64,000 nucleotides of DNA from Candidatus Solincola quzhuomuensis (GTDB lineage Bacteria; Actinomycetota; Geothermincolia; Geothermincolales; RBG-13-55-18), in NCBI GenBank assembly GCA_015711855.1, contig JACVJF010000001.1:6164-70163 (forward strand), given 5' to 3'. The position numbers were made by a program, and so were the translations under genes. The notes under the pieces are model-generated. The model did not search any database and had not been told where the DNA came from. It was given only the letters and a program-made list of their open reading frames with translations. Positions 1 through 64,000 of this stretch are shown here, piece after piece. The stretch's first letter is position 1; every line of letters begins with the position of its first letter.

Positions 1-22
1 AGGAGAAAGGAGAAGCGAGTAC

Positions 23-706
23 GTGGAGCCCTTCAAGGTCACCGAGGGCGTCTTCATGGTGGGTGGACCGGAGATCACCGGGCCGGACGACTGCTGCGTG
101 TACTTGGTGGATCTCGGCCGGCCCATCCTCATCGACGCCGGAGCGGGCAATTCCGTGCGCCGACTGGTGGACAACCTGGAAGGGATGGGGTATTCGCCGA
201 GGGATATAGCCCTCTTGGTGCTCACCCACTGCCACATAGACCACGTTGGAGGAGCTCCCTACCTGAACGAGAAATACGGTATCCCTCTCGCCGCCCATGA
301 ACTCGACGCGTCCCCGCTGGAGAAGGGAGATGCCCGCCGCACCGCCGCCAACTGGTATGGAGTGGATCTGAAGCCCATGCAGGTCAAGAACGTGCTGCGC
401 GGAGAGAAGGGCGAGTTCCCCGGGGGAGTCTCCCCTCTGCGCTGGATACATACCCCGGGACACACCCCCGGTTCCATCTCGCTCTACTGCCATAACGGGC
501 TGTTCACGGTGCTTTTCGGCCAGGACATACACGGCCCCTTCTACGCTTCCTTCGGTTCGGACCTCGATGCCTGGGCGGAATCCATGCACCGCCTTATGGA
601 TCTCCAGGCGGACGTCCTCTGCGAGGGACACTTCGGCATCATCCGCCCCGCTTCCGAAGTACGGAGGTATATCCAAGATTACCTACGCAACTACGGCCGG
701 GGTTGA
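23..706 (+). CDS. MBL-fold metallo-hydrolase (beta-lactamase-like)
   Basis: HxHxDH motif 'LTHCHIDHVGG' and downstream His/Asp ligands; GTG start. Confidence 0.85.
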   Translation: MEPFKVTEGVFMVGGPEITGPDDCCVYLVDLGRPILIDAGAGNSVRRLVDNLEGMGYSPRDIALLVLTHCHIDHVGGAPYLNEKYGIPLAAHELDASPLEKGDARRTAANWYGVDLKPMQVKNVLRGEKGEFPGGVSPLRWIHTPGHTPGSISLYCHNGLFTVLFGQDIHGPFYASFGSDLDAWAESMHRLMDLQADVLCEGHFGIIRPASEVRRYIQDYLRNYGRG

Positions 707-825
707 CCCGGTCCGGGCGAGGGAAGACGGGTAGGGGATGGCCAACCCGACCGCACGCACCCCCAAAGGTCGGCGACGTCGCACCCTTGCGCGGAGAGGG
801 GTATTGCGTTCTTGCCGCAACTCGT

Positions 826-872
826 ATAATATATCGAAATGATATATCGAAATGATATATTATTACGTATTC
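826..872. promoter_or_regulatory. Candidate PadR operator: tandem copies of palindromic ATATCGAAATGATAT
   Basis: 'atatatcgaaatgat' repeated twice directly, each containing inverted repeat ATATC-N5-GATAT, 50 nt upstream of padR start. Confidence 0.35.
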
Positions 873-924
873 CCAGGATCCAGGCTCGCAAGCAATTCTA
901 AGGAAAGAAGGAGAGGGTGTAAAG

Positions 925-1554
925 TTGCTCGAGCTCGCCATACTGGGTGCGCTGAAGGAAAAGCCCATGCACGGTTACGAGCTGAAGAAGAGGCTTTCTT
1001 ACCTTCTGGGCCACCTGTGGAAGATAAGTTTCGGGTCGCTTTACCCTGCCCTCAAGCGCCTTGAGGCCAAGAACGCCGTGGAAAGGGCCTACACGGTGAA
1101 GGAGAAGACCCGCAACCGCTACGTGTACCGCATAACCCCCAAAGGGGAGGAGATCTTCCAAAAACTCCTGGAGGATACCCAGAGAGCATCGGAGATTACC
1201 GATTCCGACAAGTTCAGCCTGCGTCTGGCCTTTTTCCAGTATATGGAACCGGAGACGAGGCTGTGGCTTTTGGAAAAGCGGCGCAGCTACCTGCTGGAGA
1301 GGCTCAAGGAGATGGGCGGGACGGGAAAGTCCCGGTACAAGGAATCGGACAGCTACCGCTTGGGCCTATATCGCCACAGGCAGGAGATGCTCCGTAGCGA
1401 TATCAGATGGCTGGACGAGCTCATCGAGCAGGAGAAAAAGCACGTCCTGAAAAAGGATCGAAGCCGGGGGTCCCCGAGGAAGGTGGAGAAGGGGGGTGAG
1501 AAACTGCTCTTGGAGGGTGAGGCGCTGGAGAAGATCACGCCCATACAGGCCTGA
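925..1554 (+). CDS. PadR family transcriptional regulator
   Basis: N-terminal wHTH 'LAILGALKEKPMHGYELKKRL...GSLYPALKRLE' typical of PadR; SD upstream; TTG start. Confidence 0.8.
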   Translation: MLELAILGALKEKPMHGYELKKRLSYLLGHLWKISFGSLYPALKRLEAKNAVERAYTVKEKTRNRYVYRITPKGEEIFQKLLEDTQRASEITDSDKFSLRLAFFQYMEPETRLWLLEKRRSYLLERLKEMGGTGKSRYKESDSYRLGLYRHRQEMLRSDIRWLDELIEQEKKHVLKKDRSRGSPRKVEKGGEKLLLEGEALEKITPIQA

Positions 1555-1634
1555 TAGAAACGGGGCCTGAAAAAGGAGAGGACCATCCCCAAAGGGGATG
1601 TGAATATAGCGAGATCGAGGGAGGTTGAAGATAT

Positions 1635-2801
1635 ATGGGAAAGATCAGGACGGCCATAATCGGCGTGGGAAACTGCGCTTCCTCCCTGGTCCAGGGCATC
1701 CAATACTACCGGGAGGCCAAGGAGGGAGACCTGGTACCCGGACTCATGCACGTTTTCGTCGGACCTTATCACATCCGGGACATCGAGATCGTCTGCGCGT
1801 TCGACGTGGACGCCGACAAGGTGGGCAAGGACGTCTCCGAGGCCATCTTCAGCGGGAGGAACAACACCATAAAGATTAGCGATGTCCCTCGGCTGAACGC
1901 CCCGGTTTACCGCGGTCCCACCCTGGACGGGTTCGGTAAGTACTACCGGATGGTCGCCCGAGAGCACCCCTCGGAACCGGTGAACGTGGCCGAGGTGCTG
2001 GCCCGCCATGAGGTGGACGTAGTCATCAACTATCTGCCGGTGGGTAGCGAGAAGGCCACCCTCTTCTACGTGGAGGAGGCCTTGAAGGCGGGCTGCGGAG
2101 TGGTTAACTGCATCCCCGTCTTCGTGGCCAAGGAGGAGATCTGGCAGGGCCGTTTCCGGCGCCACGGGCTGCCCATCGTAGGGGACGACATTAAATCTCA
2201 GGTGGGTGCGACGATAGTCCATCGGGTGCTGGCCAAGCTCTTCAACGACCGCGGCGTGGTCCTGGACCGAACCGCCCAGCTCAACATAGGCGGGAACATG
2301 GACTTCATGAACATGCTGGAGCGTGAGCGCCTGGAATCCAAGAAAATATCCAAGACCGACGCCGTGGTCTCCCAGCTTACCCACAACATAGACAAGGACG
2401 ACGTGCACATCGGCCCCAGCGATTACGTGGCCTGGCTCAACGACCGCAAGTGGGCCTACATCCGGCTGGAGGGACGGGAGTTCGGGGACGTCCCCGTATC
2501 GCTGGAGTTCAAGCTGGAGGTGTGGGACTCCCCCAACTCGGCGGGGATCGTCATAGACGCCGTGCGCTGCTGCAAACTGGCCATGGACCGTGGGCTCTGC
2601 GGGGCCCTCATCGGACCCTCCGCCTACTTCATGAAATCACCCCCGGTCCAGTACTCGGACGACGTAGCCCGCCAGATGGTGGAGGACTTCATCGCCGGCA
2701 AGCCGGAGGGCATGCTCACCACCGCGGACTTCGGCAACGGCATGGACTTGGAAAGATCGGAAGGTCTCCTCTCTACCCAGGGCAACCCTGGGGAGGACTG
2801 A
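1635..2801 (+). CDS. ino1: myo-inositol-1-phosphate synthase (archaeal/actinobacterial type)
   Basis: '[25 protein letters not shown]' N-terminus and overall MIPS family pattern. Confidence 0.85.
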
Positions 2802-2957
2802 TGGGGAGATCGGTGGCGCTCGCCGCCCTCCGGGTGGACGGTTTTTACCCCTACAGACGCGACCGTTCCCACTTCTGCGGCGTGGGTTGACCTTTCTTCA
2901 TGTTGTGTTATATTACCGCCATGAACGTAGGGCAGGGATCTTATCCAGGAGGAAAGG

Positions 2958-3263
2958 GTGTTGGACGGAACGCATTCATATCACTGTAACCCCCTTACCG
3001 AAGAAGCCAACCTCCCCGTACAGGTCAAATGCTACTCCGGATTCAAGGCCAACGAGCGACCCCTGAGTTTCACCCTGAGCGGCCGCGAGTTCTCCGTCAT
3101 GGACATCGAGGGAAGCTGGTTCGAGGAGGACGAGAGCGGTCGGGAACGGAGGTCCTGTTTCCGGGTGAGGGCCGACGACGGAGACCTGTACCTCCTCAGC
3201 TATCATCCCGACGAAGATTCCTGGATGCTGCGCCGGGTCATCAGGCTGGGTGGCCTGTCCTGA
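2958..3263 (+). CDS. hypothetical protein (101 aa)
   Basis: GTG start with AGGAGG 8 nt upstream; coding-like composition; no family recognised. Confidence 0.45.
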   Translation: MLDGTHSYHCNPLTEEANLPVQVKCYSGFKANERPLSFTLSGREFSVMDIEGSWFEEDESGRERRSCFRVRADDGDLYLLSYHPDEDSWMLRRVIRLGGLS

Positions 3264-3377
3264 CAGCCCTGTGCCCTTGCTCCGAGCCCAAATCACTCGA
3301 GAGGGGATCATCCTTAAGGATACGGCCGCTCCCCACCGGACAACATCACGCGACGAGCTGACCGCCGCATAGGATTT

Positions 3378-3803
3378 TCAAGCGCGTTCCCGGATCATGA
3401 AAGTGGCCGTGGCCTTGGCCACCATCCTCCCCCCGGAATCGTAAAGGCAAGCCTCGCCCACGGCGATGGACTTCCCCTTTTGGATGACCTTGCCCTCCGC
3501 GCTCACCCAGCCGTCGCGCACCGGCGCCAGATAGTTTATCTTCATCTCCACGGTGATCATCGTCTCCCGCTCCAGGTCCATGAGAGTGGCCAGGGCGGCG
3601 GCGATGGCGGCGTCGGCCAAGGAAGCCAAGGCCCCGCCATGCACAACCCCGCCGGCGTTCAAGAGCTTCCTCTCCACCGGCAGCACCAGGCGGGATTTCC
3701 CCTCCTCCAAACCCTCCACCCGCATTCCCAGGAGCATGTAAAATGTGGAGGGGTCGGATCGGGAACGTATGATCCTCTCGTAACGCGACTTCTCGTTCTC
3801 CAA
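3378..3803 (-). CDS. PaaI/hotdog-fold acyl-CoA thioesterase
   Basis: 'GGVVHGGALASLADAAIAAALATL' hotdog thioesterase signature. Confidence 0.8.
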   Translation of the reverse strand: MENEKSRYERIIRSRSDPSTFYMLLGMRVEGLEEGKSRLVLPVERKLLNAGGVVHGGALASLADAAIAAALATLMDLERETMITVEMKINYLAPVRDGWVSAEGKVIQKGKSIAVGEACLYDSGGRMVAKATATFMIRERA

Positions 3804-3821
3804 CCTTAACCTCCGCGATTC

Positions 3822-4745
3822 TCACCCACGGAACCATTCCATCGTTCGTCGCAACCCTTCCTCCAGACCGGTGACCGGTTCCCAGCCCAGGATCTCCCGT
3901 GCCCGGGTAAGGTCGGGCTTTCGCCTGCGGGGATCGTCCTCGGGCAAGGGCAGGAAGGTTATATCCGAGGGGGAGTCCAGCATCTCCTTCACGAGCCGGG
4001 CCAGTTCAAGCACGGTCATCTCGCGGTCGTTCCCCAAGTTGATGACCTGCCCCACGGCTTTCTCGCTCTCCAGGGCCAAACAGATCCCCTCCACAAGGTC
4101 GTCCACATAGCAGAAGCTCCGGGTCTGGGTGCCGTCCCCGTAGACGGTAAGGGGAATTCCGGCCAGGGCTTGCTGGATGAAATTGGGAACAACCCTGCCG
4201 TCCTCCCGCCGCATGCGTGGTCCGTAAGTGTTGAAGATGCGCAGGATCACCGTCTCCAACCCGTAGAGACGACGATAGGTGGCCGTGAGCGCCTCAGCGA
4301 AACGCTTGGACTCGTCGTAGCAGGCACGCGGGCCCACCGGGTTGACGTTCCCCGGGTAGTCCTCGTCCTGGGGCACCTTTAAGGGGTCCCCGTAGACCTC
4401 CGAGGTGGAGGCCAGGAGGTAGCGAGCGCTGTTCTTGCGGGCCACTTCCAGGCTCTGGTAAGTACCCAGCGAGTTGACGAGCATGGTCTGGACGGGCATG
4501 CGCTGGTAGTCGACGGGGCTGGCGGGGCTTGCCAGGTGGGCCACGGCATCCACTTCCAGCGTGATCGGGGCGGTGGCATCGGCCAGGATGAACCTGAACC
4601 GCGGATTATCCCGCATATCCTCCAGGTTCTCCACGCTGCCCGTACACAGGTTGTCCAGGCAGTAGACGACATGCCCCAAATCGAGCAGTTTCGCGCACAG
4701 GTGAGAGCCGATAAACCCCGCTCCACCCGTTACCAGGATCTTCAA
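3822..4745 (-). CDS. UDP-glucuronate decarboxylase / NAD-dependent epimerase-dehydratase (UXS-like)
   Basis: 'MKILVTGGAGFIGSHL' Rossmann, YxxxK, strong UXS family similarity along length. Confidence 0.85.
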   Translation of the reverse strand: MKILVTGGAGFIGSHLCAKLLDLGHVVYCLDNLCTGSVENLEDMRDNPRFRFILADATAPITLEVDAVAHLASPASPVDYQRMPVQTMLVNSLGTYQSLEVARKNSARYLLASTSEVYGDPLKVPQDEDYPGNVNPVGPRACYDESKRFAEALTATYRRLYGLETVILRIFNTYGPRMRREDGRVVPNFIQQALAGIPLTVYGDGTQTRSFCYVDDLVEGICLALESEKAVGQVINLGNDREMTVLELARLVKEMLDSPSDITFLPLPEDDPRRRKPDLTRAREILGWEPVTGLEEGLRRTMEWFRG

Positions 4746-4818
4746 TATCCTCTCTCCCTTTCCTCTTCTCCTTTCTTGCAGGCAAACTCAGGTAAAGATT
4801 ACCGCAACCCGCAAGTCC

Positions 4819-5916
4819 TTAGATAGACCCGTTTCCCTCCTCCGCCAGGTAGAAGCGGAGGCCGGATGTCCGCAGGCGCTCAAAGGTCCACGGGTGGTTC
4901 AGGGCTTCCTCTGGGGCGTATAATCCGGCGGGCGGTTCCGAGCGCACCCATTCCACCGCCGAGGCCGTCAAGCAGGCGCTTGCCCTATAATAATCGCCGG
5001 CCGCCGCCACGCTGATCTTCATCCTTCGTCCTTGCCTGACCCCCTCGGCGGTTACCCTTATCAAGGAGGGGCAGTGGTCATCCTGCGAGCGCTTCCGTCC
5101 TCTAGCCAGTTGGAGGGCACCAAGGAAAACGTCCAAATACCCCTCATCCCCCACCCTGGATAGGCACTGAAGGAGGATGTCCACGCCCAGGCTCCCCGAG
5201 CCCGCTCGGAAGCAAACGTCCTGCACCTGCGGAAGGAAACGGGGAACGGTCAAGCATTCCGGGTGGTTAAAGTAATGCGAGAACATCCGTCCTGACGGAG
5301 GTGGAAACTCCACGGGCTCGGGCCAGCTCCCGGCCCGGACAGCTTCTTCCCTACCCCCCTTTAAAAGAACCGCCTTGCCGGAGAAGGAGCGTATTAGGTG
5401 ACGGATTGCCCCTTCGCCCAGAGAGGAGACGGGACCGGGCCGCCAGTAAAAGGTTAGGTTTCGCACCTCCTCCAACCGGGAAGCGGCTCGAAGGGCCAGG
5501 AGATTGGATAGCCCTGGGGTCATGCCGCACCCCAAAAGGACACGAGAACCCGTCCGCTGCGCCTCCTCCTGCAGGAAAAGGGCCTCCCGAGTCGTGGCGG
5601 CGTCATCGCAGAGGGAGAGATAATCGCGTCCCGTCTCCACGACCACTCGGATTACCTGTAGCTCGTGCAGGTGAAAGGGGCCCAGGCAGCCCACCACCAG
5701 GTCCGCTTCAGAAATCCGCTCGCGCAGGCTTCTCTCCTCGCCTGCCTCCAGATAGCGTAGGTGCACGGAAAAAGGAGCTGGATAATTAACCATCCTGCAT
5801 AAGGACTCGGCGTCCGCATCCGCGAGATATACAACCTCTATTCCCGGCAGGCGGGAAAGAGCGGCCAGCACCGCTCTGCCCGTTTTCCCCGCAGCTCCGA
5901 GGATTAACGCTCTCAT
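4819..5916 (-). CDS. saccharopine dehydrogenase-like NAD(P)-binding oxidoreductase
   Basis: 'MRALILGAAGKTGRAV' Rossmann N-terminus, Sacchrp_dh-like layout. Confidence 0.55.
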   Translation of the reverse strand: MRALILGAAGKTGRAVLAALSRLPGIEVVYLADADAESLCRMVNYPAPFSVHLRYLEAGEERSLRERISEADLVVGCLGPFHLHELQVIRVVVETGRDYLSLCDDAATTREALFLQEEAQRTGSRVLLGCGMTPGLSNLLALRAASRLEEVRNLTFYWRPGPVSSLGEGAIRHLIRSFSGKAVLLKGGREEAVRAGSWPEPVEFPPPSGRMFSHYFNHPECLTVPRFLPQVQDVCFRAGSGSLGVDILLQCLSRVGDEGYLDVFLGALQLARGRKRSQDDHCPSLIRVTAEGVRQGRRMKISVAAAGDYYRASACLTASAVEWVRSEPPAGLYAPEEALNHPWTFERLRTSGLRFYLAEEGNGSI

Positions 5917-6291
5917 GCCGAGTCGTTGAAGAGTCTTAGGGGATCGATCTCCCTCCAGGCGAGCTCCGGCGATACCTCCCCCTCCCTTCCGGAAATGTTC
6001 CTCCAGGCCAGGAAGGCCGCAAGCAGGGCCAGGGCCAGGGTAAAGCGGAATCGAAAGGGGGCCCTAGCGAGGCCGTTTTCGCGTCCCCGCCGGTTAACGC
6101 CGATCGCTTTCACGGTTCTTTCGCCTTGCTTCGACCATCTCAACGTTTCTTCGCACAAAAAGCCCCGAGAGCCAACGGCGACTCGGGTCGCCACAGGCCA
6201 TGTGTGCCCGGAGAAGCCTCATCCCCTTAATGGCTTTTGGGATATCCCGGCCTCCCTACCGCTAAGTAGACGGGGAAGGAGGTCCACGACG

Positions 6292-7389
6292 CTACTTGCT
6301 GAGGAGATCTTCCTCCACCTCCAGGCCAAGTTGCTTCACGGCCAGGGCGAAGTCGTGGGGGCTGGTAGCCGCCGAGACGGCGGTCTTGAAATCCACCAGA
6401 CCGTACCGGTACAAGTCCACCAAGGACTGGTCGAAGGTCTGCATCCCATAGTACTCGCCCTCGGCGATGATCTCCCTCATCACCGTGGTCGGTTCCTCGT
6501 TGATCAGCGCCTCGGCCATACGACCGGTCATCACCAGCACCTCCACCGCCGGGACCCTCCCGCTGTGGTCCTTTAGGGGAAGCAGCCTTTGTGATATGAC
6601 TCCCTTGAGCACGCTGGCCAGCGTCAGGCGGATCTGTTTCTGCTGCTGCGGGGGGAAGAAGTCGATTATGCGGTTAACCGTCTCCGTGGTATCGATGGTG
6701 TGGAAAGTAGAGAGCACCAGGTGACCGGTCATGGCCGCGTTCATGGCCGCCATCACCGTTTCCGGATCCCGCATCTCCCCGATGAGAATGACGTCCGGAT
6801 CCTGGCGGGTGACGTACTTGAGGGCATCCGCATAACTCTCCGTGTCCGTCCCGATCTCCCTCTGGTGGATGATGCTCTTCTTGTCCACGTGCAGGACCTC
6901 GATGGGGTCCTCTATGGTGATGATGTTCAGCTGGTCGTTGGTGTTGATGTAATCGATTATGGCCGCCAGCGTGGTGGTCTTACCGGCTCCGGCGGGCCCG
7001 GTGACCAGGATCAGGCCTCTCCGCTCCATGGCCAGGCGGCGCAAGACGGGAGGCAGGCCCAGCTCCTCGAAGGAAGGAACGGAGGTGGTCAGCACGCGCC
7101 TTATGGCTATGCCTACCGTGCCCCGCTGCTTGAAGATATTGGCTCGGAACCTTCCCAGCCCGGCGATGCTGTAGGCGAAGTCCACCTCGTTTCGCTCGGC
7201 GAACTTTTTGGCCTGTTTCTCGTTCATAAGGGCGTAGGCCGCCTCTACGGTATCCGTGGGGGAGAGGCGAGGAAAGTCCGATCTCATCAGCTGCCCGTCT
7301 ATGCGGAAATAAGGAGGGCTGCCGGCTTTAATGTGTAGGTCCGAAGCCTGCTTTTGCACCATGTATTGCAGGAGTTCCTGGATATCCAT
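6292..7389 (-). CDS. pilT: type IV pilus retraction ATPase PilT
   Basis: Walker A 'GPAGAGKTT', PilT N-terminal 'ASDLHIKAGSPPYFRIDG', Asp/His boxes; TAG stop. Confidence 0.9.
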   Translation of the reverse strand: MDIQELLQYMVQKQASDLHIKAGSPPYFRIDGQLMRSDFPRLSPTDTVEAAYALMNEKQAKKFAERNEVDFAYSIAGLGRFRANIFKQRGTVGIAIRRVLTTSVPSFEELGLPPVLRRLAMERRGLILVTGPAGAGKTTTLAAIIDYINTNDQLNIITIEDPIEVLHVDKKSIIHQREIGTDTESYADALKYVTRQDPDVILIGEMRDPETVMAAMNAAMTGHLVLSTFHTIDTTETVNRIIDFFPPQQQKQIRLTLASVLKGVISQRLLPLKDHSGRVPAVEVLVMTGRMAEALINEEPTTVMREIIAEGEYYGMQTFDQSLVDLYRYGLVDFKTAVSAATSPHDFALAVKQLGLEVEEDLLSK

Positions 7390-7503
7390 GTCATCCCCTC
7401 GCCACTTCCAAAACCGATTCAGGCCCCTAAAAGGTCTTCATTTTCGAATTAATGATAACACAGTCGGGGAAAGCGCCTGCATTTGCCGGCTTCAGTTCCG
7501 GCA

Positions 7504-8577
7504 TCAGATATTCCAGTAGGGACGTATGGCTCCCCGCGTGGCCTCCACTATCTCCATGCCCCTTCCGGAGGTGGGAAGACCGCCTCCGTAGACATCCTCG
7601 TCCTCCACCCGCAGGTCCTCACCGGCCAGAACGGCCACCGTATTGACGATGGAGCGAGCGACGGCAGAAAGGTTGTAGCCGCCCTCCAGGCAGGCCATGA
7701 CCTTGCCTCCGCAGACCTCCTCGGCCAGCTTCTTCAGCCGCGTGGCCATCTCGGCGTAGGAGGTGGATTTGAGGAGCATGGAACAAAGGGGGTCGCTGAA
7801 GTGAGCGTCGTAGCCCGCGGATATCAAGACCAGCTCCGGCTGGTACTTGAGGGCCAGGGGTACGATGACCTGGTCGAAAGCGGCCAGGTAGACGTCCTCT
7901 CCGGTGCGCGCCGGCAGGGGAAAGTTCACCGTGTAACCCTCGCCTTTACCCCTTCCCACCTCGTGGTAGCTGCCCGACCCGGGGTAATGTGGATACTGGT
8001 GCAGGGAAACGTAGAGCACTCGGTCGTCGTCGTAGAAGATGTCCTGGATCCCGTTGCCGTGGTGGGCGTCCCAATCCAGGATAAAGACCCTCTTCACGCC
8101 GAACTTCTCCATGGCGAAGCGTGCAGCAACGGCGTTGTTGTTGAAGAGACAAAAACCCATGCCGCGGGTAGCGGTGGCGTGATGTCCCGGGGGTCGTGCC
8201 AGGCAGAAGGCGTTGTCCAGTTCACCGGCGAATATGCGCTCCAGGCCTTCCAGGGCCGCTCCCGTCGATCGCAGGGCGGCCTCGTAGGAACGGGGGCTTA
8301 CGTGGGTATCGGCGTCCAGCCACCCGCCGCCCGATTCGGCCACCTGCTTTATCTTCTGGATATAGGTCTTGGGGTGGACCAGCTCTATCTCCTCCGGAGT
8401 GGCATCCCGCGGGGAAACTATGCTGATCTTCTCGGAAAGCCCCGTGCTCTCCATGGTCTGAAGGGTCACCTCCAGCCTCTCCGCTCGCTCCGGGTGGCCG
8501 AACCCGGTGTCGTGCTCCAGGTAAATAGGATCGTAGAAGACCGCGGTCCTGCTCATTTCCCCCCGCCTCCGACTCAC
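7504..8577 (-). CDS. histone deacetylase family protein (AcuC/acetoin utilisation-like)
   Basis: HDAC motifs 'FCLFNN', 'DWDAHHGNG', 'SGYDAH'. Confidence 0.85.
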   Translation of the reverse strand: MSRRRGEMSRTAVFYDPIYLEHDTGFGHPERAERLEVTLQTMESTGLSEKISIVSPRDATPEEIELVHPKTYIQKIKQVAESGGGWLDADTHVSPRSYEAALRSTGAALEGLERIFAGELDNAFCLARPPGHHATATRGMGFCLFNNNAVAARFAMEKFGVKRVFILDWDAHHGNGIQDIFYDDDRVLYVSLHQYPHYPGSGSYHEVGRGKGEGYTVNFPLPARTGEDVYLAAFDQVIVPLALKYQPELVLISAGYDAHFSDPLCSMLLKSTSYAEMATRLKKLAEEVCGGKVMACLEGGYNLSAVARSIVNTVAVLAGEDLRVEDEDVYGGGLPTSGRGMEIVEATRGAIRPYWNI

Positions 8578-8602
8578 CGAAACGCTTATCGTCCTTCCGG
8601 CC

Positions 8603-9634
8603 TTACCTCACGCGGACGGCTCCGCAAAAATCGCGCCTCCTCCCCAGATCGGCGATGCGCACCACGTCTCCGGTCCGCGGAGCGTGGATATACTGCCCGT
8701 TCCCTATATACAGGCCCACGTGACCGAATCCGTGGAAGAAAACCAGGTCCCCGGGTTGAAGCTCGGAATAGGAAACGGGTACCCCGCACCTGGACTGCAT
8801 GTAGGAGCTGTGCGGAAGCCTCACGCCCACCTGGGCATAACAGTACATGACCAGCCCCGAACAGTCGAAAGCGTCAGGGCCCGCGGCGCCGTATCGGTAA
8901 GGCTTCCCCAGCTGGGCATAGGCCACCTTGATCACCTCGGGCGCATAGGGGGGAGGTGGAGGAGGAGGTGTCCTCGGCCGGCTCACGGGAGTGGGTCGAG
9001 GGCTCACCGTCGCGGCACGGCGCGCCTCCTCCTGGGCGATGAGGTTGTTCACCTCCGCCTCCACGCCGGCCATGAGCTCTTTTCTCCTCCGCAGCTCGGC
9101 CTCGATCTGGCTCCTCTGGGCGTCGAGCTTGGCCAGCTCGGCGTCGAGGGCGGCGCGGCGGTTTTCCAGTTCCGATTTCGCCGCTTCCACCTCCTGGCGT
9201 GAAGCTATGATGGAGGCAATCATGTCCACGTCGTTACCGCTTATGCGGCGGGCACGGTCCAGGTTGGTATACAGGTCGTCCACGGTGCGGCTTTCGGTCA
9301 GCACCTCGAGTATGTCAGCGTTCCCCGACTTGTACAGCTCACGAATCCTCTGGCCCAGGATATCCTTCCTCTTCTCCATCTCTGCGGTGAGGGCGGCCAG
9401 CTCTCTCTCCTTCTCGGAGATGACCTCCTTAGCCCGCTCAATCCGGTATCTGGTGAGGTTGTACTGCTCGGTTATGGTCTCCAGCCTGGCGTCGATCCTC
9501 TGCACCTCTTCCTTGATCCGTTCCAGCTCGGCTTTCTTCTCCTGCACGGGATCGCCGAGCGCCCCCCGGGGGGGAACTATCGACAAGGCCGCGACCAGGC
9601 CTAGGCATAGTAGGATTATGGTCGTCCTCCTCAT
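8603..9634 (-). CDS. secreted NlpC/P60 peptidoglycan endopeptidase with N-terminal coiled-coil and Pro-rich linker (RipA-like)
   Basis: signal peptide, long coiled coil, 'PRPTPVSRPRTPPPPPPP' linker, C-terminal 'FDCSGLVMYCY...HVGLYIGNGQYIHAP' Cys-His catalytic core. Confidence 0.85.
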   Translation of the reverse strand: MRRTTIILLCLGLVAALSIVPPRGALGDPVQEKKAELERIKEEVQRIDARLETITEQYNLTRYRIERAKEVISEKERELAALTAEMEKRKDILGQRIRELYKSGNADILEVLTESRTVDDLYTNLDRARRISGNDVDMIASIIASRQEVEAAKSELENRRAALDAELAKLDAQRSQIEAELRRRKELMAGVEAEVNNLIAQEEARRAATVSPRPTPVSRPRTPPPPPPPYAPEVIKVAYAQLGKPYRYGAAGPDAFDCSGLVMYCYAQVGVRLPHSSYMQSRCGVPVSYSELQPGDLVFFHGFGHVGLYIGNGQYIHAPRTGDVVRIADLGRRRDFCGAVRVR

Positions 9635-9990
9635 CGTCGCTTCCAACCTCGACACGAACACCCCGTCCTCTCGCTCAAACACAGCGCCTACAAGTGCGAG
9701 TCGCGTTCTTCCTCATCGATCGCGACCACTGGTCAATGATATCACAACCTGTGTCGCGGCCGAAAACCGAGTGCAGTTCAATAACCGCCCCATGGCTGCA
9801 TTTGCCAGTCCCTTACAAGAATCTTCCAGTAATTTATGGGGTTTCCCTTCCCGCCCACAGGGTTAAGCACGGCCCGGAGAAACCCTCTTTCACTCGCCAC
9901 GTAAAGCAAGGGGCGTGTGTGATCCGACCCGGATGGAAAATCCTCCCGTGCATTTCCCTCTATCGGCCCCGATGTGGATAGGGACGTGCC

Positions 9991-11763
9991 TCAATTCCCC
10001 CGCCGCCGATCGGCCGTGAAGACCAGCGTGGCCTCGTTGCCCTCTCGGTTGAACCTCAGGTCATCGGCGTAATGTCTCACTATGAGCAGGCCCCTGCCCC
10101 TCTCCGACAGGATGTCCTGACGGCCTTCGCCCTCGGCGATGACCCTTCGGTGGTCGAAGCCCTCACCTTCGTCCCGTACCCTGATGATGGCCTTCGTTGG
10201 CTCCGCCTTCACCGTGATGTACACCTTCTTGGAGCGGTCGCAGCGGTTGCCGTGCTCCATGGCGTTGTGCAGTAACTCCTCCAGGCATAGGCGGAGGGTC
10301 ACGGGATCGCTCAATCCCTGGAAGCCCTGCAGGGTTTCCAGGACGCTGTCGATCACGTACCTTATCTGGCGCACGTCGGTGCCTACGGTCATGGTCAGGT
10401 CGTAGAGGTCCTCCAGCTCCAAGACCATGACCGCTATGTCGTCCGGCTGGGGCGCGTCGCCGGAAAAGAGCATTATCTCGTCGGCCAGGACGTCCAGAAA
10501 AGACTCGATATCCTCTTCACGGTGTTCGACGGCCAGCTCGGCGAGCCTTTTCCTGCCCAGGATCTGCCCCTTGAGGTTAAGGGACCCGGTAAGGCCGTCG
10601 GTATAGAACAACAACCTGTCTCCCTTCTCCAGTCGGACCGTCCTCTCCTGGAACTCGCCGTCCTCCATTAGCCCTACCGGGAATCCCTCCCCCTCCAGGA
10701 ATTCCACGGACCCCCCCTTCCTCCTCAACAGAAGAGGGGGTTCGTGCCCCGCCCGCACATAGGTAAGGGTGTTGTCGTTGTTGTCGTAAAAACCGTAGAA
10801 AAGGGTGGCGAAACCGTACTGAGACTCGGAGAAGAAGCGGCGGAAGGCGGCGTTGGCCTCGTCGAGTATGGTGCGCGGCGATATGTGCCGCCGTCCCAGC
10901 TCGTACAGGATGGTGGTGAGGACGGACATGATCAGCGCGGCCGGCATGCCCTTGTTGGCCACGTCCCCTATCATCAGCCCGAACTTCTGAGGACAGAAAT
11001 CGGTCCTCAGTTTCTGGCACCTGTCCTGGGTCTCCGCCCGGCAGTAGAAACAGAAGCGGGAATCCCTGTCCAGAGGAATGACGCTGAAAAAATCCCCGCC
11101 CACCGCTGATGCGGGCATCAGCCGGGAGACCATGCGCACGGAGGCGCAGGGCACGTGGGTGGAGATGATGGAACGCTGGATACGGCTGGCCAGACGCAGT
11201 TCTTTTTCCGTGCGGTCCTGGTCCTCTTTCAAGGCCTGGTAGAGACGGGCGTTCTCGATGGCGGCCGCTGCCATGTCCGCGAAAGATATCAGGTGCTCCA
11301 GGTCCGGGCGTTGAAAGCGGCGCGTGCGGGTGCAGGTGGAGACGTTGAGGACCCCTATTATCCTTTCCCCCACCCTCAGGGGGACGGCCAGAGCGCTCTT
11401 CACCGAGGGGTCGGAACCCCGAAAACGGCTGTCGGCCACCACGTCCTGCAGGATAAGAGGCTCTCCGTTCTGGGCCACCCAACCGGATATGCCTTCTCCG
11501 AGGGATACGCGAAACCTACACCCGTCGCCGAGCCCGCGCGAAGCCCTGATCACCAGATCCCCGTTCTCCTCCAGGAGCATGATGCTCCCCCGTTCCGCCC
11601 CGAGCAGCTCCATGGCCTGATCCAGGACGCGATCCAGGCGGTCGTTGAGGTCCAGGGTGGATACCAGGAATTTTCCCAGACGCAGGAGATCCCCTCCGGG
11701 TGATCCTCGCATATCCGGCTCCGTTTCCCGGCCGGCGACGTTGTCGGGCATCATCGCGCTCAC
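9991..11763 (-). CDS. GAF-PP2C (SpoIIE/RsbU-type phosphatase)-HATPase_c fusion, partner-switching regulator
   Basis: GAF N-terminus, PPM motifs 'GDVANKGMPAAL'/'DGLT', C-terminal RsbW-like kinase 'EELLHNAMEHGN...GRGLLIV'. Confidence 0.8.
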   Translation of the reverse strand: MSAMMPDNVAGRETEPDMRGSPGGDLLRLGKFLVSTLDLNDRLDRVLDQAMELLGAERGSIMLLEENGDLVIRASRGLGDGCRFRVSLGEGISGWVAQNGEPLILQDVVADSRFRGSDPSVKSALAVPLRVGERIIGVLNVSTCTRTRRFQRPDLEHLISFADMAAAAIENARLYQALKEDQDRTEKELRLASRIQRSIISTHVPCASVRMVSRLMPASAVGGDFFSVIPLDRDSRFCFYCRAETQDRCQKLRTDFCPQKFGLMIGDVANKGMPAALIMSVLTTILYELGRRHISPRTILDEANAAFRRFFSESQYGFATLFYGFYDNNDNTLTYVRAGHEPPLLLRRKGGSVEFLEGEGFPVGLMEDGEFQERTVRLEKGDRLLFYTDGLTGSLNLKGQILGRKRLAELAVEHREEDIESFLDVLADEIMLFSGDAPQPDDIAVMVLELEDLYDLTMTVGTDVRQIRYVIDSVLETLQGFQGLSDPVTLRLCLEELLHNAMEHGNRCDRSKKVYITVKAEPTKAIIRVRDEGEGFDHRRVIAEGEGRQDILSERGRGLLIVRHYADDLRFNREGNEATLVFTADRRRGN

Positions 11764-12104
11764 TTGAAGCTGGCCAGCGCCTCCTCTTCATCCTCGTACA
11801 GGTCGATGATCTTGGTGAAGCGGACCACGTCCAGAAGCTCCCTGATAGGATCGCCCGCCTTGAGGATCTTCAGCCTGCCGCGGTTCTGGGTGCATTTCTT
11901 AAAGGCATCGGCTATGGTGGACAGCCCCGCCGTGTTCACGTAGGTCAGACCCTCTATGTCCAAAAGGATGTTGTAGCACCCCTCGGCGAAGACCCTGTCC
12001 AAGGTTTCCGCGAAACTGTCCACGGTCTCGGAATCTATCACCCCCGACACCTTTATCACGGTAATTTCTTCCATATCTCCCGCGCGGGACACCGAGATCT
12101 CCAT
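11760..12104 (-). CDS. STAS-domain anti-sigma-factor antagonist (SpoIIAA/RsbV-like)
   Basis: 'ITVIKVSGVIDSETVDSFAETLDRV...LLDIEGLTYVNTAGLSTI' STAS signature; start taken at internal ATG (MEISVS). Confidence 0.75.
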   Translation of the reverse strand: MEISVSRAGDMEEITVIKVSGVIDSETVDSFAETLDRVFAEGCYNILLDIEGLTYVNTAGLSTIADAFKKCTQNRGRLKILKAGDPIRELLDVVRFTKIIDLYEDEEEALASFK

Positions 12105-12351
12105 GCCCGACCTCCTCTTCAGAACCCTGCATTGCACCAGTGAAGATATCGGCATATGGGGAGAGCTATTTAACCCGCAGCCCTTGCCCTTGATGGGCGC
12201 CAGCCGTAAATCCGCCGGGGAGACGCGAGAGGGGGACTTGTCAACCCTTCCCTCTACCGGAGCAAGGCGGACGAATAGCGCATTACACAACATTTAGTAT
12301 TGATAAAGCATCTTATTTTCTATATATTGTATACATGGGAAGGATGGTGGG

Positions 12352-14352
12352 ATGAAAGAAGACCTGACCCTATATCCCTTCACGGCCATCGTGGGGCAGG
12401 AGAGGCTTAAGCGCGCCCTTCTGGTCAATGCCGTAGATCCCCGCATCGGAGGTCTGCTCATCAAGGGAGAGCGGGGCACGGGCAAGTCGACCGCCGCCCG
12501 AGCCCTGGCCGAGCTCCTTCCGGAAATCGAGGTAGTCGCCGATTGCCCCTTCTCCTGCAACCCGCAAGTCGAGGAGGAGATGTGCACCAATTGCCGGTCG
12601 CGCTGGAACGCGGGGGAGCCCCTTCCCGTCGCCGTCCGCCCCATGCGCTTCGTCACCCTCCCCTTAAACGCCAGCGAGGACCGCCTGGTGGGAACCCTTG
12701 ACCTGGAAAAAGCCATGCGGGAAGGCGTCAAGGAATTCGAGCCCGGGCTGCTGGCCAGGGCCAACCGGGCCATCCTCTACGTGGACGAGGTGAATCTTCT
12801 CGAGGATCACCTGGTGGACCTGTTGCTCGATGCCGCGGCCATGGGCATGAACGTGGTGGAGCGGGAAGGGGTCTCTTTCGCCCATCCCTCCCGTTTCATC
12901 ATGGTGGGGACCATGAACCCGGAGGAGGGGGAACTGCGCCCCCAATTGGAGGACCGCTTCGGACTCTGTGTCCAGGTGGAAGGGGAAAAGGACGTGGCGG
13001 ACCGCGTGGAGGTTATGCGCCGCAGGCACTTATATCTGGAAAACCCCCACTTGCTCCGCGCTCAGTTTCAATCCCAGCAGGAGGAGCTGCGCCGGAGGAT
13101 CAAGAGGGCGCGGGAGATACTGCCCGAAGTGGAGGTCTCCGAGGACATCTTGGAACTCATCGGCCGTATCTCGCTGCAACTGGGTGTGTGTGGACACCGC
13201 GCGGATCTGGCCACCTATCAGGCTGCACGAGCCCTTGCCGCCCTTGAGGGAAGAAGGCTCGTCCAAGAGGGGGACGTCCGTGAAGCGGCGGAAATGGCCC
13301 TCATGCACCGACTGAGGCGCACCCCTTTCGACGACCAATTCAAGGACTTGGACCGCCTGGAGCGCATTATCCAGCGGGGAGGAAGATCCGTCGAACTTCC
13401 CCTGCAGGACGCCGCCGTCACGGAGAACACCGGCACCGGGAGGGCAGCGGACGACGCACAGGAGCGTTCTGCCTGCATCCCGCAGGCAGAAAGGCTTTCC
13501 GGTGCCTTTAATGCGGACTTGGACCTCCCCTCCCTTCAAGCGCTCGTCCCGGGCTCGGTGAGGACGGCAAGCGGAAAGCGCTCCGCCGTGGTGGCCGATT
13601 CCGGGAACGGAAGACGTGTCGGCCACCGTATGCCCAAGCCCGACGAGACCCTCGGTTCCGGAAACCTGGCCTTGGATGCCACTCTCCGCGCCGCGGCGGG
13701 GAGAACGGCGGGCACCGAACAGCCCTTCCAGATACGCAAGGAAGACCTGAGGGCGGCGATAAAGAAGCGCAAGGCGGGCAACCTGATCCTTTTCATATTG
13801 GACGCCAGCGCCTCCATGGGATGCCAGGAACGAATCGAATCCACCAAGAAAGCGGTACGGCAACTATTGGAAGACGCCTACCAGAAAAGGGACCGCGTGG
13901 GCCTGATCACCTTCCGCGACCAGAACGCTCAACTCATCCTCAACCCCACCAACAGCATACAGCTTGCCGACCTGCGCATCCGTGACTTGACCACCGGGGG
14001 AGCCACTCCCCTGAACCACGGCCTGGCCATGGGCCTTCTGGTGGCCAAACGGGAACTAAGGCGTGATCCGGACCTCTTTCCTCTCCTGGTCCTGATCACC
14101 GACGGTCATGGAAATGTGGGGCTGGCTTCCGGGGATCCATGGAAGGAAAGCCTGGAGATCGCGGGGAAGATCCGTGCCGAGGGATTACAGGGCGTGGTCT
14201 TCGACACCTCCAATCCTTCTTTCCGGCTGGGACGCCGAGCCTCCACCCAAGCGCGACGCATAGCCGAGGCCATGGGCGCCGCGTATTACCACCTGTCTTC
14301 ACTGCAGCCCCAAGAGATGCTGGAGAGGATCGAAAACCACCTCTCGGCATGA
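12352..14352 (+). CDS. ChlI/BchI-type AAA+ ATPase fused to C-terminal vWA (ChlD-like) domain; chelatase-family ATPase
   Basis: ChlI motifs 'YPFTAIVGQERLKRALLVNAVDP', Walker A 'GERGTGKST', 'ILYVDEVNLLEDHLVDLLLD'; Cys-rich insert; C-terminal vWA MIDAS 'DASASMG'. Confidence 0.8.
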   Translation: MKEDLTLYPFTAIVGQERLKRALLVNAVDPRIGGLLIKGERGTGKSTAARALAELLPEIEVVADCPFSCNPQVEEEMCTNCRSRWNAGEPLPVAVRPMRFVTLPLNASEDRLVGTLDLEKAMREGVKEFEPGLLARANRAILYVDEVNLLEDHLVDLLLDAAAMGMNVVEREGVSFAHPSRFIMVGTMNPEEGELRPQLEDRFGLCVQVEGEKDVADRVEVMRRRHLYLENPHLLRAQFQSQQEELRRRIKRAREILPEVEVSEDILELIGRISLQLGVCGHRADLATYQAARALAALEGRRLVQEGDVREAAEMALMHRLRRTPFDDQFKDLDRLERIIQRGGRSVELPLQDAAVTENTGTGRAADDAQERSACIPQAERLSGAFNADLDLPSLQALVPGSVRTASGKRSAVVADSGNGRRVGHRMPKPDETLGSGNLALDATLRAAAGRTAGTEQPFQIRKEDLRAAIKKRKAGNLILFILDASASMGCQERIESTKKAVRQLLEDAYQKRDRVGLITFRDQNAQLILNPTNSIQLADLRIRDLTTGGATPLNHGLAMGLLVAKRELRRDPDLFPLLVLITDGHGNVGLASGDPWKESLEIAGKIRAEGLQGVVFDTSNPSFRLGRRASTQARRIAEAMGAAYYHLSSLQPQEMLERIENHLSA

Positions 14353-14496
14353 GGTCTCATCACGAGCCGAGGACGTCGAGGGCGAGAGGCGAACGGTTTC
14401 TCGAGACAAAGAGCGCACCCTTCCTCGGTTAATGCGGTTTAACCCCAAAGTATCGAGCACCTCCTGCCGATATAGAGGGTTGAAGATTCGGGGGGC

Positions 14497-16368
14497 ATGA
14501 TGATGGGCAAAGGAGAAACAGAGAGCAAGCAAGCCGCCCGGAAAAGGCGCAAGCCACAGAGGTACCTCATGGGCCTCCTGGTGGTGGTGATCGCCGTCCT
14601 GGCGGGCGGCATGATGTCCGTTATGGCGGTCATGGGCTCTCCCTTCCGCTTCGTGGTTAGCGGCTTTCTGGGAGCCTGCGTTTTGGTTCTGACCCTCTTT
14701 CTCACCTGGGAATGGTGGCGGTATCGGGAGCAGAACAAGGAATACATAGACGAGATAACGGATCTCAACCTGCGCTTCGGCATCCTGGCCGACGCGGTCA
14801 GCGCGGTGAGCTCCACCCTGGACCTCAAGGAACTCGTGGAGAACATATTAGGGGTGATGCTAACCCTAACCAGTTCCAGTATAGGGGTCGTGCTGGTTCC
14901 GGACGAGGAGGGAAAGTACCTGCAGGTTCTATCCCACCGCGGCTTCCGGGAGGAAGCGGTGCGTGGACTTAAGATAAAGGTGGGAAAGGGAGCGGTGGGA
15001 AGCGCTTTCCTGACGGGTCGGATGCTCATCCGCGACGATCTTCCTCCAGATCCTCGTGCTCGGGACACTTACACGGAGGGTAAAAGCCCTCTCTCCCAAG
15101 TGATCATGCCCCTCAAGGCCAAGGGGGAGGTGGTGGGCGTGGCGGTGACCGCCACCTGCGAGGAGCACGAATATAAGCCGGAGGAGATCTCCCTGCTATC
15201 CAGCCTGAGCCACGAACTGGCCGTGGCCATGATCAACGTGGAACTCTACAGGAAGAGCCAGCAGACCCTGGAATGGCTGGCGGAAACCCAGGAATACACG
15301 GAACACTTCATCCAGGAAATGCTGGCCGGCGTCATGGTGGTCAACGCCGAGGGCGAGGTCATTTACTTCAACCGCGAGGCCGCGGAGATGCTGGGCATCG
15401 AGCCTAAAGAGGTCATTGGTATAAACTACCAAGATATGGTGGAGGATCGGGAAAAGTTCCGGTCCCTCTCCTATTTCCGGTCCATACTACGCATCTGCTT
15501 GGAGGAGGACCGCGCGTTCCGCCGGCACGAAATGGTCATCGAAGGGCCGGAGGGTGGCCGCATGACCATAAGCTTCAACGCCTTCCCCATGCACCGGGCA
15601 AAAGGCGGGCTTCTGGGAGCAGCGGTGGTCTTTATGGACGTCACGGCCATGAAGGACATGGAAAGACGACTCCGGCAACAGGATCACCTCTCCATCCTGG
15701 GGCAGATGGCGGCAAAGATTGCCCATGAGGTGAAGAATCCCCTGTTCGCCATAATAGGCTTGGCGGATGAGCTGGAGGAGGGGGAAACCGACCCGGAGCG
15801 GAAGAGGCTCCTGGAGATGATCCGTAAGGAGGCGTTGCTCGGCAACCAATGGATTTCGGGCATGCTAACCTTCAGCCGGGCCCCGTCCCCCGCCGGCGAG
15901 GAGACTCCGCTGCCCTTGGGGGAGGCCGTCTCCTCCCTCATCGAGGACTTCCTCCTCACCAATGAGAGGGAGGACGTGCGGATCGTCCGAGACCTGCCCG
16001 CCGATCTTCCGCCCGTTCTCCTCAACCGTGACAACCTGCGCCACGTGCTGTTCAACCTGCTGGAAAACGCCATCCACGCCATGCCCAGAGGCGGGACTAT
16101 CACCGTCAGCGCCCGCGAATCCGGCAACGGCTTCGTGGAACTCACGGTGGAGGACACGGGAGAAGGCATCCCGGAGGAGATCCTGCCTTCCATCTTTGAC
16201 CCCTTCTTCACCACCAAGGAGGGAGGCACCGGCCTGGGGTTGTCCATCGTCCAGAAGATCCTGCTGGACAGCGGCGGAAAGATAGAGGTACGCTCGCAAC
16301 AGGAAAGGGGAACGGTTTTCACCATCAGGCTTCCGACACGAGGGGTGAGCTATGGACGACGGTCGTAA
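14497..16368 (+). CDS. membrane-anchored GAF-PAS sensor histidine kinase
   Basis: 2 TM helices, GAF, PAS, HisKA 'IAHEVKNPL', HATPase_c '[12 protein letters not shown]'. Confidence 0.85.
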
Positions 16369-16729
16369 CGTCAAGCTACTCATCGTCGACGACAACGAGG
16401 GCGTACGCCACCTGGTCTCACGCTGGCTAGAACGGGCCGGTTTCCGCGTGGAGGAAGCCAGCGACGGGGCGGAAGCCGTGGAGCTGGTGAGAAAAAACCC
16501 TCCTGACGTCATCCTGGCCGACATACGTATGCCCAAGCTCGACGGCATCGAGCTGGCACGCATCGTCAAGGAGGAGTTCCCGCAGATCAAGGTGATACTG
16601 ATGACCGCCTATTCCTCTCCCCAGACCATAGCCCAGGCGCGACGTGAGGGCGTGGACGATTACCTGGAAAAGCCGTTTACCCGTGACCAGGTGGAAAAAA
16701 TGGCCCTGGAGATCATTTCCAGGAAATAG
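16352..16729 (+). CDS. single-domain response regulator (CheY-like receiver)
   Basis: 'LIVDDNEGVRHL...DVILADIRMPKLDG...KVILMTAY'; 17-nt overlap with kinase gene. Confidence 0.85.
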   Translation: MDDGRNVKLLIVDDNEGVRHLVSRWLERAGFRVEEASDGAEAVELVRKNPPDVILADIRMPKLDGIELARIVKEEFPQIKVILMTAYSSPQTIAQARREGVDDYLEKPFTRDQVEKMALEIISRK

Positions 16730-16758
16730 TTCTCTTTGTTCAAGCGCAGGAACGGACC

Positions 16759-17586
16759 TTAATCCCTTTTCGCTCCGGCGTTTCGCAAGGGGAGAAACGA
16801 GCGTTGGCGGCGCTCGAAGCTCACGATCTCCCTGTATCCCACCCTCTCCAGGACCTCCACCGCCAGGTGAAAATCCTGGCCCACTTCCCGGGGATCGTGC
16901 GCATCCGACCCCAGGGTAACCGGTATATCCCTCTCCCGACAGAGCCGGAGGAATTCCTCTCCAGGATATATCTCCCCGGCCGGCTTCCTCAGCCCGGCCG
17001 TGCTAACCTCCACCACCACATCGGCCGCGGCCACGCGGTCCAGACATTCCTCGTAGATCCGTCGCATGCTCCCACGCGGCCGAAATCCGAACTTCTTGAT
17101 GAGGTCGGGATGGGCTAACAGGTCGAAGAGCCCGCACTCCGCCGCATCTCCCAGAACCTGGAAATATAGTTCCCAAAGGGAAAAGAGGTCCCGCCCGCGA
17201 TAACCGTCCAGGTTGCGGGGATCGTCGAACCCCCATCCCTCCAGGAAGTGAACGGAACCCGTCACGTAGTCGAAGGGATAGTCATCCAAAATTTCCGTCA
17301 GCTCCCGGATGCGCTCCGCCACATAATCCACCTCGATGCCCAGCCGGATCCTCGGCCGGGAGACCCTGGCAGCCAGATCCTTCACCTCGCGAACGTAATC
17401 CGGCAGTTCGTCCAGGGCCATGCTGAGGGAAGGGTCCTGGATATGCAGGAGAGGGAAATGGTCGGAGAAACCGATCTCGGACAAGCCGAGGCGTCGTGCC
17501 CGTCGCACATAATCCTCGAGTTCACCGGCAGCGTGACCGCAGCGCCTGGTATGTAGATGGTAATCCACGAGTCCCCTGGCTCTCAT
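16759..17586 (-). CDS. hisK: histidinol-phosphatase, PHP family
   Basis: 'VDYHLHTRRCGHA' PHP His motifs, 'GFSDHFP', 'GSDAHD'. Confidence 0.8.
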   Translation of the reverse strand: MRARGLVDYHLHTRRCGHAAGELEDYVRRARRLGLSEIGFSDHFPLLHIQDPSLSMALDELPDYVREVKDLAARVSRPRIRLGIEVDYVAERIRELTEILDDYPFDYVTGSVHFLEGWGFDDPRNLDGYRGRDLFSLWELYFQVLGDAAECGLFDLLAHPDLIKKFGFRPRGSMRRIYEECLDRVAAADVVVEVSTAGLRKPAGEIYPGEEFLRLCRERDIPVTLGSDAHDPREVGQDFHLAVEVLERVGYREIVSFERRQRSFLPLRNAGAKRD

Positions 17587-17788
17587 GCCTACGAGGATAC
17601 CAGATGGGTCGCAGGCGCACACGATCCTTCCGCGCGAGACAAATGCCGATTCCCCGATCACTCCTCCCGAGCGAAGTAGAACGGGGGCCCCAAGGTGTGC
17701 CGTAAAGTGGTCGAGAATCTATCTTGGTGTTATACTCTTTTCGTATTTCGATTCAAAATGAGTGGTGCAGGGAAAGGAGGATTCCGCC

Positions 17789-17944
17789 ATGGGTAAGGCT
17801 AAAAAATTGACCAAAACCGAAAAGAAGCTGGCCAAGATCGAGAAGCAGAAGGGGAGCCTGGAGAAGAAGCTGTCCAAGTTGGAAAAGGCGCGCGAGAAAC
17901 TGAGGAAAAAAGCGGACAAGCTGGCCAAGAAAGTGGAAGGCTGA
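17789..17944 (+). CDS. small Lys-rich coiled-coil protein (51 aa), hypothetical
   Basis: strong SD 'AAAGGAGG' 7 nt before ATG; periodic K/L/E repeats 'KKLAKIEKQKGSLEKKLSKLEK'. Confidence 0.45.
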   Translation: MGKAKKLTKTEKKLAKIEKQKGSLEKKLSKLEKAREKLRKKADKLAKKVEG

Positions 17945-18025
17945 CCCGACCTTCAAGAGGTAAATATCGCTTGCCCTCTCCGCCGTCGCGGCGGAGATTT
18001 TTATACGGCAGAAAACGTATCGCAT

Positions 18026-18655
18026 CTATCTTTCTTCTCCCAACATGGCCAAAAGCGCTCGCTTGGCCCTCCGAAACTCCTCCTCCGTCAAGGCGCCCGA
18101 ACTCCCAAGTTCGTCCAGCCTGCGTATCCCCTCCACCAGTTCCAGCTCTCGAACCTTTACGCTTCCGCTCGTCCCTCCGCCGGCCGCCTCCATCTGCAGC
18201 CCTTCCTCTCCCAAGCCGGAGACGCTCGCCAAACGTTTACCCTCTCTCTCCTCCAGGAAGATGCGTTTCCTTTCCAGGATGAGGGTCCGTACCGTATTGG
18301 GATCGCCGATATTGGTGAAGGGTTGCTGGCCGAACTCGTCCGCGGACTCGATGATAAGGTCTCCGTAGTTGAAAATGCGCTCCCAGACGTTCTGCGTCCC
18401 GCTTATGTCGTTCACCTGGTCCAACGGAATGGCCTTGAAGCTCTTGTTCAATACCCCGGAAACCAGAATCAGCTTGCAATCGGTGAGGATGGTGTGGGTG
18501 AACTACCGCCGAAGAAGGGGATAAATCAGCCATCCCGCGACCACCACGGCGAAAGCCGCCCATGCCGCAGCCGTCCATATCCTGCTAAAGTCCCGGCTGT
18601 TGCGGAACCAGAACAGGGCGACCCATCCGGCGGCGATCAGGGTCGCGAGGTCCAC
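18026..18655 (-). pseudogene. YdbT-like membrane-anchored bacterial PH (bPH_2) + SHOCT protein interrupted by in-frame TAG
   Basis: two TM helices (GTG start ~18655) run in frame through TAG at 18503-18505 into the PH-domain ORF 18026..18451; C-terminal SHOCT 'ALTEEEFRRAKRALL'. Confidence 0.6.
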
Positions 18656-19133
18656 GGGCAACAGGAGATCTCTCTCCTTAAGCTTGCCTCTTCAGGAAGG
18701 ACCATAGCCCGTAGCGCATCAGCAAACACGCCGCGAGCACGCTTATCAGAAAACGTACCCCCAACCGGTCCTGGAGGATGGGCCCGGCTTGAACCTGGCT
18801 AGAACAAGCACCAGGACCACCACGGCTACAACACCGATCAGCAAGTTCCATCCTATCTCCTACAGGGAATGCCTCTTGATGAAGATCAGCTCCTCGCCCG
18901 ATTCCAACATCCCCGCCGCCGTCCCCTCCATCTCTCCCCTTTCCTCGATGATCGATACGGCATCGTAGGCGTTTCCACCCTTCCCTCGTCAACCTGCCGG
19001 GCGCGGCTCGAACGGGCCGGCGAGATCCTCGCAAAGTTATTTCCAGGCGACTTGGTTAGCCCGGCGTTGTCTTCCCACCGCAACCATCCCGCTGTTCACA
19101 AAGGCGGAAGTCCCCTCCCAAGCTTTCGGTCGT

Positions 19134-20039
19134 TCAGAAGCAGGTGATCCTGGTGAACTCCCGATAGCGATCCTCGATCTCCTCCAGGGTCAGGCTCCTA
19201 AGCCGCCGGCAGGAAAAGTCTTCCACGGCGAAGGAGGCGATGACGCTCCCGTAGACCACCGCCCGCCGGACGGCGTCCTCGTCGAGCGCCGTCTCCCTGG
19301 AAATAGCTCCCAAGAACCCGCCCCCGAAGGAATCCCCGGCTCCCGTAGGATCGAATACCGTCTCCAGCGGATATGCGGGAAGGGAGAAAAAGGTGTCGTC
19401 TCCCAGCATGACCACCCCGTGCTCTCCTTTCTTGATGATTACCCTGCTGGGGCCCATGGCCCGCAGCTTCCTGCCCGCGGCTATCAGATTCGGCTCGTCG
19501 GCCAGCTGGCGGGCCTCGGAATCGTTCAGAAGCAGATAGTCCACCCTGCTTATGGTCTCCAAGAGTTCCGGGCGCTTTTTCTCTATCCAGTAGTTCATGG
19601 TGTCGCAAAGCGTCAGCTGGGGAGAGCGGACCTGGTCCAGCACGTAGGACTGCAGCTCGGGATCGATGTTGGCCAGGAAGACGAACTCGGAATCCCGGTA
19701 CTCCTCCGGGATCTCCGGTCGGAAATCCTGAAAGACATTAAGCTGGGTCTCCAGGGTATGGGCCTCGTTGAGATCGTAGTCGTAATAGCCTCGCCAGCGG
19801 AACGTCCTTCCGGGCAACTTCCTCAAGCCCCGCAGGTCCACGCCTCGTGAGCTCAGGAATTCCAGGTGTTCGTCCGGGAAGTCCTCGCCCACCACCGCCA
19901 CCATCCTCACCTGGCCGAAAAAGGAGGCGGCCACGCTGAAATAGGTGGCCGATCCACCCAATACCTCCTCCGCCTCTCCGAAGGGGGTGCGTATCGTGTC
20001 CAGGGCTACCGACCCCACCACCAGGATGCTCATCCTCAC
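19134..20039 (-). CDS. PfkB family carbohydrate kinase (ribokinase-like)
   Basis: 'DPTGAGDSFGGGFL' PfkB signature 2, N-terminal 'GGSATYFS' motif. Confidence 0.85.
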   Translation of the reverse strand: MRMSILVVGSVALDTIRTPFGEAEEVLGGSATYFSVAASFFGQVRMVAVVGEDFPDEHLEFLSSRGVDLRGLRKLPGRTFRWRGYYDYDLNEAHTLETQLNVFQDFRPEIPEEYRDSEFVFLANIDPELQSYVLDQVRSPQLTLCDTMNYWIEKKRPELLETISRVDYLLLNDSEARQLADEPNLIAAGRKLRAMGPSRVIIKKGEHGVVMLGDDTFFSLPAYPLETVFDPTGAGDSFGGGFLGAISRETALDEDAVRRAVVYGSVIASFAVEDFSCRRLRSLTLEEIEDRYREFTRITCF

Positions 20040-20928
20040 CTCCTAAAACATGCGCTTCCCAATGTTCTTAGCTTAACATGCGTTCCATCTCTGCGGCGTT
20101 CCAGCCGCAAAGCCAGGCTCCAGGCACCGCCGGCCAAGGCGCACAGCCGGAAATCGAAAAACCGATAGAGCGGGACGGCGGCGGGTATCACCTCCTTGGA
20201 TGACCGAATATCGGAGCTGGGCCCCCGGCTCGCCACCAATACCCCCTGGCACGGGGGCATCAGGGGCAGGCTCCCTCGCGTCCGACGGGACAGCATGCCT
20301 CGCCATAAGGAGACTTGGGCTGACGGGGTGGCCGCTGGCCGGGAAGACCGGAAATAGGCAGGCCGTGTCGGGTAGCCGAAACCGGTCGAGCGGAAAAATC
20401 AGGCGGACGACTTCGCGTCGCGAAGAGAAAACGGCCCGCGAATCTCCGTGCCTCTCATTGGCCCGCCTCCCCGCCTCTTCCACCCTTCGGGGGGGGAAGA
20501 CGCGATCGAAGCGCCGTGTTCAGGTGAACCCGGTTTGTAAGTTCGGCGAGGCCTCCGCCGAGAATACCGAGCGGGAGGCCCGTCACAAAGATCAAGGTCA
20601 CATCCCGAAAACAGGACGCGTAGGCTGCGGAGATCGTCTTCGCCAAGAAACGTGGGTATGCCCTTGAGCCTCGATCCCAGGTTCTCCCGGTTGAAGGCGC
20701 CCAAGATCATTCCCGGCATCGCTTGATCTAACGAGCAGGCGCGCCCGTGGATGGGTAAGTCTCGGTAGGAAGAAAACGAGATGGCGCCGACGGTAACGAC
20801 CCCGGAATCCGAGGCCGGCCTCTATGAGCCGGCTCAGGGAAAAGCTTTCGCTCTCCGGTTAAAGTTGAATTGCCGGTGCATAATAGGTATATTTTCAACT
20901 GCAAAAACGCGACGAGAGGTGATCGGAC

Positions 20929-21222
20929 ATGCCCACTTACGAGTACAAGTGCATCGAATGCAGCGACGTGTTCGAGACCATACACGGGATGAACGAGACG
21001 GTGGAAGCCTGCCCCAAGTGCGGGGGAAGGGTGCGCCGCCTCTTCCATCCCGTGGGGATCATCTTCAAGGGATCCGGCTTCTACAAGACCGACTCCCGCT
21101 CCGCGTCCGACAACGGCAAGGAGGGGTTCAGCCCCGAGAAAATGGAGAAAGAGCTGGAGAGGGTGGGAGAAAGTAAGGTCGGAGATAAGAAGGCGGAATC
21201 CACCGGCAAGGAAGACCTTTAA
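20929..21222 (+). CDS. FmdB family zinc-ribbon protein
   Basis: 'MPTYEYKCIECSDVFE...CPKCGG' CxxC...CxxC. Confidence 0.8.
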   Translation: MPTYEYKCIECSDVFETIHGMNETVEACPKCGGRVRRLFHPVGIIFKGSGFYKTDSRSASDNGKEGFSPEKMEKELERVGESKVGDKKAESTGKEDL

Positions 21223-21249
21223 CGAACGGCGGGGACCCGCGGGAAAGGG

Positions 21250-22086
21250 GTGATCATGAGGCTTCCGGAGGCCAAGATCGGCATTTTCGGCGGTTCCGGT
21301 TTCTATTCGCTGCTCAAAGGCGCCAAGAGTTACGCCGTGCACACGCCATACGGACCGCCGAGCGACCGCTTCACTGTGGGAGAGCTGGGCGGGGTCACCG
21401 TGGTCTTCCTCCCCCGGCACGGTCGCTATCACCAGTTTCCGCCCCACCGCATAAACTACCGCGCCAACGTCTACGGGATGCGCGAGTTCGGGGTGGAGCG
21501 CATCGTCTCTCCGGGCGCCTGCGGGTCCCTGCAAAGGGAGATACCGCCGGGCACCTTCGTCCTCTGCGACCAGTTCGTGGACCGTACCGGAAGGCAGGAA
21601 TGCACCTTTTACGACGGTCCGGCGGCGGTGCACATAAGCTGTGCTGAACCTTACTGCCCCCAGATGAGGGAAGTATGCCACAGGCTTGCAAGCGAGCTGG
21701 GAATCCCCTGCCGCAACGGAGGGACGGCGGTGATAATCAATGGGCCCCGGTTCAGCACCAAGGCGGAGAGCAAGTGGTATCATTCCCAGGGATGGGACGT
21801 GATCAACATGACCCAATACCCGGAGGTGGTGCTGGTACGGGAGTTGGGCATGTGCTACCTCAACATATCCCTGGTAACCGACTGGGACGTCTGGGTCGCC
21901 GACGAGGAGGGCATGAAGACGGTTACCGCCGAGGAGGTGGGCCGGGTGTTCCGCGAGAACAACGAGAGGCTCCTCGTCCTCCTGGAAAAGCTCATCCCCG
22001 AGCTCTCCAAGGGGCGTACCTGCCAGTGTGCCGACGTTCTCGACGAGGCCACCATAAGTCCTTTGGAGATCCAGGAAAGGGTGTGA
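21250..22086 (+). CDS. mtnP: S-methyl-5'-thioadenosine phosphorylase
   Basis: 'KIGIFGGSGFY', 'VVFLPRHGRYHQFPPHRINYRAN', 'GWDVINMTQYPE' MTAP family. Confidence 0.85.
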   Translation: MIMRLPEAKIGIFGGSGFYSLLKGAKSYAVHTPYGPPSDRFTVGELGGVTVVFLPRHGRYHQFPPHRINYRANVYGMREFGVERIVSPGACGSLQREIPPGTFVLCDQFVDRTGRQECTFYDGPAAVHISCAEPYCPQMREVCHRLASELGIPCRNGGTAVIINGPRFSTKAESKWYHSQGWDVINMTQYPEVVLVRELGMCYLNISLVTDWDVWVADEEGMKTVTAEEVGRVFRENNERLLVLLEKLIPELSKGRTCQCADVLDEATISPLEIQERV

Positions 22087-22099
22087 AAAGAGAAGGCTC

Positions 22100-23314
22100 G
22101 TGATTCCCCGAAAAGGACTGCGTATTGCCACGTTTCGCGGCATAGACGTCTTCCTCCACTGGAGCTGGTTCATAGTCTTCACCATCCTGCTCTGGGTGGT
22201 GTTGCAGTTCTTTCGGGACAACGTCTCCGCGTCGCCAGCCGCCTACGTGCCGATGGCCCTGGTGACCACCTTTCTCTTCTTCGCCTCCGTTCTGTCCCAC
22301 GAGATCTCCCACTCGCTGGTAGCCAACCGCAACGGTGTCCCCATCCATCGGATCACCCTCTTCGTCTTCGGGGGAGTGGCCCAGATGGGAAGGGAGGTCA
22401 CCTCCCCGGGCGTGGAGTTCAAGATGGCGGTGGCCGGACCGCTCTGTTCCTACCTGCTCGCCCTGACTTTCGGCGGTGCGGCCTACCTGGCCTTTGTCCT
22501 GGAGGCGGAGGTAATCTCCTTCGGCTTCGTGCTACTGGCGGCGGTCAACTTCGGCTTGGGCACGTTCAACCTCGTGCCCGGCTTTCCCCTGGACGGGGGG
22601 AGGATACTGCGTGCCCTGCTCTGGCACCACTGGGGAGACATGGAAAGGAGTACCCACGCGGCCAGCCGCCTGGGCGAGGCCGTGGGCGCCGCACTGGCCC
22701 TGATGGGCCTGGCCATGATCTTTGTGGATCTCTTCCTGGATCAGTACGACCTGGTCTTCGCCGGAACCTGGTTAATACTCATAGGCACTTTCCTCGTCCA
22801 GGCGGCGGCCAACGGCTTTCGCCAGGTGCGCCTGCGCAAGTACCTGGCGGACGTCAGGGTCGCCGATCTCCTCCGGACCGGAATCCCCGCCGTGGATTTC
22901 TCCACCACCCTTGAAGAGGCCTACCGTGTCCACTTGGAGAGGTCCCCGCAATCCATGCTGGCCGTGCTCCATCAAGGCAGGCTGGCCGGGGAGCTGGGCC
23001 TGCAGGACCTGAAGAAGATCAGGCGTTCCCTCTGGGAGGACACCTCGGTGGGCACCGTGGCCAGGCCGCTGAAATCCGGGCAGGTAACGACGCCCGGCCA
23101 ACCCCTCTTCGAGGCCCTGCACCTTCTGGAAAAAACCGGAAGGGGCTTCCTTTGGGTGGTGGATGAAGGGCGCCTCCTGGGGGTGATCCTGGCCGAGGAT
23201 GTCCGCAGGATGGCCACCGAAGCGCTTCGTCGGGGGAAAACCATCTTGTCCCGGAAAGAAGGGCGGCCGGGTCGCCGCGCCCTATCCGAGGCCAACGGAC
23301 CCGGTGAAGTATAA
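22100..23314 (+). CDS. site-2 protease (M50) family metalloprotease with C-terminal CBS pair
   Basis: multi-TM, 'HEISH' HExxH, 'FNLVPGFPLDGG' motif, two CBS-like segments. Confidence 0.8.
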   Translation: MIPRKGLRIATFRGIDVFLHWSWFIVFTILLWVVLQFFRDNVSASPAAYVPMALVTTFLFFASVLSHEISHSLVANRNGVPIHRITLFVFGGVAQMGREVTSPGVEFKMAVAGPLCSYLLALTFGGAAYLAFVLEAEVISFGFVLLAAVNFGLGTFNLVPGFPLDGGRILRALLWHHWGDMERSTHAASRLGEAVGAALALMGLAMIFVDLFLDQYDLVFAGTWLILIGTFLVQAAANGFRQVRLRKYLADVRVADLLRTGIPAVDFSTTLEEAYRVHLERSPQSMLAVLHQGRLAGELGLQDLKKIRRSLWEDTSVGTVARPLKSGQVTTPGQPLFEALHLLEKTGRGFLWVVDEGRLLGVILAEDVRRMATEALRRGKTILSRKEGRPGRRALSEANGPGEV

Positions 23315-23423
23315 TAGATTAGTTGGCCGGAGCAGGTTGCGGAAAACCGCAAGGGCTCCCGGCGGTTCACAAGAGCAGGGAGGAAAGGCAGAGGCTTTCC
23401 GGATTCGAGGAAGGAGCAGTCCC

Positions 23424-24470
23424 ATGAAAACACGCATAACCGAGCTTTTGGGCATCGAGCATCCTATCCTGCTCTCCGGCATGAGCTGGATAAGCGTGCC
23501 CAAGATGGTGGCCGCCGTATCCAACGCCGGAGGCCTGGGTCTTCTGGCCACCGGCGTCCTGGATACCGAGGAGACCAGGAAGGCGGTACGGGAGATACGC
23601 GAGCTCACCGACAAGCCTTTCGGCGCCAACGTTTCGCTTCTCTTCCCGGGAGCGGCTCAGAACGCCCAGGTGCTGCTGGAGGAGAAGGTGCCGGTCATCA
23701 ACTTCTCCCTGGGCAAAGGGGATTGGATCGTGCAGGCGGCCCACGAGTACGGAGGAAAGGTCCTGGCCACGGTGACCAACCTCCGCCACGCGCGTAGGGC
23801 TCAAGAATACGGATGTGACGCGGTCATCGCCACCGGCAACGAGGCCGCGGCGCATGGGGAGCAGGTGACCACCTTCTGCCTGGTGCCCAGCCTGGCTTCC
23901 GGCCTGGACATCCCGGTGATTGCCGCCGGGGGAGTGGGTGACGGCCGGGGGCTGGCCGCCGCCCTGGCCCTGGGGGCGGAAGGCGTGGCCATGGGCACGC
24001 GTTTCATGACCACCGTGGAAAGTCCCCTTCACGAGAACTACAAGCGTCTGTCCCTGGAAAAGGACGTCTACGACACCCTCTATTCCAAACGCTTCGACGG
24101 CCTTTGGTGTCGCGTGCTGGATACGGAGGGGGCGCGCAAGGCCATAAAGCGCGGCCTCAATCCCATACAGATGCTCAAGGCCATACCCAACTCCCGGGCC
24201 ATCGCCCAAATGCTCAAGCTCCCCTATTGGAAGCTCTTCGTGGGGGTTCTCGCCTCGGGCTGGAAGAACGCCAAGCAGCTGGCCTACATGGCCAATGCCT
24301 TCAAGCTCATCCGCATCGCCACCGAGGACGGCGACACGGTCAACGGAGTTCTCCCTGTGGGGCAGGTGACCGGGCTCCTGCACGACATCCCCACCGTGCA
24401 GGAGGTCATCGAGCGCACCGTCCGCGAGGCCGAAGAGATCATCCGGGAGCTGGGGAAGAAGGTGGGCTGA
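23424..24470 (+). CDS. nitronate monooxygenase / NPD-family FMN oxidoreductase (FabK-like)
   Basis: 'ILLSGMSWISVPKMVAAVSNAGGLG' and 'IAAGGVGDGRGLAAAL' NMO motifs; ATG with SD 'GGAAGGAG'. Confidence 0.8.
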   Translation: MKTRITELLGIEHPILLSGMSWISVPKMVAAVSNAGGLGLLATGVLDTEETRKAVREIRELTDKPFGANVSLLFPGAAQNAQVLLEEKVPVINFSLGKGDWIVQAAHEYGGKVLATVTNLRHARRAQEYGCDAVIATGNEAAAHGEQVTTFCLVPSLASGLDIPVIAAGGVGDGRGLAAALALGAEGVAMGTRFMTTVESPLHENYKRLSLEKDVYDTLYSKRFDGLWCRVLDTEGARKAIKRGLNPIQMLKAIPNSRAIAQMLKLPYWKLFVGVLASGWKNAKQLAYMANAFKLIRIATEDGDTVNGVLPVGQVTGLLHDIPTVQEVIERTVREAEEIIRELGKKVG

Positions 24471-24686
24471 GCCGGTCGAGAAACATCGGCGGGAAAAAAG
24501 TCCCACCTTCCTCGCTCGCCGTGGAGGCCCTCTCTCCGCAGGTGGTAGGGCTTACGGTAATCCTTTGCGCTCTGGAGCACTCTTCTTCTCCCGTGGCGAA
24601 CCGGAGGGGTCGGCTTCCACCGTTCAACCCCGTCGCGGACTCAAACCGGTCTTGTGTACAAGTTAACCATGTTATATAATATTTAC

Positions 24687-25523
24687 ATGACCGAGGAGTT
24701 GATACTTGAACTGGAAAAAGTCTCCACGGAGGAGGGTGGCCTGAGGGTTATCCATCTCGAGGACGTTCGCAGACTGGCCGCCAAGCACGATCTTTCTCCA
24801 CTTGATGTGGAAGTGTCCTCCCTGGAGGCGGGAATCGTGCCCGCCCGCTACCACCGCAATATGGGGACGGTCGGCATCGAGGGTCAACTGAAGCTGTTGC
24901 GCGCTTGCGTCGGCGTCTGCGGACTGGGGGGGCTGGGAGGTCATGCGGTGGAATTCCTGGCTCGCATGGGGGTGGGCCACCTCGTCCTCGCGGATGGCGA
25001 CCGCTTCGTGGAAAGCAATCTCAACCGCCAAGCCCTTTGCCGGGAGATAGACCTCGGCCGTTCCAAGGCGGAAAGGGCCAGGGAAAGGGTGTTGGCCGTC
25101 AATTCATCTTTAAAGGTGACCGCTCACCAGCGATTCCTGAGCGCGGAGGAAGTCCCGGAGATCTTTGCCGAAGCCCAAGCGGTGGTGGACGCCCTGGACA
25201 ACGTCCCTTCCCGACTGGCACTGCAGGAAGGCTGCGCCGAACTGGGTATACCCATGGTCCATGGAGCCATAGCCGGAAATGCCGGGCAGGTGATGACCGT
25301 ATACCCCGGCGACCCCGGCCTGAAAGCTCTCTACCTTGCTGGGGAGGAACGAGGGGTGGAAGTGGTGGAAGGGAACCCCTCCGCCTTGCCCGCCCTGATA
25401 GCAGCCCTTCAGGTCCAGGAGGTGGTGAAGATTATCTGCGGGGGAGAGACCATCCGTCACGGCTTCCTTTTCCTGGACACTTCTTCCAATATATTCCAAT
25501 TCATCCCCCTGCGGGAGGCCTGA
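24687..25523 (+). CDS. ThiF/MoeB/HesA-family E1-like adenylyltransferase with ~55-aa N-terminal extension
   Basis: 'VGVCGLGGLGGHAVEFLARMGVGHLVLADGDRFVESNLNRQ' Rossmann and Arg finger; TATAAT 7 nt upstream of ATG suggests leaderless transcript. Confidence 0.75.
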   Translation: MTEELILELEKVSTEEGGLRVIHLEDVRRLAAKHDLSPLDVEVSSLEAGIVPARYHRNMGTVGIEGQLKLLRACVGVCGLGGLGGHAVEFLARMGVGHLVLADGDRFVESNLNRQALCREIDLGRSKAERARERVLAVNSSLKVTAHQRFLSAEEVPEIFAEAQAVVDALDNVPSRLALQEGCAELGIPMVHGAIAGNAGQVMTVYPGDPGLKALYLAGEERGVEVVEGNPSALPALIAALQVQEVVKIICGGETIRHGFLFLDTSSNIFQFIPLREA

Positions 25524-25617
25524 CGCGAATCGATTAGGCCGAACCCTCGGCCGACCGTCCTTCGTGAGGCCGCTCACTCCGCAACCGCTTTCTGAACAAA
25601 CGGGGAAAGGAGGACGC

Positions 25618-26280
25618 ATGAGACTATCCGCCGTCCGTTCTTCGCGGGTTTATCTTGCCGGAGCCGTCGCCGCCTCTGCGTTGGCCGCGTTCATGATCTT
25701 CGCTTACTTAAGAAGTGTGAGTTCCCGTGCCGCTGCCGTAGGCGAGCTGGTCAAACTGGTCGTGGCGGAGAGGGACCTCTCGGCTGGAGAGGTCCTCGAT
25801 TCGTCTTCCCTCACCCTAGTGCCCTTTCCGGAACGGTGTCTCCTCGCCGGATGTCACACGGATACGAGCTCCTTGATCGGACAGACCCTCTCCCGTCCCC
25901 TCCGCCGGGGGGAACCCGTCCTGGACAGTGCCCTCGTCAGCTCGTCCGCCGGCGGAGAGGTCGCCGCTGCCCTGGACCCCGGGTTTCGAGCCTTTCCCCT
26001 GTCCGCCAACTCGGTTGCCTTTCCTCCAGAGAAGCTGGCACCGGGCTGCAGGGTGGACGTCATCATCGTGGAGGGCTCAACGGCGCGCCTAGCCGTGGAG
26101 AACGTCGAGGTGTTGGAGACGACCTCTCTTCCTCCCGAAAGCGGGGCCCTTGCCGGGAGCACCTGGTCCGCTGGGGGGTGTTTCCTCCTGGAGATCACCC
26201 CTGAAGAGGCCTGTCTGCTGGCCGCCGCAATCGAGGGCGGAAGGGTGGAGATATTGCTGCGTCCCCTCAGGGAACCCTAG
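25618..26280 (+). CDS. CpaB/RcpC-like Flp pilus assembly protein (SAF domain)
   Basis: N-terminal TM, SAF-like 'VVAERDLSAGEVLDSSSL', C-terminal RcpC-like region; SD 'GGAAAGGAGG'. Confidence 0.6.
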   Translation: MRLSAVRSSRVYLAGAVAASALAAFMIFAYLRSVSSRAAAVGELVKLVVAERDLSAGEVLDSSSLTLVPFPERCLLAGCHTDTSSLIGQTLSRPLRRGEPVLDSALVSSSAGGEVAAALDPGFRAFPLSANSVAFPPEKLAPGCRVDVIIVEGSTARLAVENVEVLETTSLPPESGALAGSTWSAGGCFLLEITPEEACLLAAAIEGGRVEILLRPLREP

Positions 26281-26491
26281 ATAGGAAGCGAGCGTTTCGG
26301 CGGGCAAACTCCGGCCTTCCCGCAGCATGATCGGCTCAGGGCAAAGGAAGGGACTTCTTCACCGCCGTCGTATGTCGGGGCACGCCGCCGTCGCCGAACC
26401 CGCATCGCTGAAAGCAGCATGCACGTATACGGTTAATATGCGAGGCCCGCAGGCCGATAAATCAATAACGAAAGAGCCGGAGGTCTGGAAT

Positions 26492-27961
26492 ATGAGCGAG
26501 CAGGGACACATCCTCCTGGCCGATGACAATAAGCTGGTAGTCAAAGTGACCGGTTCCATCCTGGAGGAAGCGGGCTACCGGGTCGACGTCGCCTGGGACG
26601 GGATAGAGGCGGCCGTGAAAGCCTTTTCCCTGCTGCCCGACCTCCTCATCCTGGACATAGAGATGCCCAAGATAAAGGGCTATCAGGTCTGCAGGCTCCT
26701 TAAGGAGGACCGCCTCACTTCTTGGATGCCCATTATCATGCTCACCGGCAGGGAGCACCAAACCGACATGTTCTGGGGCCTCAAGGCCGGAGCCGATGCC
26801 TATATAACCAAGGGCTTCAAGCCGGAACACCTCCTGGAGAAGGTGGAGGAACTCCTTTCCGACACGGAGAGGCACCGGGAGGCCAAGGAGCTCTCCCGCC
26901 GGCGCAGGAAGCAGGTGAGCGAGGACTATGTGATCAACAAGATAACCGATCTTCTGGACCGCAAGCTCTTCGAGACCACCATCCTCAACGACATCGCCTC
27001 CTTGGCCGGCTCGCTGCAAGATTTCTCGGAAACGGTAAGTTCCATATTCCAGATATTAGGGAAACTCTTCAGCTATCACCTGGGGTCGCTACTCCTCTTC
27101 GAGGAGAAGGAGCTCTATCTCTACCTGAACCGGCCCACAACGCCTCAGATGCTGGAGAACGTGGCCTCCCGCGTCCTGGAGGTCGCCTCGGGTTACGCCT
27201 GGCCCAGCAAAGAAAACCCCTCCGTAGCCAGGACCATCCTGGGGGAAGAGAACTTGGTGGGAACGGGCGCGGAGAAACCTCCGGAGCTGATCGACGTCCA
27301 CCTCCCTCTTGTGGCCCACAGGGTCCCCATCGGCCTCCTGTTTTTGGCCGGGCCTCCCACCCCCGCTTTCAGGCGCGACACCCCCAGCATCCTCAACCTG
27401 GTCTGCAACGAGCTGGTGATGATCGTGGACAACGCCCGCCTCTACGAGGACGCCAAGCGCATGGCCATAACCGACGGGCTCACCAAGATCTACAATCATC
27501 GCTTCTTCCAGGAACTGTTCGAGAAGGAGTTCAGGCGATCGCTCCGCTACAACACCACCTTTTCCCTCATCATGCTGGACATCGATTACTTCAAGAAGAT
27601 AAACGACACTTACGGGCACCTCTTCGGAGACGAGATACTCAAGGACATCGCCATGATCATCAAGGGTTGTCTCCGCGCCATGGACATCCTGGCCCGCTAC
27701 GGCGGAGAGGAGTTTGCCATCTTGCTTCCAGAAACGGACCTGGAGAGCGCGGTCCAGACGGCGGAGCGCATCCGCTTGGCCGTGGAGAACCACGACTTCG
27801 CCGACCCCGAAGGAAAACCCGTGCGGGTGACCGTGAGCCAAGGAGTGACCTCCTACCCCGCCCCCGGCGTGGAGGACCGTTCGGACATGGTGGCCAAGGC
27901 CGACGCCGCACTCTACGAGGCCAAGGAAGAGGGCAGGAACTGCGTCCGGTATCGACCGTAG
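26492..27961 (+). CDS. response regulator receiver-GAF-like-GGDEF diguanylate cyclase
   Basis: receiver 'ILLADDNKLV...LLILDIEMPKIKG', GGDEF 'RYGGEEFAILL', DxLT 'DGLTKIYNHRFF'. Confidence 0.85.
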   Translation: MSEQGHILLADDNKLVVKVTGSILEEAGYRVDVAWDGIEAAVKAFSLLPDLLILDIEMPKIKGYQVCRLLKEDRLTSWMPIIMLTGREHQTDMFWGLKAGADAYITKGFKPEHLLEKVEELLSDTERHREAKELSRRRRKQVSEDYVINKITDLLDRKLFETTILNDIASLAGSLQDFSETVSSIFQILGKLFSYHLGSLLLFEEKELYLYLNRPTTPQMLENVASRVLEVASGYAWPSKENPSVARTILGEENLVGTGAEKPPELIDVHLPLVAHRVPIGLLFLAGPPTPAFRRDTPSILNLVCNELVMIVDNARLYEDAKRMAITDGLTKIYNHRFFQELFEKEFRRSLRYNTTFSLIMLDIDYFKKINDTYGHLFGDEILKDIAMIIKGCLRAMDILARYGGEEFAILLPETDLESAVQTAERIRLAVENHDFADPEGKPVRVTVSQGVTSYPAPGVEDRSDMVAKADAALYEAKEEGRNCVRYRP

Positions 27962-28440
27962 AGCGGCGTGGGGTGGTTCACGCCGGCATGAGAAAAGAGC
28001 CGCACGCCTTCCCGAGTCCGTGAAGACCCAACTGGGGGAGTCAAACAGTTGGTATCCCGTAAAGGTCGAACTTTTCCGGATGCACCCCGGAGGAAAAAGG
28101 CGCCGTTTTCTACTTGGTTTTCTCCTTCCCGCAACCACCTATTCCGCATGAACTTCCGTCCCGAGAACCCGTGCCGCACCGACTGGATCCCTTGTTCGGA
28201 GGTGTCGAGCCGTGCCGAAAATTGTCGGTGCCCCCCGTTACCATTTGGTCGAGGTGATGAGCATGGATTACATGGATTACGAGGAGATACGGAAAAAGCT
28301 GGAGGCAGCATACGAACTTGCGCCGGACGCGGAATCCTTCCTTCGCCAGGTGCTCATCATCTGGGCGGAATACGGAATAATTCAAGGGGATTGGTCCTGC
28401 TCCCTGGCCGAGGCAGGCTGACGATCGGCACCACCTCCGC

Positions 28441-29844
28441 TCAGCCGTGCAGCAGTAGCCTCCACAGGTTCAGGGCGCTGTCGGCGGCCATCTCCGTGCC
28501 CACTCCCCGCCCCCCGGCATCCGCGCCCACGAGGTAAAGCCCTTCCACGGGAGTGGTGTGGGAAGGACGGTTCTTTCCAACTTGGTGCCGGTTCTGGGCC
28601 AAGCCTATGACCTCCCCCGTGGAACGTCCCGATATTTCCGCTATATAACGGGTGTCCGTCCTGATTTTCCAGACGATGTGCTTCTCGATATCCGGGAAAA
28701 GGTCCCGCATGGTGTTCTCGATGCGGTCGAGTATCTCCTCGCATAACGCAGCGGCCTGTTCGCGATCCTCGAGACCTTGAGGAGCTAAAGAGCCGGCCAA
28801 CACCAGCTGGCATCCGGGCGGCGCCAGAGATGGATCGGCAGCGGTAGGCACAGGGACGAAAATGGCTGCCTGCCTTTCCACCAACTCGGGGCGGTGGAAA
28901 TCCGGGAAATAACAGAACAGGTGAGGCTTGACCACTTCCGCGTCCAGCGCGTATTTCACGCTGACCGCGCCGAAAGACAGCCGAAGGTTGTCCACCCAGC
29001 CCAGGTAATCGTCGGGGAAGTTGTGCCTCCCGGCCAGAGCCACCGTTTCCTTGATGCCCGTGTTGCTTATGACGATATCGGCGGGTATGAAGCCCCCCGC
29101 CTCCACTCCGCGCACCTTCCCTCCCTCCACCACTATGCGCTCCACGGGTGTGGAGTAGCGGACCTCCCCGCCCATCTCCTCCAGAGCTTTGAGATATCCG
29201 CAGGGCACTGCCCGCATGCCCCCTATGGGATAGCATAGGTTCTTCTCCCTAGCTTGCCGGGAGAAGCACAGGATGAATTCCCCGGCGGACGCCGCACGCC
29301 TCGATATGCACATGTACATACCGGTAAAGGCGTCCAGCAACCGGTTCAGCTGCTCGTCGTTCACGAACCTCTCGCAGTATTCGGCGAAGGACATCTCGTC
29401 CAGTTCCTCGAGCTCCCGGGGCGATCTCTCTCTGGCCAGATCCTTGAATAGCGCCCTGGCTCCCTCGCGGTTCTCGGGAAGAACACCTATCTCCTCGAAG
29501 AGCCGCTCCAATACATCATCATCTTCCATATTTTGGTATAAAACGGCCGTGCGCCCCCCCGTGGTGAGCTGCATGCCGGGCTCCAGCGAGCGATAGCTTA
29601 TCTCCGCTCCCACCAGTGTTGCTATCTCGCCCAGCGGCCCCTTGTCTCCCCGGGAAAGCCAATGTACTCCGGTGTCGTATACGAAGCCCTGGCGCTCGAA
29701 GCTGGCTGCCTTACCTCCCGGGAAGGAGTTCTTTTCCAGGACCAGAACCTGCGCTCCTTCCCTGGCCAAAAGGGCCGAGACCCCGGACCCCCCGATGCCC
29801 GTCCCTATGACCACCACCTTCTTGCCGGACAACCCTCCCGTCAC
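28441..29844 (-). CDS. phytoene desaturase-family FAD-dependent oxidoreductase (CrtI-like)
   Basis: 'KKVVVIGTGIGGSGVSALLAREGAQVLVLEKN' dinucleotide fold, CrtI-like length. Confidence 0.75.
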   Translation of the reverse strand: MTGGLSGKKVVVIGTGIGGSGVSALLAREGAQVLVLEKNSFPGGKAASFERQGFVYDTGVHWLSRGDKGPLGEIATLVGAEISYRSLEPGMQLTTGGRTAVLYQNMEDDDVLERLFEEIGVLPENREGARALFKDLARERSPRELEELDEMSFAEYCERFVNDEQLNRLLDAFTGMYMCISRRAASAGEFILCFSRQAREKNLCYPIGGMRAVPCGYLKALEEMGGEVRYSTPVERIVVEGGKVRGVEAGGFIPADIVISNTGIKETVALAGRHNFPDDYLGWVDNLRLSFGAVSVKYALDAEVVKPHLFCYFPDFHRPELVERQAAIFVPVPTAADPSLAPPGCQLVLAGSLAPQGLEDREQAAALCEEILDRIENTMRDLFPDIEKHIVWKIRTDTRYIAEISGRSTGEVIGLAQNRHQVGKNRPSHTTPVEGLYLVGADAGGRGVGTEMAADSALNLWRLLLHG

Positions 29845-30560
29845 TTTATACCTCCTGGATCTCGCCTCTTTCCCCCCTGCTCGCTTAGCAAACCGGACCG
29901 GAGCCGCGCCGGCGAGAGACCTCCCCGCCCATTAAATAGTAGAAACCCAAGATACCTTTGGGACCGTCGAGAACCGGTCTCGACGTTTTCTACTCGGCAT
30001 CCTGGGTTCCTACCTACGTTCCGGACGCGCAAGTATAAATGCGCTTGGAAACAGATTTTCTCGCCAGCCAGTTGGAACGAGTTTATAATATCATCGCCCT
30101 TGCGGGTGTCAATAGGGTGGGGGGTAATTTTGGGGTACCATTTTTGAAAATACCATAATATACCAATTATGACCTATCGTCAGTAACTTGTGAGGCCGCA
30201 GGGTTTCGGACTGGTTCCGCCTGGCCTCTCCTTCTCGTGATTACGGCGACCTCGAGCGTGCCTCCATCTCGCTGGGGTGTCCACACCCGCCCAAGAACAG
30301 GGCTTGCCCAAGGGACCGCGAGCAAGATCCAGCCGGCAAAATGGAAGGGCGAGCGGGCGTGACGGGTCCCGCCGGAGCCTTTCCAGTTCTTCCCCCGCGA
30401 CCCTTCTGGTATGATATGTCCAACAACCAAACCGGCGGGATCGTGGACACGGTCATTTCTCAAGGTTACGGTCTCCTCGGTGTGACCTGTTCCTGTCTTA
30501 GCGAACCTCGGCGCGAGAGCGGCGAGGCAAAGCGTCGGAGAGGAAAAGGAGGTCGGCAAG

Positions 30561-31475
30561 GTGGACTGGAAGGTCAAGGGGTGCTTGATCCCCCTGGTAA
30601 CACCCTTCGACGATAGGGGCCGCGTGGACGAGAAGGCCCTGCGCCGCCTAGTCAACTACTGCATCGAGGATCAGGCTGCCGCTGCCCTCATCCCGTGCGG
30701 GACCACGGGCGAATCCCCCACTTTGAGCCACCAAGAGCACATCAGGGTGATCGAAGTGGTCCAGGAGGAGACGGCAGGCAGGGTGCCGGTAATCGCCGGG
30801 ACGGGCAGCAACTGCACGGAAGAGGCTATAAAGATGACCTCAGCCGCCGAGAAGTTGGGGGTCGACGGCAGTCTGCAGGTCAGCCCCTATTACAACCGCC
30901 CCAGTCAGGAAGGGATATACCGACACTTCAAGGCCATCGCCGAGAACACCTCTCTTCCCATCATCCTCTACAACATACCCTTCCGGACCGGCCGCAACGT
31001 GGAGGTGGAAACCGTCCTGCGGCTGGCGGAGATAGATAACATCGTGGGCATCAAGGAGGCCTCCGGAGACATCCTCCAGGCGAGTTCTATAATCGAGGAG
31101 ACGCGCCGGGCGGGAATCGATTTTCACGTCTATTCCGGAGAGGACGCGGTCACCTTCATGATCCTCTGCCTTGGAGGAGCTGGGTGCATCGCCGCCGTGG
31201 GCCACATCCTGGGCAAGGAATTCGGCCGCATGTGCCAGCTGGTATGGGAGGGGAAATTGGAGGAAGCCCGCGACCTACACTATCAGGTTCTTCCCCTGGT
31301 GCGGGCGCTGTTCTGCGAGCCCAATCCCACGGCCATCAAGCAGGCCCTGAACTGGATGGGGGTGAAAGTGGGAGGGGTTAGACTGCCCCTGGTGGGCATG
31401 ACCGAAAAGGGGAAGGAAACCCTTCGTCGGGCCATGGTGGAACTGGGAAAAGCAACCCCCGAAGCCTGCGTTTAA
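30561..31475 (+). CDS. dapA: 4-hydroxy-tetrahydrodipicolinate synthase
   Basis: 'LIPCGTTGESPTLS', 'GSNCTEEAI', 'YNIPFRTG', Lys in 'IVGIKEASGD'; GTG start. Confidence 0.85.
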   Translation: MDWKVKGCLIPLVTPFDDRGRVDEKALRRLVNYCIEDQAAAALIPCGTTGESPTLSHQEHIRVIEVVQEETAGRVPVIAGTGSNCTEEAIKMTSAAEKLGVDGSLQVSPYYNRPSQEGIYRHFKAIAENTSLPIILYNIPFRTGRNVEVETVLRLAEIDNIVGIKEASGDILQASSIIEETRRAGIDFHVYSGEDAVTFMILCLGGAGCIAAVGHILGKEFGRMCQLVWEGKLEEARDLHYQVLPLVRALFCEPNPTAIKQALNWMGVKVGGVRLPLVGMTEKGKETLRRAMVELGKATPEACV

Positions 31476-31595
31476 GGACGGCTCCCTGAGGCCCTCATCG
31501 CGCTTGTTCCGCTCGCCGGTAATCCGGTTGCTTACCCCTTTTCCTTCTTCCATACTGGAGAATGCGGGAGAACGCGCGAAAAGGAGGTGAACCTA

Positions 31596-31865
31596 ATGTG
31601 CCGGGAAGGGATCGATCTGGTCACCCTGAAAGTGGCCTTAAAGCACTGTGCGGAACGCCTCCGACAGGAAGCGGACCACCTAAGACAATGGTCCGCGCTC
31701 GCCTCCAACGCCAATTTGGCGGAGGTCTCCGGGCGTATCGCTCAGGCCTTGGACCAGGTCAACAACAGCGAGGAGGCAGTCTCCTGGTGCGTGCATCAAC
31801 TGGCCGCCCTCCAGGTAGGGGGGACTACCGGCGGAACGGGAGGAGTGACCATAACCCCGATATAG
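31596..31865 (+). CDS. hypothetical protein (89 aa)
   Basis: SD 'AAAGGAGGTGA' upstream of ATG; no family recognised. Confidence 0.4.
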   Translation: MCREGIDLVTLKVALKHCAERLRQEADHLRQWSALASNANLAEVSGRIAQALDQVNNSEEAVSWCVHQLAALQVGGTTGGTGGVTITPI

Positions 31866-31876
31866 GAATCCGGATC

Positions 31877-32155
31877 CTATCCTCCGGCCAGGGGCGGGAA
31901 GATGGAGACTTCGTCTTCCTCCTCAAGCTTGGTGCGCTTGCCCTTGAGGTATCCCGCGTTCTGCCCGTTGACCAGGATTATGCAGTTGCGAAGATAGCGT
32001 GAGACCTTGTCCCCGTACCTCTTCTCGACTTCCTCGAGCACCTCGGCCACGTTGCGGGCGTCGCTCCGAAAATCCTTCTCCCCGGCCGCCTTTCTCAAGG
32101 TGGCGAAGAGCTTGACCGTGGGCACGTCCTTCCTCCCTAAAAGCTTGAGGCTCAT
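31877..32155 (-). CDS. MoaD/ThiS-family sulfur-carrier-like protein (C-terminal GG)
   Basis: ubiquitin-like size, ends '...LAGG', immediately downstream of AOR as in characterised AOR loci. Confidence 0.7.
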   Translation of the reverse strand: MSLKLLGRKDVPTVKLFATLRKAAGEKDFRSDARNVAEVLEEVEKRYGDKVSRYLRNCIILVNGQNAGYLKGKRTKLEEEDEVSIFPPLAGG

Positions 32156-32160
32156 CCCCT

Positions 32161-34227
32161 TCAACCGTGCAGGACTTCGGCGACGTCCTGCAGGCCCAGC
32201 TCCTCCAAGCGCCGCCGGCTGGGGCGGCCCTTCTCGTCGATGTCCCGGAGACGATAATACTCCTCGAGCATCTCGTCGAAGGCCACCGTCCTGCGCTGCC
32301 GCTCCGCCGGATCGCCTTGTTGTAGCTTCTTCCTGCTCAAGGAAAACATGGGCAGCTTGTTGAGGGAGGTCAGTATCTTATCCATGTTGGGGAAAAGGTA
32401 TTTCTTCATGAGATTTACCGTGGTGTCCTTGACCTTTTCCACTCTCATCTTACCCATGGGGACCATGGACATGAACTGGGGATACAGGGCCAGGTGCAGG
32501 CTGGAGGTCACCCCCTCGGGATGCGGTTCCAGGATACGGCGCGGCAGGCGGTCGTCCTCGCGAGTGGCCCCGCAGAGATTGCCGATGGCCCGTTTAAGGT
32601 ACCAGATGCGGTCTCCCACCTTGGCCAGCTCTTCCACCGTATAACCGAATCCGGTGAGGGTGCGAAGCGCCTCCGCCATGTCCGCGAGCGACCCGCCGGA
32701 TGCGTTCCAGGCATACTGGCAGATCACCGCGGAGTTGGCGATGACCCCCTTCTTTTGGGAGGCGATGGTCTGCGCCGCCTTTCCCTTGGCCCGGTAGGGC
32801 CAGGAGCGCTTCACGCCCAGTTCGTTGTGGTTGAGCAAGCCGAGGTCCACGTAGAGATTGGAATCCGCACAGTGGCAGGCCCCCCGGATGGAAGTGGCAT
32901 AGGTGAGGGCCATGCCCCACAGGGCGCGCGGGTCGTGCATGGGGCACTCCAGGCCCTTGACGTGGATGGCGAACTCCTGGCCGCCGTATTTCTCCGCCAT
33001 GGACCGCACTCCCTCGGCCATGTCGTCGCCGATCCCCTCGCGGAAGGCTATCCTGCGGATGAGCTCGAGCAGGACATCCGGCCGATTCCAGCCCAACCTC
33101 AAACCCCCGGTGTCCTCTTCCTTTATGAGGCCCTCCTCGAAGGCCTCCGTGGCGTAGGCGATGACTCCGCCGCAGGATATAACGTCCATCCCGTAGCGGT
33201 TGCAGAGCTCGTTAGCCTTGTGGTTGGCCTCCAGACTGTCCATCCTCTGCAGGGTCCCCAGCGCGGCGGCCGCTTCGTACTCCGAACCCGGACCTTCCTC
33301 CATGCGGTAGGGGCCTTCCTTTATCTCCACGATGCGCTTGCAGGCGATGGGGCAGGCGAAGCAGGAATGGGTGCGGGTGAGTATCTTCTCGGCCACCGTG
33401 GTCCCCCCCAGCTTCTCCGGGCCCTCGGCCCAGTAGGCCTCCCTCCAGTTCTTGACCGGGGTGTCCCCGATGGCCATCCCGTATTCCATGTGGACGTTGG
33501 ACCCGAAGGCGTGCAGCCCCTCGGCCACCATGCTGAACTTGAGGGTTTCCGACATCTTCTCTCGCGCCGCCTTGAAGCCGGCCTCGTCGGCCACGGGATA
33601 TTTCTTGTTCCCCCTGGCGACCACCGCCTTGAGGCGCTTATATCCCATCACCGCCCCCATGCCGCATCTCCCCGCGGTCGACCCCCGGTCGTTCATCACG
33701 TTGGCGTACTTCACCAGGTTCTCACCGGCCGGCCCGATACATATAACCTGGGCGCGCTTATCGCCCACCTCCTCCTTGAGGAGCTCCTCCGTCTCGTAAG
33801 TGTCCTTGCCCCACAGGTGGGAAGCGTCGCGTATCTCCGCCCCCTCGTCGGTCACGTAGAGATAGACCGGCTTTTCCGAAGCCCCCAGGACGATTATCCC
33901 GTCGTAGCCCGTCCGCTTTAGCTGGGGGGAGAAGTGTCCTCCCATGGAGGCTTCCCCCCATATGCCGGTAAGAGGGGAGCGGGCGCATATCTCCAAGCGG
34001 GAAACGCCCGGATAGCTGGTCCCCGAGAGAGGGCCGTTCATGATCATCAGAGGATTCTCCGGGGAGAGGGGATCCGCCTCCCATCCCCGGTGGTCGAAGA
34101 ACCACTTGGCGGCTAGCCCGCTGCCGCCCAGGAAATCCCGGTAGTGTTGCTCGGGAAGCTCCTCTGTTTCGATCTTCCCGGTGGTGAGGTCGACCTTCAA
34201 GACCTTGCCCCAGTTACCGCCCTTCAT
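32161..34227 (-). CDS. aldehyde:ferredoxin oxidoreductase, tungsten-containing (AOR family)
   Basis: 'MKGGNWGKVLKVDLTTGKIETEELPE...FLGGSGLAAKWFF' N-terminus and full-length AOR similarity; SD 'AAAGGAGGGG'. Confidence 0.85.
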   Translation of the reverse strand: MKGGNWGKVLKVDLTTGKIETEELPEQHYRDFLGGSGLAAKWFFDHRGWEADPLSPENPLMIMNGPLSGTSYPGVSRLEICARSPLTGIWGEASMGGHFSPQLKRTGYDGIIVLGASEKPVYLYVTDEGAEIRDASHLWGKDTYETEELLKEEVGDKRAQVICIGPAGENLVKYANVMNDRGSTAGRCGMGAVMGYKRLKAVVARGNKKYPVADEAGFKAAREKMSETLKFSMVAEGLHAFGSNVHMEYGMAIGDTPVKNWREAYWAEGPEKLGGTTVAEKILTRTHSCFACPIACKRIVEIKEGPYRMEEGPGSEYEAAAALGTLQRMDSLEANHKANELCNRYGMDVISCGGVIAYATEAFEEGLIKEEDTGGLRLGWNRPDVLLELIRRIAFREGIGDDMAEGVRSMAEKYGGQEFAIHVKGLECPMHDPRALWGMALTYATSIRGACHCADSNLYVDLGLLNHNELGVKRSWPYRAKGKAAQTIASQKKGVIANSAVICQYAWNASGGSLADMAEALRTLTGFGYTVEELAKVGDRIWYLKRAIGNLCGATREDDRLPRRILEPHPEGVTSSLHLALYPQFMSMVPMGKMRVEKVKDTTVNLMKKYLFPNMDKILTSLNKLPMFSLSRKKLQQGDPAERQRRTVAFDEMLEEYYRLRDIDEKGRPSRRRLEELGLQDVAEVLHG

Positions 34228-34534
34228 GAGCCATACCCCTCCTTTTTCCTGTCGGAAAGTTGGCATAAAATGCCATAACTTCCCGGCTGCCGGAACACCA
34301 CCTGACGTCAACAGGGGACGGCGGTAAGGCCTGTCGTCCGCCGAATTTTCCATGTCAGCCCCATAAAGCGACCAAGGACATTATAACAAATGCAAAGATC
34401 GCTCAGGGTTCGGGTTGGCGAGGGGCCGTGGAACTCGCCCACGCACGATAAATCGCCGCAAGCGGAAAATGGTGGCGGGAGAGGTTGCCTATGTCCGCCG
34501 ACGGAAGCCCGGGCGGGCATGCCCGGGAAAAAGG

Positions 34535-34627
<93 letters not shown>

Positions 34628-35783
34628 GCTGCACTCCTATTATATTTACATCTCGCGCCAACATCTAACGCCGGGCGAGGAGTGAGCACTTTTCTTGCTC
34701 GGAGCGCTTGCCTGACCCCCAGGGAACTGCTCGCCTCTCTCGAGGGTCTCGTTGGCTTTGTAGGTCCTTTCCATCACCGAAATCGACTCCAAATCCCATC
34801 GGACCGGATCCGCATTCGGGACCCACACCTAAGGTCACCAACATTGCGAAGTTCTTTCGCCTCACGCCTTAATAAATTCCTGTCACCCCTTCCCGCCACC
34901 CATCCCGGTCTCCACCGCATACACCCTTGTCACCGGAGGAAAGGTCTATAGTCGCCGCGGGCGTCCTTTCTCGCTCACTGATGGCGTGGTGGAACGATCT
35001 TTGATCGAGTCGACATGTACACCTGCTCATAGGCGTCGGTATGGCCAACGCCCAAATGCTTGATCGTTTTTATCCCCCCAAATGGAATAACGGCTTTCGT
35101 ACCATCCAAACCTCGTAAAGGACGAAAAAGTGAAAGGGGCGGAGACGAAAACTAAAGCGATATTCCCATTGCTCGCGGTCTTTTAATCTTCGCCTTGCTG
35201 ATATGGGGATGCGGAAGCGCCGGAGAACAGAGTGGCGGGGAACAGACCGGCTCTTTCCCGAAGGGAGAGAAGGCAAAGGCCGCTTTGGCTTACCTGGCCT
35301 ACTGGGCCGAGATAAAGAATATGGAGATTGCGGGGGAAATGTTGAACTCCATCACCGGATCCTAGTCGATTCCCCCAACCAGCCAAGGACAAAGGGCAAA
35401 ACACTCCCGAAAGAACGCTCCCTCGGCGACATGGATCTGAGGCCTTTTCGTTACAAGGATTCCGAGGCGGGCTTTTGGACGGCGGGGTCTGGCCGGCGGT
35501 TCGGAACTCCAGCGGAGGGGGATGCCGAGCCCTTTTTTTGACGCTTCTTTGGGCTTTTTCCTCTTGGATATTGGCCCGCGAGGAGAAGGCGCATCCCTTC
35601 TTCGTGCGCTCAAGGCCGCCTGAAACCAGCGAGGATGAAGGTTGACCGCTATTTAGCCGTGCCGCGCGGGATCCTCCCCTAAGGATAGCGAAGTTTCAAG
35701 AAGTCCTTCCTGACTCCTAATAGAAGGCGCATTCCTATAAAAGGATCCAAAACGGCCGGGCCGGGAGCGACGACGGGACGGGT

Positions 35784-36251
35784 TCAGGGGCGGGCACGCC
35801 GTTCCTCGAAAAACCCCTTCAGAAGGGAAAGGCATTCCTCCTCCAGGATGCCCTCGACGACCTCCAGGCGGTGGTGGATGGTCTCGTCGCTCACCAGGTT
35901 ATAGCGACTCCCGGCCGCTCCTAGCTTCGTGTCCCGAGCCCCGAACACCAGACGCGCCACGCGAGCCTGGACCAGGGCTCCGGCGCACATGGGACAAGGC
36001 TCCAGGGTCACGTACATGGTCGTTTTCTCCAGACGCCACCCTCCCAGTCTCCGTGCCCCTTCCTCCAATGCCAACATCTCCGCATGGTCCAAGGGGTTGC
36101 CGGTGGCCTCGCGCCGGTTGTGGGCCCTCGCCAGCACCTCGCCGTCCTTCACCAGCACCGCCCCCACGGGCACCTCGCCCTCCTCGGCGGCTAGGCGCGC
36201 CTCCTCAAGCGCCATCCGCATGAAATCCCTGTCGTTCACGTCGTCTCGCAC
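35784..36251 (-). CDS. tadA: tRNA-specific adenosine deaminase
   Basis: 'HAEMLALE' and 'PCPMCAGAL' CDA zinc motifs. Confidence 0.85.
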   Translation of the reverse strand: MRDDVNDRDFMRMALEEARLAAEEGEVPVGAVLVKDGEVLARAHNRREATGNPLDHAEMLALEEGARRLGGWRLEKTTMYVTLEPCPMCAGALVQARVARLVFGARDTKLGAAGSRYNLVSDETIHHRLEVVEGILEEECLSLLKGFFEERRARP

Positions 36252-36498
36252 TCTCCTTGGTCCTCCGGGAGGACGTATCCACGGACAAAGCCCTGCTTTA
36301 GAAGATCACCCGGCCGGGTAACGACCGACGGTCGTTACCCGGCAATCCCTTCCCGGTGTTTCCCTCGCGGGCATGATCCGTTCATATTCCGGAACTCGAC
36401 ACGCCGCCGTTTCCCTCCTGCGGCTTATACGGTCGAGCCTCAGCGACTCCCGTGCTCCTCCGACCATGCGTGAAGGTTTTCAATACTCAGTTCCGCAA

Positions 36499-38337
36499 TC
36501 AGAGCCGACCCCTTTCATCGTAATAGTCGTCGAGAAGTCGCCCCACGTCTTCCCGGGTGAGCAGGTTGCCGAAGTAGTCGTGAAGGCGTCCGCCCCGGCC
36601 CCAGAGCGGCTTTTCGTCGAACCAGGCCTCTGGGGGACGGTCCTCCTCCGGCCCCAATCCCTCGCGAACGTTGAGCTCCCGGTAGAGTTCCCAGGAGGCG
36701 GCGGCTTTCCCCATCATCTCCTCCACGGTGAGTTCCAAACCGGTGACCGCGGCCAGTAGGTCCCTTACGAGGAGGGCATGGTAGAATCGGTTTATCTGGA
36801 AACGGTTGCAGAGGCCTAGGGAGCTGAAGAGGCTGAACCAGTCCTCGGAGTAACGGGTGAGCCTTCCCACGTTCATTCCCCATGGGGGCGAGAAGATGCG
36901 CTCCAAAGCATCTTCCGCGACACCCATGCGCTCGGTGAGTCGACGCAACCTCTCCTCCGTCAACCCGGGCAAGTAGGTGGCCGAGCCGGCGCTGGCCGAG
37001 GTCGGGCCACGAGGAGAGACGATCTGTTCGAACTCCATGGTTCCCAGTCCGCTCACCCGCGGGTCGTATAGGCAGTCCTGGTTCCGCACCAGCATGGTGA
37101 ACCGTCTGGTGTCCTCCCCGAAATAGGCCAGGGCTCCCCTCCAGCCCGCGGCCAGAGCCCTGCTCAAATCCCCTCTGCCCTCGGTAACGCATACCGCCAG
37201 TCCTCGCAGGAGTTCCGCTCCTCTCACCAGAGGCACGCCTTCCACCCGGTCATCCCTCAAGATGCCGTGCTCCCTGAGCTCCAGGAGGTAGGCCGCCTGC
37301 CAGCTCAGGGTCATGAAGTCCAAACCCAGGTCGTCCAGAAGGGCCAGGGTGGAGGCCGCCTCCTCGGCATCCTTCATCCCCAGGGCGCAGCCGATGATGG
37401 CCGCGTTGAGGAAGGAGGTGGAATACACGGTCTTCCCGGATCCGGGAAGCAGCAGTTCGTCCTTGTCGGCAAGGAAACAGGAGGGACAGGATATACGCCT
37501 TTTCTTCAGCTTCAGGTAGGCTTGAGGGCCGAACCGTTGGGTTGCCTCCTCGAGGTCCTTCTCCGTAGCCCCATAGGGTAGGAGCTGCGCGGCGTACATG
37601 GGCCAGGCCCCGATCATGCCCAGTTCGGCGGCGGCCTCCCTGAGCTCGTATCTTTCCAATCTCCTGTAGAGCTCCCTGACCAGGGCATACAGCCTTTCAG
37701 GATCGGCGATCCGCACTGCGCCGCTCCCCTTCACCAGGATAGCTTTCAGGTTTTTAGACCCCAAGACGGCGCCAAGTCCGCCCCTCCCCAGGGTAGCGCA
37801 AGCGTCGACCATGGCCAGGGAGGAATGGACCAAGTTCTCCCCCGCGGGCCCAATGGCCAGGACGGAGAACCCCGGGTAGCCTTCCCACAGCACCCGGGTT
37901 GTCTCCAGGATGCCTTTCCCCCATAGGCCGCTCGCTGGGATGAACTCCACCCTGTCGTCCTCCACGGCCAGAACCGTCGGCTCGGGCGACTTGCCCAAGA
38001 TGACCAGGTGGTCCCATCCCGCCCACTTGAGATTGGCTCCCACCCCCATGCTCCCAGAGGCGGAGGCGACGGCCCCGGTCAGGGGAAAACGCGCGTTGGC
38101 CATGACCCGGGAGGCGCCTGGAATCGGTGTACCCACGAAAGGTCCCGCTCCCAGTATCACCGGGTTCCCGGGGGAAAGGGGATCCGTCCCGGGTTGGGAG
38201 TGATCGAGGAACAGGCGGTTGTTGAGCCCGAAGCCGCCCAGGTACCCCTCAGCGTAATCAGTGGGTAGGTTGGAGACTTCTATCTCCTTTCTTTCCAGGT
38301 CCACCACCAATATCCGTCCCGTGTATCCTTCGCGCAT
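36499..38337 (-). CDS. aldehyde:ferredoxin oxidoreductase family protein (second, divergent paralogue)
   Basis: 'GRILVVDLERKEIEVSNLPTDYAEGYLGGFGLNNRLF' AOR N-domain and full-length pattern. Confidence 0.8.
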   Translation of the reverse strand: MREGYTGRILVVDLERKEIEVSNLPTDYAEGYLGGFGLNNRLFLDHSQPGTDPLSPGNPVILGAGPFVGTPIPGASRVMANARFPLTGAVASASGSMGVGANLKWAGWDHLVILGKSPEPTVLAVEDDRVEFIPASGLWGKGILETTRVLWEGYPGFSVLAIGPAGENLVHSSLAMVDACATLGRGGLGAVLGSKNLKAILVKGSGAVRIADPERLYALVRELYRRLERYELREAAAELGMIGAWPMYAAQLLPYGATEKDLEEATQRFGPQAYLKLKKRRISCPSCFLADKDELLLPGSGKTVYSTSFLNAAIIGCALGMKDAEEAASTLALLDDLGLDFMTLSWQAAYLLELREHGILRDDRVEGVPLVRGAELLRGLAVCVTEGRGDLSRALAAGWRGALAYFGEDTRRFTMLVRNQDCLYDPRVSGLGTMEFEQIVSPRGPTSASAGSATYLPGLTEERLRRLTERMGVAEDALERIFSPPWGMNVGRLTRYSEDWFSLFSSLGLCNRFQINRFYHALLVRDLLAAVTGLELTVEEMMGKAAASWELYRELNVREGLGPEEDRPPEAWFDEKPLWGRGGRLHDYFGNLLTREDVGRLLDDYYDERGRL

Positions 38338-38468
38338 ATTCCCTTCTCCCCTCGCCGCATCGCCAAGATCCGACCCCGAGAAAAACCAGCAACGCCCTCC
38401 GAAGCCCCTCATAACCGCACATCCCGGGGCCCTATATCGTCCTCACCACCTTAGCGAGGCGAGCCCGA

Positions 38469-38735
38469 TCATTTCTCCGACCCCTCGTCCTTCGTCAAGG
38501 CTCCGGCGGGACACAGGGCGGCGCATCGCGCGCATCGATCACATTCTTCCTTAAAAGCAGCGACGGCCCCCCAGCCTGGGAAAGTGAGGATTATCCGGCT
38601 AGCGGAAGGGCCGCATTCCCCTTCGTGGAGGAGCGAGCACACCATCTGGCATGTGCGGCATCCGGTGCACCTTTCGGGATGATGAATCAAAGCATTCCTC
38701 CCATGATATCTACGTCCGATGTCGACATTGTACAT
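38469..38735 (-). CDS. 4Fe-4S dicluster ferredoxin
   Basis: 'CTGCRTCQMVC' and 'CDRCARCAALCP' motifs; directly upstream of AOR paralogue. Confidence 0.8.
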   Translation of the reverse strand: MYNVDIGRRYHGRNALIHHPERCTGCRTCQMVCSLLHEGECGPSASRIILTFPGWGAVAAFKEECDRCARCAALCPAGALTKDEGSEK

Positions 38736-39654
38736 TCTTCGCCTACCTTGGTCATCTTAGGACGAGCAAGCTCAAGGAATGCGTTCGGTTTTGCCGAAAA
38801 CCTTCTATTTCAATCCATCGCCCAAAGGGGTGGTTGTCCATGGCCGGGTCGGGAAACAAAATGCGCCGTTCAACGCTCGCGGTTTCGCTATGGTTCTCAT
38901 CCTAATCCTGTCGATCGTCGCTTACTTTCTCTTGGACATCATTTTTTAACCAATCGCCGTATCTCCGACAACAAGAAGAAGGCCGTCCAGGAATCGACCC
39001 GCACCCTCGATGGCACAAGAAACATGTTAGTCTTAAGCGAGTTCAACCCCTCCTACCTCAAGGTCTTCAACCAGGAACTTGTCCGGCGGGTCTTGGGGAG
39101 GCGACCTGGACTGCCTTTACGACTTCGCGATACAGGTGGCTCTTCTCTTATATCCCGTGGAATACGCAAGCATCATAAAAGACGGGCGGGTAATGACCTA
39201 TGGCGCTCGTGCGGGATGGAACGTAGATCCCTCCCGAATGCCGACAACGCCGCCCGAGGAAGGATACCTGGTACTGAACAGGCTGGGGGGACGGGAAGGC
39301 TTTTTTATCTCCATTTACAACCCGGTAGACCTGAGTGTACTCGGGCTGTAGGCAAGGGGCATTGTGCGTGGTCAGCCCCATCGAAAGACTCAACCGCCAG
39401 GCCTAGATGATCGTGGAGGGCACCTTCGAGGGCGAGGCGGAAGTGGAAGAGGGCAGCGCTTTCGCCGCCCTGCAGGGGCTTCTCCGCAGCGGCCAGAGGG
39501 TGCTGCGCGGTCTCGACGAACGCTTCAAAGAAGAAAGGGGGTTTTACGACGGAAAAGAATAAAGTTTCCTGGGTCGATCAACGATATATTTTATGAATTA
39601 GCCGCCCGCAGGTGCGCTCGGTCCGCCGAGAGGAGAGAGTGGAAGGAGGAATAA

Positions 39655-39888
39655 TTGGCCAATAAGCTGGCTCAGGAAATAGAGAAGATTCTCTCCGAGG
39701 CGGTGGGCGAGTTCATCGCCAAGGCCACGGTAAAGAAGAACTGCGAGCTTATCGGCTGCACTCCGGAGACCCTTACCGCTGCTCACCTTCCCGAGCTGGC
39801 GGAGAAGATCGACAAATCGGTCTCCTTCTTCTCCGGAAAAGAGGTGGGGAGTTCCCTAGCGGAGAAGATAAGAGCTTTAAAGGTGTGA
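39655..39888 (+). CDS. hypothetical small protein (77 aa)
   Basis: TTG start with AGGAGG 8 nt upstream; coding-like. Confidence 0.4.
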   Translation: MANKLAQEIEKILSEAVGEFIAKATVKKNCELIGCTPETLTAAHLPELAEKIDKSVSFFSGKEVGSSLAEKIRALKV

Positions 39889-40211
39889 GCTTGAGGAGCA
39901 GGCCCGGGGGATTTGCCCCCGGGCCTCATACACGGCAACGGCCTCGCGGGAAGATAAATCATTATAACCGCAAGGGTTGGGAAGCATCTCCTTCAAGCCC
40001 GGGAAAACCAAGTACAAAGCTTCAGGCAACGGGGGAAATCCGTGAACGAACCTTATCTTCCTGGGTTTTCCCGCGCCCTATACCACCCTTTAAGGCGAAA
40101 GATCATCGACGTCGGATCCCGAAGAGGGAACGGGTCAAAGCTTTCCTCACCATTTGCGCTTCTCCCTGATGGGTGACCGGGTTGATGGCCGCTGTGGATG
40201 TTGGGTTTCCG

Positions 40212-40820
40212 CTAGACCGCCAAACCCAGGGATTCCATGACCTCTTCCAACCTCTCCCGTTTTCCCCTCCACCTGTCCTCCCGGTAGAGGGCCGGGCAAT
40301 CCCGGAGGCGATGTTTCTCCTGCAGCAGGAGCAGGGCGAAGGCCAGACAGCTCTGCTCCCCGCACTCCCGGCAGTTGGTCTGGGGGAGAAGTCCGTAGAT
40401 GTCCAGGGGTTTTATCTTTATCTTCCCCTCGTAGACCGGCTTTATCTCCTTTCGGTGTTCATGGACGTAGTTCAATCGCTCCGCCAGCCAGGCCAATACC
40501 TCTTCGGCGTCGGCCACGTCGTCGGCCTTGGCTATGGTCACTCTGCGGGGGTACACCGTGACCAGCCGCGGACCCTTGGTGAAGGTGAGAGCGGGACGGT
40601 CGGCGGCATAGGTTGCCATCCCTGGCTTCCCCTCCGTTTGCCCGTCCTCTTGTCCCACTGCGGCGCCACCCTGCCCCACATAGGTGGCGTTGGCCAGAAC
40701 GGCGTTCAGATAAGGCAAAAGATCGCTCACATCCACCGGGATACGGGCAATGAGCCTTATCTTGGTCTCGTCGGCGAAGCAGGGTTCCACCTGTTCTATC
40801 TCTATCCTCTCGATGAGCAT
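40212..40820 (-). CDS. uncharacterised Fe-S protein with C-terminal PF04060-like (CFeSP AcsC/CdhE N-terminal-type) 4-Cys domain
   Basis: 'LPQTNCRECGEQSCLAFALL...DCPAL'; N-domain 'LLPYLNAV'; paralogue of 50704..51228; SD 'GAAGGGAGGAG'. Confidence 0.6.
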   Translation of the reverse strand: MLIERIEIEQVEPCFADETKIRLIARIPVDVSDLLPYLNAVLANATYVGQGGAAVGQEDGQTEGKPGMATYAADRPALTFTKGPRLVTVYPRRVTIAKADDVADAEEVLAWLAERLNYVHEHRKEIKPVYEGKIKIKPLDIYGLLPQTNCRECGEQSCLAFALLLLQEKHRLRDCPALYREDRWRGKRERLEEVMESLGLAV

Positions 40821-41122
40821 TCTCCTCCCTTCAAAATCGCCCGAGCCGCTTTCGCCCCGGCCGATATGCCCCATCCCTGCGCTTTAGCCCCCTAAACTCG
40901 GCCATACTTGTCCGCGCGGGTTTGGCCATCGGCGCTTCCTCCGCAGGAGGACATCGGCCCACATGTCCGCAAGCCTGGTTTCTTTGCGCTAAAAGCCTCA
41001 CCGGGGACCGCATCGAGAAGCGCCCGTTTTAACTCCCAGCTCGCGGAGAGAAAGCCCAGGGCGCTCCACAATCCGGAATCGCCCGCGTCGTTAAAGCGGA
41101 CTCCTCATTCCCGCACAGATCC

Positions 41123-42223
41123 TCAGAGGACCCCTTTCGCTTTCCTGACCGACCACCCCCTCGCGGCGAGGACGTCCTCGGCTTGCGATAAAACTCCCCG
41201 GATCTCTCCCTCAGCGCCTTCCAGTATCAGGAAATTTCCCCCGCACATATCCCCCCGCCTCCAGAGGACCTCCGGAAGCGGAAGAAAGGCCTCTCCCAAT
41301 ACCAGGCGCAGGACGGCCAAGACCGCTCGGACCTTCCTTCTTTCTCTTTCTTCGGCGGGTATGTCCCCGGAAAAGAGGGGGAGGAGATTCCCGCTTCCCA
41401 CCGGCCCCGGCCGATTATCCCGCAAGAACATCGCCTCGTCCACCAGCTCCTCGGGGTCCATGCGGTAAAGGTCCTCCCGCCGCAGCAATATCTGGCGGAC
41501 GCCGTAATCCCTCACCAACTCACCGGGCCGTGGAGGCAGTCTTTCGGCGTGGATCACAGTCACGACGCTTTTCCCCAACGCCTCCCTGAACTCCTCGGGG
41601 CTCCAGGGTAGTTCACCGCGATCCCCAAGGGAAAGAATGAGGTAGACCAGGCCCAGAGAGACCATCTGCCCGGAAATCTCTCTTAAGCGCCTCAGATCCC
41701 CCCTCCCGCCTGGCCTTTTGGCCATCAACTCCGAATCATCTATCAGTCCTTCTCCGGATAGGTCCAGGACCAGGGCGGGAACCACCTCCCGACCCGCCAG
41801 CGCTTCGGTCAGGGTTTCCGCGGCGCGACAAAGAACCTCTTCCTGCTCCTCCATTCCCAAGAGATACACGATGTCCTCGCGTTCCAGCGGTTCATTTGTG
41901 GATAGTTTTTCCATAACTGCGGCGAGCCTGGGGTGATCCGCAAACTCTGAAGCAAGTTTTCCCGAAAGCCCCTCGTCGGCCCTTGCGCCCACCTGCTCCG
42001 GGTAAAGTACCGCCTTGACCAAAACCGCATGTCCTTCCAGCAGGTCCACCGCTTTCCCGCCCTCCGAGACGGGCAAAGCTATGGCCGTGGTGCACAGCTC
42101 CCCGGCCTGCGGAGGAGCGGGCACCAGCCTTGCACGGAAACCCCTCTCCTTGAGTAGAGCCTCGGCGCGCAGCATGTGGTGGGTGGATGGAAAGACGAGG
42201 ACGGCTTCGCTTCTAAGGGCCAC
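41123..42223 (-). CDS. hypothetical protein with N-terminal DUF3343-like domain
   Basis: 'AVLVFPSTHHMLRAEALLKERGFRARLVPAPPQ' resembles DUF3343 (putative S/Se carrier); remainder unrecognised, no radical-SAM Cys triad. Confidence 0.5.
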   Translation of the reverse strand: MALRSEAVLVFPSTHHMLRAEALLKERGFRARLVPAPPQAGELCTTAIALPVSEGGKAVDLLEGHAVLVKAVLYPEQVGARADEGLSGKLASEFADHPRLAAVMEKLSTNEPLEREDIVYLLGMEEQEEVLCRAAETLTEALAGREVVPALVLDLSGEGLIDDSELMAKRPGGRGDLRRLREISGQMVSLGLVYLILSLGDRGELPWSPEEFREALGKSVVTVIHAERLPPRPGELVRDYGVRQILLRREDLYRMDPEELVDEAMFLRDNRPGPVGSGNLLPLFSGDIPAEERERRKVRAVLAVLRLVLGEAFLPLPEVLWRRGDMCGGNFLILEGAEGEIRGVLSQAEDVLAARGWSVRKAKGVL

Positions 42224-42226
42224 AAC

Positions 42227-42616
42227 TTATTCTCCCCGCAACACTTCTCCCGTCTCCAGAGTATATTTCACGTCCTCCAGATCGGGTACCCTCCCATAGG
42301 CTACCAGCTTGCCGTCCACGGCAACTGCCGGGAGCACGTAACGCAGGGAGAAGGCCACCCGGGAGGCGAAGTCCTCCTCCCCTATATCGCGCAGGTAAGC
42401 GGCGAGTTTTTTTAGCCCCTCGGCATAGCCCCGGTCGTCGCTCATTGCGTACCGGACAATCTCTGCCGAGGGAAACCTCTCTTCCACCTCGGACATCAAT
42501 ACCTCCAGCCGGGACAGCTTCTCGGCGTCCCTCAAGGATACCGGCCCGGAACAGGTACACGCCGGTGCGGGTATGAAGAATTCCACCTGGTGATCCCTTT
42601 CAGCCATACTTGCCAA
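42227..42616 (-). CDS. ArsD-like thioredoxin-fold arsenic metallochaperone (tentative)
   Basis: N-terminal 'FFIPAPACTCSG' vs ArsD 'FDPAMCCSTGVCG'; '...LPAVAVDGKLVAYGRVP' resembles ArsD C-region; 4 nt from ACR3 operon partners. Confidence 0.4.
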   Translation of the reverse strand: MASMAERDHQVEFFIPAPACTCSGPVSLRDAEKLSRLEVLMSEVEERFPSAEIVRYAMSDDRGYAEGLKKLAAYLRDIGEEDFASRVAFSLRYVLPAVAVDGKLVAYGRVPDLEDVKYTLETGEVLRGE

Positions 42617-42757
42617 CCGAGTCCTGTCTAGCCTTGGTATGCGGACTGATCAAAGGGCCGGTGCGCTCATAGTCTTTCGATTTCTTCCCGTTATTGACGC
42701 CATAAGAGCACTATTAGTCCCTTATCGAGTCGTCGAGGTTCGGCTTGCGAAACAAGC

Positions 42758-43927
42758 TCACACATCATTTGCCGAACCTCCGTTGGCGGCTACGGCGGCC
42801 GGTACTTCCTCGGGACGGAACCAGTGCTGGGTGCGTAAGCATATCTTAACCAAAAGAAGCATCACCGGCACCTCGATGAGCACCCCCACCACCGTGGCCA
42901 GGGCGGCTCCCGAGGCGATGCCGTAGAGCACGGTGGCCGTGGCGATGGCCACCTCAAAGTGGTTGGAGGCTCCGATCATGGCCGAAGGAGCTGCGTCTCG
43001 ATAATTGAGCCTTATCAGTTTGGCCAATCCGTACCCTATCCAGAATATGAGGTTGGTCTGGATGAACAAGGGTATGGCTATATAGAGGATGGACATGGGC
43101 TGGTCGATGATCAGCTGACCCTTCAGGCTGAAGAGGATGATCAAAGTCACCAGCAGGGCGATGATGGTGATGGGCGTGAGATAGTGGATGAACTTTTCCT
43201 GAAACCAATCCATGCCCTTGCGCTTCAGTATCCATTTCCTGGAAAAATATCCGGCTATCAGGGGGAGGGCCACGTATATGCCCACGGAGAGCACGATGGT
43301 CAGCCAAGGAACGGGCATGCTGTTGACGCCCAGGAGCCATCCGCCGAGGGGAGCGTAAAGGAAGAGCATGGTCAGGGAGTTGATGGCCACCATGACCAGG
43401 GTGTGGCCGTCGTTCCCCTTGGCCAGATAACCCCATACCAGAACCATAGCCGTGCAGGGGGCGATGCCCAAAAGGATGCACCCCGATATATAGGAACGGT
43501 AGAGCTCCGGCCTCAGTACCCCGTCCACCATGATACCCCCGGTGGTGGGTACATAGTGGGTACCGAGATCCGCGCCGGGAATCCATCTCTTGAAGACGAA
43601 GCCCAAAAAGAAGGTGGCGATGGCCACCATGGTGAAGGGCTTTATGCACCAGTTCACGAAGAGGGTGAGAAGCACCGGCTTGGGCGTTTTGCCCGCCTTA
43701 ATGACCTCGGCGAAGTCGATCTTGACCATGATGGGATACATCATGAAGAAGAGGCATATGGCGATAGGGATGGACACTTGGGCCACGGATATCTTGTCCA
43801 AGGCCTCTCCCATGCCCGGGAAAGCTTTGCCCAGCAGGATGCCTATACCGATGCACACCAAAACCCAGACAGTCAGATATTTCTCGAAAAAGCCCAATCT
43901 ACGCGCCACCTTAGGCTGCTCTACCAA
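42758..43927 (-). CDS. acr3: ACR3 family arsenite efflux transporter
   Basis: 10-TM protein with ACR3 hallmarks '[19 protein letters not shown]', '[12 protein letters not shown]'. Confidence 0.85.
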
Positions 43928-44399
43928 TTTTCTCCTCCTTCATTTACGTCTTACGCCGGTTATCTGGAACCGTTCGCCGCGAGTGCCCGCCCGGCAGAGA
44001 CAACATGCCTCTCACTATCAGCCGCATTCCCGACATTCGCGTCGAGAGGGCCGGCCGGCATTCTCCGTTCTCTTAAAACCGCCAACATCGCTCTCTTCCC
44101 TGAGTCCCCGATGCAAACTATTCCGGGTCGTTCGCGAAACCCGGATCAAACGGAACCCTCCCCATAACGGAACCCCCTCACGCCACGTTTTTCAGATGTC
44201 TTCTCCGTGCCTAAGAATTCGAGAAAAGGCCGTTTCGACCTCTCCGCTGACGACGGAGCCGCCGAATAATGGGATGAGGTCCTTCCCCCTAACGACCGGA
44301 GGCCTTTCGGCAACGAGAAACGGGTTTGTCTAGCGAAATCAGCGCCCATAGGATCGACCTTCCTGTGAGAACAACAGGTTACCGAACCCATATAGTACT

Positions 44400-44514
44400 C
44401 CCGTCGTGCCTATTTGGGGCGGCTGATCATAATTAACTATCTATTGACCAAACTAAATTTATCGATATATTAATTATTAAAGAAAATCGATGTCGAGGTC
44501 CATAGTCCACTACC
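44400..44514. promoter_or_regulatory. AT-rich divergent promoter/operator region between acr3 operon and arsR
   Basis: 'atcgatatattaattattaaagaaaatcgat': two ATCGAT palindromes flanking AT-rich core immediately upstream of arsR ATG. Confidence 0.35.
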
Positions 44515-44889
44515 ATGGCTATGAAAGCAAGAGAGTGCAGCGCATCAGAAACACATACCTCATCGGCTTACGAAGAAGCTTGTCCCGCCAAAGGGCGACT
44601 ATTTCTTCCCGAGGTCGACGAGGAAGCATTGAGAAAAACGGCGAAGCTGCACAAGGTCCTCTCGGATGAAACGCGGCTGAAGATACTCCTTTTTCTGCGG
44701 GAGGGTGAACTCTGCGTCTGCGATATCGTCGACGCCCTGGGTAAGCCGCAATCCACCGTTTCGCACCATCTCTTCCTCTTGCAGAATTCAGGCCTCATAA
44801 AAGCCAGAAAAAAGGGGCGCTGGAACATGTATTCCCTAAGCGATACGGCGAGGGCTCTCGGCGACTACTTCCTGAAAATCGGCTTGTAA
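44515..44889 (+). CDS. arsR: ArsR/SmtB family metalloregulator
   Basis: wHTH with 'ELCVCDI' metal-binding motif; divergent from acr3 operon. Confidence 0.85.
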   Translation: MAMKARECSASETHTSSAYEEACPAKGRLFLPEVDEEALRKTAKLHKVLSDETRLKILLFLREGELCVCDIVDALGKPQSTVSHHLFLLQNSGLIKARKKGRWNMYSLSDTARALGDYFLKIGL

Positions 44890-44954
44890 AGCCTGCCGGA
44901 CCGTAAAACGTTATACGAAGCGCACTATAACATCGGACTACGAGGCCCGGCGCA

Positions 44955-45830
44955 TCAAGGCCTTGCTCTCAGCACTAGGACCGGGATCTCGCTGTGGTTG
45001 ACCACGCTCTCCGCCACTCCGCCCAGCAATTTTTCAGGCAAGCGGCGATGTCCAAGCGCTCCCAACACGATGAGCGAGGCACCGATCTCCTTCGCCACCC
45101 TCAGGATGGTCGAGACGGGACCGCCTTCCTCCAGGCGGGTTTGTACGTTGCCGCAATGTGCCCCCAGGCAAGAGGCGAGCTCGCGCAGTTTCTCCATCCC
45201 GTGCTCCGCCTTTTCCTACTCCATTAATGTCTTCATGGCGCCCACATACGCGTCCTCGTCACGCTGCACATGCAAAAGAGTTATATCCTCGCAACAGGAC
45301 GAGGCCATCTCCTCCAATAGAGGCCGGAGGCTCTCCGCGTAGGCGGAGAAGTCGGTAGCCACAAGCACCTTCTCGAAGAGGAGGTCGCATACGGCCTCGC
45401 ACTCATACCCCTCATCCTTTTCGTGGATCCTACACTTATGCACCAACACCGGGCGGTCGGCCAACCGGAGCACCTTACCGCTGACGCTCCCGGTGAGGAC
45501 CCGCTCAAAGAACCCCGCGCCGTGTCCGCCGAGGTAGATCAAGGAAACATCCTCTTCAGCCGCCACGCGGAGGATCTCCCTGGCAGGCGAGCCCGGCTCT
45601 ATCCTTCGGACAACCTCCAAGCCTTCGATGTCCGGCAGGCGGCCGATCCTTTCGAGTTCCCGGCGGGCATAGGCCTCCATCAAATCCTTGGCCATTTCGG
45701 CGTGCCTGGCATCGACGGCATAGAGCAGGATCAACTCCTTCATCCCCGCCCTAACCAGTTCGCCCACACAGCCCAGAAGCCTCTCGGTGTACGGCGAGAA
45801 ATCCACGCCTAAGAGCACCTTTTCGAACAT
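44955..45830 (-). pseudogene. tandem universal stress protein (UspA x2) interrupted by in-frame TAG
   Basis: USP domain 1 intact; domain 2 runs 'ITLLHVQRDEDAYVGAMKTLME-TAG-EKAEHGMEKLRELA...IPVLVLRARP' in one frame; TAG at ~45216-45218; SD 'AAAGGAGGGG' at start. Confidence 0.6.
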
Positions 45831-46075
45831 GACCCCTCCTTTGATACAACAAGGTTGTTCCGACGAATGCAGGTGGCGGGCTACGCATAAACAGCATCTG
45901 TTCAAAACTTCATCATCGCATCGCCGCCCTTCGTCACGGGTCCGCACCTGCGTCGCTTTCCGCTTGCCGTCTCGGCAGGAAAAGATCCTATATATCGCCC
46001 TACAGCCTTGCGATGACGGACGTTTCTTGAAACGCTCGTTTCCGGCGCGGTCTTCACTCATTCGTTTGGAGGCGA

Positions 46076-46807
46076 TCATCCCTCCTTCCGCTCCAGCAGT
46101 GCCTTATACACGTTCTTGCCCCTCACGCGGGGCATGGCCTTTTCCCGCAGGGATTTAAGAGAATCGAGGATATCGTCAAGGTATCTCGCCGGGAAACCGA
46201 GCACGCATTCCCCCTCCGTCAGATCGGTGGCCTCGCGACAACCGTAGCAGCCTATGGACATATTCAGGCGCTGCTGCACGAAGGGGGTGATGGTCACGTC
46301 CACGCATGTGGCCTGAAGAACTGCGGTGTCGAAATGCAACCTTCCCCCGGTCTTGAACACGTGGGCCAATGCGATCCACATCAGGTGCTCGGCCATGGAC
46401 TCGACCACCACCACGTCCGGCTCCTCCTCCGCCTCCCCCAAAGGGCATAAGGACACCATCTTGTACCTGCCCATCTCCAGGCGTTGCATGGTGGAGAAGG
46501 TGTGCTTCACCGCCTCCTGGTTGCCAAAAATCCCCATCGCCGTCGGCATCTCCCCACTTATGAGGCGAGGCGGTGGATCGGCGAATCCCAGGGCCCACGC
46601 GGCAGCCGGGCAGGATATGTTCTCGGGGGTCAGCAGCACGTGCCTGCCCCTCCTCGCCTCCATGAGCACCTGACAGTAGCGCCGCTTGTCCGGTAGGTCG
46701 CACCCCGACAGAGGGGCTAATTCCTCGTGGAACTTCACCGCCACCGGACTGGTGGTCATGCCCAATATCTCCTCTATCTGGGAGGCTTTAATCGAAAAGT
46801 CGGACAT
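46076..46807 (-). CDS. DUF169 family protein
   Basis: 'ISCPAAAWALGF' and 'GCYGCREATD' DUF169 hallmarks. Confidence 0.6.
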   Translation of the reverse strand: MSDFSIKASQIEEILGMTTSPVAVKFHEELAPLSGCDLPDKRRYCQVLMEARRGRHVLLTPENISCPAAAWALGFADPPPRLISGEMPTAMGIFGNQEAVKHTFSTMQRLEMGRYKMVSLCPLGEAEEEPDVVVVESMAEHLMWIALAHVFKTGGRLHFDTAVLQATCVDVTITPFVQQRLNMSIGCYGCREATDLTEGECVLGFPARYLDDILDSLKSLREKAMPRVRGKNVYKALLERKEG

Positions 46808-46950
46808 TTTCTACCTCCTGCTTTTGTGCCATCGGAAAACATAGGTCATCACGCCGGCCTCCAAAACTGCCCGGCATGCCTCTCTCAAGGTCATACCGCT
46901 CCCAGGAACGAGGCTATATCCGCATTGGGCCTTTCCCTGCGGACGTCATG

Positions 46951-47534
46951 TCACGTCTGGGCCTCGCCAGGGGTTTCGTCCGGCGCCTCGTAACCTTCTT
47001 TGAAAAAGACCCTCTCGATGACCTCACTCAAGATGACCACCACCAGGGTAGCCAAGTAACGAGCGAGCATGAACTTCCAACCCAGAAACTGCAGCTCCAT
47101 CAACTCGGCGGGGATTTTTATGCACGCCCAAGCCGAAAGGAAGATGATCATATTCTCCACCTTGGCGCCCTTCCTCAGCAGCATCGACGTCAGCGGGAAG
47201 GCCACTTAGAGCGGGCCCATGGGTATACTCCCCAGGATGAAGGAAAGGATGACCCCCTTGACCCCGGATTCCTCACCCAGAAACCGGACGATGAACTCCC
47301 TTTCCACTCATACGCTTACCAGGCCCATGAGGATAAACACCGCGGGAAGGATCACGGCCATCTCCTGAAATATTCCCAAGCAACGTGTCGGGCTTGAGCG
47401 CCTTTCTCAGGAAGCGTGATGACCATGACCAGGAAAAGGGGTGCGATGAGGAAGAGGGTGGCATAATCCCATCGTATTCGCTTCCGAAGGCTCTCCTTTT
47501 TCCCCTCGGCCCCGATGTCGTCGTTTTTCCTCAT
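46951..47534 (-). pseudogene. DUF318/ArsP-like permease half-domain, disrupted by multiple frameshifts/stops
   Basis: four short frame-shifted pieces each resembling the N-half of the intact permease at 49227..50285. Confidence 0.45.
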
Positions 47535-47977
47535 CCTACGATCACCCCCACCACCACCGCGATGGCCACGGCGGCGACGAAGCTCAAAGCGTTTCTGGCG
47601 ATGGCGAACTTCTTTCCCAGCTCCTTGATCTCCAGGGGCAGGAACACGAAACCGACCATGGTCAGGGTGGTGATGAAGGCCGCGGTGGCCATGTAGCCGG
47701 CTCCCATGTCCAGCAAGGACCTGGCCAAGGGGAAGGCGATGATGACCGGAATGAAGAGCACCGCTCCTAAAAACGAGGCGATAGCCACCCCCTGCGCGCC
47801 GCTGTTCTTTCCGATCGCCTGCGCGATTACCTTGGGCGGGACGAAACCCACTATCAGGCCCACCACCAGGATGATGGCCAGGACACTGGGCAGAAACCTT
47901 ACAAAGCCTTTATAGGCCACGCGAAGCGCAGCTGCCGTCTTCCTCTGATCCTTGACCACACTCAGCAGCAGCAGCAC
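47531..47977 (-). CDS. DUF318/ArsP-like permease, C-terminal-half homologue (148 aa)
   Basis: aligns with C-half of 49227..50285 ('GNAIASVSGALMYFATL...' vs 'GAQGVAIASFLGAVLFIP...'). Confidence 0.5.
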   Translation of the reverse strand: MLLLLSVVKDQRKTAAALRVAYKGFVRFLPSVLAIILVVGLIVGFVPPKVIAQAIGKNSGAQGVAIASFLGAVLFIPVIIAFPLARSLLDMGAGYMATAAFITTLTMVGFVFLPLEIKELGKKFAIARNALSFVAAVAIAVVVGVIVG

Positions 47978-48058
47978 GCCGGTCAGCGCAGCGCGAGAAT
48001 GACGATGGTGGTTATGTCCATGCCGCTCCCTTCTTCCTCTTCCCTTGGGGCATTCTCA

Positions 48059-48412
48059 TCACAGCGCGTCCTCCAAGAAATTGACGCAGGCGTCCTCGGG
48101 AGCGAAGAGGTTGGCGGCCACTTCCACGGCTTTGAGGGTCGCCGCAGGCACGATGCAGGAGTTGCGGCAGCAGTGCTCCGAGGCCGCGCGGTATACCGCC
48201 GTGTCCCGCATGGGCAGGGTCATCTCGCTACCGGGGTTGACCTCCTTGAGCTCCTCCGCCAGCTCCGCGATATGCTCGCAGGAGGTCTCGAACTGCAAGG
48301 ACACGATTGTCTGGCTGCTCTTCCTGGCCGTGATCACCGTCTCCTTGCCGCACTGCCCTCCTTTGACAAACACTATGGCCATGCATTCCCTCCCCCGATC
48401 CCACCCGGACAC
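48059..48412 (-). CDS. DsrE/DsrF-like sulfur-relay family protein (tentative)
   Basis: size and pattern 'AIVFVKGG...CEHIAEL...ACVNFLED' reminiscent of DsrE/YchN fold. Confidence 0.35.
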   Translation of the reverse strand: MSGWDRGRECMAIVFVKGGQCGKETVITARKSSQTIVSLQFETSCEHIAELAEELKEVNPGSEMTLPMRDTAVYRAASEHCCRNSCIVPAATLKAVEVAANLFAPEDACVNFLEDAL

Positions 48413-48593
48413 TTATGGAAACGGGCTTCATCCTGCAACCCGGGTCACCCCGCTCATGACCCATGGTGCCCGAACTCCCTTCCCCTTTGTTGCCACACGA
48501 GTTTCTATCCCCCGGGTTTCGGCGCTTGCGGCTTGCACTTCTTGCGGGTTGAGGATCGCCGCTCTTAGGCCGGCGTTTTTAAAACAACGGTCT

Positions 48594-48977
48594 TTAACCC
48601 TTCGTCGCCAAGGCCTCCTCGATGCGTCGCTTGACTTCCGCCTTGATCCTCTCCTTCTCCTCTTCGTCATAGGCGAGCACAGGGGCCTTCTTCACCCCGA
48701 AATCCTCGACCATCTCCACCCGTAGGTCGGGCTTGCGGCCGGAGTGCTCCTCCACGATCTTGGAGCAGCACATAACCGGGCAGCCCTCGATGATCACGAA
48801 TAATTCCGCACCGGCTATTTTGTTGAGGCCCGTGTCCTTGTCGATGGCCACCGCGGGCAGGCATACCAGGTGGTAATCCTCGTTCTCCTTCACCAGCTCC
48901 GTGGCCACCGCCCCTGCCAGCTGTCCGGTGTTGGCGGCTCCGTAACATGTAGCGATAACAACCTTGAGCTCGGCCAT
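48594..48977 (-). CDS. DGC-domain protein (putative Zn/Fe-binding)
   Basis: 'VVIATCYGAANTGQLAG...YHLVCLPAVAID...FVIIEGCPVMCCSKI' matches DGC domain layout; SD 'AGAAGGAGGAAA'. Confidence 0.55.
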   Translation of the reverse strand: MAELKVVIATCYGAANTGQLAGAVATELVKENEDYHLVCLPAVAIDKDTGLNKIAGAELFVIIEGCPVMCCSKIVEEHSGRKPDLRVEMVEDFGVKKAPVLAYDEEEKERIKAEVKRRIEEALATKG

Positions 48978-49226
48978 TTTCCTCCTTCTGTTCCTTCGAT
49001 GCACGCATACAGCTGCTTTGCCTGCCTTCAAGCCGGTTCCAGAGCCATCCTTCGCCGTTTGCGTTTCGGCTCATAGGTATTACGGCACATCATCCGAACC
49101 GGATCGTACCCGCTGGGACCGCAAACGCTTGCGTACGATGACTCCGAGAAATACTGGCGCTGCCTTCCGCGATTTGTGGATACTTATGTCTTACGCCACA
49201 AACACTTTCTCCTCCGCTCAGCGTCA

Positions 49227-50285
49227 TCAAGCGAACATCCCGAACACGAACCCGGTGCCCATGGCGAAGAGACACACCAGGGCGATGTAGGTCAAGGCTT
49301 TCTTAGGGCCTAAAATCCTGATAAGCACTATCATGCTGGGCAGGGATAGCGCCGGACCGGCCAGCATGAGGGCCAGTGCCGGCCCCTTGCCCATTCCCAA
49401 GTCCAACAAACCGCGCACTATGGGCACCTCGGTGAGGGTGGCGAAATACATGAGGGCGCCGGAGACGGAGGCGATGGCGTTTCCCCCTATGGTGTTGCCT
49501 CCCACGTACCTGGAGATCACCTCGGGCGGGATTAGCTCCTTTATCACGCCGACCAAGAAGACCCCTAAAAGCAGCACAGGGAGGATCATCTTCACCATGC
49601 GCCAGGTCTCAAGGAACCAGGTCTTTATCTCCTCCCTGGTGAACCACCTCTTCACCAGGTAGATGAGTAAAGCCACGAGCAGCACTTCCCCTCCGTACTT
49701 GTAGATGTTGGCCATCTTGGCCGTGCCGTAGACCAGGATGGCGATGAGCACCCCGAAGTAGGCCAGGTTCTGGCGGCCTGGTCGTACCCGACTCCCGTCG
49801 TCGTAGGCGAAAACTCCGGCGGCCTCCGCCTCGAGCATCCGTTGCTCCTCTTCCTTGTGAAAGATGCCGGCCATGATCAGGCCGATGACGAAGGCGAATC
49901 CCACCGCTCCGATGATGCGGGCCACCCCCAGGTCGTACCCCAAGAGGTGGATGGAATAGGTCATGGCCAGGATGTTTATGGCCGGCGAGGAATAGAGGAA
50001 GGCCACCGCCGGCCCCAGCCCGGCCCCCTTCTCCCTTATCCCCGTGAAGAGGGGAAGCACGGTGCAGGAGCACACGGCCAGAATCGCCCCGGAAACCGAG
50101 GCCACGGAATATGCCAGGACCTTGTTGGTACGCGGACCGAAATACTTCATCACCGCCGCCGTGTTCAGGAAGGCGGCTATGGCCCCGGCGATGAAAAAGG
50201 CGGGGACCAAACAGAAGAGAGTATGCTGGGCCACGTATTCGTAGAGGGTCTTGAGGCCCTCCAACATCAACCCGCCGAAAGTCAT
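49227..50285 (-). CDS. arsP: DUF318 permease, ArsP-like (organoarsenical efflux permease family)
   Basis: two homologous 4-TM halves, 'AVCSCTVLP' resembling ArsP 'TPFCSCS' motif. Confidence 0.65.
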   Translation of the reverse strand: MTFGGLMLEGLKTLYEYVAQHTLFCLVPAFFIAGAIAAFLNTAAVMKYFGPRTNKVLAYSVASVSGAILAVCSCTVLPLFTGIREKGAGLGPAVAFLYSSPAINILAMTYSIHLLGYDLGVARIIGAVGFAFVIGLIMAGIFHKEEEQRMLEAEAAGVFAYDDGSRVRPGRQNLAYFGVLIAILVYGTAKMANIYKYGGEVLLVALLIYLVKRWFTREEIKTWFLETWRMVKMILPVLLLGVFLVGVIKELIPPEVISRYVGGNTIGGNAIASVSGALMYFATLTEVPIVRGLLDLGMGKGPALALMLAGPALSLPSMIVLIRILGPKKALTYIALVCLFAMGTGFVFGMFA

Positions 50286-50322
50286 GGGTTATCGCTTCCT
50301 TTCCTGGAATTGTTAAAAGCTC

Positions 50323-50565
50323 TCAAGACTCGAACCAGCTCCTTATCTCTTTCTTCGAAGGAACCTTCCCCTTGGAGACCACCTTTCCGTCGATCACCAC
50401 CCCCGGGGTGACGAGGACGTTGTACTTCATAATCTCCGACATGTCGGTCACTTCCTCCACCTCGGCCTCCAGGCCAAGCTCGGAAACCACCTCCTTGATG
50501 GCCTCCTTGGTGGCGATGCACTTCTTGCATCCGGGTCCCAGTACCTTGATCTCCATCTGACTCAC
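50323..50565 (-). CDS. thioredoxin-fold redox-active disulfide protein
   Basis: 'KVLGPGCKKCIAT' CxxC, 80 aa; typical partner of DUF318 permeases. Confidence 0.75.
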   Translation of the reverse strand: MSQMEIKVLGPGCKKCIATKEAIKEVVSELGLEAEVEEVTDMSEIMKYNVLVTPGVVIDGKVVSKGKVPSKKEIRSWFES

Positions 50566-50703
50566 CTCCGTTCAACTATATTCCTTTCCCCGTCATCGAA
50601 GGTCTTTCGTTCCGCCTGTAATGGGCGCACGACCGATATACACTTCCCCCGCGACATCCAGGGCTTCCAAGCCGACCGAACACGTTCCGTGCGACCCAAC
50701 GAC

Positions 50704-51228
50704 TCAGAGCCCCAGCTCCCTCAACTTTTCCAAATTCTCCTCCATGCCCGCCTCCAGAAGGGGAGGGCAATCCTCCACGCATCTCTCCCCTTCTACCAGC
50801 TGTGCAGCGAAGGCCATGCAGGAAGGCACTCCGCACTTCCCGCAGTTGGTGCGGGGAAGATAACGCAAAATGTCCAGGAGCTTGGGGGGAACCCGCGTGG
50901 TGTGGTCGGGCTCTATCTCCGCCCGTCGCTCCCAGATATCGTTTAACCGCTGCACGACCTTCCTGGCCGTTCTCTCGGCGTGGCCGCGGTCCTTGAGGTT
51001 GTTGATGCTGATCACGTTCTCGCGCAACGCGTACTTGTGAGCGCCTTCCCTCCAGACGATGGTCGGGACCTTGGAATCGTAGAAGGCGTTTTTCACTACG
51101 GCGTTGACGTAGGGCATGAGAGGTCCCAGATCGGCGTCCGTCTTCAACCGAGCCACCCAGATGGGCGACCCCGGGTCGCAGGGCGGCGAGAACATCTCCA
51201 ACTCGTAATGGTTTATGAACATGGACAT
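50704..51228 (-). CDS. uncharacterised Fe-S protein with C-terminal PF04060-like 4-Cys domain (paralogue 2)
   Basis: 'LPRTNCGKCGVPSCMAFAAQLVEGERCVEDCPPL'; N-domain 'LMPYVNAV'; paralogue of 40212..40820. Confidence 0.6.
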   Translation of the reverse strand: MSMFINHYELEMFSPPCDPGSPIWVARLKTDADLGPLMPYVNAVVKNAFYDSKVPTIVWREGAHKYALRENVISINNLKDRGHAERTARKVVQRLNDIWERRAEIEPDHTTRVPPKLLDILRYLPRTNCGKCGVPSCMAFAAQLVEGERCVEDCPPLLEAGMEENLEKLRELGL

Positions 51229-51266
51229 CCTTCTCCACTCCTAAAGCATCTGCTTGCGCTGCCGGC

Positions 51267-51485
51267 TCACCCCTCGCTCTTGCTCTTCCCGGTCACTATC
51301 TCTCCCTGGTTTGGTCGGTACGACTCCTCGAAGACCGGCACGCAGTGCGGAAGATCGGCCTCTTTGACCTTTTTCTCCAACACCTCCCGGATGAACTTCA
51401 AGGCTTCCTCGCGGTCGTCGTCGGCCAGGATGCGCTTTATCCAGATGAGCTCCTCCTCGCCGAGGGACACGGCTATCTTCTTCAT
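51267..51485 (-). CDS. small conserved hypothetical protein (72 aa), 'EELIWLKRI' family copy 1
   Basis: ATG overlaps stop of upstream arsR by 4 nt; paralogue of 53198..53398. Confidence 0.5.
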   Translation of the reverse strand: MKKIAVSLGEEELIWIKRILADDDREEALKFIREVLEKKVKEADLPHCVPVFEESYRPNQGEIVTGKSKSEG

Positions 51486-51895
51486 CCTCTTTTCCCTCCT
51501 CGCCCGTTCGCTTCGCTCCCCCGCTTCGCTCGTGCCGTTGGCGCCGGCGTGCAACACGCCGCATCCGGCCCTTCGCCAGGTTGGCCCCGATTGCCGAGGT
51601 AACGCAGAAATAATTCGGTGAGATTCCCGAGTCTCGCTTCCGCTACCGAATAATACGAGGACGTCCTCTCCTTCCTCGCTCTAAGAAAACCGGACTCTTT
51701 GAGCACGCTGAGGTGGTGTGAGGCCAATTGCTGCGAGATGCCGAGCTCCCTTTCCACCTCGCACACACAATGCTCTCCCCTGAGCAGCAGGCAGATTATG
51801 CGCAGACGGTTGGGGTCGGACAGGACCTTCAGTCCCTCCGCGAGTTCCACTATTCCTGGGTCCACAACGCACTTCAGAGTTTGCCCTTCGGCCAT
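51482..51895 (-). CDS. arsR: ArsR/SmtB family metalloregulator (second copy)
   Basis: 'RLRIICLLLRGEHCVCEVERELGISQQLASHHLSVLKESGF'; C-terminal tail with Cys pair. Confidence 0.8.
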   Translation of the reverse strand: MAEGQTLKCVVDPGIVELAEGLKVLSDPNRLRIICLLLRGEHCVCEVERELGISQQLASHHLSVLKESGFLRARKERTSSYYSVAEARLGNLTELFLRYLGNRGQPGEGPDAACCTPAPTARAKRGSEANGRGGKRG

Positions 51896-52329
51896 CTCTC
51901 CGACCTTTCACCAATTATTATTTGTACTAATTGCAATTTGTATTTTAACTAACCACGGCTCCTTGTCAATGACCAATACCATCATTGGAGGAGCGCCCCA
52001 TTTTTTCCTATCCGGATTGCCACCTCTTTGTCGGCCGGTTTGTCACGTTGCGTTACTGCCTGCCTTAGTCAAGACTCAAGACGCCGACCCCGTGATCCAG
52101 AGAAAGAGACAGCATCGAGACGCTTTCTGTGCCGGCTTCGTCCTCCATGCCTTGAGGTGGCGAGAAGCCCAGCGACACCGTTTACACGTTTAAGAAAGGC
52201 TCGGGCCTGGCTAGACCTCGCGGCGACACAACAACGGGAGTTGGGACAACCCAAAAAACCCGGCAACCGTACACTCCTGTTTGAATCCTGCGAAGGATAT
52301 GGTCGAGGGTTGCACGACATCACCCCAAA

Positions 52330-52430
52330 TTGGACCAACGTTGATCCCGCCGAAAAAAAACAATTGACATGATATGATTTTTTATAAAAATTATAAAAAT
52401 TCTTAATTCTTGCCAAATATTATCTCAGCA
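52330..52430. promoter_or_regulatory. AT-rich promoter-like island (TTGACA ... TATAAAAAT x2)
   Basis: 'caattgacatgatatgattttttataaaaattataaaaatt', GC far below window average, upstream of roadblock-like gene. Confidence 0.3.
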
Positions 52431-52488
52431 TAGGTTTCTTTGTCGATGGTAAAGCGAGAGGGAGGACGAAATGTAGGTTAGCGAGGAA

Positions 52489-52860
52489 ATGCAAAAGGTG
52501 ATCGATTCCCTTTCGGCGCTGCCGGGGTATATCTGCCATGGGCTGGTAAACTACCGCAAGGGGGTTTCCGCTTTGAACGAGGATTCCGATCCTCAAGACG
52601 AGGTGAACTACTTCCCTCAGCAGTGTTCGGCCATCATTCAGACCCTGGAAAAATCGCTGCAGAATCTGGAAGGAGGAAATCCCGACAAGCTGATGGTCGA
52701 ATCCTCCAAGATGACCATGATGATCTTTATAGTGAACGACACTTACTTCTGCGGTGTGGGGCTCAGCCCGGAACCCCCGCGGACGAAGCGGCTCGCCTCC
52801 TCGAGGAACTGCGGGAATCTTTCCGAAAGCAGCTTCCCGGATAAGGGGCAACGACCTTGA
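52489..52860 (+). CDS. roadblock/LC7 (MglB-like) domain protein (tentative)
   Basis: size and pattern 'LPGYICHGLVNYRKG...LMVESSKMTMMIFIVNDTYFCGV'. Confidence 0.4.
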   Translation: MQKVIDSLSALPGYICHGLVNYRKGVSALNEDSDPQDEVNYFPQQCSAIIQTLEKSLQNLEGGNPDKLMVESSKMTMMIFIVNDTYFCGVGLSPEPPRTKRLASSRNCGNLSESSFPDKGQRP

Positions 52861-53197
52861 AGCCGGTAGAAGGTTGAGTGCGCGAAGAGCCGCTTCAGAG
52901 GGAGATGGCCATTCGTATTTTTTTCTCCAGACCCTGGTGACTTTGTGACGACACATAATCCGGATAGCGCGCTGTGGCTTTTCCGGACTCGGTGTGCTAT
53001 GCTCCGTGCGCACATCGCCCCCCATTTTCGGCCAACAAGGGATGGGTGGAACAGGATCTATAAGGGCGGCGAAAATGCCCCTTCGTTTCGTCCGGCGGTT
53101 TATGGTTTTGAAATAAATCGAGGATGCTTTGCGCAACTTTTAGGATGCGCATGTTATCTTAGTAAAAGACCGCTCGAGCGGAGACCGGAGGTCCGGC

Positions 53198-53398
53198 GTG
53201 AGAAGGCTGTTGTTGAGCCTGGATGAGGACGAGCTGATCTGGCTGAAGCGGATCATCACCGACCAGGACAGAGACGAGGCCCTGGCGTTCGTCAACAAGA
53301 TACTCAAACCTCGCATGAAGGACGCGGAACGCCCCACGGGCCTGCAGAGGACCTTCGACTCGGGAGGTCCGCCAGGGCAGATAGGCGTGCCCCGCTGA
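53198..53398 (+). CDS. small conserved hypothetical protein (66 aa), 'EELIWLKRI' family copy 2
   Basis: 'SLDEDELIWLKRIITDQDRDEALAFVNKIL' vs copy 1 'SLGEEELIWIKRILADDDREEALKFIREVL'; 38 nt upstream of arsC. Confidence 0.5.
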   Translation: MRRLLLSLDEDELIWLKRIITDQDRDEALAFVNKILKPRMKDAERPTGLQRTFDSGGPPGQIGVPR

Positions 53399-53435
53399 TT
53401 TAAGGCATGGAGGGCGAGGGAGCGAGGGAGGACGC

Positions 53436-53837
53436 ATGGGCGGGAAGAAAGTTCTTTTCGTATGCGGCGAGAACGCCGCGCGTAGCCAGATGGCCGAGGC
53501 CTTCTTCAACAGCTTGGCCCGGAAATGGCGGGCGGAAAGCGCGGGAACCTTCCCGGCGGAAAAGGTGAACCCTTTGGCCGTGCAGGCCATGCAGGAGACC
53601 GGCCTGGACATTTCCTCCGCCACCCCCAAAGTCCTCGACCTGGGGCGTCTGGGCGATTTCGACCGCATCATCTCCTTCGGCTGCATCGCCAAAGCCGCCT
53701 TCCCCGCGCGGGACCGCCTGGAGGAATGGGCCCTTCCGGACCCCGGCAAGGGTGACATGGAGCTCATGCGAAGCGTAAGGGATGAGATAAGGAGGCTTGT
53801 CGGTTCCTTGGTCAAGGAGCTTGAGGGCGGCGACTGA
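53436..53837 (+). CDS. arsC: arsenate reductase, LMW-PTP family (thioredoxin-coupled)
   Basis: 'KVLFVCGENAARSQMAEAFF' CX5R P-loop plus downstream Cys. Confidence 0.85.
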   Translation: MGGKKVLFVCGENAARSQMAEAFFNSLARKWRAESAGTFPAEKVNPLAVQAMQETGLDISSATPKVLDLGRLGDFDRIISFGCIAKAAFPARDRLEEWALPDPGKGDMELMRSVRDEIRRLVGSLVKELEGGD

Positions 53838-54083
53838 CCGTTTGGACGCCCATCCTGTTGAAAACATGCCCCGTTCGCCCTTTCCTAGGCTTCAGGTACA
53901 AGCAGCTTCTTACCATCCTCCATATATACGGCCATCCAGCAGCCAATGGAGGTTCCCTTCGAGGTACACACCCAACAAGCCCGCCGCAAAGGAACCTGGT
54001 CACGAGCAAAAAGGGCAGGAAACGGAGTCGAGCGAACCCAGGCCTCCCCTGGGTCACACGCGGGTTTCCGGTTATTCGGCCGC

Positions 54084-54623
54084 TTACCCTTGGCGTTGTA
54101 GTCGCAAGACGTAGAATCCGATGATGAAGTTCATCGTCGACCTGGCCAGAAGAAATATACCGACCACCACCATGAACGCGTAGACCGTCTCCGCGGTCAA
54201 GGCCAGCATGGCGACGCCGAAAGCAAGGCTGATCGAGCCGAACGCGGCCAGGAAGCCCCTCCCGCTGAGCGGGGGTAGGTCGAGGGCCAAGGCGATCTCA
54301 ACGATACCCACGAAGATCGCCCATATCCCCACCAGAGCCGCCGCAAAGGCCAGGGTGAACTCCGTGTGGCGGACGAGCACCGTGCCGAGCAGCAGTCCCG
54401 CCACCCCCCAAACCAGCGTCCAGCCCCAGGGGATCCGGTTCGCGGCCAGGACCAAGGAGCGGATCAGGTTCACAACGCCATCCACGAGGAGGAAAATGCC
54501 GGCGATGACGATGAAGGTCTTGAGTGTGGCTCCCGGATAGGCGAGGAAGAGGACCCCCATGGCGAGGGCCAGGATACCCCTTAACACATATGTCCACCCG
54601 CTGCGGAGCACGATTCCTGCTTC
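54084..54623 (-). CDS. HdeD/DUF308 family membrane protein
   Basis: repeated TM pairs with 'GILALAMGVLFLAYPG' pattern; start at internal ATG (MEAGIV). Confidence 0.55.
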   Translation of the reverse strand, partial: EAGIVLRSGWTYVLRGILALAMGVLFLAYPGATLKTFIVIAGIFLLVDGVVNLIRSLVLAANRIPWGWTLVWGVAGLLLGTVLVRHTEFTLAFAAALVGIWAIFVGIVEIALALDLPPLSGRGFLAAFGSISLAFGVAMLALTAETVYAFMVVVGIFLLARSTMNFIIGFYVLRLQRQG

Positions 54624-55103
54624 CATAAGCCCTCCCCTTCTCCGTTGCTCATCGCCTTTCCTTGTCTCGGGCCGCCTCCCGCCTTCCAAAGGGGACCTCC
54701 TCTTTTTCGCCTCTGCCCCGGAGTTCTTTTTGCGGTTGCAAGCCTTAACCATTATATTCATCATACTCCTTATGCCTTTTCCTTTTCTTTCCCGTGGCCG
54801 GTTGGTTTTCCTCCGAAGCCGGCCCTTCTCCCGGGCAACACCACCCCTAGCCCCTCTCGTCTTCTCCTTGCCGCTTGTCAATGCAAGTATGTGCTTTGGC
54901 GATCAGGACGAAGTTCTCAAGCCCATCCCACGTCGACCTGTTCCCCGAATCCCTGGACCGTTAACGGATAGGCCAAAGACCGGAGCCGTCGAAGGGAAGC
55001 CTTTCGGATATAAATAGCCGGCGCACGAGCGGACCGCTTACGGCCAATCCGCCCGTGCGCCGCCTTTAATCTCCGCCGCCCTCGACGATTCAGCCCGTGG
55101 GCT

Positions 55104-56987
55104 TTAATCCTTGCCGCTGAGGTTTTCCTCCACGAAGTCGATGAGGGGCTCTATGACCTCGTTGGGGCGGCGGGAAGGCGCGTTGGCGCAAGCGGTGAGC
55201 ACGTCCATATGATTGTACCCCTTGATTAGCTTCCTCTCCCCCGGCACGGGAAAGAACATGAAGGTGCCCCCGCTCAGCACCCCCTGTTCGGCGATGAACT
55301 CTATCTTGGGCAACTCCGCGACGCGGTCCCCGTGTAGGAAGTTTATCCCGTATTCCCGAGCAAAGGGGAAGAGTGCCGCCACGATGTCCACCACCTGGCG
55401 GGTGGAGAAATACCACTCGGTCAAGTTCAGCGGCCCTTTGAATATCACCCTGGCCACGTCGTGGATGTCGCTGACCTCGTTCTCTGCAGTGGTATAAGTG
55501 ATTTTGCCCTCCGTGTCCTGGAAATTGGGATCCGATGCGTCGCCCACCTCGTCGAAGTTCACCCACCGGTATAGGGGGCCTTGCCTTAGGTGCAGGGCGT
55601 CCGGTCCCGCGTCGTTGGCGATGTAATATGGGCCCTGGCCCAGCATCCCACCCACCAGCTCGCCGATCACGGGAATGCCCCGGATGAGCTCCGAGGCGGG
55701 GAACTCCTTCTTCACCACCGTGCCCCCGCCCAGGAATCCCATGCTGTTCTGGATCATCCCCACGGGGGCTAAGGAATCGTCGAAGACCACGCCCAGCATG
55801 GCCTCGTTGGTATAGCGGAAATCGGTTATCTGCGGCACCCCGTCCATGAAGGTCTTAAGGTCTCGCGAGTGCATGAAACGCAGTAGCATCTGTGCGGACC
55901 CGGAGAAGGGCACTTCCCGCATCACGGTGCACTCCTCATCGGGTGCGTAATAGGCCATCATCCCCACCGCCTCCAGCAGGGCCATGGCCTCGGCGTCGAT
56001 CATGGGAAAGGGTAGGATGCGATTGGAGTTGGGGTCGACGCGCAGCTGACGAACCAGCGCTGCGTAATTGTCGGCAGTGATGTCCCGCAACATGTCCTGG
56101 AGACCTTGAGGCAGCTGTCTGATGACGGGCTCCACTATTTCGCTCACCGGCGTCACCGTGGTATCCAGCCCGAATATGCCCGCACAATTGGCGAACCCCG
56201 CGTCCTCCAGGGTCTCCGGGTCGCCGTCCAGGTCCCACCCGGCGAACATGGAGGTCATTATTCCGCCCAGGGAATGACCCCCTACGAAGACCTTTTCCCG
56301 GCGCACCTCCGGGTCCGGCACCATGGTCATGATGACCTTGAAGACGTCCTCGGTGGCCAGCTTGAGGCCGAACTCGGAGAGGAAGGGCACGTCGGGATCG
56401 CGGAGCCAACCCCGGAAGGTCCGGCCGTTGACCTCCTTTCCGAGATAGTAATAATCTATGGCCTCGCGGGCGGCCTGCTCCACGGTCATCCTGCCCGCCT
56501 CCACTTCTCCCTCCAAGTAGTTGGCCACCGAGAGGTCCTCCAAGGTGTTGGGCCTCCTCTCCACAGCCCATACCTCCAGGTTCAACCCCCGGAATCGCTT
56601 GGCGATATACACGAGCTGTCGCCCCAGGTATTCGAAGCCGTTGGCCCCTTCCAGTATCCCCGGGAGCATGACCAGCATGGCGTCGGTGGTCTCCGGATTC
56701 ACTATCTCGGGATCGCTCGCGCCCAGTGTCGATCCGTCGGCGGGCCTGAAGCGCAGAAAATGTATGTAGTCGCACTCCGGTGGCGGCTCGCCATTGTCCC
56801 GCGGCGCAGGGGAGTAGACCGTCTGCTCCTCCACCACCACCGCGGCGTCCACGTCCGCCTCGCTCCAGGACCTACCCGCAGGCGGATGAGGATACTCCGG
56901 CAAAGGCCCACCCGGTCGATAACATCCAGGCCAAACGAGGAGAACGGCGAAGGAGAGAGCGAAGGCAGCTTTGAGATATCTTTTCAT
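55104..56987 (-). CDS. secreted alpha/beta-hydrolase (lipase/esterase-like), large
   Basis: signal peptide 'MKRYLKAAFALSFAVLLV', nucleophile elbow 'GGHSLGG'. Confidence 0.6.
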   Translation of the reverse strand: MKRYLKAAFALSFAVLLVWPGCYRPGGPLPEYPHPPAGRSWSEADVDAAVVVEEQTVYSPAPRDNGEPPPECDYIHFLRFRPADGSTLGASDPEIVNPETTDAMLVMLPGILEGANGFEYLGRQLVYIAKRFRGLNLEVWAVERRPNTLEDLSVANYLEGEVEAGRMTVEQAAREAIDYYYLGKEVNGRTFRGWLRDPDVPFLSEFGLKLATEDVFKVIMTMVPDPEVRREKVFVGGHSLGGIMTSMFAGWDLDGDPETLEDAGFANCAGIFGLDTTVTPVSEIVEPVIRQLPQGLQDMLRDITADNYAALVRQLRVDPNSNRILPFPMIDAEAMALLEAVGMMAYYAPDEECTVMREVPFSGSAQMLLRFMHSRDLKTFMDGVPQITDFRYTNEAMLGVVFDDSLAPVGMIQNSMGFLGGGTVVKKEFPASELIRGIPVIGELVGGMLGQGPYYIANDAGPDALHLRQGPLYRWVNFDEVGDASDPNFQDTEGKITYTTAENEVSDIHDVARVIFKGPLNLTEWYFSTRQVVDIVAALFPFAREYGINFLHGDRVAELPKIEFIAEQGVLSGGTFMFFPVPGERKLIKGYNHMDVLTACANAPSRRPNEVIEPLIDFVEENLSGKD

Positions 56988-57430
56988 CGTCACCCCCTTG
57001 GTAATCCCCCCGAACGGCAATTCCCGCTGGGCTACTCCTTCGGACATGCGGCTGGGAATTCATGAACAGGATAGCACCTCAACCCCCGTCTATCCATCGA
57101 TCTCCATAATAATGTCATTCGTGCCATCTGTCAAACATGCATCCACATTTTCGCCATGAAACCTAAGGATCTGCTCGTAGAGCCGAGGCTCGATAGAGGT
57201 GCGGCGACCGAGCAGAAAAAATCCTTTTTATGCCTATATAAGGCAAGGCGATGGTGGTATGCGAAAGAGATAGGCGTTCCAAAAGAGAGTGCGCGTTGCC
57301 AATCGACGGTTGAAGTAATATTATGAATATAAAGGTCTTATAGGTTTGTGAGGCAGATCGTTCGGAGGTCCAAGCCTTTCGGCCTGGGCCTCCTGTCACT
57401 TTAGGAACGGGAAAAGAAAGGAGATGCCAA

Positions 57431-57859
57431 ATGAAGGTCGGCCCCTTCAAGACGGTGGTGCTTCACTACCAACTCTATGATGAGGAGGGCGTGCTCCTCG
57501 ACTCCTCACCCGAGGGACACCCTTTCAGCTTCGTCTTTGGCGAGGGAAGCATCATACCGGGGCTGGAAAGGGAGCTGGAAGGCATGGAGCCCGGCGAGAA
57601 CAAGGAAATCGTGGTGCAGCCGGAGGACGCCTACGGTCCGAAGAATCCCAACCTCATCCAGAGAGTCCCTCGGGAAATGTTCTCCGGCGGGGCCGAGCTC
57701 GAGGTGGGCATGTCCTACACGGGACGTACGGACGCGGGAAACGTGGTCAATTTCACCGTCACCGACATGGACGAGGAGAACGTGGAAATCGACCTCAACC
57801 ATCCCCTGGCGGGCAAGGTCTTGCGCTTCAAGGTAACCATCGAGGACGTGCTCGACTAG
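57431..57859 (+). CDS. FKBP-type peptidyl-prolyl cis-trans isomerase (SlyD-like)
   Basis: 'VVLHYQLYDEEG...FSFVFGEGSIIPGLERELEGM' FKBP fold with IF-type insertion. Confidence 0.8.
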   Translation: MKVGPFKTVVLHYQLYDEEGVLLDSSPEGHPFSFVFGEGSIIPGLERELEGMEPGENKEIVVQPEDAYGPKNPNLIQRVPREMFSGGAELEVGMSYTGRTDAGNVVNFTVTDMDEENVEIDLNHPLAGKVLRFKVTIEDVLD

Positions 57860-58145
57860 CGGCGTCCCACGCTCGGAACGCGGTCGGCCGGGAACGAAAT
57901 GTCGCGGCCTATGCGAGGAGAGGAAGGAAATTAATGGGAGAGAAGGTTCCGGTCGGCCCCGGAGAGAGGAGCCTGTCCCCGGATCGGGCAGCCGAAGGTC
58001 CCCGGCACGGACGTGCTAAGGATCCCCGGCTGGAGGCCCTGATATCGGATTGGAAAAGGGGAGAGAGGGACCGCTGGCGAGGGCACGGAAAATCCACGGG
58101 CAAACGCAAGCGCTGACTCCTTAACAATGCAAAACGGACATGCGC

Positions 58146-59435
58146 TCACGAGGACTGCCGCTCCTCCGGGGTTAGGCCCTGCCGCTCCTCCAGCCCCAAC
58201 AACGGCAGCAGCTTGCTCTTTCCGATGGCCTTCCAGTGATACTCGCGGAAGACGTGCTTGAAATGCTGATAGGTGGCGTGGGAGGACAGGAATTCGTGGA
58301 TCCTTCCGGCAACGGCCCGTGGGTCTTCATCCAATTCCACCACAATGGCGTTCCCTGTTTCGCCCAGCACTTCCCGCAAAGTGGGTATGTTGGTGCACAC
58401 GACGGGCATGCGCAGGAGGCCGGCCTCCAGAAGCGGCAGGCCGAAGCCTTCCGTATGGCTGGTTAGGAGCAACACGTCGGCCAGTGAGTATATGTCTCGG
58501 GTCGATTTCCAATCGGCGACGGTCGTGGTGCCGTCCGCCATGCGGTGCTCTCCCAGAAAGAGCACGTGCTCATCCATCTCCAGGTCCCTCACCAGCGCCT
58601 TCAGGCGCTCGAAATAACTCCCGGCTTCCGAATTGTGCGGATCGAGGTAACCGGTGATGATGAGGAGGAGGTTAGGATAATAGTAACGGAGGGCTCGGCA
58701 TATTCTTACGGACATTTCCAGATTTTTCCTCGGGGTGATGCGCACCGGAGATATGACGTTCAGGTCCCTCTCATAAAGGGAGAATTCCTCAATCAGCGCC
58801 GCCGCCTGGGGGGCCAGGGAAAGAAAATGAGAAAGGTCGATGCCGTTTCTCACAACCTCTATTTCCTCTTCCGGTAGGCTTAGGAGTCGGGAGAACTGAG
58901 AGCGCCGGTGCTCGGTGATGGTCACGTACCGGACCCCGGGAACCGGGGTGGTGATAAGCTCGTAAAGTGGTTCGTCGCGGGGTAGGCAGTAGGAGGGGTC
59001 GAAATAGGGAGAGTCGTGGCACCAGGCGATGGCCTTGAGGGAACCTTTTTCCAGGAGCATGCGTAAAGCGGCGGTGGCCACGAGATTGAAGGGCATGGTC
59101 AGCATGTTGTGCACGATAACCGCCTGGAAATCCGCCATGGCCTCTTTCAGCTTCTCGCGCAGGGCTTCGGCCGCCTTTGGGATCTCCTCTACGGAGATGC
59201 CTCGAAACGCCGGGAAATTGGAGGAGAGCTCCGGTATGAGCAATACCTCGACTTCCGGAGCGAAATCCCCTCCCGTGCCGGCGACGACCCGCACCCGTAG
59301 CCCGTGATCGGCCAGAAAACAAGCCTGATTGCGCAGGATGGTCTCCACGCCGCCTACCACCGGCGGGGCGCTGTAGTGGACAATGGCCACGCCAGGGCGA
59401 CGACCACCGCGAAAATCATGCGCTCTTGGCTCCAT
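58146..59435 (-). CDS. glycosyltransferase family 4
   Basis: GT-B C-terminal motif 'LLTSHTEGFGLPLLEAGLLRMPVVCT'. Confidence 0.75.
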   Translation of the reverse strand: MEPRAHDFRGGRRPGVAIVHYSAPPVVGGVETILRNQACFLADHGLRVRVVAGTGGDFAPEVEVLLIPELSSNFPAFRGISVEEIPKAAEALREKLKEAMADFQAVIVHNMLTMPFNLVATAALRMLLEKGSLKAIAWCHDSPYFDPSYCLPRDEPLYELITTPVPGVRYVTITEHRRSQFSRLLSLPEEEIEVVRNGIDLSHFLSLAPQAAALIEEFSLYERDLNVISPVRITPRKNLEMSVRICRALRYYYPNLLLIITGYLDPHNSEAGSYFERLKALVRDLEMDEHVLFLGEHRMADGTTTVADWKSTRDIYSLADVLLLTSHTEGFGLPLLEAGLLRMPVVCTNIPTLREVLGETGNAIVVELDEDPRAVAGRIHEFLSSHATYQHFKHVFREYHWKAIGKSKLLPLLGLEERQGLTPEERQSS

Positions 59436-59563
59436 GAGTCCATTATATAGGTGGGCCTCCGATCATTCCGAGTGCTCGTGGTCCGCAGGCCACTCTGCAA
59501 TATCGGTCGACCCATAAACAGAAAGCCAGGCCGGGCCCCTCGCCTTCAGCCTGGTTTCTTTAC

Positions 59564-59640
59564 TGGCACGCCCGGAGGGAGTCGAACCCCCAACCTACGG
59601 ATCCGTAGTCCGTCGCTCTATCCAGTTGAGCTACGGGCGC
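59564..59640 (-). tRNA. tRNA-Arg (anticodon ACG), CCA encoded
   Basis: hand-folded: acceptor GCGCCCG, D-arm GCTCAACTGGATAGAGC, anticodon loop CUACGGA, T-loop TTCGACT. Confidence 0.8.
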
Positions 59641-59991
59641 ACGCTTTACACTCGTCTTTCTGGTCAAACGACGATATATATTTTACCTTCTTCCCGCCTC
59701 CAAGCCAATACACCCGGCATACTCCACCACCCGTTGTGCCATGATCCCCAGATCGAACACTGAGATCACCCCGTTCTTCCTTTCCGACCCGGTTGTCTCG
59801 TCAGGATGATGGGGTGGTCTCTCGATCTTTTTAAACCACAAAGCGCCACTGGATCGATGCGGCATCGCCGCCTCGTGCCCTCCGAAGTTCGCAAAGGCCT
59901 CCTCTTTCTCAACCCGGCGTGCCGCGGCGACCTTGAAGGTTATGACGTGTCTGCAGCTACCCGCTACAGGGGATGCCGGATTGCCTTGTGG

Positions 59992-60222
59992 CTACAGACC
60001 GAGCTCGCTTTCGCCGAGCTGGGAATCGGAGAAGTCTTCCGGACTCACCGATTCCATGGTCCGGTCGAGTTCTTGGAGCAGGGAATCCATGTCCGAACGG
60101 TCCTCTACCTCTATCTGCATCTCCCGGTTACCCGACGGCATAGGAACCTCCCCGCCCTCCTCCTTTCCGCAGGATGAGGCCGCGAGAGAAGAGCTCAGCA
60201 GAATGAGGGTCACCAGACCCAT
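59992..60222 (-). CDS. small putative lipoprotein, acidic
   Basis: signal 'MGLVTLILLSSSLAASSCG' with lipobox-like ASSC. Confidence 0.4.
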   Translation of the reverse strand: MGLVTLILLSSSLAASSCGKEEGGEVPMPSGNREMQIEVEDRSDMDSLLQELDRTMESVSPEDFSDSQLGESELGL

Positions 60223-60287
60223 GCCCGCGGACCTCTTAAGCTTTCCGCCAATCACTTCGCACCCCCTTCAAATCGACTTTTCGCCGG

Positions 60288-60818
60288 TCAGGCTGACTCG
60301 GGAAATTGTTCTTTCAGGTCCTGGATGTCGGCGCGTATGGTCTGCTGATAGAACAGCCGTATGTCCATCACGTCCTGGCGGACTACTTGTAGGAGCCGGC
60401 GAGCCTCGCGGAGCATGGCGTAAAAACTGCCTTTAGCTTGCTCCGGTGAAAGTCCGGCGATCTCCTCGAGCTTCCGGATGAAAGCCTGGTAATCCTGGCT
60501 GAACTTAGCGAACATACTCCCCCAGGTGTTTAAGTCCTGCTCCAACTTGGAGACGTCGTACCCCTTGGCCCTCGCCCATTCCAATAATTCCTCTACGGTA
60601 CTCCTCACTCGCTCATACGTCTCCTGGTGCCTCTGCTGATTGTTGTTGAAGCGGGCGATGATGAGCTCTATGCGCTTTTGAACCAACTCCCAGCGTTCCT
60701 GTAAGCGCTCCTGTAAGCGGGTCTCCGTACCGGGCTGACCCTCCTGGGCCAAGGCGGGCGCGGCGGAGAAGGCAAGCACTGCGACCACCATGCCCACCAA
60801 AATGAAAGCCCTCCTCAT
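60288..60818 (-). CDS. secreted hypothetical protein, helical/coiled-coil
   Basis: signal peptide 'MRRAFILVGMVVAVLAFSAAPALA' after SD 'AAAGGAGGGG'. Confidence 0.5.
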   Translation of the reverse strand: MRRAFILVGMVVAVLAFSAAPALAQEGQPGTETRLQERLQERWELVQKRIELIIARFNNNQQRHQETYERVRSTVEELLEWARAKGYDVSKLEQDLNTWGSMFAKFSQDYQAFIRKLEEIAGLSPEQAKGSFYAMLREARRLLQVVRQDVMDIRLFYQQTIRADIQDLKEQFPESA

Positions 60819-61053
60819 CTTCATCCCCTCCTTTCGTCGAACCTCCTTTGCCGGGCCCCTCGGACTTCCGCCGGCATCGGAAAAGCCGGCCGTGGAGAGC
60901 ACGATTCGCATACCATCTCGGTAAGCCAAAAAGCTGCTCTCCTTTCTCGCATCCTTCCCATGGGCGGCCTCCCGGCCGTGTGCCATCGCCTATATCTTCG
61001 GGCGCACCGATTAAGAAATTGTTAACTAACTGATAAATCGTTGCAAAATCCCT

Positions 61054-61929
61054 TTAGCCTTCGCTCCACCTCCCCGCCTTCTCCTGCCTGCCGCGCGCAA
61101 AGCCGGCCGAAATCGCGCCGCGAGGGCAAGCCCTACGACATTCCAAACACCTTATGCATTCCGGCGAATCGGGGTCAGCGAAGATGTCGATGTCCACGGG
61201 GCAAACCCGGCGGCACTTGCCGCAGGCATCGCATCTATCCTCGTCGACCTCCAGCCGATAAAAGCTGAGGGGATTGCAGAGGCCGAGCACGGCCCCCAAG
61301 GGACACGCAGCCCGGCAGAAAGGTCGCTTGGAGAACATGAACCAGACCAGGAAGCCCACCAGGATAGCCACCTTAAACCAAAAAAACCAGCCGGCGGTAG
61401 GGAGCCCTCCTGTGGGTGGTGCCAGCTTCAGGACCACTCCGCCCTCCAGTGACCCCACGGGGCATAAGCGGGAGAACCAGCTAACCCCCGTGAATAGGGG
61501 AGCGACGATCACCAGGGCGACGAGGACCAGGTATCTTCCGCGGCGAATCAGGCGGGGAAGCTCCATTTTGGGCACGGGAATCTTGTACAGCAGGTCCTGC
61601 AGAAGACCGAAGGGACAGATCCAGCCGCAAGGCATCCTTCCTACGACAGTCCCTACCAGGCCCACCGATCCCAGCACGTACATAAGTGCGCTGAGGCCCT
61701 TGACGACCTGCTCCTTCGCCCCGCTTAGTCTTCCGGAAAGCAATCGGAACGAGTGTTGGAGGCTGCCGATCGGGCAGGAGAAGACCGTCAGCGGGCAAGC
61801 ATAGCAGTTCAAGCCCGGGATGCAAACCTTCTTGAGGCCACCTTGATAAATGGCTCGGGAAGAAAAATAGGAAAAATACGGGTTTATGGCCAGCGCAGCA
61901 AGGGCCTGGGTTATCCTCCTCGCGCCCAT
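61054..61929 (-). CDS. 4Fe-4S-binding polytopic membrane protein (NapH/MauN-like polyferredoxin)
   Basis: TM helices plus 'CDACGKCRRVCP' and 'CIRCLECRRACP' ferredoxin motifs and CxxC pairs in loops. Confidence 0.7.
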   Translation of the reverse strand: MGARRITQALAALAINPYFSYFSSRAIYQGGLKKVCIPGLNCYACPLTVFSCPIGSLQHSFRLLSGRLSGAKEQVVKGLSALMYVLGSVGLVGTVVGRMPCGWICPFGLLQDLLYKIPVPKMELPRLIRRGRYLVLVALVIVAPLFTGVSWFSRLCPVGSLEGGVVLKLAPPTGGLPTAGWFFWFKVAILVGFLVWFMFSKRPFCRAACPLGAVLGLCNPLSFYRLEVDEDRCDACGKCRRVCPVDIDIFADPDSPECIRCLECRRACPRGAISAGFARGRQEKAGRWSEG

Positions 61930-62328
61930 GATAAAGATGGTCTAGATAATGCCGATGCAGTCCAGGCAGACGACAGCAGCGTTGGCGTAAACCGTCCGCG
62001 GTCCCTCCCAGAGTAGGGAAAGGCTCAACGCCAGTGCGAAAAGAGCTGCCATGGCCCAAGTTATCCTCGATCTGAGGGGCTTACCTTCAGCAAGACGCGG
62101 GACTCTCCTCCTCAACCTCACTCACCTCCACGACTCGCCATCTTAGATCCAAAGCCTTGTTCCCAGTTTTACCCATTCCGAGGATCTTGTCGAGTGCCTC
62201 TCCGCATATGCGCCGAAGAAACGCCTGTAGTAGAATCGTGACGTTCGGGTTCCATGGGAATCTCCGACGACCCGTCGCTGAGCCGAGTATGAAGGGGGCA
62301 GTATATGTAAACAAGACGGAGGGGGAAG

Positions 62329-63105
62329 ATGACGCGTGGAGAGAAAGGATGGGCGCTGGTCACCGGGGCCTCAAGCGGAATTGGGGAAGCTTTCGCCAGA
62401 AGACTGGCCTTCGAAGGCTATGATCTCATCATCGTAGCCAGGCGGGTAGAACTCCTGGAAAGACTGGCCAGCGAGCTCTGCCGGAGCTGCGGCGTCGCCG
62501 TGGAGGTTGAGCCCGCCGACCTTAGCGTGGAAAGCGATATCGCCAGGGTGGCACAACGCATAGCGGAAGTGGGTCCCCTTGCCGTATTGGTGAACAACGC
62601 CGGTTTCTCCACCGCCGAGAAGTTCATGGAGGCGGACCTGCAGAGTCAGCTGCGAATGATCTACGTGCACAACCTGGCCACCATCTGGCTCACCCACGCC
62701 GCCCTGCGGGGGATGATCTCACATGGCCGGGGTAGCATCATCAACGTTTCCTCCGTTGCCGGCCTTATTCCCGCTCCTTATAACGCCGCATACGACGCCA
62801 CCAAGGCCTTTCTGGTGCTTTTCTCCGAGGGGCTGCACCAGGAATTGCGGGGAACAGGTGTCAGGGTGCAGGCTCTTTGCCCTGGATATACGCACACGGG
62901 CTTTCACGCCTCGATCGGCGTGGAGAGAAAAATCCCCGAGCCTTTCTGGCTGACCCCGGAGGAGGTGGTAGATGCCTCTCTTTCCGCCCTGGAGAGGGGC
63001 GCCGTCGTTTGCGTTCCCGGAAAGAAGCAGCATCTCTTCGTCTCCTTAATGCTGGCCTTGCCCCGTCCCCTGCGGTACCGACTAATCCGCCTGGTTGAAC
63101 GGTGA
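62329..63105 (+). CDS. SDR family short-chain dehydrogenase/reductase
   Basis: 'ALVTGASSGIG', 'NNAG', 'S...YNAAYDATK' catalytic triad. Confidence 0.85.
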   Translation: MTRGEKGWALVTGASSGIGEAFARRLAFEGYDLIIVARRVELLERLASELCRSCGVAVEVEPADLSVESDIARVAQRIAEVGPLAVLVNNAGFSTAEKFMEADLQSQLRMIYVHNLATIWLTHAALRGMISHGRGSIINVSSVAGLIPAPYNAAYDATKAFLVLFSEGLHQELRGTGVRVQALCPGYTHTGFHASIGVERKIPEPFWLTPEEVVDASLSALERGAVVCVPGKKQHLFVSLMLALPRPLRYRLIRLVER

Positions 63106-63212
63106 CTTACGACCCCCCGAACCGGCCTTGACCATTTTCCCGTTTGCCCGATTGGGCGACTCTCCCTGTCGAAGATCGGACTCCCTCCGAACATCGAGGA
63201 TCCGCCTTCTTC

Positions 63213-63300
63213 TGGCGGAAGGGGAGGGATTCGAACCCTCGAGGCGGCTTTCGCCACTCCACCCCGATTCCCCGGTCGGGCGGTTCCCCTCAAAAAGGCC
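63213..63300 (-). repeat. partial/degenerate tandem copy of tRNA-Ser(GGA) 3' half
   Basis: ~48-nt near-identical repeat 'cttctggcggaaggggagggattcgaaccctcgaggcggctttcgcca' at 63206-63254 and 63326-63373; upstream part lacks a matching acceptor 5' strand. Confidence 0.6.
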
Positions 63301-63331
63301 CCAGGCTTTTTGGAGGGCCTGGCGGTTCTTC

Positions 63332-63425
63332 TGGCGGAAGGGGAGGGATTCGAACCCTCGAGGCGGCTTTCGCCACCCACACGATTTCCAGTCGTGCTCC
63401 TTAGGCCAGACTCGGACACCCTTCC
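63332..63425 (-). tRNA. tRNA-Ser (anticodon GGA), CCA encoded
   Basis: hand-folded: acceptor GGAAGGG/CCCTTCC, anticodon stem CACGA/TCGTG loop CUGGAAA, long variable arm, T-loop GGTTCGAATCC. Confidence 0.75.
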
Positions 63426-63567
63426 GCGGACTCCATTCCGTGTCTCCTGCGATCCAGGCGACAGAAATAATTATAGATACGGGCTCCGCCGCTTTCCAGC
63501 GGAATAGGCATTTCCTGCCGGATCCGGCTCCTTGCGGCGCGGCGGTTTTTCGCAGTCCTCGCCGGCC

Positions 63568-63999
63568 TTACTCCTTGGCGACCTCCTTTTCTCGCTCCTC
63601 CAGGATGAGTTCCGCCGCCCTTTTCGCTGCCCTCCCCACCACCTCTGAGCAGTGCTCCAACATTCCCGACCGAAAGGCTTCCTTGAGTTCTCCGGGATCG
63701 TAAAGGTCGTAGGTCCTTCCCATCAGCTTCCGCTGGATGTCGTGACACCGGCAGCTCCCGTAGCTCTCCACGAAGAAATCGTGCAGCTCCTTGCACAGGA
63801 GGTAGGACCGCATGGGCTTCATCACGTCTCGGTGGTCCTTCCGCTCCCTGCCGAACAACAGGCCGATGACCATACACCCCCCGGTCAAAGCCCCGCAGGA
63901 GCCGTCCCCCGTCAAGCCTATGCCGTCGGCAAGCCCGCTGGCCGCCTTGAACACCCCCTCCTCCTCCATGTTTAACGCATCGAGGAGTCCGGCCACCAC
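63568..63999 (-). CDS. C_GCAxxG_C_C family putative redox-active protein (possibly 5'-truncated by window edge)
   Basis: 'GDGSCGALTGGCMVIGL' and downstream 'GSCRCHD...CSE' conserved Cys pattern. Confidence 0.55.
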   Translation of the reverse strand: MVAGLLDALNMEEEGVFKAASGLADGIGLTGDGSCGALTGGCMVIGLLFGRERKDHRDVMKPMRSYLLCKELHDFFVESYGSCRCHDIQRKLMGRTYDLYDPGELKEAFRSGMLEHCSEVVGRAAKRAAELILEEREKEVAKE

Positions 64000-64000
64000 G

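Follow-up and report, generated by a model that had tools for sequence, protein, structure and literature searches.

The region downstream of the tRNA-Ser(GGA) gene of Candidatus Solincola quzhuomuensis, studied here in a stretch of 64,000 nt (the window), contains a partial copy of that gene, termed psi. Psi is probably a noncoding remnant of tRNA-Ser(GGA) that has been inherited vertically and partly re-homogenised by exchange with the neighbouring gene. It would have had a single birth, in an ancestor shared by a clade of uncultured Actinomycetota, either from a tRNA fragment displaced by an integrase, the body of the element being deleted later, or from a tandem duplication whose 5' part disappeared, and it would thereafter have been passed on together with the tRNA-Ser gene. 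A tRNA-gene fragment beside its parent is a kind of sequence already known; psi is notable for its age, for the absence of an island and for its fixation across a clade.

The parent is a functional tRNA gene. It lies where it had originally been predicted, at 63332..63425 on the minus strand, and ARAGORN and Rfam RF00005 (51.4 bits, E 1.3e-9) agree on it; its sequence folds into a cloverleaf with a minimum free energy of -42.2 kcal/mol (z -2.6). ARAGORN finds three tRNAs in the window, namely this one, Ser(CGA) at 34536 and Arg(ACG) at 59564-59640, the last being the tRNA-Arg that had been noted at 59.6 kb. The TGGAAA/TATAAT site 5' of the tRNA-Ser gene is its putative promoter on consensus grounds. 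Motifs at this position, CTGGAAAG...TCTATAAT, are kept in four relatives (L001, L012, L010 and L021), while the remaining leader differs.

A direct repeat, exact over 51 nt, joins the gene to psi, with 119 nt from start to start and 68 nt between the copies. The original prediction had described a near-perfect repeat of 48 nt at a distance of about 70 nt; the repeat is real and so is the short distance, but it is longer than claimed and perfect. Of the block, 45 nt belong to the tRNA (variable arm, T arm, acceptor 3' strand, G73 and CCA) and 6 nt, GAAGAA, to the start of its trailer, and GTGGCGAAAGCCGCCTCGAGGGTTCGAATCCCTCCCCTTCCGCCAGAAGAA is the stretch of it that a cognate attP would carry. 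For a 25-nt piece of the block, 100 shuffles of the window give an expectation of 0 chance matches. The other two tRNAs of the window were found to have no such copies downstream. The features of the locus are collected in Table 1.

Table 1. Features of the tRNA-Ser(GGA) locus in the window, and the form of psi in related lineages
Feature	Source	Coordinates	Strand	Description	Basis
SDR-family oxidoreductase gene	window	62329..63105	+	convergent; stop codon 101 nt from psi	Pfam adh_short 3e-47
Repeat copy B	window	63207..63257	-	exact 51-nt copy: tRNA 3' portion and trailer	
psi-tRNA-Ser	window	63207..63291	-	partial copy lacking the D arm	alignment to tRNA and to psi of relatives
Spacer hairpin	window	63286..63317	.	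CCCTCCAAAAAGCC-TGG-GGCCTTTTTGAGGGG, between tRNA and psi	fold
Repeat copy A	window	63326..63376	-	inside tRNA, plus 6-nt trailer GAAGAA	repeat search, 100% identity
tRNA-Ser(GGA)	window	63332..63425	-	94 nt, long variable arm, encoded CCA	ARAGORN
Predicted promoter for tRNA-Ser	window	63470..63498	-	TGGAAA, 17 nt, TATAAT	consensus scan, 10/12 matches
C_GCAxxG_C_C family gene	window	63568..64000	-	upstream of tRNA-Ser, runs off window	Pfam PF09719 4e-22
psi	L001, L012, L013, L017			anticodon-like segment and exact 19-nt variable arm; T arm deleted	
psi	L021, L022			starts 10 nt past CCA, stops after TCGAGGG	
psi	L010/L016 (one assembly)			variant variable arm GGCGGCGAAGGCCGCC and intact T arm adjoining SDR stop codon	
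psi	L011			two identical 110-nt units of spacer and psi; T loop CAAGCAT; stems and acceptor strand identical to tRNA	
psi (probable)	L014 (SDR 85%)			starts exactly 30 nt inside common 3' end, at psi-to-SDR distance	

Read in the direction of the tRNA, psi begins with a possible remnant of the acceptor 5' strand, GAGGGG (63286-63291), continues with a segment resembling an anticodon arm and ends with the exact 51-nt block; the D arm is absent. The anticodon-arm-like segment, CCCGA-CCGGGGAA-TCGGG (63263-63280), matches the tRNA anticodon arm CACGA-CUGGAAA-UCGUG with one loop base extra, giving a loop of 8 nt, and two additional nucleotides stand ahead of the variable arm relative to the tRNA. 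Homology to the tRNA thus opens in diverged form at the 5' strand of the anticodon stem, and exact identity starts at the foot of the variable arm; the core may be written, for example, as CGACYGGNNNATC-N10-GGCGAAAGCCGCC. The lower copy had been described as degenerate in its 5' part and incapable of an acceptor stem. This part is indeed diverged, but the homology runs on through 63263-63280, and GAGGGG could pair over 6 bp with the acceptor 3' strand; the same six bases also form the 3' arm of the spacer hairpin. At the other end of psi is a small hairpin, CCGCC-AGAAGAA-GGCGG (63202-63218, minus strand), the 3' arm of which lies just beyond the repeat. In the tRNA copy, CCGCC occurs again at the site where the hairpin of psi has GGCGG.

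The spacer between tRNA and psi is not alignable between lineages. In the window its hairpin is terminator-like on both strands according to a terminator scan (63301-63322 on the plus strand, 63315-63299 on the minus strand). The plus-strand form faces the convergent SDR gene and sits between psi and the tRNA, so the antisense of psi would lie in the 3' UTR of the SDR gene. A terminator-like hairpin is strong in L001 (10858-10893) and in L012, with the form GCGCTCGG...CCGAGCGC followed by TTTTTT; L010 and L021 have terminator-like sites at different positions.

Psi is not a second tRNA gene, since no tRNA is called on it by ARAGORN in default or relaxed mode, nor by RF00005 even at E<=10. The earlier view that the lower copy is not a complete, distinct tRNA is thereby upheld, and psi in all likelihood has no function as a tRNA. 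The psi region folds with the energy of its shuffles (z 0.06 to 0.4). Psi as a tRNA without a D arm was also considered and rejected: the mitochondrial and low-threshold modes of ARAGORN return inconsistent, spurious calls on either strand, and covariation lends no support. Complete pairs of tRNA-Ser(GGA) genes do occur elsewhere (in L047 and L051), but a simple tandem pair of functional tRNA-Ser genes has next to no credibility at this locus, where one tRNA is called, psi has neither a D arm nor, in its 8-nt loop, a serine anticodon context, and the psi of several relatives has no T arm.

Relatives were located with the convergent SDR gene as the anchor of synteny. L001, an Actinomycetota MAG whose SDR is 78% identical, came from one genome-collection scan, L010-L013 from one metagenome scan with the variable arm and T arm as query, and L014, L016, L017 and L021-L023 from contigs of SDR homologues; about six independent lineages are sampled in all. 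Psi is found at every sampled relative locus that covers the region downstream of tRNA-Ser, in at least five lineages besides that of the window, and lies 10-70 nt downstream of the tRNA. The tRNA-Ser itself is identical over its 94 nt in six of the six loci with the whole gene (the window and five relatives). Psi is more variable (Table 1), and the T arm and/or the acceptor strand are missing from it in three lineages (L016; L012/L001/L017; L021). The L014 contig probably carries psi too, because it starts k-1 = 30 nt inside the repeat at the distance that separates psi from the SDR gene. No further psi lineages came from SDR homologues at 62-73% identity, nor from L015 and L032, as in these the tRNA-Ser is not adjacent to the SDR gene.

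Several features of individual relatives may be recorded here. Both 110-nt units of L011 (5592-5811) have the T loop changed from TTCGAAT to CAAGCAT, five of its seven bases being altered, beside a T stem, variable arm and acceptor strand that are still identical to those of the tRNA. L010 (3600-3705) and L016 (5740-5867), which belong to the same assembly, overlap for about 90 nt and then disagree after CCCTCCC. The repeat evidently breaks short-read assemblies, as with this pair and with the Logan contig L014 (2650-2679), which starts exactly k-1 = 30 nt short of where the shared 3' segment ends. L024 (39-1634), from a lineage whose SDR is 71% identical, has a Prim-Pol gene a few kb away from the C_GCAxxG and SDR genes, and the tRNA-Ser does not adjoin the SDR gene; this neighbourhood may be a mobile element or a rearrangement.

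Such breakage is the one point in favour of psi being an assembly artefact of a metagenome-assembled contig. The same architecture recurs, however, in independent NCBI, JGI, ENA and Logan assemblies, each with its own spacers, and an artefact is highly improbable.

All the psi differ from the tRNA in the same characters, namely the 8-nt loop, the two extra nucleotides that precede the variable arm, and a GCC where the 5' strand of the tRNA stem has GCA. These shared derived indels and changes point to one ancestral copy and, judged from the sequences, to a single origin of psi. That origin appears to be old. The SDR orthologues adjoining psi in the relatives are 75-85% identical to that of the window, and the C_GCAxxG_C_C protein is 80-86% identical, and at the same position, in L001, L011 and L012 (tblastn). 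At fourfold sites of the SDR gene, in a comparison that leaves out the L021 rows, the window is only 40-44% identical to the L001 and L016 groups, and these two groups are 59% identical to each other. The spacers between tRNA and psi are, for most lineage pairs, no more similar than shuffles. With fourfold sites near saturation and spacers at the level of shuffles, psi must be older than a deep split and the event that gave rise to it an old one.

The surroundings of psi have been stable as well. The order FKBP, GT4, tRNA-Arg, hypothetical, Fer4, SDR / psi, tRNA-Ser, C_GCAxxG_C_C is kept in L001, L012 and L021, and the order from FKBP to C_GCAxxG_C_C is partly kept in L011 and L016. The original prediction had taken the tRNA-Ser junction and the tRNA-Arg together as marking a recombination-prone boundary; the conservation across lineages of this order, tRNA-Arg included, speaks against it. 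Psi also stays with the tRNA when the neighbours differ, as in L011, which has a methyltransferase in place of the SDR gene, and in L010, which has a ROK-like gene upstream.

Duplicated tRNA 3' ends raise the question of integrases. Williams is said to have defined, in 2002, sublocations within tDNA at which integrases cross over. Crossover takes place in the anticodon loop, or in the T loop/junction. Islander recognises an island by an end fragment of the same tRNA in the same orientation, the 3' fragment lying downstream, with an integrase between the two and an interval of 2-200 kb (PMC4383910; PMC9897764). Psi resembles such island tDNA fragments in being a 3' fragment in the same orientation, downstream, that extends past CCA and has homology, diverged at first, from the anticodon stem-loop onwards. 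It differs from them in having neither island nor integrase and in an interval of 119 nt as against 2-200 kb. Island fragments are also polymorphic, whereas psi is fixed and old across its clade.

The original prediction read the duplication as att-like, the trace of a collapsed or excised element. What holds of this is that psi is a nonfunctional 3' fragment lying downstream on the same strand, as an integrase-displaced fragment does; a recent scar is unsupported. A recent integrase insertion at tRNA-Ser in this genome, followed by imprecise excision or collapse that left attL and attR nearly adjacent, would agree with the 3' fragment signature of Islander in orientation, in downstream position and in reaching slightly beyond the tRNA 3' end (PMC4383910). 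The homology of psi in its diverged form, moreover, opens at the anticodon stem, which is among the known sublocations of crossover, and in other bacteria there are proviruses whose end is a tRNA-Ser(GGA) gene sharing this T arm and acceptor. It is nonetheless very unlikely. Psi was already present before the divergence of lineages now saturated at neutral sites, and the same psi with the same indels is present in every sampled relative that keeps the locus, which speaks against a collapsed or excised element particular to this genome. Neither an occupied site with an island nor an empty site with the tRNA but no psi occurs among the sampled relatives keeping the locus; the island expected at the junction in related genomes is not there, psi being present and both flanks syntenic. 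The 68-nt interval between the repeat copies contains neither an ORF nor an integrase. An integrase had been sought beyond the window as well: the far flank past 64 kb was judged from L001, the closest long contig and a syntenic one, and no integrase lies there within 10 kb beyond tRNA-Ser, the genes present being of the housekeeping kind and including C_GCAxxG, a GH31 hydrolase, a permease and oxidoreductases.

Viral sequences give a similar answer. No IMG/VR contig (0) has an attP-like fragment that combines the variable arm with the T arm. The variable arm alone has eight viral matches, which are unrelated hairpins or coding sequence, and the T arm with acceptor matches 23 viral contigs, in each of which the match is a tRNA-Ser gene, whole or cut off by the contig end, from an unrelated phage or provirus; the hosts are unrelated and of low GC. 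Many predicted proviruses in IMG/VR (L035-L057, sample 3300045988) end at a 91-nt tRNA-Ser(GGA) of low-GC hosts that has the same T arm and acceptor. Two of these contigs, L047 (12921-13304) and L051 (111-497), contain two complete tRNA-Ser(GGA) genes each, 293-296 nt apart. The hairpin GGAGGTGGCGAAAGCCGCCTCC, which has the same core as the tRNA-Ser variable arm, stands free in intergenic positions in the unrelated phage contigs L062 (231-248) and L064 (2757-2774).

A recent att scar or a recombination-prone boundary is therefore not supported. The 3' fragment configuration and the start of homology at the anticodon stem do leave room for an origin of the integrase type in the distant past. 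Such an ancient origin of psi, with later loss of the element, is possible, neither more nor less so than a tandem duplication whose 5' part has gone.

Descent from one ancient copy, the reading preferred here, has also to account for the perfect repeat seen in the window. In this lineage the stretch that opens with the variable arm and closes 6 nt after CCA would have been re-homogenised by gene conversion or unequal exchange, producing an exact block of 51 nt, sharply bordered. The window unit is identical over no more than 51 of its 119 nt and the remainder is unalignable; the block takes in 6 nt of a lineage-specific trailer, and in other lineages identity to the tRNA extends over 19, 23 or about 45 nt. 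A block with a lineage-specific trailer, sharp borders and such varying extents elsewhere argues for later homogenisation rather than a fresh duplication of 119 nt, and the 51-nt block is not the original block of identity. The two identical 110-nt units of L011, which the same kind of exchange would have produced, indicate that unequal exchange operates at the locus. In L016, in L012/L001/L017 and in L021 the 3' side of psi would instead have eroded, with loss of the T arm and/or the acceptor strand. One observation speaks against conversion: in L001/L012/L017 identity to the tRNA is down to 19 nt, a short length for conversion to keep up.

Inheritance as a remnant is not free of difficulties either. 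Between deep lineages, identity is 57-83% over the 23 nt of the anticodon-like part of psi and 83-100% over the variable arm, values that exceed the 40-60% seen at fourfold sites. Short direct repeats as close as these (51 nt, 119 nt apart) are prone to loss by repeat-mediated deletion. Conservation of the core, together with retention in spite of the deletion to be expected, could mean selection for some function.

It is accordingly worth weighing whether psi, or its core of the anticodon-like segment and the variable-arm GNRA hairpin, is a selected functional element. The candidate roles are a tRNA-like RNA, made in one transcript with tRNA-Ser, whose structure would serve processing, protection of the 3' end or termination; a decoy for a protein that binds tRNA-Ser, for instance SerRS, for which the long variable arm is the recognition element; and a complementary 'anti-tRNA' stretch within the 3' UTR of the convergent gene. 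Selection of this general kind is unlikely, even though psi is retained in all sampled lineages keeping the locus, remaining with the tRNA as neighbours change, and its core is conserved above the neutral yardstick of the fourfold sites. The structural evidence cuts both ways. Across lineages the variable-arm helix is 98% paired and nearly invariant, with one change from G-U to G-C in L016, and a 6-bp acceptor-like pairing exists in the window and in L011. The anticodon-like helix, on the other hand, is paired in 57% of cells (unpaired in 43%) and the acceptor-like helix in 52%, no helix of psi has covariation above the slid-partner control, and the fold is no more stable than shuffles. As T arm and/or acceptor strand are gone in three lineages, any function of psi cannot be tRNA-like. 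Finally, most of the conserved bases are those identical to the adjoining tRNA, which conversion would also be expected to preserve.

A more specific proposal can be framed from the sequences, namely that psi is under selection in this uncultured anaerobic clade of Actinomycetota for its anticodon-like segment and variable-arm hairpin, these acting as a tRNA mimic transcribed along with the gene, as a decoy for a protein that recognises variable arms, or as a module for 3' processing or termination. This is doubtful, and is offered as conjecture. If it were true, that function would have left its trace in the retention of psi despite easy deletion and in a conservation above neutral, and a poorly known lineage of actinobacteria would possess, in psi, a small element derived from a tRNA and used in regulation or processing.

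By analogy, the closest counterpart of psi, taken as an inherited remnant, is the set of tRNA 3'-end repeats distal to tyrT/tyrV in E. coli. E. coli K-12 has three units of 178 bp downstream of tyrV, the last of which overlaps the 3' end of the tRNA; within 1.6 kb there are six occurrences of the 19-nt 3' end of tRNA-Tyr, and the repeats carry the annotated rttR and tpr. The sRNA RttR is the product of one such unit, according to a passage of PMC3318445 that cites Bosl and Kersten 1991. In both systems copies of the 3' terminus of a tRNA gene trail that gene on the same strand in the same intergenic region, and L011 has its two units of 110 nt in tandem. The two are nevertheless unrelated in sequence, occur in different phyla, and the window has no match to Rfam rtT. 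The copied part is longer in psi, from the anticodon arm to the 3' end as opposed to 19 nt, and, with only 51 of 119 nt repeated, the window does not hold a clean tandem array. In E. coli strain SK1144 (L033, NZ_AP018784.2 2698163-2699473) tyrT and tyrV lie only 34 nt apart, and genes for fatty-acid and sterol desaturases, directly downstream, occupy the place of the 178-bp rtT repeats of K-12.

A second comparison is with sX4, an expressed sRNA of Xanthomonas (PMC3300014). The consensus of sX4 has a stretch like a tRNA T arm, acceptor and CCA followed by a hairpin, and psi with its 3' flank (63180-63268, minus strand) aligns to it, scoring 31.9 bits against RF02223, where the gathering threshold is 70. 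At this score psi is not a member of RF02223, and its match rests on generic T-arm sequence of the tRNA-Ser type. The tRNA-like stretch in the consensus suggests that sX4 may itself come from a fragment of a tRNA. The same generic sequence explains all the sub-threshold Rfam hits that were considered and set aside (sX4, Plastid-psbI-rps4, mascRNA and beta-tmRNA).

It is routine to take a partial copy of a tRNA gene as the sign of an integrated mobile element and to delimit islands by such copies. Some practical lessons follow for this habit. Relatives should be inspected before a tRNA fragment is named an att scar; repeats of tRNA ends can be expected to break short-read assemblies, as in two other assemblies here; and a copy such as psi should not be annotated as a tRNA. 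Psi shows that a tRNA fragment can be old, free of any island and fixed across a whole clade, and hence that the presence of such a fragment is not by itself a sign of recent recombination.
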